From NCBI GenBank assembly GCA_031284315.1, contig JAITAB010000058.1, forward strand, positions 11,800 through 75,799: a DNA stretch of 64,000 nucleotides, in the 5' to 3' direction. Numbering within the stretch: position 1 is the first letter of the stretch; each line of letters starts with the position of its first letter. The notes below the pieces were generated by a model that was not told the origin of the DNA, made no database searches, and saw only the letters and a program-made list of their open reading frames with translations. This DNA is from Campylobacteraceae bacterium (GTDB taxonomy: Bacteria; Campylobacterota; Campylobacteria; Campylobacterales; Campylobacteraceae). Shown one piece after another: positions 1-64,000 of the stretch. Both the position numbers and the translations under genes were made by a program.

Positions 1-152
1 TCAATCTCAAAAAGAAAGGATGTAAAATGTCGTTATTTTCAATAGATACAAACATTTCGTCAAAGAGGACGTTAATTTTAAATACTAATAATTCATTTTG
101 GATTAAGTTAAAAAACTTGTTTTATTTTTCTGCCTGCTTTAAAAGATTTGAT

Positions 153-1187
153 ATGAAAAAGTCATATAAAGCGGCGTTTATATATTCGGCTCTTTTGTCT
201 GCGATATTGACAGGATGCGGAAATGGCAGTACAAAAGATTATCCCGATAATAAAATCATGATTAAATCTATTGCCGCAGGACGCTTGCACTCTTTTGCTT
301 TTGACGACGAGGGTAAGATTTACGCTGCCGGACGAAATATCGGCGCGCTTGGTCTGGAAGCTGTCGGCAAGGTAAACCGTTTTACGGAAGTAACCGACCT
401 GAGAGATAAAAATATCACCGCTATTGCCGCGGGAGATGATAATTCTTTTGCTTTTGGCGGCGGCAGAATTTATGGCGCGGGGTATAATGACAATGGTCAG
501 CTTGGTCTGGGAGATAAGGAAGTTCATAGCCGTTTTACGGAAGTAACCGACCTGAGAGATAAAAATATCACCGCTATTGTTTCAAAGGAATACTCTTTGG
601 CTCTCTCCGCTAACGGCGAAGTTTATATTGCGGGATTGAATGATAATGGATGGTTTGGCATGGGAGATGATGCCAACCATACCGTTTTTACGGAAGTAAC
701 CGACCTGAGAGATAAAAATATCGCCGCTATTGCTACGGGCTATAGATTTTCTTTAGCTCTCTGCGCTAACGGCGCGGTTTATGCCGCAGGAAAAAACAAT
801 AACGGTCAGCTTGGTCTGGGAGATAATATCGACCGCGCAGTTTTTACGGAAGTAACCGACCTGAGAGATAAAAATATCACCGCTATTTTTACGGGAGACA
901 AACATGCATTGGCTTTTTCAAATAACGGTAAAATTTACGCTGCGGGAAATAATATCAACGGTCAGCTTGGTTTTAGCGATAAACAGAATCGTAATATTTT
1001 TACGGAAATAACTGATTTGGAAGATAAAAATATCACCGCCGCCGCTATAAATTATTATCACTCTTTTATTGTCTCCGAAAATGGCGCGGTTTACGCCGTT
1101 GGAGACAATCGCTATGGTCAGCTCGGTCTAAGCGATGCTCACCATTATGTCTTTACGGAAGTGCCTTTTGGCTTGAATGGCGATTAA
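153..1187 (+). CDS. RCC1-type beta-propeller repeat lipoprotein
   Basis: ORF 27..1187. The internal ATG at 153 gives MKKSYKAAFIYSALLSAILTGCGNG, a signal peptide with lipobox LTGC. About seven ~51-aa repeats carry the RCC1-like signature (aG.N.nGQLGLGD ... FTEVTDL.DKNITAIa.G..hSlAl..nG.vYaaG). Confidence 0.8.
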   Translation: MKKSYKAAFIYSALLSAILTGCGNGSTKDYPDNKIMIKSIAAGRLHSFAFDDEGKIYAAGRNIGALGLEAVGKVNRFTEVTDLRDKNITAIAAGDDNSFAFGGGRIYGAGYNDNGQLGLGDKEVHSRFTEVTDLRDKNITAIVSKEYSLALSANGEVYIAGLNDNGWFGMGDDANHTVFTEVTDLRDKNIAAIATGYRFSLALCANGAVYAAGKNNNGQLGLGDNIDRAVFTEVTDLRDKNITAIFTGDKHALAFSNNGKIYAAGNNINGQLGFSDKQNRNIFTEITDLEDKNITAAAINYYHSFIVSENGAVYAVGDNRYGQLGLSDAHHYVFTEVPFGLNGD

Positions 1188-1248
1188 GAGCTTTATCAGC
1201 CGATTGACTGTTTTTGCTAAATTTTTATCGTTCATGCGTAAAAAAGTA

Positions 1249-1545
1249 TCAAAAATGCAGCCCTTTCGTTTTATACGCCCTGAAAAAATCCGAAATATCC
1301 GTCTCTAAAACATAAGCAATTTTTATCAAATGCTCAATATTAAAGTGTGCGTTGTTGCGGCAAATCTCCGCACATGATATGATGTTTACCGAGAATGTCC
1401 GATAGAAAGGGCGGGCTTTAATTGCGAAATGCCTTTGGCTTTGCGGATTTTTGCGGGGAAAATTTGAGTTTGAGCCCGTAAAAAACGATAACAGGCATGA
1501 TAATGAAGATGATAAAAAAGTCCCGCTTTCCGTACTTAACAGCAA
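1249..1545 (-). pseudogene. XRE-family helix-turn-helix protein, possibly degraded
   Basis: The C-terminal half (..QSQRHFAIKA..ISCAEICRNNAHFNIEHLIKIAYVLETDISDFF) resembles the helix 2 to helix 5 region of XRE/Cro-type HTH domains. The N-terminal part is low-complexity and has no convincing start or RBS. Confidence 0.3.
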
Positions 1546-1903
1546 GAATTTATACGGATATGATATTTTGATTCAAAAGAGTTTAAAAGCGATTTGGAGG
1601 ATTGCGCATGGTATAAAAGCAAGCCCGAGGCGCATGAATGGTTTACAAAAAATAAAAATGCTATGCAAAAAAATATGAAAACGCCGTTAAAAGACATCAA
1701 AATGCAAAGCCCGAAGAACGAAAAATCATCAAACCAGAATATGGGCATTAAAAGTTTTGCATTTGCATACAAATAATTTTAGGAGCGCAAAAAAGCATCA
1801 TTTCAAATAAAAATAAAGTATTTTTAAAAAAGACAGATTATCGGCATCAAACGGCTTGATACAAAACGCTTGGCGGTTTTGAGAAAAATAAAGAAAAAAG
1901 GAG

Positions 1904-2464
1904 TTATTTCGCTTCGTCAAGCCAGCTTAACACAGCCATTTTAAAACATGCGTAAAACATTATCAAATATCCGCCCGCTTTTACCAAGCCGCTTATAAAC
2001 CAGTCGGCTTTGACAAGCCCGAATTTGGACAATATATAATTAAAATCATGATATCCGTCAATGCCCAAAAACGATTCTGACGCGCTCACATGCAGCCCTT
2101 CATGAGCGGTAGAGATATACCACGCGGTATATTGCATGGAAAATCCCAAGAAAAAAAGTCCTAAAAAAAAGCCGAAAATATTGCCCTGCTTTTTAGAGAT
2201 AAAGCCCAGAAACAAAGGAAAGCCAAGCTGAAAAACCGTCCCCGCCGCCGCCGTTATAAACTGTGGACAACGAAGTATGTAACATACGCCATGTCCGCCT
2301 TCATGCACCATCATGAAAGTATTATCTATAACAAAATTGTAAAGCATAAAAAGCTGTTTTAAAAAATTGTCAGGATAAATAATATCCTGCCCATAAGGCT
2401 TGTAAGCGATAAAAAGCAGTAGAAAAAATATAAGAATAATTGTCGCTAATTTTTTTGCTGTCAT
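1904..2464 (-). CDS. Polytopic membrane protein with an HExxH (HEGGH) motif, possible membrane metalloprotease-like protein
   Basis: 186-aa ORF with several hydrophobic segments and the motif MMVHEGGHGVCY. No closer family recognised. Confidence 0.55.
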   Translation of the reverse strand: MTAKKLATIILIFFLLLFIAYKPYGQDIIYPDNFLKQLFMLYNFVIDNTFMMVHEGGHGVCYILRCPQFITAAAGTVFQLGFPLFLGFISKKQGNIFGFFLGLFFLGFSMQYTAWYISTAHEGLHVSASESFLGIDGYHDFNYILSKFGLVKADWFISGLVKAGGYLIMFYACFKMAVLSWLDEAK

Positions 2465-2491
2465 TTTGGCGCAGGCATAAAACTTAAAAAG

Positions 2492-2579
2492 TGGCCGGGA
2501 GAGAGGGATTCGAACCCCCGGAGGCTCTCACCTCAACGGTTTTCAAGACCGCCGCTTTAAACCGCTCAGCCATCTCCCG
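2492..2579 (-). tRNA. tRNA-Ser (anticodon UGA)
   Basis: The reverse complement folds as a cloverleaf. Acceptor CGGGAGA/TCTCCCG, anticodon loop CTTGAAA, long variable arm, T-loop GGTTCGAATCC, encoded CCA. Confidence 0.9.
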
Positions 2580-2598
2580 AATAACAATTTTGAAAAAC

Positions 2599-2754
2599 TT
2601 ATTCAGTTTTTTCTTTTACATACGAAGCGCCCTGATTGACTTTCTCTTTCGTCCAATCCGCCGCCGCTTCGGCGTCGCTTTTCACGCCATGCCAAGTATT
2701 GCCGCAACCGGCTAAAAAAAGAGCCAACATTAAAGAGTATGCAATGCGTTTCAT
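2599..2754 (-). CDS. Small lipoprotein, entericidin-like
   Basis: The internal ATG of ORF 2599..2784 gives MKRIAYSLMLALFLAGCGNTWHGVKSDAEAAADWTKEKVNQGASYVKEKTE. It has a lipobox LAGC followed by a short hydrophilic tail, as in EcnA/B-type small lipoproteins. Family assignment is from memory. Confidence 0.55.
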   Translation of the reverse strand: MKRIAYSLMLALFLAGCGNTWHGVKSDAEAAADWTKEKVNQGASYVKEKTE

Positions 2755-2772
2755 CTTTCCTCTCCTTTTTTC

Positions 2773-2846
2773 TGGAGGCGACACCCGGATTCGAACCGGG
2801 GATCAAGGCTTTGCAGGCCCGTGCCTTACCGCTTGGCTATGTCGCC
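2773..2846 (-). tRNA. tRNA-Cys (anticodon GCA)
   Basis: Reverse complement: acceptor GGCGACA/TGTCGCC, anticodon loop CTGCAAA, T-arm CCCGG-TTCGAAT-CCGGG, encoded CCA. Confidence 0.88.
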
Positions 2847-2876
2847 GCAAGCTGACAAAATCTTAAAATCTCATCA

Positions 2877-2963
2877 TGGTGCCCGAGGCCGGACTTGAAC
2901 CGGCACGAACAAAAAGTTCGAGGGATTTTAAGTCCCTTGCGTCTACCATTCCGCCACTCGGGC
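2877..2963 (-). tRNA. tRNA-Leu (anticodon UAA)
   Basis: The reverse complement starts GCCCGAGTGGCGGAATGGTAGACGC. Anticodon loop CTTAAAA, long variable arm, T-loop GGTTCAAGTCC, encoded CCA. Confidence 0.9.
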
Positions 2964-2980
2964 TTTAAATCCTTAAAACA

Positions 2981-3055
2981 TGGAGCGGGAAACGAGGTTC
3001 GAACTCGCGACCCCAACCTTGGCAAGGTTGTGCTCTACCACTGAGCTATTCCCGC
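2981..3055 (-). tRNA. tRNA-Gly (anticodon GCC)
   Basis: The reverse complement starts GCGGGAATAGCTCAGTGGTAGAGCA. Anticodon loop TTGCCAA, T-loop AGTTCGAACCT, encoded CCA. Confidence 0.9.
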
Positions 3056-3206
3056 TTAAAAAAACAAGAGGGAAAGTATAGCAAAAGTTTATTTAAATGT
3101 AAAGCCAAAAGGTGCATTTTGTCAATCTATTTTTCAATGAAAAATCCCATTTGTCGCAAAAAACAGTTTTAACAAAAACAAAAGTGCGATTTTTGCGAGC
3201 ATTTGT

Positions 3207-3212
3207 TATAAT
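3207..3212 (+). promoter_or_regulatory. Putative extended -10 element (TGtTATAAT) upstream of ilvD
   Basis: catttgTTATAATacc lies about 30 nt upstream of the ilvD ATG, with AAAGG as an RBS-like element just before the start. No experimental support. Confidence 0.35.
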
Positions 3213-3241
3213 ACCATTTTATTTGCATGTAAAGGTTGATT

Positions 3242-4921
3242 ATGCGCAGCGATATGATTAAAAAAGGGGCGCAAAGAGCGCCTCACAGAAGTTTGTTGAG
3301 AGCGGCAGGGCTTAAAGACGAGGATTTTGAAAAGCCGTTTATCGGCGTGGCAAATTCATTTGTGGAGATAATTCCCGGACATTTTTTCTTGAATAAATAT
3401 GCCGAAATTATCAAACAAGAGATAAAAGAAGCGGGCTGTGTGCCGTTTGAATTTAACACGATAGGCGTAGATGACGGCATAGCTATGGCGCATGAGGGCA
3501 TGCTTTACTCGCTGCCAAGCCGCGAAATTATCGCAAATTCCATAGAAACGATGGCAAATGCGCACATGTTTGACGCGATGATATGTATCCCGAACTGCGA
3601 CAAGATAGTTCCTGGCATGATAATGGGCGCACTGCGCGTAAATATACCGACCGTTTTTGTGAGCGGCGGACCGATGAAAAAAGGCTTTGACAAAGAGGGC
3701 AAGGCGCTTGATCTAAACGCTACTTTTGAAGCTTTAGGCAAATACAACAAAGGCGAGATAAGCGCAGAAGAGCTTCATGACATAGAGTGTAGAGCGTGTC
3801 CTGGCGGCGGGTCGTGTTCTGGGATGTTTACGGCGAACTCCATGAACACTCTCATGGAGGCTATGGGGATAGCTCTAAGCGGCAACGGAACGATATTAGC
3901 ATTAACAAAAGAACGCGAAGAGCTAATACGAAAAGCGGCGCGAACGGTCTGTAAAATAGCGCTTGACGATAGATTTAAACTGCGAAATATCATAAACGAC
4001 AAAGCGATACGAAATGCGTTTGCCATAGATATGGCGATGGGCGGCAGTTCAAACACCGTGCTTCACATGTTGGCCATTGCCAAAGAGGCGGGAGTGGATT
4101 TTGACATAAAAGATATAAACGAAATCAGCAAAAAAGTTTCGCATATAGCCAAAATCGCTCCGTCTCTCGCCACGGTTCACATGGAAGATGTGCATAGAGC
4201 CGGCGGTATGAACGCTGTCATGCATGAGATAGCAAAACTTGACAACGGCACGCTCTTTTTGGACAATTTGACGATAAGCGGAGAGAGCATAGGCGAACGC
4301 ATCAAAAACGCCGATATAAAAGACGCCGCCGTTATACATACGCTTGAAAACGCTTATTCAAAAGTGGGCGGGCTTGCCGTACTTTTTGGAAATTTAGCCG
4401 AGGAAGGGTGCGTCATAAAAACGGCAGGCATTATCGGAAGCAGAAGTTTTAGAGGTAAAGCCGTCTGTTTTGACTCGCAGCAAGACGCGATAGAAGGCAT
4501 CATGGGAGGCAGAGTTCAAAAAGGCGATGCGGTAATTTTGCGGTACGAAGGACCAAAAGGCGGACCGGGAATGCAGGAGATGCTCTCTCCAACTTCGCTG
4601 ATTGTCGGTATGGGGCTTGGAGCTGATGTTGCGCTTATAACGGACGGTAGATTTTCGGGCGCGACAAGAGGACTTAGCATAGGACATGTGAGTCCCGAAG
4701 CGGCTGAGGGCGGACTTATCGCGCTTTTAAAAGACGGCGATATTATAGAAATAGATGTGGACAAATACGCAATAAACGCTATTTTAAGCAAGGAAGAGAC
4801 AGCTTCGCGCCGCGCTTCATTCAAACCAAAAATCAAAAATATCGCGAGCCGCTGGCTAAAACAGTATAGGCAATTGGTCTCAAATGCCAGCAACGGCGCG
4901 GTTTTAAAAACTGACGATTAG
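3242..4921 (+). CDS. ilvD: Dihydroxy-acid dehydratase
   Basis: [21 protein letters not shown].. N-terminus, CDKIVPGM and [13 protein letters not shown] cluster-binding regions, and the C-terminal [23 protein letters not shown] motif. ATG at 3242 is preferred over TTG at 3236. Confidence 0.95.
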
Positions 4922-4942
4922 CGCGTGAAATAACGGAGAAGT

Positions 4943-5357
4943 TTGAGCTGTTTCTCCGTTTTAATGCGCTTCATGAAAAATTTGCGGGTTTTATCCATTT
5001 TGTGTTTTAGCGCGATGCTGTGCTTTGCAAATAAAACTTGCAAAGATATTTTCATTGACGATTACAACAGCGGGTACGGGCGCTTTTATCCGAAAGAAAA
5101 TATCGCGGGCGATATAAATATTTTCGCGCATACCAGTTAAAAGAGTATCCTGACGATATCGGGTACAAAAACCTTCGCGTAAAGCTTGATATCGGTAAAA
5201 ACTATAAGATGAATTTGAATATGTAGATATTGATTATACATGGACGGGCGGTAAAAAGCTTGATATATTACTATCGTATGACGGCAAAACAACAAGCGCA
5301 GAACTTATGCAAGAGAGCGGCGAAACAAAAATCAGCGTGATATTTTCGACGGATTAA
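4943..5357 (+). pseudogene. Decayed small secreted-protein gene, read in three frames
   Basis: ORF 4943..5140 has a signal-peptide-like N-terminus. Coding-like segments continue in other frames (KEYPDDIGYKNLRVKLDIGKNYK.., then EFEYVDIDYTWTGGKKLDILLSYDGKTTSAELMQESGETKISVIFSTD*). Confidence 0.35.
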
Positions 5358-5744
5358 TAAATTATAGAAAAAATTTTAGCCGCAATACTTCTTAATATTG
5401 TTATAGTTATTCTCCTCAGAATAGCGGCAAAACTGAGGGTAAGGTTAATGCGCAAAATACGGAAAACAAATTGATACAAATGTCCATATTATAAAGCCAA
5501 TAGCGCTAAAATGCGGATAGATATTATAATTATTATCGGCTTGTTAATATTTATAATATTTAAAATTTAATTCGGTAAATTCACTCTTTTTGTCTCTTTG
5601 TTTTATATTTTACGCTATTTGCCGCATTCAATTTTGCTAACGAAAATACAAACTAACAGACATGTTAGCGCGTTTGTTATAATTGTTGTTAGTCGTAAAT
5701 AACGCGATTTGTTGATAAAAATCGCTTTTTGTTAGCGTTAGTAG

Positions 5745-6152
5745 TTATCGCGTTTTTTGAAAAACAAGCGTATGATTTGCTCCGTAAACGCTCAAAGTAT
5801 CGCCGTTTAATTCAAAAGAGGTTATGTCCAAAAGCGCGCTTATAAAGTCTGTTTCCAATTTTGAAAGTTCGGCAGATAAAGACGCCATGCGCGTGGATAT
5901 CATTTCGGAAAAGACGATTTTATCGTTTGAAATTTTGTAATTTGCGCTAAAATTGTTTACGCCGCTAAAACCAGAAGCTTTTTTATCCGAAAACCGAAGC
6001 GCGGGCGGTTTTTCCGTATCCGGACTTTTGCCCGAAATGCTGACAAGCGTCCATGATGTGTTTATGAAAATATCCGCGCTCGAATTATTAGCTTGAAGTG
6101 CGCAGCCGATGAAAAACAGCCCAAAAATAGCGGTAAATATCGCTTTTATCAT
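5745..6152 (-). CDS. META-domain (HslJ-like) lipoprotein
   Basis: Lipobox FFIGC. WTLVSISGK ... LRFSDKKASGFSGVNNFSANYKI..DKI.FSEMISTRMA is typical of META/HslJ domains. Confidence 0.75.
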   Translation of the reverse strand: MIKAIFTAIFGLFFIGCALQANNSSADIFINTSWTLVSISGKSPDTEKPPALRFSDKKASGFSGVNNFSANYKISNDKIVFSEMISTRMASLSAELSKLETDFISALLDITSFELNGDTLSVYGANHTLVFQKTR

Positions 6153-6363
6153 AATTTCCCTTTTTGAAAAAACATAATAGCATAAAATTGGAAAAATATC
6201 TGCGCGGCGGCATGCGGCGTATAAATTTTGATAAAATTTATCTATTTTAAATTATAAATATTGCGGCATAAACGGCAAAAAGCCAAATATAAAAAGATTT
6301 CATGCGTGAAATTCAACATGTAAAGACCAAATTCGCGGCCTTTACATGTTGAGCGGGGTAAAT

Positions 6364-7341
6364 TTATATCGGAAGTACTCTGATGTTTGGACTTAATTTT
6401 TCCTGTAAAATGGACTCTATCGCAAAAAGCGTTCCTGTCGCGCCGCTGGCACAGCCGCTGCATGCGCCCAAATATCGTATATATATATCCGTATTTTCGC
6501 CCTCGTCCTTCACGTCTATAATCTCCATATTTCCGCCGTCCATGACAAGCATCGGACGAATTTGCTCGTCTAAAATTTTATCTATCTCTTTAAATTTTTG
6601 TATAACGCTCATGTCCTTAAACGACGGCGTTTCGTAATCGCCGCAAGATGCGCCTGCCAATTTCTCATACTCCATTTCGCTTCTTACCTCTTTTAGTATA
6701 TCTGTCAAATAGTACTCTCTTGCCTCATGACCGCCCGGCTTGATACAGGATTTGCAAAATGCGCCGGCTTTTGTGTATCTTGTTATATCTTCTATCGTTT
6801 TAAGGTCGTTTAGCCGTATGACCTCTTTTATTGTTCCGAGACTTACTCTCGCGCATTCGCAGACGATTATCTCATCTTCAAAACTCGCCGCATCTATGCC
6901 TTTGTACTGCGCGGCGGCGGCCTTGATGACATCGTAAGCCATCACGGAACAGTGCATTTTTTGCGGAGGAATTGACGGGATATCGGGCGTATCTCTCATG
7001 GCAAATTCCACATCAAGATTTGTTATCTTTACCGCTTCATCTACGGTTTTGCCGATGCAAAGTTCAGCCATCGTATCCGAGCTTGCTATAGCCGTGCCGC
7101 AGCCGAAACTTTTAAATTTGGCGTCTTTTATAATGTCCGTTTCGGAATCCACCGCCCAATACAGCCTGACTGCATCGCCGCAGCTTTCAGCTCCAAAATC
7201 AGCCACTATAAGTTTTAGATTTTGAGCGTTGGCTTCTTCTTCGGTTATCTCGCCTCTGTGTTTTGGGTTGTCCATGAGCGCGGCTACTTTATTGCTGTAC
7301 TCTTCCCAGATAGAGCCGCCTATCAAATCCGACTTTGCCAT
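6364..7341 (-). CDS. nifU: Fe-S cluster assembly scaffold NifU (three-domain, Helicobacter/Campylobacter type)
   Basis: N-terminal IscU-like domain (GAESCGDA, FGCGTAIASS, HCS), central CxxC ferredoxin-like segment (CECARVS .. FCKSC), and C-terminal Nfu domain (GACSGCASG). Confidence 0.93.
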   Translation of the reverse strand: MAKSDLIGGSIWEEYSNKVAALMDNPKHRGEITEEEANAQNLKLIVADFGAESCGDAVRLYWAVDSETDIIKDAKFKSFGCGTAIASSDTMAELCIGKTVDEAVKITNLDVEFAMRDTPDIPSIPPQKMHCSVMAYDVIKAAAAQYKGIDAASFEDEIIVCECARVSLGTIKEVIRLNDLKTIEDITRYTKAGAFCKSCIKPGGHEAREYYLTDILKEVRSEMEYEKLAGASCGDYETPSFKDMSVIQKFKEIDKILDEQIRPMLVMDGGNMEIIDVKDEGENTDIYIRYLGACSGCASGATGTLFAIESILQEKLSPNIRVLPI

Positions 7342-7351
7342 TTATTATCCT

Positions 7352-8626
<1,275 letters not shown>

Positions 8627-8722
8627 TTAAAACAAAATTAAAATATGCAAGAAATTTTATATTATCGCATGCATTAAGCCGCGTTATTGTATATTTTTTT
8701 AGCATTTTGAGCGTTGCCGCGC

Positions 8723-9307
8723 TTAATATCTCTTGTCCGTACCCGCATTTATCAGCGAAAAAAACTCTTTTCTTGTGTCTGTATTTTTGATAAATGCGCC
8801 GCGCAGAGCCGAAGTGGTGGTCGTGGAATTTATCTTTTCAACGCCTCTCATCTCCATGCACATGTGCCTTGCTTCTATAACTACGCCCACGCCTTTTGGC
8901 TTTATCACATCGTCTATCGCGTAAGCTATCTGTTCGGTTAATTGTTCCTGTATCTGCAAACGGCGCGCGAAAATATCTACCATGCGCGGGATTTTTGAAA
9001 GCCCCACAACTTTGCCGTTCGGGATATAAGCCACATGAGCGCGCCCGATAATCGGCAAAAGATGATGCTCGCACATGGAGTAAAACTCTATATTTCGTAT
9101 CAAAACCATTTCGTTATTGGAGCTTTCAAAAAGAGCGTCGTTTAGTACCTGCTTTGGGTCAAGCTTGTAGCCTTCCGTCATAAATTCCCACGCTTTGGCA
9201 ACGCGCGCGGGAGTTTTTAAAAGTCCTTCGCGATTTATATCTTCGCCGATTAATTTCAATATCTTTTTGACTGCCTGTTCAAATTCTTGCTGTTTTTTCG
9301 CTTCCAT
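8723..9307 (-). CDS. folE: GTP cyclohydrolase I
   Basis: [12 protein letters not shown].., [41 protein letters not shown] motifs. The internal ATG at 9307 (MEAKKQQEF) is preferred over the ORF-track start at 9418. Confidence 0.92.
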
Positions 9308-9447
9308 GTTACCGCTTTTTAAAATTATCAAGGCGTAAATTCTACTAAAAAATCGTTTATATGTAAATATATCCGAACAGCATAAATGAGTTATTAAAGA
9401 AAACTTTGATATATTCACGGGAAAATTTTTATTATGCAGAGGAATCT

Positions 9448-10752
9448 ATGGAAGTTAAAGTAGTTAAAGTCAATAGCGCGAATGCGTCTGCGGCGGCAAC
9501 GATAAGCGGTAAAATTGTAGAGCAAAAAGAGGATAAGATTTTAAAAACATTGGCAAAAGATGTTCGTATTGACGGTTTTAGAAAAGGTAAAGTCCCTCCG
9601 TCCGTATTAAAAGCAAGATACGGCGAGAAAGTGAAAGCGGACGCCGAGCAGGAAGCGGTAAAAGAGTTGTATGACGCCGCGGTAAAGGAGCTGGGACTTA
9701 CGGAAAAAAGCATAGTCGGAGAGCCGATATTTTCAAAATTTGACAAAAAAGAGGACGGAATAGAGATAGAGCTTAAAATCTCTTTCAAACCTGAGGTAAA
9801 ACTGGAAGGATATGAAGAGTGTATTCCTGAGTTTAAACTCCCCTCCGTTGCTAAAAAAGAGGTTGATGAAAGGATAGATTCGCTTCTTAAAGCTTTTGCG
9901 CCGTTGAAAGCGGCAGAAACAAAAAGAGGGCTTAAAAACGGCGATTTTGCAGTGATTGATTTTGAAGGATTTATAGACGGCGCGGCATTTGAAGGCGGTA
10001 AAGCCCAAAACCACACTCTTGAAATCGGTAGCAAAAGTTTTATAGATGGGTTTGAAAAAGGTTTGATAGGCTTGAAAGCGGGCGGCGGCAAAGATGTGCA
10101 GGTAACTTTTCCAAATGAGTACGCAAATAAAGATTTGGCGGGCAAAGAGGCGGTTTTTAAAGTAAAGCTTCATGAGATAAAGGTTAAGGATATACCCGAA
10201 GAGATTGGCGAAGAGATGTTGAAAAAGCTTCTGCCCGGCGAAGAGAAGCCAACAAAAGAGCTGTTGGAAGAGAAGATAAAAGAGCAGATAAAAAATGAAA
10301 AAACTTCAAAGCTCTATCATGAAGAGTTGAAGCCGAAATTTGTAGATGCGATAGTAAAAAAATTTACTTTTGACCTGCCCGAAAATATCGTAGAACAGGA
10401 GATAGATATCCATTTTAGAAACGCTTTTGCCAATATCGCAAAAGAGGAGTTGGAAGAGTATAAAAAAGATGCCAAAAAAGCGAAAGAAAAACGAGAATCT
10501 TTCAGGGGCGACGCGCAGGACAGCGTGCGGCTGACATTTATCGTAAACGAACTTGCGATTTTGAACAATATCAGCGTAACAGACCAAGAGGTCGCGCAAA
10601 TGATATATTATGAGGCGATACAGTACGGACAAGAGCCAAAAGCGCACTTTGAAAACTACAAAAAACAGGGCGTTTTGCCCGCTATCAAAATGGCTATGAT
10701 TGAAGACAGGCTGTTTCAAGCGTTGTTTGACAGAGTCAATAAAGGAAAATGA
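9448..10752 (+). CDS. tig: Trigger factor
   Basis: N-terminal ribosome-binding motif GFRKGKVP, central FKBP-like domain ([16 protein letters not shown]), and position upstream of clpP. Start taken at MEVKVVKV. Confidence 0.92.
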
Positions 10753-11342
10753 TGAGTTATTATATTCCGGTCGTTATAGAAAAAACAGGGCGCGGCGAAC
10801 GCAGTTACGATATATATTCAAGACTTTTGAAAGACAGGATAGTTATGCTAAGCGGCGAAATATACGATGATGTCGCATCGTCCATAGTTGCTCAAATGCT
10901 TTTTTTGGAAGCGGAAGACCCTGAAAAAGATATCTATTTTTACATAAATTCGCCCGGCGGCGTTGTTACAAGCGGACTTAGCATATACGACACGATGAAT
11001 TATATAAAACCCGATGTCGTTACCATTTGCATAGGTCAAGCGGCGTCCATGGGCGCGTTTTTGCTAAGCTGCGGAGCAAAAGAGAAGAGATTTGCCCTTC
11101 CGAATGCCAGAATCATGATACATCAGCCTTTAGGCGGCGCGCAGGGACAGGCTACCGACATAGAGATACAGGCTAAAGAGATTTTGCGTTTGAAAGAGAC
11201 GCTAAATGGGATTTTGGCGAAAAATACAGGTCAAAAAGAGGCAAAAATAGCCAAAGATACGGATAGAGATTTTTTTATGAGCGCTCATGAGGCTAAGGAA
11301 TACGGACTTATTGACAAAGTTTTGGAGAAGAGCTTTAAGTAA
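10749..11342 (+). CDS. clpP: ATP-dependent Clp protease proteolytic subunit
   Basis: [15 protein letters not shown], catalytic-Ser region [11 protein letters not shown], and IMIHQPLGG. Overlaps the tig stop by 4 nt. Confidence 0.96.
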
Positions 11343-11866
11343 TGGTTAGAGAGATTTTGACTTATCCAAATCCAAAGCTTCGCGAAGCCTCCAAAGACGT
11401 TAAACATTTTGACGAAAGCCTGCATACCCTGCTTGATGATATGTATGAAACTATGCTGTACAAAAACGGCGTTGGTTTGGCCGCCATACAAGTAGGAGTC
11501 GCTCTAAATGCTCTTGTGATAAATCCGCTGAACGAAGAGGGCGAGCAAAATAAAGAAGATTTGCTTGAATTTATAAATCCGCAGATTATAGAGAGCGATG
11601 GAATTATCACATTTCAAGAAGGCTGCCTCAGCGTGCCGAGCGTTTATGAAGAGATAGAGCGGTTTCAAAAAGTGAAAGTGAAATTTTTTGACCGTTTCGG
11701 CAAAGAACATGCAGAAATTTACAAGGATTTTATGGCTGTGGCTTTGCAGCATGAGATAGACCATTTGCGCGGGCATCTTTTTATAGAAAAACTTACATAT
11801 TTAAAGCGTAAAAAATTTGAAAAAGAGTGGAAAAAGCGCATAAAAGAGAAAGCGGCGACCTTATGA
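11342..11866 (+). CDS. def: Peptide deformylase
   Basis: GVGLAAIQVG, EGCLSVP and QHEIDHL motifs. Confidence 0.95.
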   Translation: MVREILTYPNPKLREASKDVKHFDESLHTLLDDMYETMLYKNGVGLAAIQVGVALNALVINPLNEEGEQNKEDLLEFINPQIIESDGIITFQEGCLSVPSVYEEIERFQKVKVKFFDRFGKEHAEIYKDFMAVALQHEIDHLRGHLFIEKLTYLKRKKFEKEWKKRIKEKAATL

Positions 11867-12108
11867 AAAATCGCGAATTTATCTCCAAAACAAGAACGGC
11901 AAAGGACAACATAGCGGAATTTATCGGGCAGATTTTTTTATGGTCGTTTGTTGTAATAGCTTTTATTTTACTGCAAAATTTTTTCAGCGGATTTTTGCAT
12001 TGGGTTTTTTATCTGCCTCTTTGCGCGATTTTCTCCATACCGCTTGGTTTTTCAGCCACCATCGGCACAGTCGCTTTCATGAATTTTATCAAAAAAACCA
12101 TACGATAA
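11863..12108 (+). CDS. Small membrane protein (2 TM)
   Basis: The ATG at 11863 overlaps the def stop (ATGA). Two hydrophobic helices. No family recognised. Confidence 0.5.
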   Translation: MKNREFISKTRTAKDNIAEFIGQIFLWSFVVIAFILLQNFFSGFLHWVFYLPLCAIFSIPLGFSATIGTVAFMNFIKKTIR

Positions 12109-12118
12109 ATTAAATCCC

Positions 12119-12781
12119 ATGAGCGTCAAAAACAGCCTCAAAAACGGTGTAAATTCCGTAGTCAAAACAGCCGCCCATGCCATATTAATCAAAATAATTA
12201 TCGGCGGCGTTTTATTGCTGACAGTATCTGCCGCGCTTATTCTCAAAAATATTTTTGATATTGAGACGGGAATTGCATTAATAATTTCATGCATATTTAT
12301 ATTGACCGTCTATATCGTATATAAAATAGTCAAACGCGCAAAAAATAGACCTGAAAAAGTAGAAAATCCAACGCTGTGGGACAAAATGGGCATATCCGCA
12401 GCAACGCGCTTTACCTTCGTAAATATGGCGCAAAAACTGCTACTTGTTTTTATGCCGATTTGCTACTTGTTTTTACTCGTGCGTTTCGGAGTAGAAAAAG
12501 GAACAATTTTAATGGTAGTATTTATCGCCGTTTTGATTTGCCTTAATTACAAACTGCATGTAAAATTATATGAGCGGATAAGACTGCAAAACAGAGCAAA
12601 ATACGCTTACGCGCTTAGAGAAAATGCCGATACCGTATGCAAAAATTGCGGCGCGCTGATATCCAGAAACGATAAAATCTGCTTCAACTGCGGCGCAAAA
12701 ACAGAGCAAAAAGGCAAAACGACTATAATTATCGCCGTTTTGATAATCGTAGTAATTGCCTGCATGAGACTGTCTAAATAA
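12119..12781 (+). CDS. Membrane protein with C-terminal zinc-ribbon (CxxC..CxxC)
   Basis: Several TM segments, then CKNCGALISRNDKICFNCGAK, followed by a final TM helix. Confidence 0.6.
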   Translation: MSVKNSLKNGVNSVVKTAAHAILIKIIIGGVLLLTVSAALILKNIFDIETGIALIISCIFILTVYIVYKIVKRAKNRPEKVENPTLWDKMGISAATRFTFVNMAQKLLLVFMPICYLFLLVRFGVEKGTILMVVFIAVLICLNYKLHVKLYERIRLQNRAKYAYALRENADTVCKNCGALISRNDKICFNCGAKTEQKGKTTIIIAVLIIVVIACMRLSK

Positions 12782-12873
12782 TAAAAAATTGTGCTTTATC
12801 GATTACTCAGTAAAATATCAACAAGTTTGTTATAATATAAGTTGTTTATCAATCACATAATGAGAAAGGTACA

Positions 12874-14205
12874 ATGAAAGAGGATTTTAATAAACTTTTT
12901 TGGAACATACTGGGCGTTAAACATAGGGTTTATGGCATAGAAGATTTGTTATTGTTTGAGATTTCTAATAAAGAGGCGAAACAAAAACAATTCGAGAGAT
13001 TTACTAAGAGCACCATAGAATTGAGCAATATTAAGTATTTTGAATTATTACTTTCAGAAACTATCATTTTTCGTCAATTTTTTTGCCTTAAAGAAGAGTA
13101 TAGACATCTCCGTTTCTGCGTAAATCAAATTACAAGCATAATACTTAATTATAAATTATTTTTATGGCTTAAATTAGATAAACAATGCTTTAGTAATATG
13201 CTTGCTTTTCAGACGGCTTTAATTATAGAGTACATATATAAAAATAATTTTGATACAAAAATGCTTGATGAGAGTTTGAAAAAACAAAGCTTTTATCCGT
13301 TTGTCAAAGGGATATTAGCTAATGATTTAGCGTATGCTTATATTGATTACTTGGAAATATTAAAATATAGATATGATAGCGACAAGGAAAGTAGTAATGT
13401 TATTGACAAAATTAATCAAGATATAGAAAATAACTATAAAAAGAAAATTGCTCAATGGGAAAAAAAGAAAACAGCCCCGTCTTTTATTGATATTATGGTG
13501 ATATCGTTACATAGGCATAAAAAAATATGTGAACCGTTTTTTATAAGTGTAATTCAAATGCTAATTGCAGGAGTTTTATTTCGTAAAAAATATTATTACA
13601 AAGAGCAATTGGATAAACTCAGAAAAGAATTAAAAAAGATTTTTAATGAAAGCAATTATTTATCTTTGCTTAAACAACGGCAGTATCAATACTTAATACC
13701 TATTGGTGATATCATAAGTACGGTTTCGGATTCCCGCCCGCACGAAAGTGTAAAGAGCATAAACGATATAGATACTATGAAAATTTTTAATGAAATGGGC
13801 ACCGCAAGTCTTACAAGTATTGTTGAACTGCTCTCTCAATTCTGCCAATGTGAGTTTGGCAAGATGATATCACAAAAACTTCAAGAATCGCAGAAAAAAA
13901 TGCAGGATATTACAAAAGACATTACCTCCATATTTAATGACAAACAATACAAACAAGTAATTAAGGTATTAGATGGACAAAATGCACTTTTTTATCAACC
14001 TCGTATTTTTCTCATACAATTTATCGCGGCAATGAAATTAAATGATAATAAATTAGTGAAAAAATATTTTAAACTATTAAACAGAGAATTTGGTAATCTT
14101 TTTACTCCTTTTAAAAATAATTTTGAAAAAATAGCTCAAAATACAGATGATTTGGATGCATGCATAGAAGAAATTTCCAAAATTTTAGAAAATGTCGGCA
14201 ATTAA
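12874..14205 (+). CDS. Hypothetical protein, 443 aa, A+T-rich orphan, predicted helical and soluble
   Basis: Long uninterrupted ORF with an RBS-like gagaaagg before the ATG. The composition is visibly more A+T-rich than the flanks (not computed). I recognised no motif. Confidence 0.7.
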   Translation: MKEDFNKLFWNILGVKHRVYGIEDLLLFEISNKEAKQKQFERFTKSTIELSNIKYFELLLSETIIFRQFFCLKEEYRHLRFCVNQITSIILNYKLFLWLKLDKQCFSNMLAFQTALIIEYIYKNNFDTKMLDESLKKQSFYPFVKGILANDLAYAYIDYLEILKYRYDSDKESSNVIDKINQDIENNYKKKIAQWEKKKTAPSFIDIMVISLHRHKKICEPFFISVIQMLIAGVLFRKKYYYKEQLDKLRKELKKIFNESNYLSLLKQRQYQYLIPIGDIISTVSDSRPHESVKSINDIDTMKIFNEMGTASLTSIVELLSQFCQCEFGKMISQKLQESQKKMQDITKDITSIFNDKQYKQVIKVLDGQNALFYQPRIFLIQFIAAMKLNDNKLVKKYFKLLNREFGNLFTPFKNNFEKIAQNTDDLDACIEEISKILENVGN

Positions 14206-14293
14206 GTTAGTATTAAGTTTCAGTTGAGCTAAAATCCTATTAAGTGTTTCAAGACAAGTGTTTGAAATGCAAATTTTTACAAAGGAGGGTTCA

Positions 14294-14404
14294 AATGGCG
14301 CATCAAGACGATTTGGATAACCACGCTGATCAATGTAATCCGAACAATGATGAGTATTGGAATTCGCGCGGTGAGGAAAAACCTGACGATAGCGAACAAC
14401 ATGA
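14294..14404 (+). CDS. Small acidic protein, 36 aa (MAHQDDLDNHADQCNPNNDEYWNSRGEEKPDDSEQQ)
   Basis: Not in the ORF track because it is under 60 aa. A strong RBS AAGGAGGG ends 6 nt before the ATG. The N-H-A-x-Q-x-NPNN-x-x-YW motif resembles a widespread small hydrophilic protein family (recollection only). Confidence 0.5.
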
Positions 14405-14453
14405 AGATATAGATGACGAATAGTTATTTTGCAAAATTACAAAGGAGGAAAAC

Positions 14454-14594
14454 ATGGCAAAAACTAATATGACGCCAAAATCAGCAGGCAGGATCCAGTC
14501 TGCTGGAGCAAAACAAAACAATGGCGCTGTATCAAAAGGTTCTTTTGCTGCCAGAGCTCAAAAAGCTGCAGCGAAAAATACAGCTAAAAAATAA
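14454..14594 (+). CDS. Small basic Ala/Lys-rich protein, 46 aa (MAKTNMTPKSAGRIQSAGAKQNNGAVSKGSFAARAQKAAAKNTAKK)
   Basis: RBS AAAGGAGGA lies 4 nt upstream of the ATG, and a strong hairpin follows immediately. The motif TP..A.RIQSA.AK..G.VSKGSFAARAQ.AA resembles SMP/LEA-D34-like repeats (recollection only). Confidence 0.5.
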   Translation: MAKTNMTPKSAGRIQSAGAKQNNGAVSKGSFAARAQKAAAKNTAKK

Positions 14595-14599
14595 ATAGT

Positions 14600-14629
14600 G
14601 AGCCAAAAGGCGTTATCTCCTTTTGGCTC
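14600..14629 (+). terminator. Hairpin downstream of the small-ORF pair
   Basis: GAGCCAAAAGG (14600-14610), loop cgttatct, then CCTTTTGGCTC (14619-14629). The stem is a perfect 11 bp. No long U-tract follows. Confidence 0.5.
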
Positions 14630-14641
14630 ATGTCTTGAAAT

Positions 14642-14761
14642 TTAACTGCAGTATTCATTCTAAAGATAAAAAAACACTTTAATATTGAGCATTTGAGTAA
14701 AATCGCCGCCGTTTTGGAGACGAATATTTGCGAATTTTTCAAAAAATCAAGCGATACTTGA
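14642..14761 (+). pseudogene. 3' fragment of an XRE-family HTH gene
   Basis: The frame reads ..KKHFNIEHLSKIAAVLETNICEFFKKSSDT*. This parallels NAHFNIEHLIKIAYVLETDISDFF in ORF 1249..1545. There is no start codon and no N-terminal half. Confidence 0.5.
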
Positions 14762-15035
14762 ATACATTGGCGCATGCAGCTTTGAATATGCAAAAATCGT
14801 GTGGATATATCTAAACGCAAACGGAAAACCGAGCAAAATTTCAAATGAATTGACGGCAAAATATACCGCTTTTTTCCAACTGATTTTTAATCTATTTTTA
14901 TGAAAATATAGCTACAATAATATTTCTTTATAATTTTTTGTTCATTGACTTATCATTGTCAAAACGATTGGAAAAAGTCCAAAAAACAACGAATTTAAAG
15001 GGAATATCTTTTTTAAGAGAACCTGTTTTTATCCA

Positions 15036-15130
15036 ATGAACCGACACAAGCGTTGTATTGAAATATCGCTCCGTCCATAAGCAATTTAGTATCGCTTACG
15101 CATGAACCGACACAAAAGTTGTATTGAAAT
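15036..15130. CRISPR. Orphan mini-array: 2 repeats and 1 spacer, inverted relative to the main array
   Basis: 15101-15130 (CATGAACCGACACAAAAGTTGTATTGAAAT) is the exact reverse complement of the 30-nt repeat at 52.6-53.1 kb. 15036-15064 is a degenerate copy (ATGAACCGACACAAGCGTTGTATTGAAAT). The spacer at 15065-15100 is 36 nt. Confidence 0.85.
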
Positions 15131-15190
15131 TATTGTTACAATGGCAATATATTTCACTTTGATGTCTTGAAGCGATGAATAAAGTTATTT

Positions 15191-15287
15191 TTAAAACTTT
15201 TGCCTGCTTATGCCGCCAAGTATCGACACAAAGAGATACTCTTCCAAATTTCTTACGCCGCTTTTTGTTTTTCGCATAAACAGTAAG
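15191..15287 (-). pseudogene. Duplicated 3'-end fragment of pcm
   Basis: The reverse strand reads ..RKTKSGVRNLEEYLFVSILGGISRQKF*, against the intact pcm C-terminus IKTKSGIRVRNLEECLFVPILNGISR*. DNA at 15204-15281 aligns with 17085-17165 apart from one 6-nt indel. Confidence 0.8.
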
Positions 15288-15314
15288 GCAAAGGTTTAAC
15301 CTTTGCCCGTAAAA

Positions 15315-16688
15315 TCAATCCTGCCTTACAATAGGCGGTAAAGCGGTCTCTGTCTCCTCGCCGTATACTCTAAACCAAAAATAGAATTCATCATCTTTGG
15401 GCGCAAGAATCCAATTATTTTCCTTGTCCGCTTCCGGTTTTTCATTTTGGATATAAAGCGTAAACGAACCGTCAGGGTTTTTTGCTATGTTATCAATGCC
15501 TCTTATTCCGTATGGTTTGCCAAATAAAGAATCGTCTGACTCGTAAAGCGTCAAAGACCAAAAATATTTTGCGTCAGGTTCCGCGTCAAATGTTATCGTA
15601 TAGTTATTGGAGCCGTTGAGCGTCTCGCCTTTGCCGTCTTTGTCAGCGAGAAAATAGACGGCTTCTTCTTTAGTATTGCCGTATATTCCAAACCATGCGA
15701 CCTGCGCGCGCGTTAGATAGTCTTCGCCCCATCTGGCGGTATCTTCCGGCGAACGAGTCCAGTAATTGTCTGCCGCCGAGCCTTGTCTGTTTATCCAAGG
15801 TTTTATCTCCTCTTTTGCTTCCGCCGCCCCCGCTTCTATCTGCGCCCATTCCTCTGCGCTAAAGTCTGTTTCGCTGAACTCTTCGCCTGCGCCCAAATGA
15901 AGCTTTTCAAAGCCTTCCAAAACTTTTTTATCCGTATCGGAGGGCAAATGATACTGCAAGATATAGTTAAATGTCTTAAAAAATTCCGCCGTGCTTGCAT
16001 TATCGGCTCGAATATTGCCGTATGTGATATTCCACTCCAAAGGCGCAGTCGGAGAGCCGCTTAATGTCTGTATATTAAAAGCGGTTGTAAGGGAAAGACT
16101 TCTGGCTCCCGCATCGTTGTCGTTAAAAACTTGTATGCGTCCCAATGCTAATATTATAGAAGAAGGCAGTTTGATAACATCTTTTATATCGGCAGGAACA
16201 GTCCCATTCCAACTTTCAAGCGCTATTAGATACTTGCCGTCTGTTCTGTTGGAAACAGAGCCTAAATACTGCGCATTTGTAAAAATATCTAATAACTGTA
16301 TGGAAACATAGCGGCTGTCTTCTATCTTGGGGACATCTACAATTATAGGTTCGTTTCTGATATCCAATACGCCGAAAGTATATAGCGTGTCAATATTCGG
16401 AGCGCCTGTCGTGGTATTGTTTGACGTGATTACGCCTGAGCCGAAAATGTGATTTATTCGGGTCAGATTATTGGCATAACGCGATAGAAAATTATTATGT
16501 TCTACTACGGGCACAGCGTAGATATATGCCTCTTTAGCCGCCTGTTTTAAGTTCTTTTCCGAAGAATCAGAATCGCCGCCGCATGATATAAATAAAAATG
16601 CGCCCGCTAACGCTAAAAATTTGAAAGCATGTTTCAAATAACCTCGTCTGCCATTTGCAGACCCAAAACCTAAAATGTTCAAACTCAT
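15315..16688 (-). CDS. DUF1254/DUF1214 two-domain lipoprotein
   Basis: N-terminus NGRRGYLKHAFKFLALAGAFLFISCGG has a Tat-like RR motif and a lipobox. NIDTLY, SIQLLD and YFWSLTLY segments are typical of DUF1254 followed by DUF1214 (family recognised by eye). Confidence 0.75.
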   Translation of the reverse strand: MSLNILGFGSANGRRGYLKHAFKFLALAGAFLFISCGGDSDSSEKNLKQAAKEAYIYAVPVVEHNNFLSRYANNLTRINHIFGSGVITSNNTTTGAPNIDTLYTFGVLDIRNEPIIVDVPKIEDSRYVSIQLLDIFTNAQYLGSVSNRTDGKYLIALESWNGTVPADIKDVIKLPSSIILALGRIQVFNDNDAGARSLSLTTAFNIQTLSGSPTAPLEWNITYGNIRADNASTAEFFKTFNYILQYHLPSDTDKKVLEGFEKLHLGAGEEFSETDFSAEEWAQIEAGAAEAKEEIKPWINRQGSAADNYWTRSPEDTARWGEDYLTRAQVAWFGIYGNTKEEAVYFLADKDGKGETLNGSNNYTITFDAEPDAKYFWSLTLYESDDSLFGKPYGIRGIDNIAKNPDGSFTLYIQNEKPEADKENNWILAPKDDEFYFWFRVYGEETETALPPIVRQD

Positions 16689-17080
16689 TTTATTTCCTTG
16701 TGTATTATTGTTGATAAATTAATCCATAGCATAAAAGCATAGTTAATATATCAATTTAATATAGAATATTATTATATAAAGAATTAAATTTTGCTAAAAA
16801 AATTAAGATATTGTATTTTTTACTATGGTTTTTGAGAGGTTTTGATTATAAAATAATAGATTTAGAGGTCTATTTTTGGTTATTTTAGTTATTTTTATTG
16901 TTAGAATAAAAATTTAAGAATTTAAAAGTACAAAATGTTTCGCGCCGATTTTTATGCTTGCATGACGGGAAATAATTATATGTTTTTGCAGCAAGGCGCT
17001 GCTTTTGCATTACCGAAAAATATCTGTTTTACTGATAATAAACACAAACATGTAAAGTTTGATTCGTGCAAATACTCTAC

Positions 17081-17734
17081 TTATCTGCTTATGCCGTTTA
17101 GTATCGGCACAAAGAGGCACTCTTCCAAATTTCTTACTCTTATGCCGCTTTTTGTTTTGATAAACTGCGTGATTACCTGCTTTGAGCCCGTCTCTATGGG
17201 CGCGGCTAAAACGCCGTTTTCTGCAAGCTGTTCAAGCAATGTTTCGGGGATTTTTTTGACAGATGCCGAGAGCAGTATTCTGTCGTACGGAGCATAATCG
17301 CGCCACCCTTTCTGCCCGTCGTCAAATCTTGCATGTATATTTGAAATTCCGAGCATTTTAAAGCATTTTTTGGCTTCCAAAAGCAGCGGCTCAATCCTCT
17401 CAACAGTAAAAACTCTTCTGATAAGTTTAGACAAAATCGCCGCCTGATAGCCGCTTCCGCAGCCAATTTCCAACACAGAATCCACATCTTTACTTATCTC
17501 TAACGCCAAAGTCATCTTTGCAACTGTTAAGGGCGAACTTATCCATTGATTTTGCGAAATAGGGAGCGGGTCAAGTTTATAAGCTTGATGTTTAAAACTT
17601 TTCGGCACAAAAACCTCTCTGTCAATGGAAGCAAACGCATTATATAAATCCCTGTCAAACTTTACTATTGCTGATATTTCATCTGCTAATTTTTGGCACT
17701 TTTGCGCTACGATTTTGGAGTTAAATTCACTCAT
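17081..17734 (-). CDS. pcm: Protein-L-isoaspartate O-methyltransferase
   Basis: SAM-binding VLEIGCGSGYQAAILS, and ISSPLTVAKM.. The start at ATG 17734 (MSEFNSK) is preferred over GTG at 17743. Confidence 0.9.
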   Translation of the reverse strand: MSEFNSKIVAQKCQKLADEISAIVKFDRDLYNAFASIDREVFVPKSFKHQAYKLDPLPISQNQWISSPLTVAKMTLALEISKDVDSVLEIGCGSGYQAAILSKLIRRVFTVERIEPLLLEAKKCFKMLGISNIHARFDDGQKGWRDYAPYDRILLSASVKKIPETLLEQLAENGVLAAPIETGSKQVITQFIKTKSGIRVRNLEECLFVPILNGISR

Positions 17735-17761
17735 TATCCACACTTTGTATGTATTAAATAT

Positions 17762-18784
17762 CTAAAAATCATCAAAAGAGAGGCTTCCTTTGCTGTAGTT
17801 GCTGACATTTCCTTCAAAAAAGTTTGTCTTCTGGTCATTGAAACGCGAAAAATCATCTACCCATTTGATAGGATGCTTAACATTGTAAAGCTTCTCAAAA
17901 CCAACCGATTTAAGCCGTTCGTCTATCAAATACTGTATATACTGCTCAATAATATCGTCCGTAAATCCCATGATTTGGTTTTGCGTGATATATTTGCCCC
18001 ATTCTATTTCAAGTGCGCCCGCGGTTTTGAACATATTGTAAACTTTGTCTTTAAACTCTTTGGTGAAAAGCTCAGGGCGTTCTTTCTGGACGCTGTTTAT
18101 CATATTTTGAAAAAGCAAAAGATGCGTTATCTCATCGCGCTGGATAAATCTTATCATCTGCGCGCTTCCAAGCATTTTTCCCGCTCTTGCCAAAGAATAT
18201 ATGGAAGCAAATCCGGCATAAAAATAGAGACCTTCTAGTATTTGATTTGCAAACATTGCAAGCGCTATTTTTTCTTCGGTTACGTCTCCCGCCAATTGCT
18301 CGTAAATGCCCGAAATATAGTCGTTTTTCTTGCGTAAAACATCGTCATGTTTTTCCATCTCATATATAAGGTCGGTATTGTCGCAAATCGCTTCAGCCAT
18401 GACCGCGTAAGACTTTGAGTGGTTCGCTTCTTCGTAAGCTTGGCGCGCAAGACAGGCGTTTATCTCGGGCGCGGTTATGTAAGGATTGATATTGTCCGCC
18501 AGATTATTTGTCTGAAAACTGTCCATGCTGATTAACTGCGACCAGACCAAATCATACATGCGCTTTTCAGAAGCGGTGAGATTTTTATTGTAATCCACCA
18601 CATCGTTTGTTGTATCAACTTCGCGCGGAAACCAAGTATTTGCCTCCATGACATCCCAAAGTTTCAGCGCCCATGCGTATTTCGCCTTTGTAAAATTCAA
18701 AATACCATGCGGATTGCCGCTAAAAATCCTGCGCTCGGTGAGAGTTTCATTGGAATTTGGATTGTAGATATGTTTTCTTTGCAT
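17762..18784 (-). CDS. nrdB: Ribonucleoside-diphosphate reductase beta subunit (class Ia)
   Basis: Di-iron and tyrosyl-radical motifs ([21 protein letters not shown]) and an acidic C-terminal tail SLSFDDF. Confidence 0.95.
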
Positions 18785-18800
18785 GATATCTCCTTAACAT

Positions 18801-20516
18801 TTAGTGGTTTGGAATATTACCACTATTTAACTCTAAAACTTCTGAGGCGCGGACAAGCGCGCTGTCAATGTGATTTGTAATATTTTGAGCGCCCAAAAGC
18901 TTATCCATTCCTTTTTTTTCAAGTCTCTTTTTTATCTCTTTTGATACCCCCGAAAGTATCAAAATGGTATTTTTCGCCCTGCACATTTCATAAAATTCTT
19001 CCAGCGCATGATATCCCGTCTCGTCCATCATCGGCACTTTTCTCATTCGCAAAATAAAGACTTTCGGCGGAGTTGAGACTATATCAAGCACCCCTTTTAA
19101 TTTGTCCGCTATGCCGAAGAAAAAAGGACCTCCTATCTCGTAAACTTCCACGCCCTCAGGCACATGTTTTTTAGACAAAGCGTCCGCGTCTTCAAGCTCT
19201 TCATCGTAATTTACCGCATCAAAATCCAAATCTTTTATGGAAGCTTTTTTGTCCGTTATCTGCGTTACGTCTATCATGCGCTTGATAAATAACAATGCCG
19301 CCATCATGATGCCCGTTTGAACGCCCGTGTTCAAATCAATAAATACAGTCAGCGCAAATGTCGTTACAAGCACTATCGCGTCATGCCTTTCGGAGTTTAA
19401 AAGTATCGCCTTAAAGTGGTGAAATTCGCTCATATTCCAAGCTACCACTACAAGTATCGCCGAAAGCGCGCAAAGCGGTATCAACAGTATCAAAGAGGAT
19501 AAAAAGAACATAAACAGCAGTAAAAAAAGCGCGTGAAACATGCCCGCAAGCGGACTGAACGCCCCCGCTTTTATGTTTGTTACGGTTCTTGCTATCGCGC
19601 CTGTGGCGGCTATTCCGCCAAATATCACAGAGAAGATATTTGCCGTTCCCTGCGCTACCAGCTCTTTATTTGAGTGGTGTCTGTCGCCTGTCATGCCGTC
19701 TGCTACGACCGCTGAGAGCAGGGATTCTATGGCTCCTAAAATAGCGATTGTTACGGCGTCTGGAAATACTGACCTGATTTTTTCAAGCGAAAATTCCGGC
19801 AGCGAAGGAGTTGGCAGCATGTTTGGGATTTTTTGAAATTTGCTTCCTATCGTGTCCACCTCAAACCCAAATATCCATACAATCAAAGAGAGAATAATAA
19901 TAACAGCTATGGGTCCGGGGATTTTTGGACAAAACCGCTTGCATGCGAATATTATCAAAACGCCAAAAACGCCAAGTCCAAACGAAACGGGCGAAATATC
20001 CTTGATAAACGCGCCGTAAGTTTGTATCTGTTCTACAAAGTCAGCAGGCATGGACGATATGGGAAGTCCCAGAAAATCCTTTATCTGCGAAGTAAATATG
20101 ATAAGCGCGATGCCTGCGGTAAATCCCACCGTAACGGGATAGGGGATAAATTTGATGATATTTCCGAGCCTGAAAAACCCCAAGAACATAAGCATGATGC
20201 CAGCTAAAAATACGGCTATGACAAGCCCGTCGTAGCCATGTTTTAACATCACCGCATAAAGCACGACTACAAAAGCTCCCGTAGGTCCGCCTATCTGGTA
20301 TCTGCTGCCGCCAAAAGCGGAGACGATAAATCCGGCTACGATAGCGGTAAAAAGCCCTTTTTCAGGCTCTACTCCCGAAGCTATCGCAAACGCCATGGCA
20401 AGCGGCAAAGCCACTACTGCGACAGTCGCGCCCGCTATCAAGTCGGCCGTGAACATTTTTGACTTGTAATTTTTGAAAATCATTACGCTTCGCGGCATAT
20501 ACGGCGTAAATTTCAT
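18801..20516 (-). CDS. SulP-family anion transporter with C-terminal STAS domain
   Basis: DLIAGATVAVVALPLAMAFA, GGSRYQIGGPTGAF and many TM segments. The C-terminal ~120 aa is STAS-like (FILRMRKVPMMDETGYHALEEF). Confidence 0.9.
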   Translation of the reverse strand: MKFTPYMPRSVMIFKNYKSKMFTADLIAGATVAVVALPLAMAFAIASGVEPEKGLFTAIVAGFIVSAFGGSRYQIGGPTGAFVVVLYAVMLKHGYDGLVIAVFLAGIMLMFLGFFRLGNIIKFIPYPVTVGFTAGIALIIFTSQIKDFLGLPISSMPADFVEQIQTYGAFIKDISPVSFGLGVFGVLIIFACKRFCPKIPGPIAVIIILSLIVWIFGFEVDTIGSKFQKIPNMLPTPSLPEFSLEKIRSVFPDAVTIAILGAIESLLSAVVADGMTGDRHHSNKELVAQGTANIFSVIFGGIAATGAIARTVTNIKAGAFSPLAGMFHALFLLLFMFFLSSLILLIPLCALSAILVVVAWNMSEFHHFKAILLNSERHDAIVLVTTFALTVFIDLNTGVQTGIMMAALLFIKRMIDVTQITDKKASIKDLDFDAVNYDEELEDADALSKKHVPEGVEVYEIGGPFFFGIADKLKGVLDIVSTPPKVFILRMRKVPMMDETGYHALEEFYEMCRAKNTILILSGVSKEIKKRLEKKGMDKLLGAQNITNHIDSALVRASEVLELNSGNIPNH

Positions 20517-20658
20517 AAAGACCCCTCTTTGCGCAAATTTAAAATAAAAGCTAAATTTTACCGCTAAAAAATTAAAAATTCAAGGGTTTAATTAGACTTT
20601 ATCGGCGGTATTTTTGAAAATCTTGATGCAAAGCGCGCTACCGCACCAATTTCATTGG

Positions 20659-20706
20659 CTCGCAATGACGAAGAGAATGGATTCCCGCCTGCGCGGGAAT
20701 GACAGA
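20659..20706. repeat. REP-like palindromic element
   Basis: ctcgcaatgacgaagagaatgg is followed by the hairpin ATTCCCGC-ctgc-GCGGGAAT and then gacaga. 20678-20706 is identical to 52403-52431. Confidence 0.8.
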
Positions 20707-20877
20707 CAAGGAGCGCATGTGTTTACCAGTCGTTCCGTTGGAAATGACAAAAATTGCCGCGCAATGCTTTAAATCATAAAATAAACGAACTATCGCTTTT
20801 CTTGCAAATATTAGCGCTATTGAATTAGCGCATCGTATGCCCGCATTTAAATACAACTTGCGGTGTGGAAAAAACTG

Positions 20878-21687
20878 TCAGATAACATATCCGCTCTCAT
20901 CGCTTGTTTGGCGGTAGATGAGGCTTAGTATCTCTTCTCTTAAAGAGATATACTCTTTTGAAAAACGGATTTTGTCCGAAACAGTTTCATTTATATGGTA
21001 TGTAAACTCTATATTGAACTCTTTTATGATTTTGCCCGGTCTTTTGGACATGACAAGCGCTCTTGTGGCGAGGCTCAAAGCTTCGTCAACGTCATGCGTT
21101 ATGAGAAAAAACGCGCTTTTATCCATCGACCATACGGTTCTTGTCAAAATCTGCATATTTATCTTTGTAAAAGCGTCTAATGCGCCGAACGGTTCATCTA
21201 ACAGAATGATAGACGGACTTGACGCGAGCGCTCTTGCCAAAGCCGCTCTTTGGCGCATGCCGCCCGAAAGTTCGTAAGGTTTGTGATTTTTAAACTCAAA
21301 CAGTTCCACGTCTTTTAGATATTTATCCGACAGTTTTGAGCGCCCTTTTTTGTCAAAATTTCTCATTTTAAGACCAAATTCCACATTCTCTTTCACGCTA
21401 AGCCATGGATACAGTACGGGCGTTTGAAACATAACGCCTCTTTGAAAATTAGGAGCTGTTATAGGTTTGCCGTTCATCAAGGCGTCGCCGCATGAGGGTT
21501 TGACAAAACCTGCCAATACATTCAAAAGCGTGCTTTTTCCGCAGCCTGACGGTCCCAAAACGGCTATAAATTCTCTGCTTTTTATTTGAAGATTTATATC
21601 GGTGATAGCGGCGACTTCGTTTTTGCCGCCGCTATTATAAGTTACGCCTATATCTTTTAAGGCGATAAGAGACTCTTTATTGCTCAT
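20878..21687 (-). CDS. ABC transporter ATP-binding protein, NitT/TauT (TauB/SsuB-like) family
   Basis: Walker A GPSGCGKST, signature LSGGMRQR, Walker B ILLDEPFGALD. ATG at 21687 is preferred over TTG at 21720. Confidence 0.9.
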   Translation of the reverse strand: MSNKESLIALKDIGVTYNSGGKNEVAAITDINLQIKSREFIAVLGPSGCGKSTLLNVLAGFVKPSCGDALMNGKPITAPNFQRGVMFQTPVLYPWLSVKENVEFGLKMRNFDKKGRSKLSDKYLKDVELFEFKNHKPYELSGGMRQRAALARALASSPSIILLDEPFGALDAFTKINMQILTRTVWSMDKSAFFLITHDVDEALSLATRALVMSKRPGKIIKEFNIEFTYHINETVSDKIRFSKEYISLREEILSLIYRQTSDESGYVI

Positions 21688-21724
21688 GTAAGCCCTGTTT
21701 TTGCCCGTTTTGCCCGGCAAAATA

Positions 21725-22726
21725 TTATTTTTTTAAAGACAACTCTATATACAGCGGATTTATCGCTTTTTGAAAAACTTCAAGCGGCGGCGCTTTTTCT
21801 ATGGATTTTTGCTTTTCCAAAAAATCAGCCGTCTTTTTAAGAGCCAAAGCTATCTCTCCGACTTTGCCGCTTGCGCCAAGGTATTTGCCGCCGAGCTGTT
21901 CTTCGGCGCTTAGCCATACATTGCCGAGTATTTGCGTCTTGCTGTCCGCTTCGCTTATTTGAAAGTATTTTGCCAAAGTCTTTACTGTGCCGTCAAAATC
22001 ATTGCGGTAATCGTCTTGAGCTTTTGAGAGCGCTTTTATATATTCGGCTACGATATGCGGATATTTTTTGCCGAATTTAGCGTTTACTATCTCGACATCC
22101 GCCGTTACCACTCCAGCCTTTGCCAAATCCTCGCTTGTAAGCAAAACCGACCCTTCGTCCAAAAGCGAAGTAAGCACGGGATCCCACACATACGCGGCGT
22201 CTATATCGCCTCTTTTCCATGCGGCAAAAATATCTTTGGGCTGCAAATCAAGTATCGTAACATCGGAAGCCTTTAAGCCGTTCAGTTCAAGCGCGCTTAA
22301 AAGACTGTAATGTCCTGTGGAGCCGAACGGAGCCGCCGCTTTTTTGCCTTTTAAATCCTTAACGCTTTTAATATTAGCGCTATTTTTCACCGCCAAAGCT
22401 TCCGATTTGCCCAAAATCCCATGTATCCATATAAGCTCAACGCCGAGATTTTTAGATATGGCGGTCGTTGCGGGCGTAGTGCCGACAAGTCCGATATCTA
22501 CGCTGCCCGAAGCTATCGCGTTTACCACAGCCGCACCCGAGTCAAATTCCGAAAGCCTTACCTCAACGCCTATATTGTTGAAATATTTTTTGGCTTTCGC
22601 TATATTCTCATCATTTGGCATCTGCTGAGTCGCTATTCTTACAACGGAAGGCTTTTCCGCCGAAACTTTATTTGAGTCTGCGCTCAAAACCGTAAATATT
22701 GATAAAATTACCAATAAAACTCTCAT
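21725..22726 (-). CDS. ABC transporter periplasmic substrate-binding protein, TauA/SsuA-like
   Basis: Signal peptide. The family was judged by eye from overall resemblance to NMT1/TauA-type binding proteins and from its position between the permease and the ATPase. Confidence 0.75.
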   Translation of the reverse strand: MRVLLVILSIFTVLSADSNKVSAEKPSVVRIATQQMPNDENIAKAKKYFNNIGVEVRLSEFDSGAAVVNAIASGSVDIGLVGTTPATTAISKNLGVELIWIHGILGKSEALAVKNSANIKSVKDLKGKKAAAPFGSTGHYSLLSALELNGLKASDVTILDLQPKDIFAAWKRGDIDAAYVWDPVLTSLLDEGSVLLTSEDLAKAGVVTADVEIVNAKFGKKYPHIVAEYIKALSKAQDDYRNDFDGTVKTLAKYFQISEADSKTQILGNVWLSAEEQLGGKYLGASGKVGEIALALKKTADFLEKQKSIEKAPPLEVFQKAINPLYIELSLKK

Positions 22727-22746
22727 AAATTACCTCCTTAGTAATG

Positions 22747-23520
22747 TCAGCCTTCTCCCTTCCAGAAGACTATTTTTCGTTCCGCAAAGCGGACTATCTG
22801 GTCTAACAGAATGCCCGTGATTCCCATGAGAAAAATACCCATAAATATGATATCGCTCCTCAAAAATCTACTTGCATCCAACACAAGCCACCCTATGCCC
22901 GACACTGCCGCTACCATCTCAGCTGCCACAAGTGTTGTGTAAGCCACCCCAAGCGCAGTTCTGACGCCGACAAAGATTTCGGGCAGACATGAGGGGAAAC
23001 TTACATAAAAAAACAGCTGCCGTTTAGATGCTCCGAGCATTAAAGCGTTATTGATATAATCCTTTTTCACCGTCTGCATAGCTCCTATGCATGAAACAAA
23101 AATCGGCGAAAAAGCCGCGAGAGCCAACAAGGCGATTTTAGATGAATTGTCTATACCCATCCAAAGCACAATAAGTGTGTAATAAGCAAGCGGCGGAAGA
23201 GGTCTTAAAAACTCTATCACGGGTTCAAATACAGCCGCGATTTTTGAGCTGTATCCGCTTGCAAGCCCCAATGGAACTGCTGTTATTACAGCTATGAAAA
23301 AAGCTATGATAAGCCGCTCCAAACTATCAAACAGATGTTTTAGTATGGACGCGTCTTTGTATCCTTCGTTCCATATCGTGATAAACGCGTCAAGCACTTT
23401 TTTCGGCGGCGGAATCATAACGCTTGAGACTAACTCAAACTTCGTTGCGCCGTACCATACCGCAAATATAACGGCTATCGTGCTTATCGTTAATATTTTT
23501 TCTATCTGTTTTTTTCTCAT
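22747..23520 (-). CDS. ABC transporter permease, TauC/SsuC-like
   Basis: Six TM segments and an EAA-like loop (GASKRQLFFYVSFPSCLPEIFVGVRTALG). Confidence 0.88.
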   Translation of the reverse strand: MRKKQIEKILTISTIAVIFAVWYGATKFELVSSVMIPPPKKVLDAFITIWNEGYKDASILKHLFDSLERLIIAFFIAVITAVPLGLASGYSSKIAAVFEPVIEFLRPLPPLAYYTLIVLWMGIDNSSKIALLALAAFSPIFVSCIGAMQTVKKDYINNALMLGASKRQLFFYVSFPSCLPEIFVGVRTALGVAYTTLVAAEMVAAVSGIGWLVLDASRFLRSDIIFMGIFLMGITGILLDQIVRFAERKIVFWKGEG

Positions 23521-24848
23521 GAGCGGCGCGGCTTTGTATATTTATCGTCTGCGATATACAGCGTTTCGTCCAAAATCTCCAACGCTTCCAAAAGCTCTTT
23601 TTGGCTTATGACAAGCGGCGGAGCGATGATGATATTGCTGCCTCTGCCGATAGTAGCAAAACCTTTTTGCCTCAGCAGATTTATGATATTGGGGATTTTG
23701 CCGCTCAACGACTGTTTGGCATATCTGTCGGCTACAAGTTCTATTGCGGCAAAAAGCCCTATGCTTCTTACATTGCCGACAATTTTATGCTTTTTTTCAA
23801 AAGAGAGCAGCGTCTGCTTTAAAACTTTGCCGAGCTTGCGTACATGCGTAAAAATATGACGGTCGTAGTAATAATCCAGCGCGGCAATTCCTGCGGCGCA
23901 AGATAGCGGATGGGCGTTGTATGTAAGACCGCATAAAAGCGGGCGGTTATCGTAAAAGTCGGCTATTTCTTTGCTTACTATCACGCCGCCGAGCGGTACA
24001 TAGCCGCATGTGATGCCTTTGGCAAAAGTGATAATATCGGGCGTAACATTGAAATTTTCAAAAGCAAACAGCTTTCCCGTCCTGCCGAATCCGCCCATGA
24101 CTTCGTCAAAATGCAGCAGTATCCCAAACTCATCGCACAATTTCCGCACCCCTTCAAGATAACCTTTCGGCGGTATAATGACGCCGTTCGTGCCGGCTAC
24201 CGCTTCAAGCGTTATCGCGGCTATATTGCCCGCGTCTTCGGCTATGATTTGCTCGCGCAAAAGTTCAAGATAATATTTTGAGATTTCATGTTCGTTTTTA
24301 AATTTAATCTTTTCTCTGTAAATATATGGCGTTAAAAATTTCACAAATCCGCCCGAAGACGGGCGTTCAGCGGCAAAGCGCCTGACATCTCCCGACAAAT
24401 TTCCCGCGCCTATCGTAGAGCCGTGATAACTGCGGTATGATGAAAAGATTTTGTGTCTGCCGCTGAACGCTCTGGCTATCAGTACGGCATTATCGTTTGA
24501 TTCCGCGCCGCCGCATGTAAAAAAAACTTTAGCCATATTTGCGCCCGCTTTTTCTATGAGCTTTTTCGCGAGTTCGGAGCGCGGATACGCGGCATGCGCG
24601 GGAGCAATATACGCGAAACTGTCAAGCTGCCGCTTGATGGCTTCGTTTATCTCTTTGTTGCCGTGTCCGAGATTTGAATTAACGAGCTGCGAAGACATGT
24701 CAAAATATCTTTTCCCGTCATAATCCCAAAAAAAGACCCCTTTAGCATGTGAGACAGCTATCGGATCCTGAGCCTTTTGCGCGACCCAAGGTCTTAAATT
24801 GTAATGCGAGTCGCCGTCTAAAACTTCCTCTTTTGTACCCTTTTCCAT
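23517..24848 (-). CDS. Class III (omega) pyridoxal-phosphate aminotransferase, candidate taurine/organosulfonate:2-oxoacid aminotransferase
   Basis: GGAESND, HFDEVMGGFGRTGK and TFAKGIT (PLP lysine) motifs. A 4-nt overlap with the downstream permease gene suggests one operon. ATG at 24848. Confidence 0.8.
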   Translation of the reverse strand: MEKGTKEEVLDGDSHYNLRPWVAQKAQDPIAVSHAKGVFFWDYDGKRYFDMSSQLVNSNLGHGNKEINEAIKRQLDSFAYIAPAHAAYPRSELAKKLIEKAGANMAKVFFTCGGAESNDNAVLIARAFSGRHKIFSSYRSYHGSTIGAGNLSGDVRRFAAERPSSGGFVKFLTPYIYREKIKFKNEHEISKYYLELLREQIIAEDAGNIAAITLEAVAGTNGVIIPPKGYLEGVRKLCDEFGILLHFDEVMGGFGRTGKLFAFENFNVTPDIITFAKGITCGYVPLGGVIVSKEIADFYDNRPLLCGLTYNAHPLSCAAGIAALDYYYDRHIFTHVRKLGKVLKQTLLSFEKKHKIVGNVRSIGLFAAIELVADRYAKQSLSGKIPNIINLLRQKGFATIGRGSNIIIAPPLVISQKELLEALEILDETLYIADDKYTKPRRS

Positions 24849-25403
24849 GAACCGCCTTTTTGTAATAAACAGCATTTTGAAAGCGCAAATCAGAATGATA
24901 GCGCAGATATTATTAAATGTAAATAAAATATATCTATATAGTCAGGTATAACTGTTTATAAGCGGGATTTTATCATTATCAATCTTTGAAGCAAAAAACG
25001 CTTGCGCCGCGCAGCGCTACGCATAGACGGCACGGCAAAAATATCAATTTATTTGAAGATATGCAAAATTATTTTCAGAAGCGTTTCAATCATTTTGCAA
25101 CTTTCTTGATAATCCAAGCTATAAAGCCAACCATCAAGCCGATGATAGACACAGGCTAAACTAAAATGTCAAAACGGATAGTTGTGTTCGCCTTTTCCCA
25201 TCAATCGGCAAATTAACATTGCTGCGATTGCCATTATATCGGCTGTCATGCGCCGCTTAATTTGCTATTGTAAAAAACGCCAAAAAAAGCAGCTTTTTAT
25301 ATTTAACTTTTTTGAACCCATTTTAATTTTTGATAAGATATGATTTTTATGCGGCGGCAGTTTAAAAAATTTTGTTGAATTTGCGCTAACAAACGCCGTC
25401 TTT

Positions 25404-25430
25404 CAGGCTTGTTTGGCTAAAACAAGCCTG
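25404..25430. terminator. Hairpin downstream of the GltD-like gene
   Basis: CAGGCTTGTT-tggctaa-AACAAGCCTG. The 10-bp stem lies about 70 nt past the stop of the minus-strand gene. No clear U-tract. Confidence 0.35.
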
Positions 25431-25499
25431 TTCGCGAATAACGCTAACGCGGTTACCGTTTGTTTCTATGACAGAGTTTGCAAAATTGCTAACGCGCTG

Positions 25500-26714
25500 T
25501 CAGGAATTAACAGTTGCGTACTGTTTTAAAAAATACTCTTCCATAGCTTCCGCTACGCGCTTTGAGAAACTAACGGCCTCTACGACCGTTCTTGCGCCCG
25601 TTACCACATCGCCTGACGCAAAAACGCCCTCTTTGGTCGTTCTGCCGCTATCGTCCGTTACAAGCAAGCCATTGTCTTTGACTTCAATGCCTTTATTATT
25701 TTTGACTATCAAATCGCGCGGAGCCTGCGAAACAGCCACAAAAATGGAATCTGCCTCCGTGAAGCCTTCCGTTTCGCTTCCGTCTGTGGCGCGGTATTTG
25801 ACGCCTTCTCTTGTAAGTTCTACGGGTTCTTTGAAAAAGTCGAATTTCACGCCGTCAATTTTCGCGCACTCTATCTCATGCTTTTCCGCGCTCATGTGCT
25901 CTTCGTCTTTTCTGTACATCACAACAACTTCGCGCACACCGTGTCTTACGGCTGTTCTTGCCACATCCATGGCGACATTTCCCGCGCCAAGTACTATGAC
26001 TTTATTGCCCAAACTGTAAACTTCGGGATTTTTCAGATAATCAATTGCAAAATGCACATTTCCAAGCGTTTCGCCTTTGATATTGAGTTTTCGCGGCGAC
26101 CAGACGCCTGTGCCGATAAATACCGCGTCAAATCCATCGCGCGATAATTCGTCAAGAGTCAAGTTTTTGCCTATCATGATATTCGGGCGAATGACTACGC
26201 CGAGCTGCTGAAGCTTTATTGAGAGCGTGTCAAGTATCTGCTTATGCAGTCTAAATTCGGGTATGCCGTATCTCAAAACGCCGCCGATTTTGTCGTTGCC
26301 CTCGTATATCGTTACGCCATGTCCTTTTTTCGCCATGATAAAAGCAAGCGATATTCCAGCCGGTCCGCTGCCGATGATAGCGATATTTTTGCCTGTGAAT
26401 GCGGGTTTTTCGAAATGGATTTTATTGATATAAAAATCCGAAATGTAATTTTCTATACTGCCCACGCTTACAGGCGCGCCTTTCTTATTGAGTACGCAGT
26501 GTCCCTCGCAGTGCTTCTCATGCGGGCAGACAATGGAACAGACAACGGAGAGAGGGTTATTGGCAAAGAGCATTTCGCCCGCACTTTTTATGTCTCCTGC
26601 CAAAAAAAGTTTTATCATTTCAGGGATAGGCGTACTGACAGGACAGCCTTTTTGACAGGAAGGTCGCTTACAGCCAAGGCAGGTTCTTGCATTATCTATA
26701 ACATATTTGTTCAT
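25500..26714 (-). CDS. GltD/SudA/NfnB-family NAD(P)H-dependent FAD/Fe-S oxidoreductase
   Basis: N-terminal Cys clusters (CLGCKRPSCQKGCP, CPHEKHCEGHC) and two Rossmann motifs (IIGSGPAG, VLGAGNVAMD). I saw no partner subunit next to it. Confidence 0.8.
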   Translation of the reverse strand: MNKYVIDNARTCLGCKRPSCQKGCPVSTPIPEMIKLFLAGDIKSAGEMLFANNPLSVVCSIVCPHEKHCEGHCVLNKKGAPVSVGSIENYISDFYINKIHFEKPAFTGKNIAIIGSGPAGISLAFIMAKKGHGVTIYEGNDKIGGVLRYGIPEFRLHKQILDTLSIKLQQLGVVIRPNIMIGKNLTLDELSRDGFDAVFIGTGVWSPRKLNIKGETLGNVHFAIDYLKNPEVYSLGNKVIVLGAGNVAMDVARTAVRHGVREVVVMYRKDEEHMSAEKHEIECAKIDGVKFDFFKEPVELTREGVKYRATDGSETEGFTEADSIFVAVSQAPRDLIVKNNKGIEVKDNGLLVTDDSGRTTKEGVFASGDVVTGARTVVEAVSFSKRVAEAMEEYFLKQYATVNS

Positions 26715-26806
26715 TTTAAACCTCGCTATTTTTGGATAAAATTTTGTATTATATCCATAAAAAGGTAAAGTTGGAACTAATCAAAAATATTTGCCGTAAT
26801 TTTACG

Positions 26807-27613
26807 CTATTTGTACAGCAGTTTTTGCACTAAATCCCGCCGTTCATGCAGAGATTTTGCGAGATTGCCAAAGCCTGAAATCCACCCTTTTTTCATCGCG
26901 GTAAAGTATAAATTTTTACCGCAAGCCAAAACAAACAAGTCCGTAAGAGTATCCAAGTTTGTCTGGAATCTGTCAAGCTTTTTGTTCTCATGCAAAGATT
27001 CTCCTTTGGTATCGGGAATGTTTGTAACAATATGAAACTTTTCTCCCCAAAACTTTTTTGCGTATTCCTGACATGCGTAACTGTCTGTGCAAAGTACGAT
27101 TTTGCTGCCGATTTTGTCGTTTATGTCGGTAAAAAACTTTTTATAATTCGTTTTATAATCGCTGTTTCTTACATGCAAAGCGTCGTATTCGCCAAGCGGT
27201 TTTATGGTATTTACGATATGCTTTCTTACCCCCTCTTTAAGCAAAAGCCACTCAAATACAAAAATAGATTCATCGCCGCTGCCGCTCTCTTCATAAACTA
27301 AAATTTGGTCATCGTAATCTTTTGAAAAATCAAATACACTTTGCGTATCAAATGAGCTGTCGGCGATAATTTTCAACTTTTCACGGTCTAAACTGCTGAC
27401 ATTTTTAAGCAAAAGCAGATGAGAAATATTCAAAAATATTCCTTTCTCGGATACTTTAAAATATTTATCAAAATCGTCCAAAAATCCCGAACGGCTGGCG
27501 TCTATATATAAATCTCTATCATGCGCTTTTGCGTACTTATAACATTTGTTAATTCTCACAAGCATATCGTTAAATCCGCCATGCGGTCTGCATATAACGA
27601 TTTTTTTATCCAA
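26807..27613 (-). CDS. Hypothetical protein, possible fucosyltransferase-fold glycosyltransferase
   Basis: HVRNSDY resembles the H-x-R-R/N-x-D-Y motif of GT11/NodZ/O-FucT-like enzymes. The C-terminal region TLTDLFVLACGKNLYFT..SGFGNLA is similar to their distal motif. TTG start at 27613. The call is weak. Confidence 0.45.
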   Translation of the reverse strand: MDKKIVICRPHGGFNDMLVRINKCYKYAKAHDRDLYIDASRSGFLDDFDKYFKVSEKGIFLNISHLLLLKNVSSLDREKLKIIADSSFDTQSVFDFSKDYDDQILVYEESGSGDESIFVFEWLLLKEGVRKHIVNTIKPLGEYDALHVRNSDYKTNYKKFFTDINDKIGSKIVLCTDSYACQEYAKKFWGEKFHIVTNIPDTKGESLHENKKLDRFQTNLDTLTDLFVLACGKNLYFTAMKKGWISGFGNLAKSLHERRDLVQKLLYK

Positions 27614-27620
27614 TATCGGT

Positions 27621-28307
27621 TTAATTTCTGAATTCTATCTTGATTTTATCTGTCAAAAGAGTTTTGTCAAATTTTTTGGGATTTGCGTTTAAGCCGCCCA
27701 ATGTTTGCTTTGCATGCAGGTAATTTTGAAGATAATAGACGCCTTTATAGCCGTTTTCAAGCAAAATATCAGCCATTTCATTTATCGTTTTTTCACTCAA
27801 AAGGTCTGCATGGACAGTGGTACGCACTTCAAAAGGTACGCTGTTTAGGCGCAAAATCTGCAAAGAGCGTATAAAAGCGTCATAAAAATTTGAGAGCGTA
27901 ACGCTTTTAAAAAGAGATTTTGCGGCTTTAAAATCTATAGAAACAAAGTCAATAAATCCGCTTTTTAAAAGATTGTCCAAAATTTTCGGATTGCTGCCGT
28001 TTGTATCTATTTTGATTTTAAACCCAAGCTCTTTTATTTCGCGGCAAAGCTCCAAAAGTTTGGGATACAAAGTACATTCGCCGCCGCTTAAAACCACCCC
28101 CTCAAGCCGTTGCGTTCTTTTGCGCAAAAAGTCCAAAAACTCGTCAGCGCCGATGTTTCCTTCGCCCAAAACTATATGCGGATTGTAGCAGTAGGCGCAG
28201 CGCATGTTGCACCCTGCAAACCAAACGATACATGACAAATGCTCGGGGAAGTCAAGCATCGTAAATGGAGTTATGTCAAAAATTGGTTTGCCGCCGCTAT
28301 TTTTCAA
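27621..28307 (-). CDS. nrdG: Anaerobic ribonucleoside-triphosphate reductase activating protein (radical SAM)
   Basis: ITPFTMLDFPEHLSCIVWFAGCNMRCAYCYNP carries the CxxxCxxC radical-SAM cluster motif. GVVLSGGE is also present. Apparent TTG start. Confidence 0.9.
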   Translation of the reverse strand: MKNSGGKPIFDITPFTMLDFPEHLSCIVWFAGCNMRCAYCYNPHIVLGEGNIGADEFLDFLRKRTQRLEGVVLSGGECTLYPKLLELCREIKELGFKIKIDTNGSNPKILDNLLKSGFIDFVSIDFKAAKSLFKSVTLSNFYDAFIRSLQILRLNSVPFEVRTTVHADLLSEKTINEMADILLENGYKGVYYLQNYLHAKQTLGGLNANPKKFDKTLLTDKIKIEFRN

Positions 28308-28533
28308 TAAAATTCCATATTTTTATATTTATAGCGCATCATGAAAAGCTCCATACCGCAGTCGGCGGCAAAATGTCATGGAAAGTTTTTAATTTATCTA
28401 CTTTTTTGAAAAACGGGCAGCCGTCATTTTCTATAAGCATATTTTTTGCTTTTAAATTAATGCGCATGTAAGGCAATATTGGCAATTTTTATATAAAAAC
28501 AACAAAAACCGCCTGCAAATACGCTCTGAAAAA

Positions 28534-28692
28534 TCAGCCGCAGCGCTTTTCGGTAAATTTCACGCGCTCTTTATGTTCGCCTTTTTTACCAAGATTAAAA
28601 CTTTCAACAGGGCGGTGATAACCCATCACGCGAGTATAAACCATGCACTTTGTGCGTTTGTGCGCCAACTCTTTAGCTAATTTTTCATTCAT
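28534..28692 (-). CDS. Separately encoded glycyl-radical peptide of class III RNR (52 aa)
   Basis: Not in the ORF track. AAGGAG lies 8 nt upstream of the ATG at 28692. The sequence is MNEKLAKELAHKRTKCMVYTRVMGYHRPVESFNLGKKGEHKERVKFTEKRCG. It matches the extreme C-terminal glycyl-radical motif of NrdD (E. coli ..RRVCGYLG..FNAGKQEEVKRRVKH). Confidence 0.75.
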   Translation of the reverse strand: MNEKLAKELAHKRTKCMVYTRVMGYHRPVESFNLGKKGEHKERVKFTEKRCG

Positions 28693-28717
28693 GTTAGTTT
28701 CTCCTTATTTTTTGTGT

Positions 28718-30838
28718 TTAAGCCGTCTGCTCCATCTCTTTTGCTTTAAGCTCATACTCTCTGACCAACTCTTCATCGCATATCGGGCAGTATTCATGTT
28801 CGCCCGCCAAATAGCCATGTTTTTCGCAAATAGAAAAAACGGGCGTTATCGTAATATACGGGAGTTTGTAATTTGTTATGACGCTTTTTACAAGTTTTCT
28901 GCATGCCTCAACCGAACTTATGCGCTCCCGCATGTAAAGGTGCAAAACCGTTCCGCCCGTATAGAGGCACTGCAATTCGTCCTGCCGTTCAAGCGCTTCA
29001 AACAAATCATCTGTAAAATTGGCGGGGAGCTGTGAAGAGTTAGTGTAGTAGATATTTTCCCCATCGCCTGCTTGTATGATATCGGGGTAGCGTTTTTTAT
29101 CCTCTTTTGCAAAGCGGTAAGTCGTACCTTCGGCGGGAGTTGCTTCAATATTGTAAAGATTGCCGCTCTCTTCTTGATAACTCGTCATCTTTCCTCTTAT
29201 GAAGTTTAATATCTCCATAGCCATCTCTTCGCCTCTTTTATCCGCGATGCCGTATTCGCCGTCTGTAAAATTCAAAACCATCTCATTTATGCCGTTTACG
29301 CCGATAGTTGAAAAGTGGTTGTTAAATCCTTTCAAATATCTTTTTGTGTAAGGATAGAGACCCCTATCATACATTTCCTGAACAAATACGCGCTTTTTTT
29401 CAAGCGTTGATTTTGCCATGTCAAGTAGTTTTTCAAGTTCTGCGTAAAGTTTTTGCTTGTCGCCCTTGTAAAGATACCCGAGCCGCGCCATATTTATCGT
29501 TACAACGCCGATGCTTCCCGTCATCTCCGCGCTTCCGAAAAGTCCGCCGCCGCGTTTCAAAAGTTCCCTCAAATCAAGCTGTAAACGGCAGCACATGCTT
29601 CTTACATGCCCGGGTTTATACGCTTTGTCATTAGGAATAAGATTGCCGTTTTCGTCCCTTACATACTGGCTTCCTATGAAATTTTGAAAATAGCTTGAGC
29701 CGATTTTTGCCGTATTTTCAAATAAAATATCCGTATTTTCGCCGTACCAGTCAAAATCTTCCGTGATATTCACAGTCGGTATCGGGAAAGTGAACGGCTG
29801 AGAATTTTTGTCGCCTTCTGTCATGACTTCGTAATAGGCGCGGTTTATTAGATTCATTTCCGTCTGAAAATGTTTGTATGTCAAATCTTCAAGGTTTTGA
29901 ACGCCGCGTTCACGCGCCTTTGCTATCAGCTCTTTGTCCGTTGTGTTTTTGAAAAAATGCAAATCGTTTGATGTCGGATATTGGTCTTTCAAATCCTGCG
30001 GCACAACCCAATCTATCGTGATATTGGTAAAAGGACTCTGCCCCCAGCGTGCTGGAACATTTAAGTTATAAACAAAACTTCGTATCGCTTTTTTGATAGA
30101 TGCGAATGTTAAATTATCCTTAAAAACATACGGCGCAAGATATGTGTCAAATGAGCTGAACGCCTGCGCGCCCGCCCACTCTGCCTGCAAAATACCCAAA
30201 AAATTCGCCATCTGCCCCAAAGCTTCCCTGAAATGTTTCGGCGCCCTGCTCTCCACGCGACCTCGCACGCCATTAAAGCCTTCATTTAAAAGATTTCTCA
30301 AGCTCCATCCCGCGCAGTAAGCCGTCAAACAATCCAAATCATGTATGTGATAATCGCCGTTTCTATGCGCCAGCCCCTCTTCTTTTGAGTAAATTTTGTC
30401 AAGCCAATAATTAGCTATAACCTTGCCTGCGGTATTGTTTATAAGTCCCGCGTTTGAGTATCCCGTGTTGGAGTTGGCTTTAATGCGCCAATCCTCACCG
30501 CTGATATATTCTTCTATAGTTTGTGTAGAATTTATGTAAGTTGTATCATCATTAAGCCCAAAAATATGCTCGCGCTGCATTTTGTGTGTATGGCGGTATA
30601 TCATGAAAGAGCGCATCACATCAAAATAACGCGCGCGGTAAAGCTCCTGCTCTATCATATCCTGAATATCTTCAACCGCCGCAACTCTTTTGTTTTGCAG
30701 CCGCGCCATAAGGTTCAAAAATACGCTATGGTCATAAGTTACATTTTCGCTTTTGAAGGCTTTTCGTATCGCGTCTTCTATCTTGTAGGGTAAAAATTCC
30801 TGCGTAGTTCCATTGCGTTTAAGTATTGTCGTAAGCAT
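28718..30838 (-). CDS. nrdD: Anaerobic ribonucleoside-triphosphate reductase large chain, lacking its glycyl-radical tail
   Basis: N-terminal ATP-cone (ILKRNGTTQEF..IEDAI). NrdD core motifs (RSMCCRLQLD, GGLFG, YTGGTVLHLY). Ends in the Zn-ribbon-like ICEKHG..YCPICDEE, then a stop. Confidence 0.92.
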   Translation of the reverse strand: MLTTILKRNGTTQEFLPYKIEDAIRKAFKSENVTYDHSVFLNLMARLQNKRVAAVEDIQDMIEQELYRARYFDVMRSFMIYRHTHKMQREHIFGLNDDTTYINSTQTIEEYISGEDWRIKANSNTGYSNAGLINNTAGKVIANYWLDKIYSKEEGLAHRNGDYHIHDLDCLTAYCAGWSLRNLLNEGFNGVRGRVESRAPKHFREALGQMANFLGILQAEWAGAQAFSSFDTYLAPYVFKDNLTFASIKKAIRSFVYNLNVPARWGQSPFTNITIDWVVPQDLKDQYPTSNDLHFFKNTTDKELIAKARERGVQNLEDLTYKHFQTEMNLINRAYYEVMTEGDKNSQPFTFPIPTVNITEDFDWYGENTDILFENTAKIGSSYFQNFIGSQYVRDENGNLIPNDKAYKPGHVRSMCCRLQLDLRELLKRGGGLFGSAEMTGSIGVVTINMARLGYLYKGDKQKLYAELEKLLDMAKSTLEKKRVFVQEMYDRGLYPYTKRYLKGFNNHFSTIGVNGINEMVLNFTDGEYGIADKRGEEMAMEILNFIRGKMTSYQEESGNLYNIEATPAEGTTYRFAKEDKKRYPDIIQAGDGENIYYTNSSQLPANFTDDLFEALERQDELQCLYTGGTVLHLYMRERISSVEACRKLVKSVITNYKLPYITITPVFSICEKHGYLAGEHEYCPICDEELVREYELKAKEMEQTA

Positions 30839-30949
30839 AAAATACCCTTTGTAAAGAAGTCCGAAAATTATACTATATAAAGAATTAAAATCGCGCTAAA
30901 AAATAGTGAAAATATTTGAAATTTTATTTGACCGTTTCCAAAAAACGCA

Positions 30950-32530
30950 TCATGCGCGGTTTAATATCTCGCGTATCAGCAGCTGCGGCGTTACAAGCCC
31001 TCTAAAATTATTCCTTGAAACGCTGAAAAGTATGTCTATCGTGTCGCCGCTTTTAATCTCTTGCTGAAAGTTATAATACAATGCTTCCGCCGTTTTTTCG
31101 CCGCACTGCAAAATGAATTTTTTATGGCGTCCGTCTCTGCCGATGGATTTGTCTATTTTAACTTTTGCGCCGCGCATGATAAATGTCGGCTTCGGATTTT
31201 TCTGCCCATAAGGTTCGAACTCTTCCAAAATTTCCAGCAATTCAAAATCTATCGCTTCAGGCTCTATCTCGCCGAGGCTTTCATCATGTAAAACAATCTC
31301 ATGCAAGCGCAGTTTTCTTGCGTTTTCATTTATGCGTTTTTTTAAAAGTTCCAGATTTTCCCGCAAAAGCAGTAAGCCTGCCGCTCCGAAATGCCCGCCG
31401 AAACCAAGTAAAATATCTGAATGAGCGGCAATCAATGAGAGTATATCCACGCCCGCAACGGAGCGCGCGCTTCCTTTGGCATTGTCGCCTTTTAGCGAAA
31501 AAACAATTGAAGGTTTTCTGAATTTTTTCGCTAATCTTGACGCGACTATACCTATAACGCCCTCATGCCACGCTTCGCCCCACACGACTATAACGGCGTC
31601 ATTTTCATCTACAGACTTTAAAGAGGCTTCAAAAAGCGTCCTCTCTTCCTCTTTTCTGCGCTCATTTATTCCTATTATCTCCTCAAGTCTTGCAAGCGCC
31701 TCTTTTTTGGATTTGGAGCGCAAAAAACCATACGAAAAGAGAGCGTCTTCCATGCGTCCTGAACTGTTTAAAAGCGGCGAGATTAAAAAAGAGATATCAT
31801 CGCTGTCAAAACGCTCTTTTCTAAAAATTTCACGGATTGCCATGAAAGCAGGACGCGTGGAATCATTTAAAAGTTTGAGTCCGCGCTTTACCATGGTGCG
31901 GTTTATATCCTTCAAATCCATCATGTCAGCCATAATGGCAATGGACAAAATATCCAAAAATTTTATTAAATCATACTCATATTTACACACATCTTTTATA
32001 GCCGCGGCTAAATACCATGCAATCTGTGCGCCGCATATTTCGCTGTTTGGGAAAGAGCATTCATGCTGTTTTGGATTTATCACGGCGTATGCGTTTGGAA
32101 GTACGGGCGGAGGCGTATGGTGATCGGTAATGATGAGATCCATGCCGTTTTTGGCGCAAAGTTCAGCTGCGGCGAGGGCGGAAATGCCATTATCTACCGT
32201 GATAACCACATCAGCTTTTATGCGCTCAACAATGGAAGGATTTAGCCCGTATCCGTCTGAAAAACGGTTTGGTATCTCTATATCGTAATCTATGCCGAAA
32301 TCATCAAAAAATTCTGCCAAAACCACCAATGCAACCACTCCATCTACATCATAATCGCCCACTATAACGATTTTTTCTCTCTTCTCTATCGCCTCTTTTA
32401 TGCGCAGAGCGGCTTTTTGCATATCCTTAAACATGAACGGTGAAGGAATAAGCGAAAGTTTTGTGTGGCAGTCGTCCTTGAAGCGTTTTTGCAGTATCTC
32501 TCTGATTGCCTCTTTTGTAAGTTTATTCAT
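30950..32530 (-). CDS. recJ: Single-stranded-DNA-specific exonuclease RecJ
   Basis: DHH motifs (IVGDYDVDGV, TVDNG, ITDHH) and DHHA1 (GGHFGAAG). Confidence 0.93.
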   Translation of the reverse strand: MNKLTKEAIREILQKRFKDDCHTKLSLIPSPFMFKDMQKAALRIKEAIEKREKIVIVGDYDVDGVVALVVLAEFFDDFGIDYDIEIPNRFSDGYGLNPSIVERIKADVVITVDNGISALAAAELCAKNGMDLIITDHHTPPPVLPNAYAVINPKQHECSFPNSEICGAQIAWYLAAAIKDVCKYEYDLIKFLDILSIAIMADMMDLKDINRTMVKRGLKLLNDSTRPAFMAIREIFRKERFDSDDISFLISPLLNSSGRMEDALFSYGFLRSKSKKEALARLEEIIGINERRKEEERTLFEASLKSVDENDAVIVVWGEAWHEGVIGIVASRLAKKFRKPSIVFSLKGDNAKGSARSVAGVDILSLIAAHSDILLGFGGHFGAAGLLLLRENLELLKKRINENARKLRLHEIVLHDESLGEIEPEAIDFELLEILEEFEPYGQKNPKPTFIMRGAKVKIDKSIGRDGRHKKFILQCGEKTAEALYYNFQQEIKSGDTIDILFSVSRNNFRGLVTPQLLIREILNRA

Positions 32531-32653
32531 GCCGCAATCTTTACATGCAGAGATTTTTCGCGGTAAAAATATGGATTTTTCTTAATTTTCCCAAAAATTG
32601 GCGCAAAACTTTTGTTTTTTGTTCTATAAAAATTCCTGTCCGCGCGGTAAATT

Positions 32654-34330
<1,677 letters not shown>

Positions 34331-34403
34331 CTAAAATTATTATGTTATAAAGTTTTCACTTTTTGGCTATAATTGCTTTTATTATTATGTTGGAGGAATA
34401 ACT

Positions 34404-36344
34404 ATGCAAATAAAATTATCGCATTTGCTATCGGCATTTGTCACAACAAGCGCGGTATTAAGCGCAAACGAGGATATGCAGCTTCCCATAAAAAAAGTAT
34501 CGCTTTTTTCTTCGGGTATAGGTTACTTTGAACGCGGCGGCGAAGTTGATGGTTCTGCGAATTTGACGCTGCCGTTTGAAATCACGGCGATAGACGACGC
34601 CCTGAAATCGCTTATCATACATGACCCCGCGACTAACGCGCCTTTGGTCAGTTACGCGTCTGAGGATTTGCAAAAGATGCTATCCGAGCTTAAAATTAAC
34701 TTGTCGGGCAATCCGAGCGTTGCGCAGATACTCCACTCTCTCAAAGGCGCGGAATTGGAGATATACGCGCCAAATAAAATTGTCGGCAAAATCATCGGCA
34801 CGCAGGTCAATAGAGAGAAAAATTATGACGAATTATCACTTTTTGTGAACGGCAATATACAGGTCGTATCGCTGAGCAATGTAACCTCGTACAGATTTAC
34901 GGACGAGAAAATATCGCATGATTTGGCGCGCGCTTTGGATATTATGCTAAACTCCAAGCAGAGCGTCAAAAATATCAATGTCTATCTGCCCTCTTCCAAA
35001 AAACGCCCTGTTTTTGTCAGTTACACTATACCTACGCCCGTTTGGAAAGCGACTTACAGGCTTGATTTGTCTGCCAAACAACCGTTTTTGCAAGGCTGGG
35101 CGATAGTGGATAATGCGGGCGATACGGATTGGAAAGGCGTGGAACTTTCGCTCGTAGTGGGACGCCCCGTATCTTTTACACAACCTTTATACATGCCGTA
35201 TTTTTTACAACGCCCGTCTCTACCATTGTCAATAGAAGGATTTGCCGAAGCAAAAAGCTATGAAAGCGGTTATGAAGTATCAAATAAACAACTATTGCGA
35301 AAATCAGTATCGTCCGCTCCGACAATGGCAATGGCAGATATGATTTATGCGGAAGAGTCTGATTACGATGTTCCGCAATCCAAAAACGCGGGAGAGCAGT
35401 TCATATTTACGCTTAAAAATCCTGTTACCTTGGAACGCAGGCAAAGCGCGATGATACCGTTCGCGCAAGGCGGTTTAAAGGTGCGAAAAGTATCTATCTT
35501 TACACATATTCCGCAAAGTTCAAGCGTAAATCCCGCACTCGGCGCAGAGATTGTGAACACTCTGGGGATTAAACTTCCCTCAGGCGTCATAACCGTATAT
35601 GACGGCGGCACATTTGCAGGCGATGCCCTTATGGATTTTTTGGCAGAGGGCGCGAAACGGCTTATCTCTTATGGGGACGATTTGGCGGTAAAAGGCACAG
35701 TTTCGCAATCTTCAAAAACGCAGTTTGACAGCGTCAAAATCTCAAAAGGCGTCATGACGATAATGGAAAAAACGATTTATGAAAAAATTTACGCACTAAA
35801 AAACAGCGATAAAACGGATAAAAATATTATTTTAGAGCATCCGTTTACAGCCGGCGCAAATTTGGTAACGCCTGCCAAATATGCTGAAAAAACAAGCTCG
35901 GCTTATCGATTTGATTTCGTTTTGCCTGCAAACAAAGAGTTGATATACAGTGTCAAAGAGGATAAATTAAACAGACAGACGATTGGCATATTGAGTATGG
36001 ATTACACAACTTTGGCGCTATTTTCTACCAATAAGGATTTTCCTACCAATGTAAAAAATGCTCTTCAAGAGGCAGTGCGCCTTACAAACGCCGTTAAAGC
36101 CGAAGAAAATAAACTAAGCAGTGCGCGGAGTGCGCTTGTGGAAAACGCTAACGAACAGGAAAGAATCCGCAAAAACATAACGGTTGTGGGCAATGATTCG
36201 CCGCAGGGTCAAGAGTATATCAAAAAATTAAGCACGATAGACGGCGAAATAGAGCAGCAATATAAAAATATAGAGAACATTCAAAAAAGCCTGCAAAAAG
36301 CGCAAGAGGCGTTTGAGAATTATATAGCAGGTTTGAATGTATAA
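34404..36344 (+). CDS. DUF4139 / TIGR02231-like secreted protein with C-terminal coiled coil
   Basis: Signal peptide. PVWKATYRLDL.., GWAIVDNAGDTDWKGVELSLVVGRPVSF resembles the DUF4139 core (recognised by eye). The C-terminal ~100 aa is heptad-like. Confidence 0.65.
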   Translation: MQIKLSHLLSAFVTTSAVLSANEDMQLPIKKVSLFSSGIGYFERGGEVDGSANLTLPFEITAIDDALKSLIIHDPATNAPLVSYASEDLQKMLSELKINLSGNPSVAQILHSLKGAELEIYAPNKIVGKIIGTQVNREKNYDELSLFVNGNIQVVSLSNVTSYRFTDEKISHDLARALDIMLNSKQSVKNINVYLPSSKKRPVFVSYTIPTPVWKATYRLDLSAKQPFLQGWAIVDNAGDTDWKGVELSLVVGRPVSFTQPLYMPYFLQRPSLPLSIEGFAEAKSYESGYEVSNKQLLRKSVSSAPTMAMADMIYAEESDYDVPQSKNAGEQFIFTLKNPVTLERRQSAMIPFAQGGLKVRKVSIFTHIPQSSSVNPALGAEIVNTLGIKLPSGVITVYDGGTFAGDALMDFLAEGAKRLISYGDDLAVKGTVSQSSKTQFDSVKISKGVMTIMEKTIYEKIYALKNSDKTDKNIILEHPFTAGANLVTPAKYAEKTSSAYRFDFVLPANKELIYSVKEDKLNRQTIGILSMDYTTLALFSTNKDFPTNVKNALQEAVRLTNAVKAEENKLSSARSALVENANEQERIRKNITVVGNDSPQGQEYIKKLSTIDGEIEQQYKNIENIQKSLQKAQEAFENYIAGLNV

Positions 36345-36513
36345 ATAGTGTGTAATAATGCGATAAAAATTGCAATTTGGCATGTGGGTCTGCGCTATTG
36401 CGTTTTTTAAAAGCTCTTTGTATGAAAAAATGTAAAAAGCTAAATTGCAGACATCGCTTTAAAGCCGCATTTTCGCGCTCAAAACCGTTTATATCATAAT
36501 TTTGCGGGAGGTT

Positions 36514-37707
36514 TTATTTCTTGTCTTTGTTTATGATTTTCTCATGCCACTCTAAAAGCGTTTTTTCAAAGCCTATGCCTGAACTTTTGTAAAAATCAAG
36601 CTCTATTTGCGTATATTTTTGCTTTACCCAGCCGCCGAAATCATGCGGATACAAATAGCCTTTATTTAGCGGACTTTTCAAATGTTCAGGTACTTCAAGC
36701 GCTTTGTTTTCGCTGACATATTTTTGCGCTTTGCCGATAGCGGCATAGGAGCTGTTTGACTTGGGACTTGAAGCGAGATATACGACGCATTGCGCAAGTA
36801 TGATGCGCGCTTCGGGATAGCCTATTTTGCCGACTAACAGCAGTGTGTTAGCGGCAACGCCAAGCGCGTTTGGATTTGCGTTGCCTATATCTTCACTTGA
36901 TAAAATCGCCAATCTTCGCGCGATAAAATCAGGGCTTTCGCCGCCGTCTATCAATCTTGCCAGATAATACAAAGCGGCGTTTATATCGCTGCCTCTGATG
37001 CTTTTTATCATGGCGGATATGAGATTGTAGTGCGTATTGTCGCTGCTAACGCCGTCTTTTAGAGCATGCGGACGGAGATTTTTCAACAACTCCAAATCAA
37101 CATTATCGCTCACATGCAGAGCGTATTCCAAAAGATTCAGAAGCGACCTGCTGTCGCCCGCGCTTGAACTTATCAGATATGATTTCGCCTCTTCACTTAT
37201 GGTAAATGTCAGTTTTTTTTGAACGCGCTTTAAAATCTCTTCCAAATCCTCAAACTCAAGCTGCTTAAATTCAAACAGCATGGCACGCGAACGAATGCCT
37301 GCTGTAAGCGAAAAATAGGGGTTTTCGGTAGAAGCGCCGATGATAATTGCGCTTGCGTTTTCCATAGGTATCAAAAGCACTTCCTGCTGCGTTTTTGAGA
37401 GCCTGTGAACCTCGTCTATAAAGATAATGGGTTTTGCAAGCGTATTTTGATACTGCGCAAAGATTTTGCGAAACTCTTCTACTTTCAAACTTGTGGCGTC
37501 AAGCTCATAAAACGGGCTTTCCAGCGTATTTGCCACGACTCTTGCCATTGTGGTTTTGCCCGTACCCGGAGGTCCGAAAAACATGGAATGGGGCATTTTG
37601 CCGCTCTTTAAAAGCTTGCAAAACGGCGCGTCCGGGCTTGTCAAATGCTTTTGTCCGCATATATCTTCTATATTTTTTGGTCTGAAAGATATAGCGAGAT
37701 TTTCCAT
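36514..37707 (-). CDS. rarA: Replication-associated recombination protein A (AAA+ ATPase)
   Basis: Walker A GPPGTGKTT, Walker B IFIDEVHR, a sensor region, and the C-terminal MgsA domain (DINAALYYLARL..GE). Confidence 0.92.
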   Translation of the reverse strand: MENLAISFRPKNIEDICGQKHLTSPDAPFCKLLKSGKMPHSMFFGPPGTGKTTMARVVANTLESPFYELDATSLKVEEFRKIFAQYQNTLAKPIIFIDEVHRLSKTQQEVLLIPMENASAIIIGASTENPYFSLTAGIRSRAMLFEFKQLEFEDLEEILKRVQKKLTFTISEEAKSYLISSSAGDSRSLLNLLEYALHVSDNVDLELLKNLRPHALKDGVSSDNTHYNLISAMIKSIRGSDINAALYYLARLIDGGESPDFIARRLAILSSEDIGNANPNALGVAANTLLLVGKIGYPEARIILAQCVVYLASSPKSNSSYAAIGKAQKYVSENKALEVPEHLKSPLNKGYLYPHDFGGWVKQKYTQIELDFYKSSGIGFEKTLLEWHEKIINKDKK

Positions 37708-38483
37708 TAGTAATAGACCTTATTCTCTTTCAAAAAGTCGCGGAGTTTGTCGTATTCAGAGTTTGTCAAAAAGCGATGTTTGCCGCTTTTTAGCGTCCCC
37801 AAATCCATAATGCCGTAACTTACGCGCTTCAAATCAACCACTTCTGCGTCAAAATGGGCAAAAAACCGCCTAAGTTCCCTGTTTTTCCCTTCATTTATCA
37901 TGACTTTGAGTTTTGTATATCCTCCGCTGCTTCCGAATATCTGATATGACAAAAACGGCGCAAAACTCATGCTTTTTATCTTGCTGTGCGAATGCGCGCC
38001 TTTGGATGCGTCGTTTAGTTCAAGCCCGTTTTGCATGGCTTCTATCATGGGATTGCCGACAGTTCCTTTTATCTTTATATAATAGACCCTTTCAAGGTCG
38101 CTGTTCATCAAAGCCGATGCGACAGGAGCGGCGTCTGTCAATAAAAGCAGTCCTTCGCTTGCAAAATCAAGCCTTCCTACGCTTGTAAAATGCGCAAATT
38201 TTTTAGGCAGCGTATCGTAAATAGTCTTTCTGCCTCTATCGTCTTTTTTGCTTACAAGTTCGCCTTTTGGCTTATTGTAAATGATGACGGTAAACTGCTC
38301 TTTTTTAAATACTCTGCTGTTATTTACCTCAATTGTATCCTCATAACTCACTTTGGTGGACAAATCTGTCTGCGTCCTACCGTTCAGCCTCACCCTGCCC
38401 TGTTTTATCAATTCGTCGGCTTCGCGGCGCGAATATTTGGTATTGTGCGAAATAAATTTATTCAAGCGCATAAGTTCCATCAA
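37707..38483 (-). CDS. Pseudouridine synthase, RsuA/RluB/RluE family, with N-terminal S4 domain
   Basis: MRLNKFIS...SRREADELIKQGRVRLNG (S4 domain) and the catalytic motif VGRLDFASEGLLLLT. Confidence 0.9.
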   Translation of the reverse strand: MMELMRLNKFISHNTKYSRREADELIKQGRVRLNGRTQTDLSTKVSYEDTIEVNNSRVFKKEQFTVIIYNKPKGELVSKKDDRGRKTIYDTLPKKFAHFTSVGRLDFASEGLLLLTDAAPVASALMNSDLERVYYIKIKGTVGNPMIEAMQNGLELNDASKGAHSHSKIKSMSFAPFLSYQIFGSSGGYTKLKVMINEGKNRELRRFFAHFDAEVVDLKRVSYGIMDLGTLKSGKHRFLTNSEYDKLRDFLKENKVYY

Positions 38484-39439
38484 GATATCCCCGCTTCTAT
38501 CAAGTCATGAATATGCAAAACGCCTATCGGCATATTTTTTTTATCCACAATGACCAAAAGTTGTATTTTATGCTGTTCCAAAAACACCAAAGCGTCGCTT
38601 GCAAGCATATCTTTGTCATTTATCGTTTTGGGGTTTTTCGTAGCGTAATCAATAGCTTTGGCATCTATGGAAAAATTCTCTCTGCCAAGAGCGCGGCGCA
38701 AATCTCCATCGCTTAAAATCGCCGAGATAGAGCCTTTGTCATCTGTCAAAATCACGCTTCCTATCATGCCGTGCGTCATTTTATCTATCGCGCTTTTAAG
38801 GCTTGCTTCATCGCGCACTATAGGCAATTTTGTCCTCATGATGTCGCTTATTTTAACAAACAGCCGCCTGCCCAGAGTTCCTCCCGGGTGAAAAGAGGCA
38901 AAATCTTTTTTTGTGAAATTTCTCTTTTTCATAAGGCAGACCGCCAGAGCGTCTCCGAGTGCGAGCGTTAGAGTCGTGGAGCTTGTCGGCGCGGCTTCCA
39001 ATGGACATGCCTCTTTTCTTACCGATATGGATAAAAATATATCGCTGCTGCGCCCCAAAGAGCTTGTTTTGGAGCGGGCAAGCCCGATGAGAGGAATATT
39101 GAAGCGTTTGATATGCGGAATTATTTTTATCAGCTCATCGCTCTCGCCGCTGTAGCTTATCGCCAATACGCCGTCATTTTTGCTTATCATGCCAAGATCG
39201 CCGTGCATGGCTTCGGTCGGGTGCAGGAAAAAACTGCTCGTACCCGTGCTTGAAAGAGTCGCGGCTATTTTTGCGCCGATAAGTCCGCTTTTGCCCACGC
39301 CCGTTACTATCAATTTGCCTTTGAGTCCGTAGATACTCTCCACAGCGGCGTTTATCTCGTCGCTCAAACTGCTTCGCGCATTCAATATCTCGCCCGCTTC
39401 AATCTCCATGACCTCTTGCGCTATTTTCTTAAAATCCAT
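38480..39439 (-). CDS. kdsD: Arabinose-5-phosphate isomerase (KdsD/KpsF family: SIS domain plus two CBS domains)
   Basis: VTGVGKSGLIG.KIAATLSSTG, SYSGES, and a C-terminal CBS pair. Confidence 0.88.
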   Translation of the reverse strand: MDFKKIAQEVMEIEAGEILNARSSLSDEINAAVESIYGLKGKLIVTGVGKSGLIGAKIAATLSSTGTSSFFLHPTEAMHGDLGMISKNDGVLAISYSGESDELIKIIPHIKRFNIPLIGLARSKTSSLGRSSDIFLSISVRKEACPLEAAPTSSTTLTLALGDALAVCLMKKRNFTKKDFASFHPGGTLGRRLFVKISDIMRTKLPIVRDEASLKSAIDKMTHGMIGSVILTDDKGSISAILSDGDLRRALGRENFSIDAKAIDYATKNPKTINDKDMLASDALVFLEQHKIQLLVIVDKKNMPIGVLHIHDLIEAGIS

Positions 39440-39448
39440 CTGTTTTCC

Positions 39449-41434
39449 TTACATGATAAAGATTGTCGGGACAATCGTGGGGTATTTTTTCATGCTTCTA
39501 AAAATATGCTTTCGCACGACCTGACGCACTTCGTTCTCCAAAACCGCCCTATTTTCTATCACATCTTTTTTTGCATTTGACAAAAATTGCACAAGCACCT
39601 CCTCCATCTCCTTCGAAAACTCTTTATCGTTTCTATCTGCGACAAGTCCGTAACTTACGACTTTTGGCTTTGCGATGAGCTTTTTCTCGCGCCTGTCTAT
39701 CTGCGCTATTATCATGACAACGCCCGAATCCGCCAACTGCTGACGGTCCATAACAACATCGTTTTCTATCTGGCTGTTTATTTGGTTATCTATAAATATT
39801 TTGCCGGTTTTGACGCTTTTAACTTTTTTGATATATTCGGCGCAAACCTCAACTTGGTCGCCGTCTTCCATGAGCAGAATATTTTTTGACGGTATCCCGC
39901 ACTCCATGGCGGTTTCTTTGTGTTTTGTTATGTGGTTGAACTCTCCATGTATGGGCAGAAAAAATTTGGGTTTTATGAGGCGGAGCATAAGTTTTTGCTC
40001 CTCTTGCGCGGCATGTCCGCTTACATGTATCTCGCTAAAATCTTGATACGCAACGCTGGCGCCGCTTTTGAGTAAAAAATTTAAAACCGTAGAGACGCTG
40101 CCTTCATTGCCGGGAATGGCTTTGGCGGAGATGATTATCTGGTCTGTCGGCTTTATCTTTATGTGGCGGTGTTCGTCTGTCGCCATTCTATAAAGCGCGG
40201 CCATCGTTTCGCCCTGCGAGCCTGTCGTTACTATAAGCACTTCATTGTCATTGTATTTGCCGACTTCGTGGGCGTCTATAAAGATGCTTTTATCAAGGCT
40301 TATATATCCAAGCTCAATGGCGGTAAAAATATTTCTCTCCATGGAGCGCCCTATAACGCACACTTTTCTGCCGTAATTCAATCCATGTTGAACAGCTTGA
40401 TACACTCTGTGGATATTGGAGGAAAAAGTGGACATGATAACTCTGCCTTTTGATTTGGAAAAGATAGCGTCAAATGTTTTTCCCACAGAACTTTCGGAGC
40501 GCGTAAACCCTTCCTTGTGCGAATTTGTACTGTCGCTAAGCAGACACAAAACCCCCTCTTCCCCGTAGTGCGCGAGCCTGTGCAAATCGGTAGGATACCC
40601 GTCTATGGGCGTATGGTCTATCTTAAAATCCCCAGTGTGTATAATTGTGCCTGCTTTTGTTTTTATCGCAAGCGCGGACGAATCCACGATAGAGTGTGTA
40701 ATGTGTAACCACTCTATTTCAAATTCGCCTATTTTATAAATCTTTCTCTTCTCCACGGGTCGGAACAGGTTTCTTGCACTCTTCAAACCATGCTCTTCAA
40801 GCTTGTTTGATATCATGCCAAGCGGCATGGGAGTAGCGTAAAGCGGCAAAGGCATCTCTTTAAAAAGATATGGAATCGCTCCTATGTGGTCTTCATGGGC
40901 ATGCGTTATTAAAATACCGGCAATTTTATTTTTGATGGTTTTTAAGTAATTAAAATCCGGTATCAATATATCAACGCCTGGCATATCGCTGTCGGGAAAA
41001 CTCATGCCAACATCAACGATAACTGCGCTCGTGTTAGTCTCTATGACAGTGATATTTCCGCCTATTTCGCCAAGTCCGCCAAGCGGTGTTATGCGGATTT
41101 TATCAGCGCTTTTTTGTATCTTTTTAAAGCTGTTGAGCCTGTCGTAATGAGATTTTTTATTAGTCTCTATAGCGCTGTTTAATGCCTTTTGCCATGCTTC
41201 GTTGCCTATGACCGGAGATGGCGGGAGATTGCTTCTTTTGCGCTTTTTTGAATTAGGCTTTGCCGTTTCAATCTTATCTTCCTGCGTATCTGTTTTGGGC
41301 TGTTTTGCAGCTTTTTTAGCCTCTACTGCCGCCTCATGCAGACTGCCGCTTTCACTTTTTGCCGCCTCTTTTTTCTTTGGTCTGCGTTTATAAAAGCGCT
41401 TTTTTGACGCGCTTGCAGAACTGTTATCGTCCAT
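39449..41434 (-). CDS. rnj: Ribonuclease J with Lys-rich N-terminal extension
   Basis: Metallo-beta-lactamase HAHEDHIG, beta-CASP and RNase J C-terminal regions. The first ~130 aa are K/A/S-rich, as reported for Helicobacter RNase J. Confidence 0.92.
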   Translation of the reverse strand: MDDNSSASASKKRFYKRRPKKKEAAKSESGSLHEAAVEAKKAAKQPKTDTQEDKIETAKPNSKKRKRSNLPPSPVIGNEAWQKALNSAIETNKKSHYDRLNSFKKIQKSADKIRITPLGGLGEIGGNITVIETNTSAVIVDVGMSFPDSDMPGVDILIPDFNYLKTIKNKIAGILITHAHEDHIGAIPYLFKEMPLPLYATPMPLGMISNKLEEHGLKSARNLFRPVEKRKIYKIGEFEIEWLHITHSIVDSSALAIKTKAGTIIHTGDFKIDHTPIDGYPTDLHRLAHYGEEGVLCLLSDSTNSHKEGFTRSESSVGKTFDAIFSKSKGRVIMSTFSSNIHRVYQAVQHGLNYGRKVCVIGRSMERNIFTAIELGYISLDKSIFIDAHEVGKYNDNEVLIVTTGSQGETMAALYRMATDEHRHIKIKPTDQIIISAKAIPGNEGSVSTVLNFLLKSGASVAYQDFSEIHVSGHAAQEEQKLMLRLIKPKFFLPIHGEFNHITKHKETAMECGIPSKNILLMEDGDQVEVCAEYIKKVKSVKTGKIFIDNQINSQIENDVVMDRQQLADSGVVMIIAQIDRREKKLIAKPKVVSYGLVADRNDKEFSKEMEEVLVQFLSNAKKDVIENRAVLENEVRQVVRKHIFRSMKKYPTIVPTIFIM

Positions 41435-41448
41435 ATTTTTACCTTTTT

Positions 41449-42225
41449 TTATTTATTTAAGTCATTAAATAGACGAAAATGCATATCGGGAGCTAATTCA
41501 TGAGGACGAAGATTGGAAGCTATGCCAAGCGATAAAAACAACTCTTTTATGCCTTCATAGCGGCTTGCGAGATTTTTTTGCAGTGTTTTTCGCGGAGATT
41601 TAAATGCGGTCAAAATATACTCTTTTAAGCCGCAAATTTCAAATTTTAAACTTCTATTTTTTTGAATTTTGACAACAGCCGAATCAATTTTCGGCTGTGG
41701 AAAAAACGCAGTTTTAGGCACTTCAAAAAGAATGTTTACCTTGCTTAAAATTTGAACCAAAACGGACATGGAAGTATAATCGCTGCCGCCGCATGAAGCT
41801 GTGAGCTTTAAAGCCGCCTCTTTTTGCGTCATCAAAACGGCTCCGATGCAATTTTTATCTTCCAAGACCTTATAAATAATCGGCGTTGTAATATAATAAG
41901 GAATATTAGCGCATATAAAATACGGCTCCGGACAAAGCGGCAGGCTCTGCCAATACTCCAAAATATCGCCGAAATAGAGTTCTAACCGTTTGGTTTTTAT
42001 CTCTTCCTTGAACACTCTGCTTAAATGTTCATGCAAATCTTCATCGACTTCATAAGCCCGCAGAGCATACCGCTCAAGCAGCGCTTTCGTCAAATCACCT
42101 AACCCAGGTCCGATTTCAACAAGACTCGCATCTTTAATATCGGGCATCGATTGGATGATTTTGTCTATAAAACTTTTATCTGTCAGAAAATTTTGACCGA
42201 AATATTTTTTCGCTTTTATCTTCAC
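41449..42225 (-). CDS. rsmA: 16S rRNA (adenine1518/1519-N6)-dimethyltransferase
   Basis: KKYFGQNFL, EIGPGLGDLT, NIPYYITTPI. GTG start. Confidence 0.93.
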   Translation of the reverse strand: MKIKAKKYFGQNFLTDKSFIDKIIQSMPDIKDASLVEIGPGLGDLTKALLERYALRAYEVDEDLHEHLSRVFKEEIKTKRLELYFGDILEYWQSLPLCPEPYFICANIPYYITTPIIYKVLEDKNCIGAVLMTQKEAALKLTASCGGSDYTSMSVLVQILSKVNILFEVPKTAFFPQPKIDSAVVKIQKNRSLKFEICGLKEYILTAFKSPRKTLQKNLASRYEGIKELFLSLGIASNLRPHELAPDMHFRLFNDLNK

Positions 42226-42387
42226 GCGTCCAAATTATACTGTTTAATGGCGGAGTATAACCAATCTTTGCTTATATGACGGTTACATATCTATTTTTCA
42301 CTGCTATTTTTATCTATAAAAGTTATTTTTCAGTCGTTTTTTTTGAATGGTTTGTTATTATCATAAAAATGGTTTTACGGAGTTTTT

Positions 42388-43146
42388 ATGCAGACTTTTG
42401 CAAAACGGATTATTCCATGTCTTGACGTCAAAAACGGGCGTGTTGTTAAGGGCGTTAATTTTGTCGGACTTCAAGACGCCGGAGACCCTGTGGAGGTCGC
42501 CAAACGCTACAATGACGAAGGCGCTGACGAACTTTGTTTTTTAGATATTACGGCAAGCAATGAAAAACGGGATACTATTGTAGAGCTTGTCGCCAAAGCC
42601 GCCAAAGAGGTTTTTATACCGCTGACTGTCGGGGGCGGCATACGCAAACTTGACGATATATATGCGCTGTTGAATGTCGGCTGTGATAAAGTGAGTATAA
42701 ACTCCGCCGCGATAGACAATCCCGACCTTATAACGCAAGCCGCATCGCGTTTTGGTTCTCAATGTATAGTCGTAGCGATTGATGCAAAAAAGAGCGGCGG
42801 CAGCTGGCATATATATAAACACGGCGGGCGCATAGATATGGGTATTGATGCGCTCAATTGGGCAAAAGAGGCAGAAGATAGAGGCGCGGGGGAGATACTC
42901 TTGACATCCATGGATAAAGACGGCACAAAAGACGGATACGATATATGGCTGACTTCCAAAATGAGCCGCATGTTAAATATTCCCGTTATCGCCAGCGGCG
43001 GAGCGGGCAATATGGAACATATAAAAGAGGTTTTTGAAAATTACGCCGATGCCGCCCTCGCCGCTTCAATATTTCACTTTAAAGAGATAGAGATAATGGA
43101 TTTGAAAAGATATCTTAAAAACGAAGGAGTGGCTATTAGACTATGA
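42388..43146 (+). CDS. hisF: Imidazole glycerol phosphate synthase cyclase subunit
   Basis: [40 protein letters not shown]. Confidence 0.96.
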
Positions 43147-43694
43147 TATTAAGCGCAGGACTTGGAGAAACATTTCCGTTTGCCGTCCCGATAGGCGTGG
43201 GGCTTGTTAACGCTTCCATCAATTTAACGCGCGTACTGATGAAAAAGAGTCCGAAAAATCTGCTTTTCATCGGCACTGCGGGAAGCTATGGAAATTATAA
43301 GGAGTTTCAGCTGCTTGTTTCAAATAGAGCTGTTAATATAGAGATAGGATTTTTGCAAAATTTCTCATACAGTCCGATTTTGGGTGAAATAAGAGGAGCT
43401 GAAACAAATGTTTCACGTGGAACATTGGGCAAAATCATTGTAAATTCAAGTAATTTTATCACCGCTGACGCCGCACAGGCAAAGCTCTTTTTAGAATATG
43501 GTTTGAGCATAGAAAATATGGAATTTTTCGCTGTTTTAAAAACTGCTGAAAAATTTAATATTCCCGCGCTCGGACTGTTTTGCATCACAAATTATTGCGA
43601 TAAAGACGCTCATGATAATTTTTTCAAAAACCAGCGAGAAGCAAAAGAGTTGTTAAAAAAGAGCGCTTTGTCCGATTTTAAAGATTTTCTATGA
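43143..43694 (+). CDS. Nucleoside phosphorylase-I superfamily protein (PNP/MTAN-like; possibly futalosine hydrolase-type)
   Basis: 183 aa. [16 protein letters not shown] and the terminal LFCITNYCD resemble the PNP_UDP_1 fold. Specificity is not inferable. Confidence 0.55.
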
Positions 43695-44758
43695 CTTCAA
43701 TTTTGGATTTGACAAAAGATGAACTTGCGCAAAAAATCAAGCCTTCGTTTCATGCGAGGCAAATATATCAGTGGATATACCAAAAGTATGCAAATTCATT
43801 CCATGAAATGTTAAATCTCCCCAAAATTTTGCGCGATAAACTTGCGCAAGAGTACATACTTTCACCTCTTGCTTTGGTAAAAGAGGAGCAAAGCGTTGAT
43901 GGAAGCAAAAAATATCTCTTCTCGCTTCAAGATAAACTTACGATAGAGAGCGTTCTGCTTCCCATGAAAAACGAACAATTTGACGAAAACGGCGGCAGAA
44001 TACATCATGCGCGGTACACTATTTGCATATCGTCTCAAGTCGGCTGTAGAATGGGCTGCGCCTTTTGTTTAACAGGCAAGAGCGGATTTGTGCGAAATTT
44101 AAGCGCAGGCGAGATAACAGCGCAGGTTCTTTTTATCAAAAAATTAAACAATATAAGCGCGGAACGCCGCGTAAATATAGTTTACATGGGTATGGGCGAG
44201 CCGCTCGACAATCTGCAAAATGTCGCAAAAGCGATTGGTATTTTCGCAGATATTGACGCTCTTGCCATCAGCCCGAAGAGACAGACTGTCTCTACAAGCG
44301 GGCTTAGCGCGCAAATAGCAAAGCTTGGCAAAATGGACCTCGGCGTACTTTTAGCGATATCTTTACATGCGATTGACGACGAAACAAGGGAAAAACTTAT
44401 GCCGATAAATAGAGCGTACAATATCAAATCCGTCATTGAAGCTGTAAGCGTTTTCCCGATAGATATGCGAAAAAGAGTACTGTTTGAATATCTCGTCATA
44501 AAAAATGTGAACGACTCTTTGCAAAGCGCAAAAAAATTAGTGAAACTGCTAAGTCAGATAAAGGCAAAGGTAAATTTGATATACTTCAATCCACACAATG
44601 GAAGCAAATTTGAAAGACCAAACGAAAAAGATGTCGCGGCGTTTGCTGATTTTCTAAATTCGCATGGATTGCTTTGCACCATACGGCAATCAAAAGGACT
44701 TGACATAAGCGCGGCATGCGGACAGTTAAAACAGAGGAGAGAAAATGAGCTGGCTTGA
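43691..44758 (+). CDS. rlmN: 23S rRNA/tRNA (adenine-C2)-methyltransferase, radical SAM
   Basis: [18 protein letters not shown] (CxxxCxxC), MGMGEPL, and the C-terminal conserved [11 protein letters not shown]. Confidence 0.94.
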
Positions 44759-44840
44759 TATATCGCTATTTATTTTGGTAGGTATTGTTGTTATTGCGGC
44801 TATTGCGGCGCTGATAAAGGTCATTTTTTTTGAGAATTAA
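44745..44840 (+). CDS. Possible 31-aa single-TM peptide
   Basis: [31 protein letters not shown], with AGGAGAG upstream. Overlaps the rlmN 3' end. Speculative. Confidence 0.3.
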
Positions 44841-44878
44841 GGTTTTTTTAGTATAATTTTAAATTTTAAGGAGAAAAT

Positions 44879-45529
44879 ATGAATTCAAACAGAAAAGTTC
44901 TTTTCAAGGTCGCCGCATCTTTGGTTTTTCTATTTATTGCCGCATATTTTATAACTATTTTTTTTAGCGCTGCAAATAAATTACCGCCTGAGCCTAATGC
45001 GCGCGAAAATGACGCTACATTACTTGGAATAGACTCAAATAAAAACAATGTAAGAGACGATGTGGAGAGATGGATTTACCAGACTTATGATACATATACT
45101 CCATGCAGCGAAAGAGACATAAGCATCAGTTCGTCAAGCGGCGAATTTTATACTACAACCATTAAAGAGTGCAACGGAGAAGCCATAAATTACCACCCGA
45201 TAATACATGAGATAGCTATGCAGTATGCAAGGGCATATCAAGAGATACTTAAAAATCCCGATAATATAGAAAAAAATATCGAGATAGAAGACGCGGCATA
45301 TTACTGCAACAGATATTTTACAAACAGCGAAACAGAGATAAAAACCATACTGATAGATCCTGCCATAGCTTCAAAACTTAAAGATATTCAATTTAACACT
45401 CAAAACCGCATACGAACATATGAATTGTACAAAGAGCAGTTGAGAGGAAGCGTTTATGAATTGGAACAGAACTTTTATAAAAAATATTGCGATTTTAATG
45501 TGGACGCGCTTCTTGCGCAAAGCAATTGA
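44879..45529 (+). CDS. Hypothetical membrane-anchored or secreted protein
   Basis: AAGGAG RBS, an N-terminal hydrophobic helix, and no recognised domain. Confidence 0.6.
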   Translation: MNSNRKVLFKVAASLVFLFIAAYFITIFFSAANKLPPEPNARENDATLLGIDSNKNNVRDDVERWIYQTYDTYTPCSERDISISSSSGEFYTTTIKECNGEAINYHPIIHEIAMQYARAYQEILKNPDNIEKNIEIEDAAYYCNRYFTNSETEIKTILIDPAIASKLKDIQFNTQNRIRTYELYKEQLRGSVYELEQNFYKKYCDFNVDALLAQSN

Positions 45530-45532
45530 CAG

Positions 45533-46453
45533 CTATGGTTTTGAGGGCGGTAAAATAGAATTGATAAATTCCGTTTCAATGTCTATCGCTGATTTAAAGC
45601 TATACTTTTCTGCTTTATATTGAAAGTCCAACTTATACGCATGCAGCAGCAGCCTTGAAGCTCCCGTAAATTCTATTCTTGATTTCAAATCCATCTTTCC
45701 ATCCAAATACATCGCGGCGCACTCAGTATCCACTCCGTAAATCGGGTCGCCCATGATAGAATGTTCCACGTGAAACAAATGCGCCCTTATCTGATGCTGA
45801 CGCCCTGTTTTTGGGACTGCTTTTACCAAAGCGGCATTCAAATCTTTAAAATATTTTATCGGATAAATTTCTGTAACCGCCTCTTTGCCGCGCCTGTCTA
45901 TGCAGACTTTCAATTTTATCGTCTCGTAATTGTTATTTACCATTATCGGCGCATTTATGACTATCGGCTCTTTCAATTCGCCATTTACAAGCGCGATATA
46001 CTCTTTTTGTACGCTTTTTTCTTCAAAAAGTCTTTTAAGTCCTCTCTCCTCGCTTTTATTTTTTGAGACCATCAATAGTCCGCTTGTCTCTTTATCAAGT
46101 CTGTGGACTATATTAGCGTTTTTGCCATAAAGATATTTTATTTCGTCATTAAGAGAATATTCGGTCATTCTGTCTCTCGGGTGCGCCAAAACTCCGCTCG
46201 GCTTTTCAAAAATTGCGAAAAACTCATTTTCATATATAGGCAGCAATCCTCTCGGACGCGGCTCATAAGCCAAAAGCGTTATATTTCCGCTTATCATGTC
46301 GGACTTTCTTTTGACTATCAAGCCGTTTTGCAAAAGCTGTTTTCTATCTATCGCTCTTTGCGCTTCTTGCATGGTAAATCCCAACTCATGCACTAAAAAT
46401 ATCCATGCTTTAATATATTTATTTAAGGTAAAATCTTTTGAAATATAAGGCAA
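45533..46453 (-). CDS. RluA-family pseudouridine synthase
   Basis: Catalytic HRLDKETSGLL, and GRQHQIRAHL. The apparent start is TTG at 46453, which is uncertain. Confidence 0.88.
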   Translation of the reverse strand: MPYISKDFTLNKYIKAWIFLVHELGFTMQEAQRAIDRKQLLQNGLIVKRKSDMISGNITLLAYEPRPRGLLPIYENEFFAIFEKPSGVLAHPRDRMTEYSLNDEIKYLYGKNANIVHRLDKETSGLLMVSKNKSEERGLKRLFEEKSVQKEYIALVNGELKEPIVINAPIMVNNNYETIKLKVCIDRRGKEAVTEIYPIKYFKDLNAALVKAVPKTGRQHQIRAHLFHVEHSIMGDPIYGVDTECAAMYLDGKMDLKSRIEFTGASRLLLHAYKLDFQYKAEKYSFKSAIDIETEFINSILPPSKP

Positions 46454-46578
46454 TTTTTACTCTCTTTTGGTTAAAATTTGATCTTTACATATATCAAGAT
46501 TACGCATATACTATTCCTCTTGCGGGCAAGATTGAAAAGAGAAAAGAAAATCTAATTATACCCTTTAAAGGCTTATTT

Positions 46579-47919
46579 ATGATAGAAAGATATTCAAGAA
46601 AAGAGATGAAAGAAAAATGGACTCTCAAAGCAAAATACGATGCTTGGCTTAGAGTTGAAAAATCTGTCGTTAAAGCTTGGAATAAACTGGGGCTTATACC
46701 CGATAGCGACTGCGAAAAGATAATAAAAAACGCCGCATTTGATATAGATAGAATCGAAACGATAGAAAAAGAGACAAAGCACGATGTTATCGCATTTTTG
46801 ACATCTGTATCGGAAAGCTTGGGCAAAGAGAGTCGTTTTGTGCACTACGGCATGACAAGCTCGGACTGTATAGATACGGCGGTAGCTTTGCAAATAAAAG
46901 AGTCTCTTGAACTTATCATTGAAGATGTGAATTTGCTTTTAAACGCTCTCAAAAAAAGAGCCGCAGAACATAAATATACGCTCATGGCGGGACGCAGCCA
47001 CGGCATACACGGCGAACCGATAACATTCGGACTTGTTTTAGCGATATGGTATGACGAGGTAAAAAGAAGTCTTGAAAATCTACAATATGTAAAGCGCGTG
47101 ATAAGCGCAGGAAAGATAAGCGGCGCTATGGGCAATTTCGCGCACGCTCCCGTTGAACTTGAAGAGATAGTCTGCGCCGATTTGGGTCTTTCGCCCGCGC
47201 CCGCGTCAAATCAAATAATACAGCGCGACCGTTATGCCGCACTTTTTAATGCGCTCGCCCTTTTAGCCTCTTCATGCGAAAAAATAGCGGTCGCGATACG
47301 CCACTACCAAAGAACAGAAGTGTATGAAGCGGAAGAGTTTTTCTCAAAAGGGCAAAAAGGCAGCTCCGCCATGCCGCACAAAAGAAATCCCGTCCTTAGC
47401 GAAAATATCACGGGACTTTGCCGCGTCATAAGAAGTTACGCCGCGCCCGCCATGGAAAATGTAGCCTTGTGGCATGAGCGGGATATAAGCCACAGCTCGG
47501 TTGAGAGATTTATCCTGCCTGACGGTTTTATCACTACTGATTTTATGCTGGCAAGATTAAATAATTTGATAGAAAATCTTCTCATATATCCGAAAAATAT
47601 GCTGAAAAATTTAAATCTGACAGGCGGACTTGTGTTTTCGCAGCGCATTTTATTAGAATTGCCCATGCGCGGCGTATCAAGAGAGGATGCTTATAAAATA
47701 GTGCAAAGAAACGCTATGAGAGTTTGGGAAGATTTACAGCAGGGATTCGCCGCTGTAAATGAAAAAGGCGAGAGTCTGTTTTTGCAAAATCTGCTTTTGG
47801 ACGAAGATTTGACGACAAAACTGACAAAAGAGGAGATACGAGCCTGCTTTGACTATGACTATTACACAAAAAATGTGGATAAAATTTTTAATCGTGTTTT
47901 TGGAGGAAATGAAAAATAA
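46579..47919 (+). CDS. purB: Adenylosuccinate lyase
   Basis: MIERYSRKEM..W, and the signature SSAMPHKRNP. The internal ATG at 46579 is preferred over the ORF-track start. The stop shares one nt with the nrdA ATG. Confidence 0.94.
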   Translation: MIERYSRKEMKEKWTLKAKYDAWLRVEKSVVKAWNKLGLIPDSDCEKIIKNAAFDIDRIETIEKETKHDVIAFLTSVSESLGKESRFVHYGMTSSDCIDTAVALQIKESLELIIEDVNLLLNALKKRAAEHKYTLMAGRSHGIHGEPITFGLVLAIWYDEVKRSLENLQYVKRVISAGKISGAMGNFAHAPVELEEIVCADLGLSPAPASNQIIQRDRYAALFNALALLASSCEKIAVAIRHYQRTEVYEAEEFFSKGQKGSSAMPHKRNPVLSENITGLCRVIRSYAAPAMENVALWHERDISHSSVERFILPDGFITTDFMLARLNNLIENLLIYPKNMLKNLNLTGGLVFSQRILLELPMRGVSREDAYKIVQRNAMRVWEDLQQGFAAVNEKGESLFLQNLLLDEDLTTKLTKEEIRACFDYDYYTKNVDKIFNRVFGGNEK

Positions 47920-50288
47920 TGCTTACAGTTATCAAAAGAAGCGGCAGAACCGAACCGCTTGATATATCAAAAATCAAAAAATATACGTCTGAATCCGTTA
48001 AAGACTTGGATAATGTAAGTCTAAGCGAGCTTGAAGTGGACGCAAAGATACAGTTTCGCGACCAGATAACTACTGCTGAGATACAGCAAACTCTCATTAA
48101 AACGGCTGTGGACAAGATAGATGTGGATAGGCCGAATTGGACATTTGTCGCCGCGCGGCTCTTTTTGTACGATTTGTATCACAGAGTGAACGGCTTTTCG
48201 GGGTACGGACATTTGAAAGATTATTTTGAAAAAGGCGAAAAAGAGGGGCGAATTGTTTTGGGCTTGAAAAAAAAGTATGATTTGGACGATTTGGACGCCT
48301 ATATAGACTCTTCGCGCGATTTGCAGTTCACATATCTTGGCGTAAAAACGCTCCATGACAGATATTTATTGAAAAACCGCAAAGGCGAACCGATAGAGCT
48401 TCCTCAGCACATGTTTATGGCGATAGCGATGTTTTTGGCGCAAAATGAGTTAAATTCGCAGGATTGGGCGAAAAAGTTTTATGATTTGATAAGCAAATTT
48501 GAAGTTATGCCCGCGACCCCTACTCTTTCCAACGCCAGAACGCCGCGCCATCAATTAAGCTCCTGCTATGTCGGCTCCACTCCCGATAATATAGAAGGAA
48601 TATTTGACAGTTTTAAAGAGATGTCGCTTTTAAGCAAATACGGCGGCGGCATCGGCTGGGATTGGAATCTCGTACGCGCAATGGGCGGCATGATAGACGG
48701 ACACAAAAACGCGGCGGGCGGCGTTATACCGTTTCTGAAAATCACAAACGACATCGCCGTAGCCGTTGACCAGCTCGGCACAAGAAAAGGCGCGATTGCC
48801 GTATATATAGAGCCTTGGCACATGGATGTGTCCGACTTTTTGGATTTGAAAAAAAATTCCGGCGAAGAGAGACGCCGCACGCATGAACTGTTTCCGTCTC
48901 TTTGGATAAACGACCTGTTCATGAAGCGCATAGAACAAGACGCCATGTGGACGCTTTTTGACCCTGCCGATACGCCTGATTTATGCGGATTGTACAGCGA
49001 AGAGTTTGAAAAAAGATATGAAGAATATGAGAAAAATCCGGATATTCCAAAAGAGTTTATAAAAGCAAAAGATCTTTGGAAAAAAATACTTACGAACTAT
49101 TTTGAGTCGGGAAGTCCGTTTTTGTGTTTCAAAGACAATGCCAACAGAGCCAATCCCAACAACCACACGGGAATCATCAGAAGTTCCAACCTCTGCACGG
49201 AAATATTTCAAAATACGCAGCCAAACCACTACATGATAAAAGTTGTCTTTAACGACGGCGAAACGCGCCTATTTGAGGAAAACGAGGATATAACAACGGA
49301 TGTCGGCATAACCAAAAAAGCCAAAAAAATAACCGCGCTTGATACCATCGGCGGCAAAGAGATATTTATCGTGGAAAAAGCCGTAAAAGAGGGAAAAACC
49401 GCCGTTTGCAACTTGGCAAGTATAAACCTCTCCAAAGTGAATACAAAAGAGGATATAGAAAGAGTAGCGCCGATAGCGATTAGAATGTTAGATAATGTCA
49501 TAGACCTTAACTTTTACCCGCATGCCAAAGTCAAACGCACCAACCTGCTCTCGCGCTCCATAGGTTTGGGCGTCATGGGCGAAGCGCAAATGCTCGCAGA
49601 ACAGGGCATCACATGGGGCAAATACGACCATTTATCAAAAATAGACGAAATCATGGAAGCGATAAGTTATAACGCCATCAAAGCGTCAAGCAATTTGAGT
49701 TTGGAAAAGGGAGCGTATCCTGAATTTGAAGGCTCAAAATGGAGCAAAGGGATATTTCCCATAGATATCGCGAACGAAAACGCAAAAAAACTCGTGGACA
49801 GAGGCGGGCTTTTCGGATATACCTATGACTGGGAAAAATTAAGAGAAAAAGTGAAAAAAGACGGCATGCGCAACGGCTACCTCATGGCTATCGCGCCCAC
49901 AAGCTCCATTTCGATACTTGTAGGCACTACGCAAACGATAGAGCCTGTCTATAAAAGAAAGTGGTTTGAAGAGAATTTATCGGGCATGATACCCGTAACC
50001 GCGCCGAAACTCTCGCCCGATACTTGGGGATTTTACACGCCCGCGTATGAACTTGACCAAAGGCTTTTGATACAAGCAGGCGCCGTCCGCCAAAAGTGGA
50101 TAGACCAGGGGCAGAGCCTGAATATCTTTATCATGCTTGACAAAGCGAGCGGAAAATACCTAAACGATATTTATCTGTTGGGCTGGAAACTCGGGCTAAA
50201 ATCGGTATATTATCTGCGAAGCCAGTCGCCCGAAACACACTCCGTAGATGTAGCCGACAGAAGCATAGAGTGCGACGGCTGCCAATAG
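47919..50288 (+). CDS. nrdA: Ribonucleoside-diphosphate reductase alpha subunit (class Ia)
   Basis: N-terminal ATP-cone (VIKRSGRTEPLD), active-site NLCTEI, and a C-terminal CDGCQ redox tail. Confidence 0.96.
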   Translation: MLTVIKRSGRTEPLDISKIKKYTSESVKDLDNVSLSELEVDAKIQFRDQITTAEIQQTLIKTAVDKIDVDRPNWTFVAARLFLYDLYHRVNGFSGYGHLKDYFEKGEKEGRIVLGLKKKYDLDDLDAYIDSSRDLQFTYLGVKTLHDRYLLKNRKGEPIELPQHMFMAIAMFLAQNELNSQDWAKKFYDLISKFEVMPATPTLSNARTPRHQLSSCYVGSTPDNIEGIFDSFKEMSLLSKYGGGIGWDWNLVRAMGGMIDGHKNAAGGVIPFLKITNDIAVAVDQLGTRKGAIAVYIEPWHMDVSDFLDLKKNSGEERRRTHELFPSLWINDLFMKRIEQDAMWTLFDPADTPDLCGLYSEEFEKRYEEYEKNPDIPKEFIKAKDLWKKILTNYFESGSPFLCFKDNANRANPNNHTGIIRSSNLCTEIFQNTQPNHYMIKVVFNDGETRLFEENEDITTDVGITKKAKKITALDTIGGKEIFIVEKAVKEGKTAVCNLASINLSKVNTKEDIERVAPIAIRMLDNVIDLNFYPHAKVKRTNLLSRSIGLGVMGEAQMLAEQGITWGKYDHLSKIDEIMEAISYNAIKASSNLSLEKGAYPEFEGSKWSKGIFPIDIANENAKKLVDRGGLFGYTYDWEKLREKVKKDGMRNGYLMAIAPTSSISILVGTTQTIEPVYKRKWFEENLSGMIPVTAPKLSPDTWGFYTPAYELDQRLLIQAGAVRQKWIDQGQSLNIFIMLDKASGKYLNDIYLLGWKLGLKSVYYLRSQSPETHSVDVADRSIECDGCQ

Positions 50289-50481
50289 GAGCGTTTACCG
50301 CTTAATTTTGGCAAAAACGCGGGAAATTGAAAGGCGTATGCGAAAGATAGCTTTGCGGACTGTTTAAAATATCGGCGGGACATTAAAGAACAGCTTTGCA
50401 TATTGATATTATGAATGGTATATATTACTTTTACGCTATTTTAAATTATATCCATAACTTCGGCTCTCATGCGTAAAACTT

Positions 50482-50499
50482 GGCGCGGATTTCCGCGCC
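50482..50499. terminator. GC-rich hairpin between convergent genes
   Basis: GGCGCGG-attt-CCGCGCC, between the nrdA stop (50288) and the end of the minus-strand lipoprotein gene (50508). Confidence 0.4.
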
Positions 50500-50507
50500 C
50501 GTTAAAA

Positions 50508-51335
50508 TCAAGTACCTTCGGCGATAAATTCTCCTTTTACAAAATGTATCGTTGAACTTATATTACCGCCGCCATAGAAAACAATGCCCTGCCATTCATA
50601 ACGCGCTCCATCAGCGTTATTATTGTGAACGCATTGCCAATCTATCCACTTGTATTCATCGCTGCTTGATATACTGCATCACCCTCGTCAAACACGCCGC
50701 TTGCTTCTATCTTTTCATAATAGCTGTTAATCTCAGCTGTCATGTTGGCATTTTCATAAACTACGCTAAACAATTCCCAATCAGGAGCGCCGTTCGGATG
50801 CCCGAAAACTTCGTCAAAATAAGCCTCAGTAGTAACAGGCAGGGAGTTGTTTTGATGAGCCATAGTCAATCTAATAATATAACCGCTCACGCTTTCATTT
50901 CTGCTGTACATACTTCTAAGATTGCAGCTCTCCCAAGCGCTGCCCCAAATGCCTGCATAGCAAATACTACCGTATAACTCGTCATAACCTTGACTTTTAA
51001 AATCAAAATTCGGGCTAAAATACATACGATGATCAACGCCAAATACCCTTTCGCCTTCAATAACAAAGTTTTTCTCTTTTGTTAGAGTGTCATAAAAGCT
51101 TTGGGCGTCGCTTTGCGAAATTTGTATATAATTTGCAACTCTCATTGAGCCAACAATCTTATCTCTGTAAGGCGTGTCGTCAAAAGGCGGGAAAGTTTCT
51201 GTTAGATAATTTGAGAGGATATTATTGCCGTTTATAGAAGTGTTATCGGTGGATTTACCCCCCCCCCCCGCTGCCGCAGGCTGCTAAAAGCATGGAAACC
51301 AAAACTGCGCAAAGCAGTTTAACCGTTGTGTTCAT
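50508..51335 (-). pseudogene. Poly-G phase-variable lipoprotein gene (currently OFF, plus a second frameshift). Paralog of 58175..58903.
   Basis: The ATG at 51335 gives MNTTVKLLCAVLVSMLLAACGSGGGG, then TAA directly after the G12 tract. Reading with G11 or G14 joins the frame of ORF 50642..51145. The C-terminal ~49 codons (YKWIDWQCVHNNNADGARYEWQGIVF..STIHFVKGEF) lie in yet another frame. Confidence 0.8.
51258..51269 (-). repeat. Homopolymeric tract: C12 on the + strand, G12 on the coding strand
   Basis: Twelve consecutive C residues were counted at 51258-51269, directly after the lipobox codons. Confidence 0.95.
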
Positions 51336-51589
51336 ATTTTCTCCTTTATGAAAAATTAAATATAGCATCATAATATAAAAAACATTAATGTAAAATAAAT
51401 ATCCGAGCTAAACAGTATTTAATGATAAAATATACTCATGTCGTCTGCCGCTCTTGCCGCCGTTTATCGCGGATCAAGCATTTGGAAGTTAAAAAATATA
51501 AAAACCGTTAAGAAAAAAACTCTTCACTATTTTGGAGTTTGCCGTCTGCCGTATAAAAACTTTTTAAAGCGTTCCGCGCCGTAATCATA

Positions 51590-51630
51590 CAAAATAAACG
51601 CCGCACATGCAAGGCGCGGCGTTTATTTTG
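51590..51630. terminator. Long perfect hairpin (15-bp stem), possibly a bidirectional terminator
   Basis: CAAAATAAACGCCGC (51590-51604), an 11-nt loop, then GCGGCGTTTATTTTG (51616-51630). The A/T-rich stem base gives U-runs on either strand. Confidence 0.5.
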
Positions 51631-52108
51631 TCCGCCCTGCCCTTTTAAAAAACATAATTTCAAGATTTTTATATAAATTGCCTGCGAGACAACCTGCTCT
51701 TACCGTTTGTCTTTACGCTTGCGTCTGATAATATCGTTCGTGTCAATTGCGGCAGTACAGAGAGCAAAAACGGTATCTGCCGCCGCTAAGGCTGTTTTTA
51801 AAATAGCGCTGTCTGTCTTTTTCGTCATTGGAAGCGTGCAAAGCGTTATAAAACGACATAATATACAATCAAAAAATATCAAATAACTTGAATTTGAGTC
51901 GATAGTTTATATTTTTGGATTGCCGCGGCATTTTGCGTCCGCGATAACGGAGAAAAATCGTCTCTTTTAAAGGGGTACTGTTATGCATGATACATTTAAA
52001 AAGCAATAACGCGCTAAAACTTTTAAAAGGAATGCTGTTATGTATGGACAAAACCTTAAAATACCAAAGACCGCGCATAATCGCCTTTTAAAAGAAATAC
52101 CGTTTGTA

Positions 52109-52431
52109 CGCAATGACGGGAGAGAATTGTCTCCCGCGGCGCATGCGAAATGTAGGTGTTCTTTTCGTCATTCCCGCGCGAATGATAGCCTTTCGTAGAA
52201 AGCTCATCACGAGGCGGGCGGGAATCTATTTTTTCATCATAAAAATCCCTTTTTGTTCCGTCATTGCGAGGAATAAAATGACGAGGTAATCCAAATGGCA
52301 TAAAACAATTAGAGTTTACAAATAAAAAGTTTTATTTTAAGGGCGGGTTGATTTTTTTTATTTTTCTGGATTGCTTTGCGGCGCTTCCATTGGCGAAATG
52401 TATGGATTCCCGCCTGCGCGGGAATGACAGA
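52109..52431. repeat. Cluster of REP-like palindromic elements upstream of the CRISPR array
   Basis: 52109-52136: acgcaatgacg plus the hairpin CGGGAGA-gaattg-TCTCCCG. 52166-52226: cgtcattcccgcgcg ... gcgggcgggaatc. 52259-52292: gtcattgcgagg..aatgacgagg. 52403-52431 is identical to 20678-20706. Confidence 0.75.
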
Positions 52432-52493
52432 GAGAGAATAAACTCTGCTTGTTCTCCATTACGCTTCGCTTACCGTTCGGCGGCAAAAATGAC

Positions 52494-53241
52494 GGGAAAA
52501 TACAACTTTGCGTCGGTTCTTGAGGACTTGGAAGCTGCGTACAATTGCACGCGGCTGATTTCAATACAACTTGTGTCGGTTCATGCAACCTTTTAGAATG
52601 GCAGGACAGCTGCGTTGTTTTATTTCAATACAACTTTTGTGTCGGTTCATGGCGGAGCAGATAGAGGCGGGCGTTTACGAATTGTCATTTCAATACAACT
52701 TTTGTGTCGGTTCATGCAATTTTAGAAGATTATGGAATTATAAGAAACAATATTTCAATACAACTTTTGTGTCGGTTCATGGGGACGAAGGGGTGGCGTC
52801 ATCGCGTTTACACATCGTAATTTCAATACAACTTTTGTGTCGGTTCATGAATGACAGAGGTTCTAAAATTCGCGAAGCAATTTGTATTTCAATACAACTT
52901 TTGTGTCGGTTCATGTATTTGATTATGTATATATATGTGTGTGTGTTGATAATTTCAATACAACTTTTGTGTCGGTTCATGCTCATCAGTAGCGTTTTGT
53001 AAAGAGGTCGTAAGTATTTCAATACAACTTTTGTGTCGGTTCATGGTAAAACAAAAATATGGTATTGATGTAAACAGCAATTTCAATACAACTTTTGTGT
53101 CGGTTCATGGCTAAAAGTATAAAGCAAAGTAAAGTATATTTTTATATTTCAATACAACTTTTGTGTCGATTCATGTTTTTTTTGCTCTCTCTTTTGTCAT
53201 TTTTATTTCTTATTTCAATACAGCTTTTGTATAAAATTTAA
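52494..53241. CRISPR. CRISPR array with a 30-nt repeat ATTTCAATACAACTTTTGTGTCGGTTCATG. 11 repeats plus one decayed remnant. No adjacent cas genes.
   Basis: Repeats start at 52558 (28 nt, 2-nt deletion), 52622, 52687, 52752, 52820, 52886, 52952, 53016, 53080, 53146 (1 mismatch) and 53212 (distal half diverged). A remnant lies at 52494-52522. Spacers are 34-38 nt and all different. Confidence 0.95.
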
Positions 53242-53376
53242 TGCGGATATCAGTCGTTTAAGCTTTCAATAGACAATGCAAAACAATACCGTTTCGCGCA
53301 AACTGCAAAATAGAGCGAATAGCTTTGGCGCATGAATAAAATCATTCGCCAAAACACCGCCCTTAAAAACGCAAAT

Positions 53377-55173
53377 CTATATCTTTGACATTCGCTTTCT
53401 TATCGTCGCATCAAGGTATTTTTTTCTGACGCGGATATTTTTCGGCGTTACCTCAACTATCTCGTCGTCTTCTATCCATTCAAGCGCGCGTTCAAGATTT
53501 AACTTTCGCGGCGGCACTAACTTTATCGCATCATCGCTTCCGGAAGCCCTTACATTCGTCAGGTTTTTGCCTTTTATCGGATTGACATCAAGGTCGTTCG
53601 GGCGGGAGTGTTCGCCGATTATCATGCCGACATAAACTTTTGTCTGCGGGTCTATAAACAATACGCCTCTATCCTGCAAATTCCACAGCGAATATCCAAG
53701 CGCGGCGCCGTTTTCCATAGAGACAAGCGAACCGTTAGAACGATGCTCCACGCTGCCGCTTAACGGACGAAAATCCAAAAATGAGTGGTTCATGACGCCC
53801 TCGCCTCTCGTATCCGTTAAAAACTGGCTTCTAAAGCCGATAAGTCCGCGTGCAGGTATCTCAAACTCTATCCTCGTCTGCCCGTCTCCCGTTGGATTCA
53901 TGGCAGTCATTTCCGCTTTTCTTTTTCCAAGCTTTTCTATCACCGTACCCGTACAATCATCGGGCGCGTCAATGACCAAATGCTCATACGGCTCCAATTT
54001 TACGCCGTCTTCTTCTTTGATAATGACCTCGGGTCTCCCCAAAGAGAACTCAAACCCCTCTCTTCTCATGTTTTCAGCCAAAATAGTTATCTGAAGCTCT
54101 CCTCTGCCTGAAACTTTAAACTTGCCCTCGCCTATATTTTCGTATTTCATGGCAATATTTGTCTTGACTTCGCTCTCAAGCCTTTCGGAGAGTTTGTTTG
54201 AAGTTACATATTTTCCGTCAAGTCCCGCCAAAGGGCTGTCGTTTACGGCAAAAACAACGCTCAAAGTCGGCTCTTCTATATGCAGAGGATCAAGCGGCAT
54301 GGGATTTGCAGGATCTACTATGCTATCCCCGACATCAAGCGCGTCAAATCCTGCTATCGCTATAATATCGCCCGAATTTGCCTCGTTTATATCAAGTCTT
54401 TCAAGCCCTTTAAATCCGATAAGTTTGCTTATGCGTCCGTTTATCCGTTCGCCGCTCGCTTTGGCAAGCATGACGCTTTGATTTTTCTTGACAGTGCCGT
54501 TAAATACGCGTGCGATGCCGATTTTGCCGACATAATTATCATAATCCAGCGTAAAAACCTGCACCTGAACAGGATTTTCATCTTTGCCGCTGGGGCTTGG
54601 TATATGCGCCGTTATCACTTCAAAAAGCGGCTCAAGATTTTCATTTTTATCGCTTAAATTTTTTTTCGCGTATCCGTCCCGCGCGGCTGCATAAATGATA
54701 GGAAAATCAAGCTGTTCATCGTTCGCGTCAAGCGCAACGAAGAGGTCAAATATCTCGTTTATCACGCGCTCTGGGTCGGCTGCGGGTTTATCTATCTTAT
54801 TTATAACGACTATGGGTTTCAAGCCAAATCCCAAAGCTTTTTTCACGACAAATTTAGTCTGCGGCATGACGCCTTCCTGCGCATCTACAAGCAGCAAAAC
54901 GCCGTCCACCATTTTAAGTACGCGCTCTACTTCGCCGCCAAAATCAGCATGTCCGGGCGTGTCTATGATATTGATTTTGTAGCCTTTATAAGCAATAGAC
55001 GTATTTTTGGAGAGAATCGTTATGCCTCTCTCTTTTTCAATATCATTACTGTCCATCATGCGCTCGCCTGTGGCTTGGTGTTCGGCAAAAGTTCCGGATT
55101 GCTTCAAAAGTTCGTCCACCAGCGTAGTTTTACCGTGATCAACATGGGCGATGACGGCAATATTTCTTATCAT
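53377..55173 (-). CDS. typA: Translational GTPase TypA/BipA
   Basis: [29 protein letters not shown] and NKID motifs, with EF-G-like domains. ATG at 55173 has an AGGAG RBS. Confidence 0.95.
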
Positions 55174-55253
55174 AATAATGCTCCTAACTTTAATAAGGGC
55201 GGTATTGTACCCAAAATATACTATAAATGGCATTAAGCGCGCGGTATTTATAA

Positions 55254-55320
55254 GTTTTTCACATTTTCACGCCATGTGTTAAAAGTTTTTCACATGAAGA
55301 AAATAAAAAACAATTCACGC
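55254..55320 (+). promoter_or_regulatory. Cluster of four TTCAC-core (DnaA-box-like) motifs
   Basis: gTTTTTCACAtTTTCACGcc ... gTTTTTCACAtg ... cAATTCACGc lies in the divergent typA/rhodanese intergenic region. The 16-mer GTTTTTCACATTTTCA (55254-55269) recurs at 61261-61276. Confidence 0.45.
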
Positions 55321-55415
55321 GCTTTTTTTATACCATAGTTTTCCGATAAACTTAATAAACATTTAAGAATTTTTGCAGTAAAATCGGCATACAAAAACTA
55401 CATGGAGGTAGAGTC

Positions 55416-56330
55416 ATGAAGGCTATACATTTACTGCGCGGCGCATTTTTGACCGCTCTTTTCAGTGTTGCCGCGATTGCGGCCGATTCGCTTGTAACTA
55501 CGGAGTGGCTTGCGCAAAATTTAAATAATCCAAAAGTGAGGATTATAGAAGTGAGCGTAAATCCCGGCGTGTATGAGCGCGGACATATTTCGGGCGCGCT
55601 TAATTTCTCTTGGCATACGGACTTGAACGATAAAGTCAAAAGAGATATAGTAAGCAAAGAGGATTTTGAAAAACTGCTCTCAAAAGCGGGCGTAGATAAG
55701 GATACTACGGTCGTTTTGTACGGCGATACCAACAATTGGTTTGCCGCATGGGGCATTTGGGTATTTGACATATATAATGTTCCCAATACCAAACTTTTGG
55801 ACGGCGGACGCGTAAAGTGGGAAGCCGAAAACAGGGCGCTTGACAATAAAGTCCCCGAATTTAAAGCTACAAATTTCAAAGTTAGCAAGGTAAATGCGGA
55901 TTTGCGTGCGTATTTGGGCGATGTCGTTGCCGTGGCGAAGGGCGATTCTAACGCTAAACTGCTTGATATTCGCTCTCCTGACGAATACGCGGGCAAAGTT
56001 TTCGCGCCTGCGGGCATTCAGGAGCTTTCTATCCGCGCAGGGCATGTTCCCACAGCCGTTAATGTTCCATGGGGACAGGCTGTGAATAAAGACGGCTCTT
56101 TCAAATCCGCCGAAGAGCTTAAAAAGCTTTACGCCAATGTCGGCATAGACGGTTCAAAGCCCGTTATAACATACTGCCGAATAGGCGAACGCTCCAGCCA
56201 CTCATGGTTTGCGCTCAGTAAAATTCTCGGATATAAAACAAAAAATTATGACGGCTCATGGACTGAATACGGCAACGCTGTGGGAGTTCCCATAGACAAT
56301 CCCGCAGGCACCGTCTGGTCTGCCAAATAA
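55416..56330 (+). CDS. Secreted two-domain rhodanese (thiosulfate sulfurtransferase-like)
   Basis: Signal peptide MKAIHLLRGAFLTALFSVAAIAA. Tandem rhodanese domains. Active-site loop YCRIGERSSH. Confidence 0.88.
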   Translation: MKAIHLLRGAFLTALFSVAAIAADSLVTTEWLAQNLNNPKVRIIEVSVNPGVYERGHISGALNFSWHTDLNDKVKRDIVSKEDFEKLLSKAGVDKDTTVVLYGDTNNWFAAWGIWVFDIYNVPNTKLLDGGRVKWEAENRALDNKVPEFKATNFKVSKVNADLRAYLGDVVAVAKGDSNAKLLDIRSPDEYAGKVFAPAGIQELSIRAGHVPTAVNVPWGQAVNKDGSFKSAEELKKLYANVGIDGSKPVITYCRIGERSSHSWFALSKILGYKTKNYDGSWTEYGNAVGVPIDNPAGTVWSAK

Positions 56331-56373
56331 TTCATTATCAGCCCGTTTAAAGCGGGCTTTTTAAGGAAAAAGC

Positions 56374-57540
56374 GTGCAGCAAAAAATATCAATTATTTTG
56401 GCTATAGCCACACTCGCTTTTGCCTTTTATCTCTCGGGTATCCCGAACGGCAAAATCCCCTCTTTCGCGCTTTTATGCGGCTTGGCGCTGGGTATTGCCA
56501 TGCAAAGAAGCAGATTTTGTTTCTACTGTCATTTAAGGGATTGGTTTGAATACAAAGACCCGCGCGGAGCGTTGGCGCTGCTTTTGGCGATTGCCGTAGG
56601 ACTTATAGGATATACGGTCATTTTGGGAAGCTGGCAGCCAAATCCGCTTTCGGGCGCCATTCCGCCCGATATACATGCAGGAGCCGTAAGCGAAGTTCTT
56701 ATTGCCGCGGGAGTTGTTTTCGGACTTGGCATGGTCATAACCGAATCTTGCATAAGCGCGCACTGGTATCATCTGTCGGAAGGCTCTTTTATTTCAGTTT
56801 TCGCGCTTATCGGCACGGGTTTTGGTTTTTTTATAGGTTTCAATACATGGAACGCTCTTTATAGCCTGCGGATAGCGGATGCGCCTATTATATGGCTGCC
56901 GTCGTATTTCGGATACGGCGGGGCTTTAATGCTGCAGCTTGGCGTTATTTTACTGCTTGCTCTGTTTTTATGGCGCGGTTTTGCAAAAGAGGAAGAGGAA
57001 AATATATCAACCCTCGTGCCGTCTTTTGCGCAAATCTGGAAAAACTTGTGGACAAAACAGTGGAGTTACTGGACAGGCGGACTTATCGCGGGACTTATCG
57101 GCATAGCCGCGATTATCCGCATGAAGCCTTTGGGAGTAACCGCGACAATCGCTTCATGGGTTCGCAAAATATCAAATGAATTAGGATTGATACCGTCAAG
57201 ATTAAACGGACTTGACGCTTTTGCCGGCTGCGGCAGTCTGCCTCAATATTTTTGGCTCAATCAAGACGCTTTATTGCTGCTTGGAATCGTAACGGGCTCT
57301 TTTATAGCCTCTTTTGCGGGAGGGCATTTTGAGCTTCAAAAGCCGACCGTTAAAGAAGCGCTGTTGGGACTAATCGGCGGAACAATGCTCGGCTGGGGAG
57401 CCATGAGCGCGATAGGATGCACTATCGGCGCTTTGCTCTCAGGAACGCACTCAGGCGCGCTTTCGGGCTGGATTTTCGGCGCTTCCATGCTCTTTTCCGT
57501 ATGGCTCGGCATAAAGATAAAAAAACGATTTTCTGCTTAA
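56374..57540 (+). CDS. YeeE/YedE-family inner-membrane sulfur-compound transporter
   Basis: The duplicated domain carries conserved Cys motifs (QRSRFCF, ESCISAHW, AIGCTIGALLSG) and about 9-10 TM segments. GTG start. Confidence 0.85.
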   Translation: MQQKISIILAIATLAFAFYLSGIPNGKIPSFALLCGLALGIAMQRSRFCFYCHLRDWFEYKDPRGALALLLAIAVGLIGYTVILGSWQPNPLSGAIPPDIHAGAVSEVLIAAGVVFGLGMVITESCISAHWYHLSEGSFISVFALIGTGFGFFIGFNTWNALYSLRIADAPIIWLPSYFGYGGALMLQLGVILLLALFLWRGFAKEEEENISTLVPSFAQIWKNLWTKQWSYWTGGLIAGLIGIAAIIRMKPLGVTATIASWVRKISNELGLIPSRLNGLDAFAGCGSLPQYFWLNQDALLLLGIVTGSFIASFAGGHFELQKPTVKEALLGLIGGTMLGWGAMSAIGCTIGALLSGTHSGALSGWIFGASMLFSVWLGIKIKKRFSA

Positions 57541-57634
57541 AATAGATATTTAAAAAGCTGAAAAACAGGTACTTTACAGCTTAAAGCCTCTATCAAAATA
57601 TTTTACCGCATGCCAAAATCCATGAGCAGATTTA

Positions 57635-58052
57635 GTGATTAAGCAGAACATAAAGAAATGGCGTTGGGATTGGGAAGCGTCATGCGGACTTGACATAAAA
57701 GTTATGGACAAACGGCATAAAAGACTTGCAAAATATATAAACGAATTGAACAAGCCGCTCAAAACAAAAGATAGAGACCGAACCGCTTCGGCGCTTTGCT
57801 GTATCGCAGAATATACAATTTCGCATTTTGAATTTGAAGAACAGCCGATAAGCGAAGCCGATTGCAACCCGACAGACGCCTGCAAAAAACTCATGAATAG
57901 TTTATAGCGGCAATAAATAGATACAAAAAAGCTTTGACAAAAGGCGCGATATAACGGGGCGGCTCATGGCGGAACTTCGGATTTGGCTCACGCATCATAT
58001 TTTAAATGACGGCATGGATTATAAAAAAGCGCGAAACAGAGTTTTCGGATAA
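57635..58052 (+). pseudogene. Hemerythrin-like gene disrupted by frameshifts or stops
   Basis: W.W....G.DIKVMDKRHKRLAKYINEL ... ISHFEFEE fits hemerythrin helices 1-2. The C-terminal helix RIWLTHHILNDGMDYKK lies in a different frame after a stop at 57905. Confidence 0.55.
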
Positions 58053-58174
58053 ATCCAAGCGAAAAATAGAACCCAAAAAGAAAAGTCGGTTTAAAATACT
58101 GTTCGGATAACCAAACGCTTCCCATGTAAGCGTTTGCATTAAGATAAGCGGATTGCTCCGCTTATCTTTGGTAT

Positions 58175-58903
58175 TTAAAATATCTGTTTGCCAAAACGAA
58201 CATAAGATGTTTCCGGACTTCCGACATCGAACTCTAAGGTGAAATAATAAAAAGCATCCGCCGTACCTTTTTCGCAAGTCCAAAAATAATCTATACCGTA
58301 GGTATAGTAGTAGGTATAGCAGTAAACATCGGCATCGCTTATATCAAAAAGCTTTCCGCTTCCCATCGCCTCTGCATAATATGCGGCAAATTCCGCGCTC
58401 ATGTTACCCTCGTAAGTTGCTGTTAATTCTGCATATATAGGCGAACCAAACATTTTACCGAATACCTCATCAAATTTGCCGTCTCCTATGCTTCTGTCGG
58501 ACGCAAGTTGCATGTGTGCTCTCGAACTGTCGTCGTAAGCATAAGCATTGATGTTAATGTGCGCGTTTATCAAATTTTTACTCCCGGGGTTCTTCAAGTA
58601 ATAGTCGTAGTTAAAATTATCGTCACTTATATAATTTTGATAAAAAAGCGTAAAATCTTTCCGGCTTATCGTAATATTAAGCTCTCTTGCCGGCTGCGTA
58701 GAGCTTTCTTCTTGGTATGCCAAACTCTTTGTCTCGCCAATTTTAGTATAACCCGCAGTGTCAAGCGGCGGGATATCCGATAGAAAATCGGAAAAATCGC
58801 CGCTGCCGACATTTCCATTGCCGCCGCTTCCGCCGCTTCCGCCGCAGGAAGCCAAAAACAGTACCGCAAAAGCCGTTAAGCTCAACTTAAATAAACATCT
58901 CAT
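58175..58903 (-). CDS. Lipoprotein (intact paralog of the phase-variable gene at 50.5-51.3 kb)
   Basis: MRCLFKLSLTAFAVLFLASCGGSGGSGGNGN has a lipobox followed by a Gly/Ser linker. It shares ..FDEVFG.., ..AE..AYY..., ..W.C....AD..Y.....F and ...F.KG.F blocks with the 50.5-kb gene. Confidence 0.8.
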   Translation of the reverse strand: MRCLFKLSLTAFAVLFLASCGGSGGSGGNGNVGSGDFSDFLSDIPPLDTAGYTKIGETKSLAYQEESSTQPARELNITISRKDFTLFYQNYISDDNFNYDYYLKNPGSKNLINAHININAYAYDDSSRAHMQLASDRSIGDGKFDEVFGKMFGSPIYAELTATYEGNMSAEFAAYYAEAMGSGKLFDISDADVYCYTYYYTYGIDYFWTCEKGTADAFYYFTLEFDVGSPETSYVRFGKQIF

Positions 58904-59071
58904 GAGAACTCCTTAAAAAAAATTTTATTGTTGTGGCGGCGTAAAAAGAAAAACAGCAGATTATTTTTTTGAAAAGTAGAATATACGGGGATATTTTCGC
59001 GCTGTAAGGATAATTTGCGAAAAATTTTTATAAAATTGGAAAATATATAATTTAAGTTTCTTTTAAGTTTA

Positions 59072-59088
59072 TCTCTCTCTCTCTCTCT
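59072..59088. repeat. (TC)8 dinucleotide microsatellite
   Basis: tctctctctctctctct at 59072-59088, about 170 nt upstream of the lipoprotein gene start (58903). Confidence 0.9.
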
Positions 59089-59296
59089 GAAAAAATTATT
59101 AAATAAACCTTCATTATTTTATATTCCTCCATAAAATTATGCACATTTTATAGAGTTTTTTATTAAATAAATATTAAAAAAACGAAAAAATAAAGCTTTT
59201 GCAGGCGATTTTCGCAGTTGTTTTTTTATAAAAGAAATGCTTTTAATGTAGCTTTTATGCATGCGCGCTGAATTTTACGGATTGTTCGGTTAAGTT

Positions 59297-59767
59297 TTAT
59301 ACTCTCAGTCTTTGCGCATGAGTCAGCGCAACTGCGATAGCGTCGGTAATATCCAAAGGTTTTATCTCTTGATTTATCCCCAAAATCCTCTTTACCATGA
59401 ACGCCACCTGCTCTTTTTTCGCTTTCGCTTTTCCCGTAACCGCTTTTTTCACCTGTAAAGGCGTATATTCGCTGAAATTTCCGAAAACCTGCAAAACTTT
59501 TAAACTCAAAGCTCCCCTAAACTGCGCGAGTTTTAAGACAGTTTTGGGATTATATGCGAAAAATATATCTTCTATCGCGACTTCGTCTATTTTGTTATTT
59601 TTAAAGACAATGTCTATGCCTTCGACAAGTTCGCTTATTTGATATTGGAGTTCGTTTGATTTGATTTTGATAAGTCCCGCTTCTATGAGTTTGAGCCTGT
59701 TTTGGTTTTTTTCTATTATCGCGTATCCGCAGTTTTTGCTTCCGGGGTCTATTCCTAAAATAGTCAA
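59297..59767 (-). CDS. ruvC: Crossover junction endodeoxyribonuclease RuvC
   Basis: [14 protein letters not shown] at the N-terminus and the C-terminal [13 protein letters not shown]. Apparent TTG start. Confidence 0.93.
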
Positions 59768-59874
59768 AAATATCCTTTGTATCGTTTGCGTAATTGTAGC
59801 GCGCTTTTATTTAACATGCAATTCAACAAAAATTGGATAAAATAAAAGATTTATTACGAGGCTGTAATTTGGAA

Positions 59875-61203
59875 ATGAAATTAATAGAGAGCGCGTTTGA
59901 ACTTTTAAAGTCTGAAATACCGCCGAATGAATATAACAGATATATTAAACAATTATCTTTCAATGAAAAAGAGTCCAAAGAAGATTTGAGCGTTTTTGCC
60001 GCGCCGAATCAACTTATATTAAATTGGATAAAAACGCGCTACGCGGCAAAACTTTCGCAGCTCTTGGAGTCAAAAACGGGCGCGAAACACTCTGTCGCTT
60101 TTATCATAAAAAACAGTTCGGACGGCGATATTAAAAAGACTTCTCTAAAATCGCAAAATATTGAAAATGTGAGAAACAGTATTTTAAATCCGTCATATAA
60201 TTTTGATAATTTTGTCGTGGGCAATTCAAATCGTTTTGCTTTCAGCACGGCAAAAACCATTGCAAACAAGCCCGGAATTATCTATAATCCCGTTTTTATT
60301 TACGGACCGACGGGACTTGGTAAAACGCATCTTATCCATGCAATAGGAAATTATGCCCAAAATAAAAGCAAAGCTGTTATTTATGTTACGAGCGAACAGT
60401 TCATGAACGACTACATTTATCATCTAAAAAACGATACGATGGATCAATTCAGGCAAAGATATAGAAACTGCGATATTTTACTGATAGACGATGTGCAGTT
60501 TTTTCAGGGAAAAGTCGGTACGCAGGAGGTATTTTTTCATATATTTAATGAACTGCACACGATGAAAAAGCAGATAGTTTTGACCTCCGACAAACCGCCG
60601 AAAATGATAGACGGCATAGAAGAGAGGCTAAAAACGCGCTTTGAATGGGGTATCATCGCGGATATTTCAATTCCCGAGCTTGAGACAAAAATTTCCATTA
60701 TTAAGAAAAAATGCGAACTTGACAAAGTTAATCTGACAAATGATATTATTAATTATATAGCCACAAACATGGGAGATAATATCAGAGAAATTGAAAGCGC
60801 TATTATCAATATAAATGCTTATGCTTCACTCATGAGACAGGAGATAACGCTTGATTTTGCAAAAAAAGTTATCAAAGACCAAATCAGAGAGAGCCGAGAA
60901 AATGTAAATATAGAAGACATTATATACATCGTCTCCAAAAACGAAAATATCAAACCAAGCGAAATAAAATCAAAAAAGCGTTCGCAAAAAATAGTGGAAG
61001 CGAGGCGAATCGTCATCTATCTTACAAGGACGCTAACGCCAAATTCAATGCCTTCAATCGCTTCATTTTTTGGCATGAAAGATCATACGGCAATTTCCCA
61101 CAATATAAGAAAAACAAGCGAATTGATACAAAGCAGCGAAAGTTTTAGATTAAAAATAGACGAACTTAAAAATAAAATACTCAATAAAAGTGTACAGCAG
61201 TGA
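59875..61203 (+). CDS. dnaA: Chromosomal replication initiator protein DnaA
   Basis: AAA+ Walker A YGPTGLGKTHL, Walker B LLIDDVQF, and C-terminal domain IV (..RRIVIYLTR..T..S...IA.FFG.KDHTAISHNIRK). ATG at 59875 is preferred over TTG at 59833. Confidence 0.96.
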   Translation: MKLIESAFELLKSEIPPNEYNRYIKQLSFNEKESKEDLSVFAAPNQLILNWIKTRYAAKLSQLLESKTGAKHSVAFIIKNSSDGDIKKTSLKSQNIENVRNSILNPSYNFDNFVVGNSNRFAFSTAKTIANKPGIIYNPVFIYGPTGLGKTHLIHAIGNYAQNKSKAVIYVTSEQFMNDYIYHLKNDTMDQFRQRYRNCDILLIDDVQFFQGKVGTQEVFFHIFNELHTMKKQIVLTSDKPPKMIDGIEERLKTRFEWGIIADISIPELETKISIIKKKCELDKVNLTNDIINYIATNMGDNIREIESAIININAYASLMRQEITLDFAKKVIKDQIRESRENVNIEDIIYIVSKNENIKPSEIKSKKRSQKIVEARRIVIYLTRTLTPNSMPSIASFFGMKDHTAISHNIRKTSELIQSSESFRLKIDELKNKILNKSVQQ

Positions 61204-61327
61204 AAAACAATTCTCATTTAATTCACCGTAAAAACAGCGATTTTCTGGTAGAATTACACTGTTTTTCACATTTTCAACACAGTTACTGTTATTGTTATCT
61301 ATTTTATAAAAATATTAAGGAGTAAAA
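61204..61327. other. Candidate oriC (dnaA-dnaN intergenic region)
   Basis: TTCAC-core boxes at ttTAATTCACCg (about 61218-61228) and gTTTTTCACAt (61261-61271), plus weaker aTTTTCAACAc. An A+T-rich stretch follows (ttattgttatctattttataaaaatatt). The location agrees with what I recall for C. jejuni oriC. Confidence 0.5.

Positions 61328-64000
<2,673 letters not shown>

Follow-up and report, generated by a model that had tools for sequence, protein, structure and literature searches.

A gene for a small lipoprotein, broken by two changes of reading frame, occupies the minus strand between 50508 and 51335 of the window, that is, of the whole 64,000-nt stretch of Campylobacteraceae bacterium DNA that was analyzed. 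A consensus scan placed a promoter-like site upstream of it (51367..51394, minus strand; TTTACA, a 16-nt spacer, and TATGAT, with 10/12 positions matched), and reading of the sequence placed a ribosome-binding site, AAGGAG (51346-51341, minus strand), 5 nt 5' of the ATG; this site is conserved, together with the A+T-rich region upstream, in two homologous loci, L006 and L007. The start codon (51335-51333, minus strand) opens a predicted lipoprotein signal peptide, MNTTVKLLCAVLVSMLLAAC (51276..51335, minus strand), whose L-A-A-C lipobox ends in the Cys codon at 51278-51276 and is followed by Gly-Ser. The lipobox conforms to the pattern [LVI][ASTVI][GAS]C, a feature shared by about 35 family members, and the signal peptide as a whole matches positions 1-25 of the family hidden Markov model (HMM) and is near-identical to those of the homologs P0003, P0005, and L006. 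The signal peptidase II LspA is encoded in the genome (PF01252 match at C31:44630-45022, 80.3 bits, above the cut-off). We infer that the lipoprotein would be exposed at the cell surface.

Right behind Cys-Gly-Ser, 22 codons into the gene, the codons of a Gly linker form a G12 homopolymer (51258..51269, minus strand), the putative slippage switch, and the 3' end of this tract abuts a TAA (51255..51257, minus strand) that closes the signal-peptide frame in what would be the OFF phase. These coordinates, from the ATG through the lipoprotein signal and the 12 G residues to the in-frame TAA, had been given in an initial annotation and held on rereading and translation; the same GGG-TAA arrangement is also seen after the G15 tract of L006. 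The lipoprotein body follows as 204 codons that, at G12, are translated one frame off the signal peptide (50645..51256, minus strand), and it matches a family HMM to which this gene had not contributed with an E value of 6.7e-39 over HMM positions 19-182. The body is 47-50% identical to P0002 and P0003. The body frame ends at a premature TAG (50642..50644, minus strand) preceded by a 12-residue out-of-frame tail, DAVYQAAMNTSG, while a stranded C-terminal remnant of 56 codons plus a TGA (50508..50678, minus strand; TGA at 50510-50508) is found in the frame of the signal peptide. On the 3' side of this original stop, we read a GC-rich hairpin, GGCGCGGAAATCCGCGCC (50482..50499, minus strand), as a likely terminator; the consensus scan left it uncalled because its T tail is weak, and comparable hairpins stand after the stops in L006 and L007. 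On the other flank, directly upstream of the lipoprotein promoter, the region 52109-53241 combines REP-like palindromes with a CRISPR array that comprises about eleven repeats and has no cas genes nearby; it shows in the list of open reading frames as repeated ISIQLLCRFM translations.

In silico reading of the tract at lengths of 8 to 16 established its phase logic: G8, G11, and G14 give products of 229-231 aa, and all other lengths give products of 25-35 aa, with G9, G12, and G15 meeting an immediate stop and G10, G13, and G16 a stop 8 codons further on. The G11 and G14 read-throughs thus confirmed two earlier proposals, namely, that removal of one G or addition of two would join the signal to the body. 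A run of eight G residues would be expected 0.30 times in the 64-kb window and was observed solely within this tract, which is thus far beyond chance and the 12 residues of which exceed the length of about 7-8 or more at which a homopolymer in a reading frame is taken to be hypermutable. A protein-cluster look-up further recovered a 230-aa sibling of the window open reading frame, P0056, which is encoded on a contig (L119) of the Logan assembly of run SRR14710909. This contig aligns to window positions 47642-52427 over 4,785 nt with 0 mismatches, and the only gap falls at the tract, which is G11 on L119. Its allele encodes P0056, the 230-aa ON form in which signal and body are joined and the second frameshift is retained. 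The G11/G12 contrast is one between two consensus assemblies that probably derive from the same reads, and miscalled lengths of long G runs in Illumina data may contribute to it. Two other tracts served as controls: that of the family copy on contig C22 is G12 both in the genome and in a Logan contig of the same run, and the JGI and Logan assemblies agree on G15 for that of L006/L120. The equality of both control tracts across assemblers indicates that there is no systematic off-by-one between them; since the G11/G12 gap is the sole difference at the locus and the controls are stable, we conclude that the tract length truly varies. The contrast is the signature expected of a hypermutable tract of which both lengths are abundant, with homopolymer noise in Illumina reads as a possible source as well.

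The tract is not isolated in its genome, a 69-contig draft of 1.83 Mb with 40.3% G+C and 94% completeness. Runs of G or C are distributed bimodally, with 33 of length 6, 7 of length 7, 0 of length 8, and 13 of lengths 9-16, and A/T runs in the same genome fall smoothly with length; G runs of at least 9 are present in 13 of the 14 genomes of the genus. Apart from that in the present gene, the tracts include those in the family member on C22, in a TonB-type receptor, and in an N6-methylase, as well as a cluster of four. In the receptor-like gene, a G11 run (C63:14021-14031) stands directly behind the signal peptide (..LAFLACC) and appears to be in frame, and in the methylase gene, which encodes an NPPY motif, the run is a G14 (C49:45870-45883). 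The cluster (C38:21055-25547) comprises four poly-C tracts (C9, C14, C13, and C10) within 4.5 kb, two of which have near-identical 30-nt flanks and are therefore sited in paralogous genes; it is reminiscent of the phase-variable glycosylation or motility-accessory genes that are clustered in Campylobacter. At C17:5-20 and C43:1-16, contigs terminate in runs of C16 and G16; the assembly breaks at very long tracts, and the genomic tract count is thus an underestimate. A domain search detected neither MutS_I nor MutL_C domains in this 94%-complete genome, and the same search found both in 11/14 control genomes. In this respect the genome resembles that of Campylobacter jejuni, which is not known to have MutS/MutL-type mismatch repair. 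The locus shows four of the features by which contingency loci are recognized: tract length, frame logic, length polymorphism, and genome-wide over-representation of such tracts.

The second lesion was defined with the family HMM, the build of which left this gene out and which matches three segments of the locus. The first comprises residues 1-26 of frame 1, the signal; the second, residues 21-218 of frame 2, covers HMM positions 19-182 and ends in ...ASGVFDEG; and the third, residues 220-250 of frame 1 (CSISS..), covers HMM positions 186-209 and starts with CSISSSDEYKWIDWQC. Because the HMM match jumps frames there, the frame change can be placed between the body-frame codon GGT (50683-50681) and the tail-frame codon TGC (50678-50676); it is a net loss of one nucleotide (50676..50683, minus strand), and frame 1 is shut just 5' of the tail by a TGA at 50681-50679. 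Translation and the HMM split thus bear out the initial annotation in that the body stops early and the C terminus carries on in another frame down to 50508, and they revise it in detail. The shift had been put near 50645-50670 and lies about ten codons upstream of that; the C-terminal stretch had been counted as ~49 codons, and 56 are open, starting at 50678; and IDWQC, which had been paired with YFWTC of the intact paralog, is the DWxC motif of the family, the paralog's YFWTC pairing with YEWQG. In a further correction, the C-terminal stretch proves to share its frame with the signal peptide, which means that at G12 the two shifts offset each other arithmetically. The tail is collinear with the C terminus of P0005 (residues 200-240 of 241; E = 1e-4) and also aligns with P0003 and with the intact paralog at 58175..58903. 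That the second frameshift lies outside repeats was likewise upheld, as its sequence is nonhomopolymeric and identical in the window and in the Logan assembly. The lesion is thus seen in two assemblies (window and L119), both of them consensus sequences; since the shift sequence is the same in the two and P0056 ends at the same TAG, it is not an assembler quirk.

This shift removes about 43 residues and adds the 12-residue nonsense tail, and the in silico reading shows that the full protein is unreachable at any tract length from G8 to G16. The lost segment includes the family-conserved DWxC and YxW motifs and the terminal F-x-K. An AlphaFold (AF2) model of the intact homolog P0003 (pLDDT 82.8, pTM 0.77) has two alpha/beta halves, and 30 of its 80 strand residues, with a pLDDT of about 95, lie past the equivalent point, from Cys194 onward. 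On this model, the 230-aa ON product very probably lacks the folded second half, and the truncation would amount to a loss of function. A fold search of the PDB with the P0003 model gave weak matches only (YwmB, 2fpn, with TM scores of 0.33-0.37, and AdoMetDC-like sandwiches), from which no function could be inferred. A frameshift in nonrepetitive sequence that splits segments collinear with intact relatives is the mark of a pseudogene, and the tail, being still open and still recognizable, indicates that the lesion is recent. We rejected programmed ribosomal frameshifting at the second site, since reading of 50640-50700 revealed no slippery heptamer (X XXY YYZ) or shift-prone stop and the relatives are encoded in one frame; we also rejected separate translation of the tail, the 56 codons of which include no ATG, GTG, or TTG.

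Neither Pfam nor NCBIfam held a meaningful match for the lipoprotein, and a search of 5.8 billion proteins returned only two relatives, P0002 and P0003, at 45-47% identity. A five-row profile recovered 53 representatives among 1.84 billion proteins and 1-7 copies in 9 of the 14 genomes of the genus. The family was not found in Campylobacter proper by protein or profile searches; profile scans of metagenome and genome contigs with an alignment of orthologs returned no relative, and a word-based homology search with a 23-row alignment returned just 6 proteins. To judge from these searches, the family is small and lineage-restricted. The window genome holds three copies: this gene, the intact paralog, and the copy on contig C22. 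The paralog (P0004; 58175..58903, minus strand) is 242 aa long, matches the family profile with an E value of 6.2e-48, and has an LASC lipobox and a Gly/Ser linker in mixed codons with no homopolymer, the longest G run in the linker being 2. The third member (C22:11570-12200; L088/L098) has an LAGC lipobox and, behind it, a G12 tract that leads into AGA TAA. It shares the OFF phase of the present gene, and its body of 179 codons is otherwise open. In the library of representatives, a 556-aa member, P0009, is built of the entire module in three to four tandem copies, all behind one lipobox.

When we read the tether codons of about 35 members at the DNA level, nearly all displayed a lipobox and a Gly-rich tether (C-GGGG-S...) that mixes GGA, GGC, and GGT codons and has G runs of only 2-3. 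Runs of 11 or more occur in three members only, namely, this gene (G12), the C22 copy (G12), and L006 (G15); at the same codons, L121 has an intermediate G6 and L007 lacks a tract. As most members have a mixed-codon tether, the switch represents tether Gly codons turned into a homopolymer, and the tether site tolerates the gain or loss of a glycine. The three long-tract members are all in the same OFF phase (n = 3), which is compatible with chance. The gene with the G6 tether, P0005 on L121, itself lies between two C tracts, a C9 180 nt upstream (142-150) and a C10 470 nt downstream (1519-1528), and the short repeats on either side of it (95-138 and 1609-1696) have counterparts among dispersed elements in the window genome (on C17 and C52).

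The nearest DnaA sequences, 79-95% identical to that of the window genome, are all from metagenome-assembled genomes (MAGs) labeled Campylobacteraceae bacterium; identity is 66-68% to Sulfurospirillum and 59% to Campylobacter showae. Campylobacterales MAGs have been reported from termite guts (PMC9137090). The closest homologs are located at different points of the chromosome: the L006 homolog sits between genes for RmuC and an APP1-like protein and the L007 homolog between that for MgsA and its neighbor. The flanking proteins at these two loci are 59-95% identical to those of the window genome, but the lipoprotein is only 46-47% identical; the 5' untranslated region and signal-peptide DNA are near-identical among this gene, L006, and L007. 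The differing sites, the diverged body, and the conserved 5' end indicate that the family acts like accessory cargo that evolves fast but keeps its 5' module, and on sequence comparison its members are found at different accessory sites from one related genome to the next. No syntenic ortholog was found in the sister species, the closest matches in the genus being distant paralogs. In the window, the MgsA-like gene and its neighbor are only about 180 nt apart (36340-36520), the place at which L007 carries the lipoprotein gene. The site corresponding to that of the L006 lipoprotein, between RmuC and the APP1-like gene (C55:82607-84384), has cysteine-rich Sel1-repeat proteins instead, which resemble the Hcp-like proteins of Helicobacter.

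On the basis of these observations, we consider it probable that the locus is a G-tract translational contingency locus that has separately lost one nucleotide and is now a decaying pseudogene or a truncated allele. The lipobox-adjacent Gly-linker codons would have become a pure G homopolymer, the length of which would be altered by slipped-strand mispairing in replication, and the slips would be left uncorrected because MutS/MutL mismatch repair is undetectable in the genome. A tract of 3n+2 G residues (G11 or G14) would fuse the signal peptide to the body and be ON; one of 3n (G12 as assembled) would run into the immediate TAA and be OFF, yielding a 26-aa prolipoprotein at most; and one of 3n+1 would lead to a stop 8 codons past the tract. 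Separately, one nucleotide would have been lost in ordinary sequence at about 50676-50683, and the ON phase would give 230 aa only. As the full protein lies beyond any tract length, we would be looking at a phase-variable gene turning into a pseudogene or, at best, at a truncated allele. The frames, the G11/G12 polymorphism, the homology of the tail, and the reproducibility of the second shift were observed directly; slippage as the cause and the reversibility of switching we infer. The initial annotation had offered a contingency gene caught decaying and an assembly error as its two options, and we favor the former given the G11/G12 contrast, the stable controls, and the presence of the shift in both assemblies.

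Four other readings were weighed against this one. The gene might be an intact, live contingency gene whose second frameshift arose through an error of sequencing or assembly or reflects a minority variant caught by both assemblers. The genome is a draft in 69 contigs, its closest relatives are all MAGs, and such assemblies do contain consensus errors and strain chimeras; a tail that is open for 56 codons and relative-like implies a lesion that is either very recent or nonexistent. Yet two different assemblers yielded exactly the same sequence at the shift, which is neither a homopolymer nor a repeat, and Illumina indel errors are rare in such sequence; moreover, the one additional base required is found in neither assembly, so that we regard this explanation as very unlikely. 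We find it distinctly unlikely that the tract is no functional switch at all, such that a Gly linker merely drifted to GGG in a dead gene and the G11/G12 difference is homopolymer sequencing noise. The bimodal distribution of tract lengths and their placement in typical contingency genes point to maintained hypermutable tracts, L006 has a G15 at the same codons in a gene without the second lesion, the C22 paralog shares the design with an otherwise open body, and the two control tracts are stable across assemblers. What speaks for drift is that the gene is broken elsewhere, so that nothing selects on the tract now, that such a tract turned up in just 3 of the roughly 40 family members inspected, and that the tract lengths come from consensus assemblies.

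The two remaining explanations concern the product. The truncated 230-aa form could be a functional shortened lipoprotein with its first domain intact, the tract then still turning a variant product ON and OFF; an ON allele does exist in the sample (P0056), and all of the first half of the P0003 model (about residues 50-136) is upstream of the break. This is unlikely in light of what the shift takes away, the conserved DWxC, YxW, and terminal F-x-K along with 30 of 80 strand residues, and of the 12 nonsense residues gained in exchange. Recoding that restores the full-length protein, whether by frameshifting at the second site or by transcriptional slippage on the G tract, is exceedingly improbable: the tidy appearance of signal peptide and tail in one frame at G12 is offset by a body out of frame with both ends, so that two compensating shifts would be required, 50640-50700 provides neither an X XXY YYZ heptamer nor a shift-prone stop context, and the intact homologs do without recoding.

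More speculatively, the contingency locus could be part of a wider system, an idea that we put forward as tentative and, on balance, doubtful. The lipoproteins would form a fast-evolving, relocating cassette family of uncultured, probably insect-gut Campylobacterales, in which a conserved 5' module of promoter, signal peptide, and Gly tether would repeatedly have been made into a poly-G switch by synonymous GGN-to-GGG changes, giving a system akin to antigenic variation in a gut symbiont. If so, an OFF phase that stops right after the tract, as in two orthologs, would still yield a lipidated peptide of 7-8 residues.

As an example of homopolymer phase variation, the locus adds one more clean case, in an uncultured relative of Campylobacter and Sulfurospirillum without detectable MutS/MutL. 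Its main value lies in the tether-to-homopolymer series, the direct G11/G12 contrast, and the permanent lesion in a contingency gene. The series, from glycine tether to switch, is displayed within a single family, with mixed Gly codons in most members, G6 in one, and G11-15 in three, and the lesion illustrates that contingency genes held OFF can acquire ordinary inactivating mutations. There is also a warning for annotation, in that such loci in MAGs are called as N-terminally truncated open reading frames, e.g., P0001 and P0002.

The design itself is already known from Campylobacter and Neisseria, and the understanding of phase variation is unchanged by it. The closest parallel is offered by the poly-G/C contingency loci of C. 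jejuni and its relatives (Fouts et al. 2005, PMC539331; reviewed in PMC11868660). The present gene appears to share with them a long G/C homopolymer in the 5' coding region that would switch expression ON and OFF by frameshift, and its genome shares with theirs a genome-wide set of tracts in surface, glycosylation, and restriction-modification genes, as well as the lack of detected MutS/MutL-type repair noted above for C. jejuni. It differs from them in that the host is an uncultured lineage, the family is uncharacterized, and switching is predicted from sequence. The genic poly-G/C switches in exported proteins and lipoproteins of Neisseria (e.g., hpuA, pilC, and nalP; phasome survey, PMC5953494) likewise have their tract within the codons for the signal peptide of a surface protein or just past them and follow a three-phase logic with one ON phase; organism and protein are unrelated, however, and the tract here is the Gly tether behind a lipobox cysteine. 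With the Vlp, Vsa, and Vpma systems of Mycoplasma (cited in PMC11868660), the family has in common a multigene set of small lipoproteins with a highly conserved 5' end (promoter and signal peptide) and fast-diverging bodies, the members of which switch independently, as those of the present family would. No shufflon or recombinase was seen here; unlike the Mycoplasma families, which use promoter poly-A tracts or site-specific inversion, the present one would rely on poly-G within the coding sequence.
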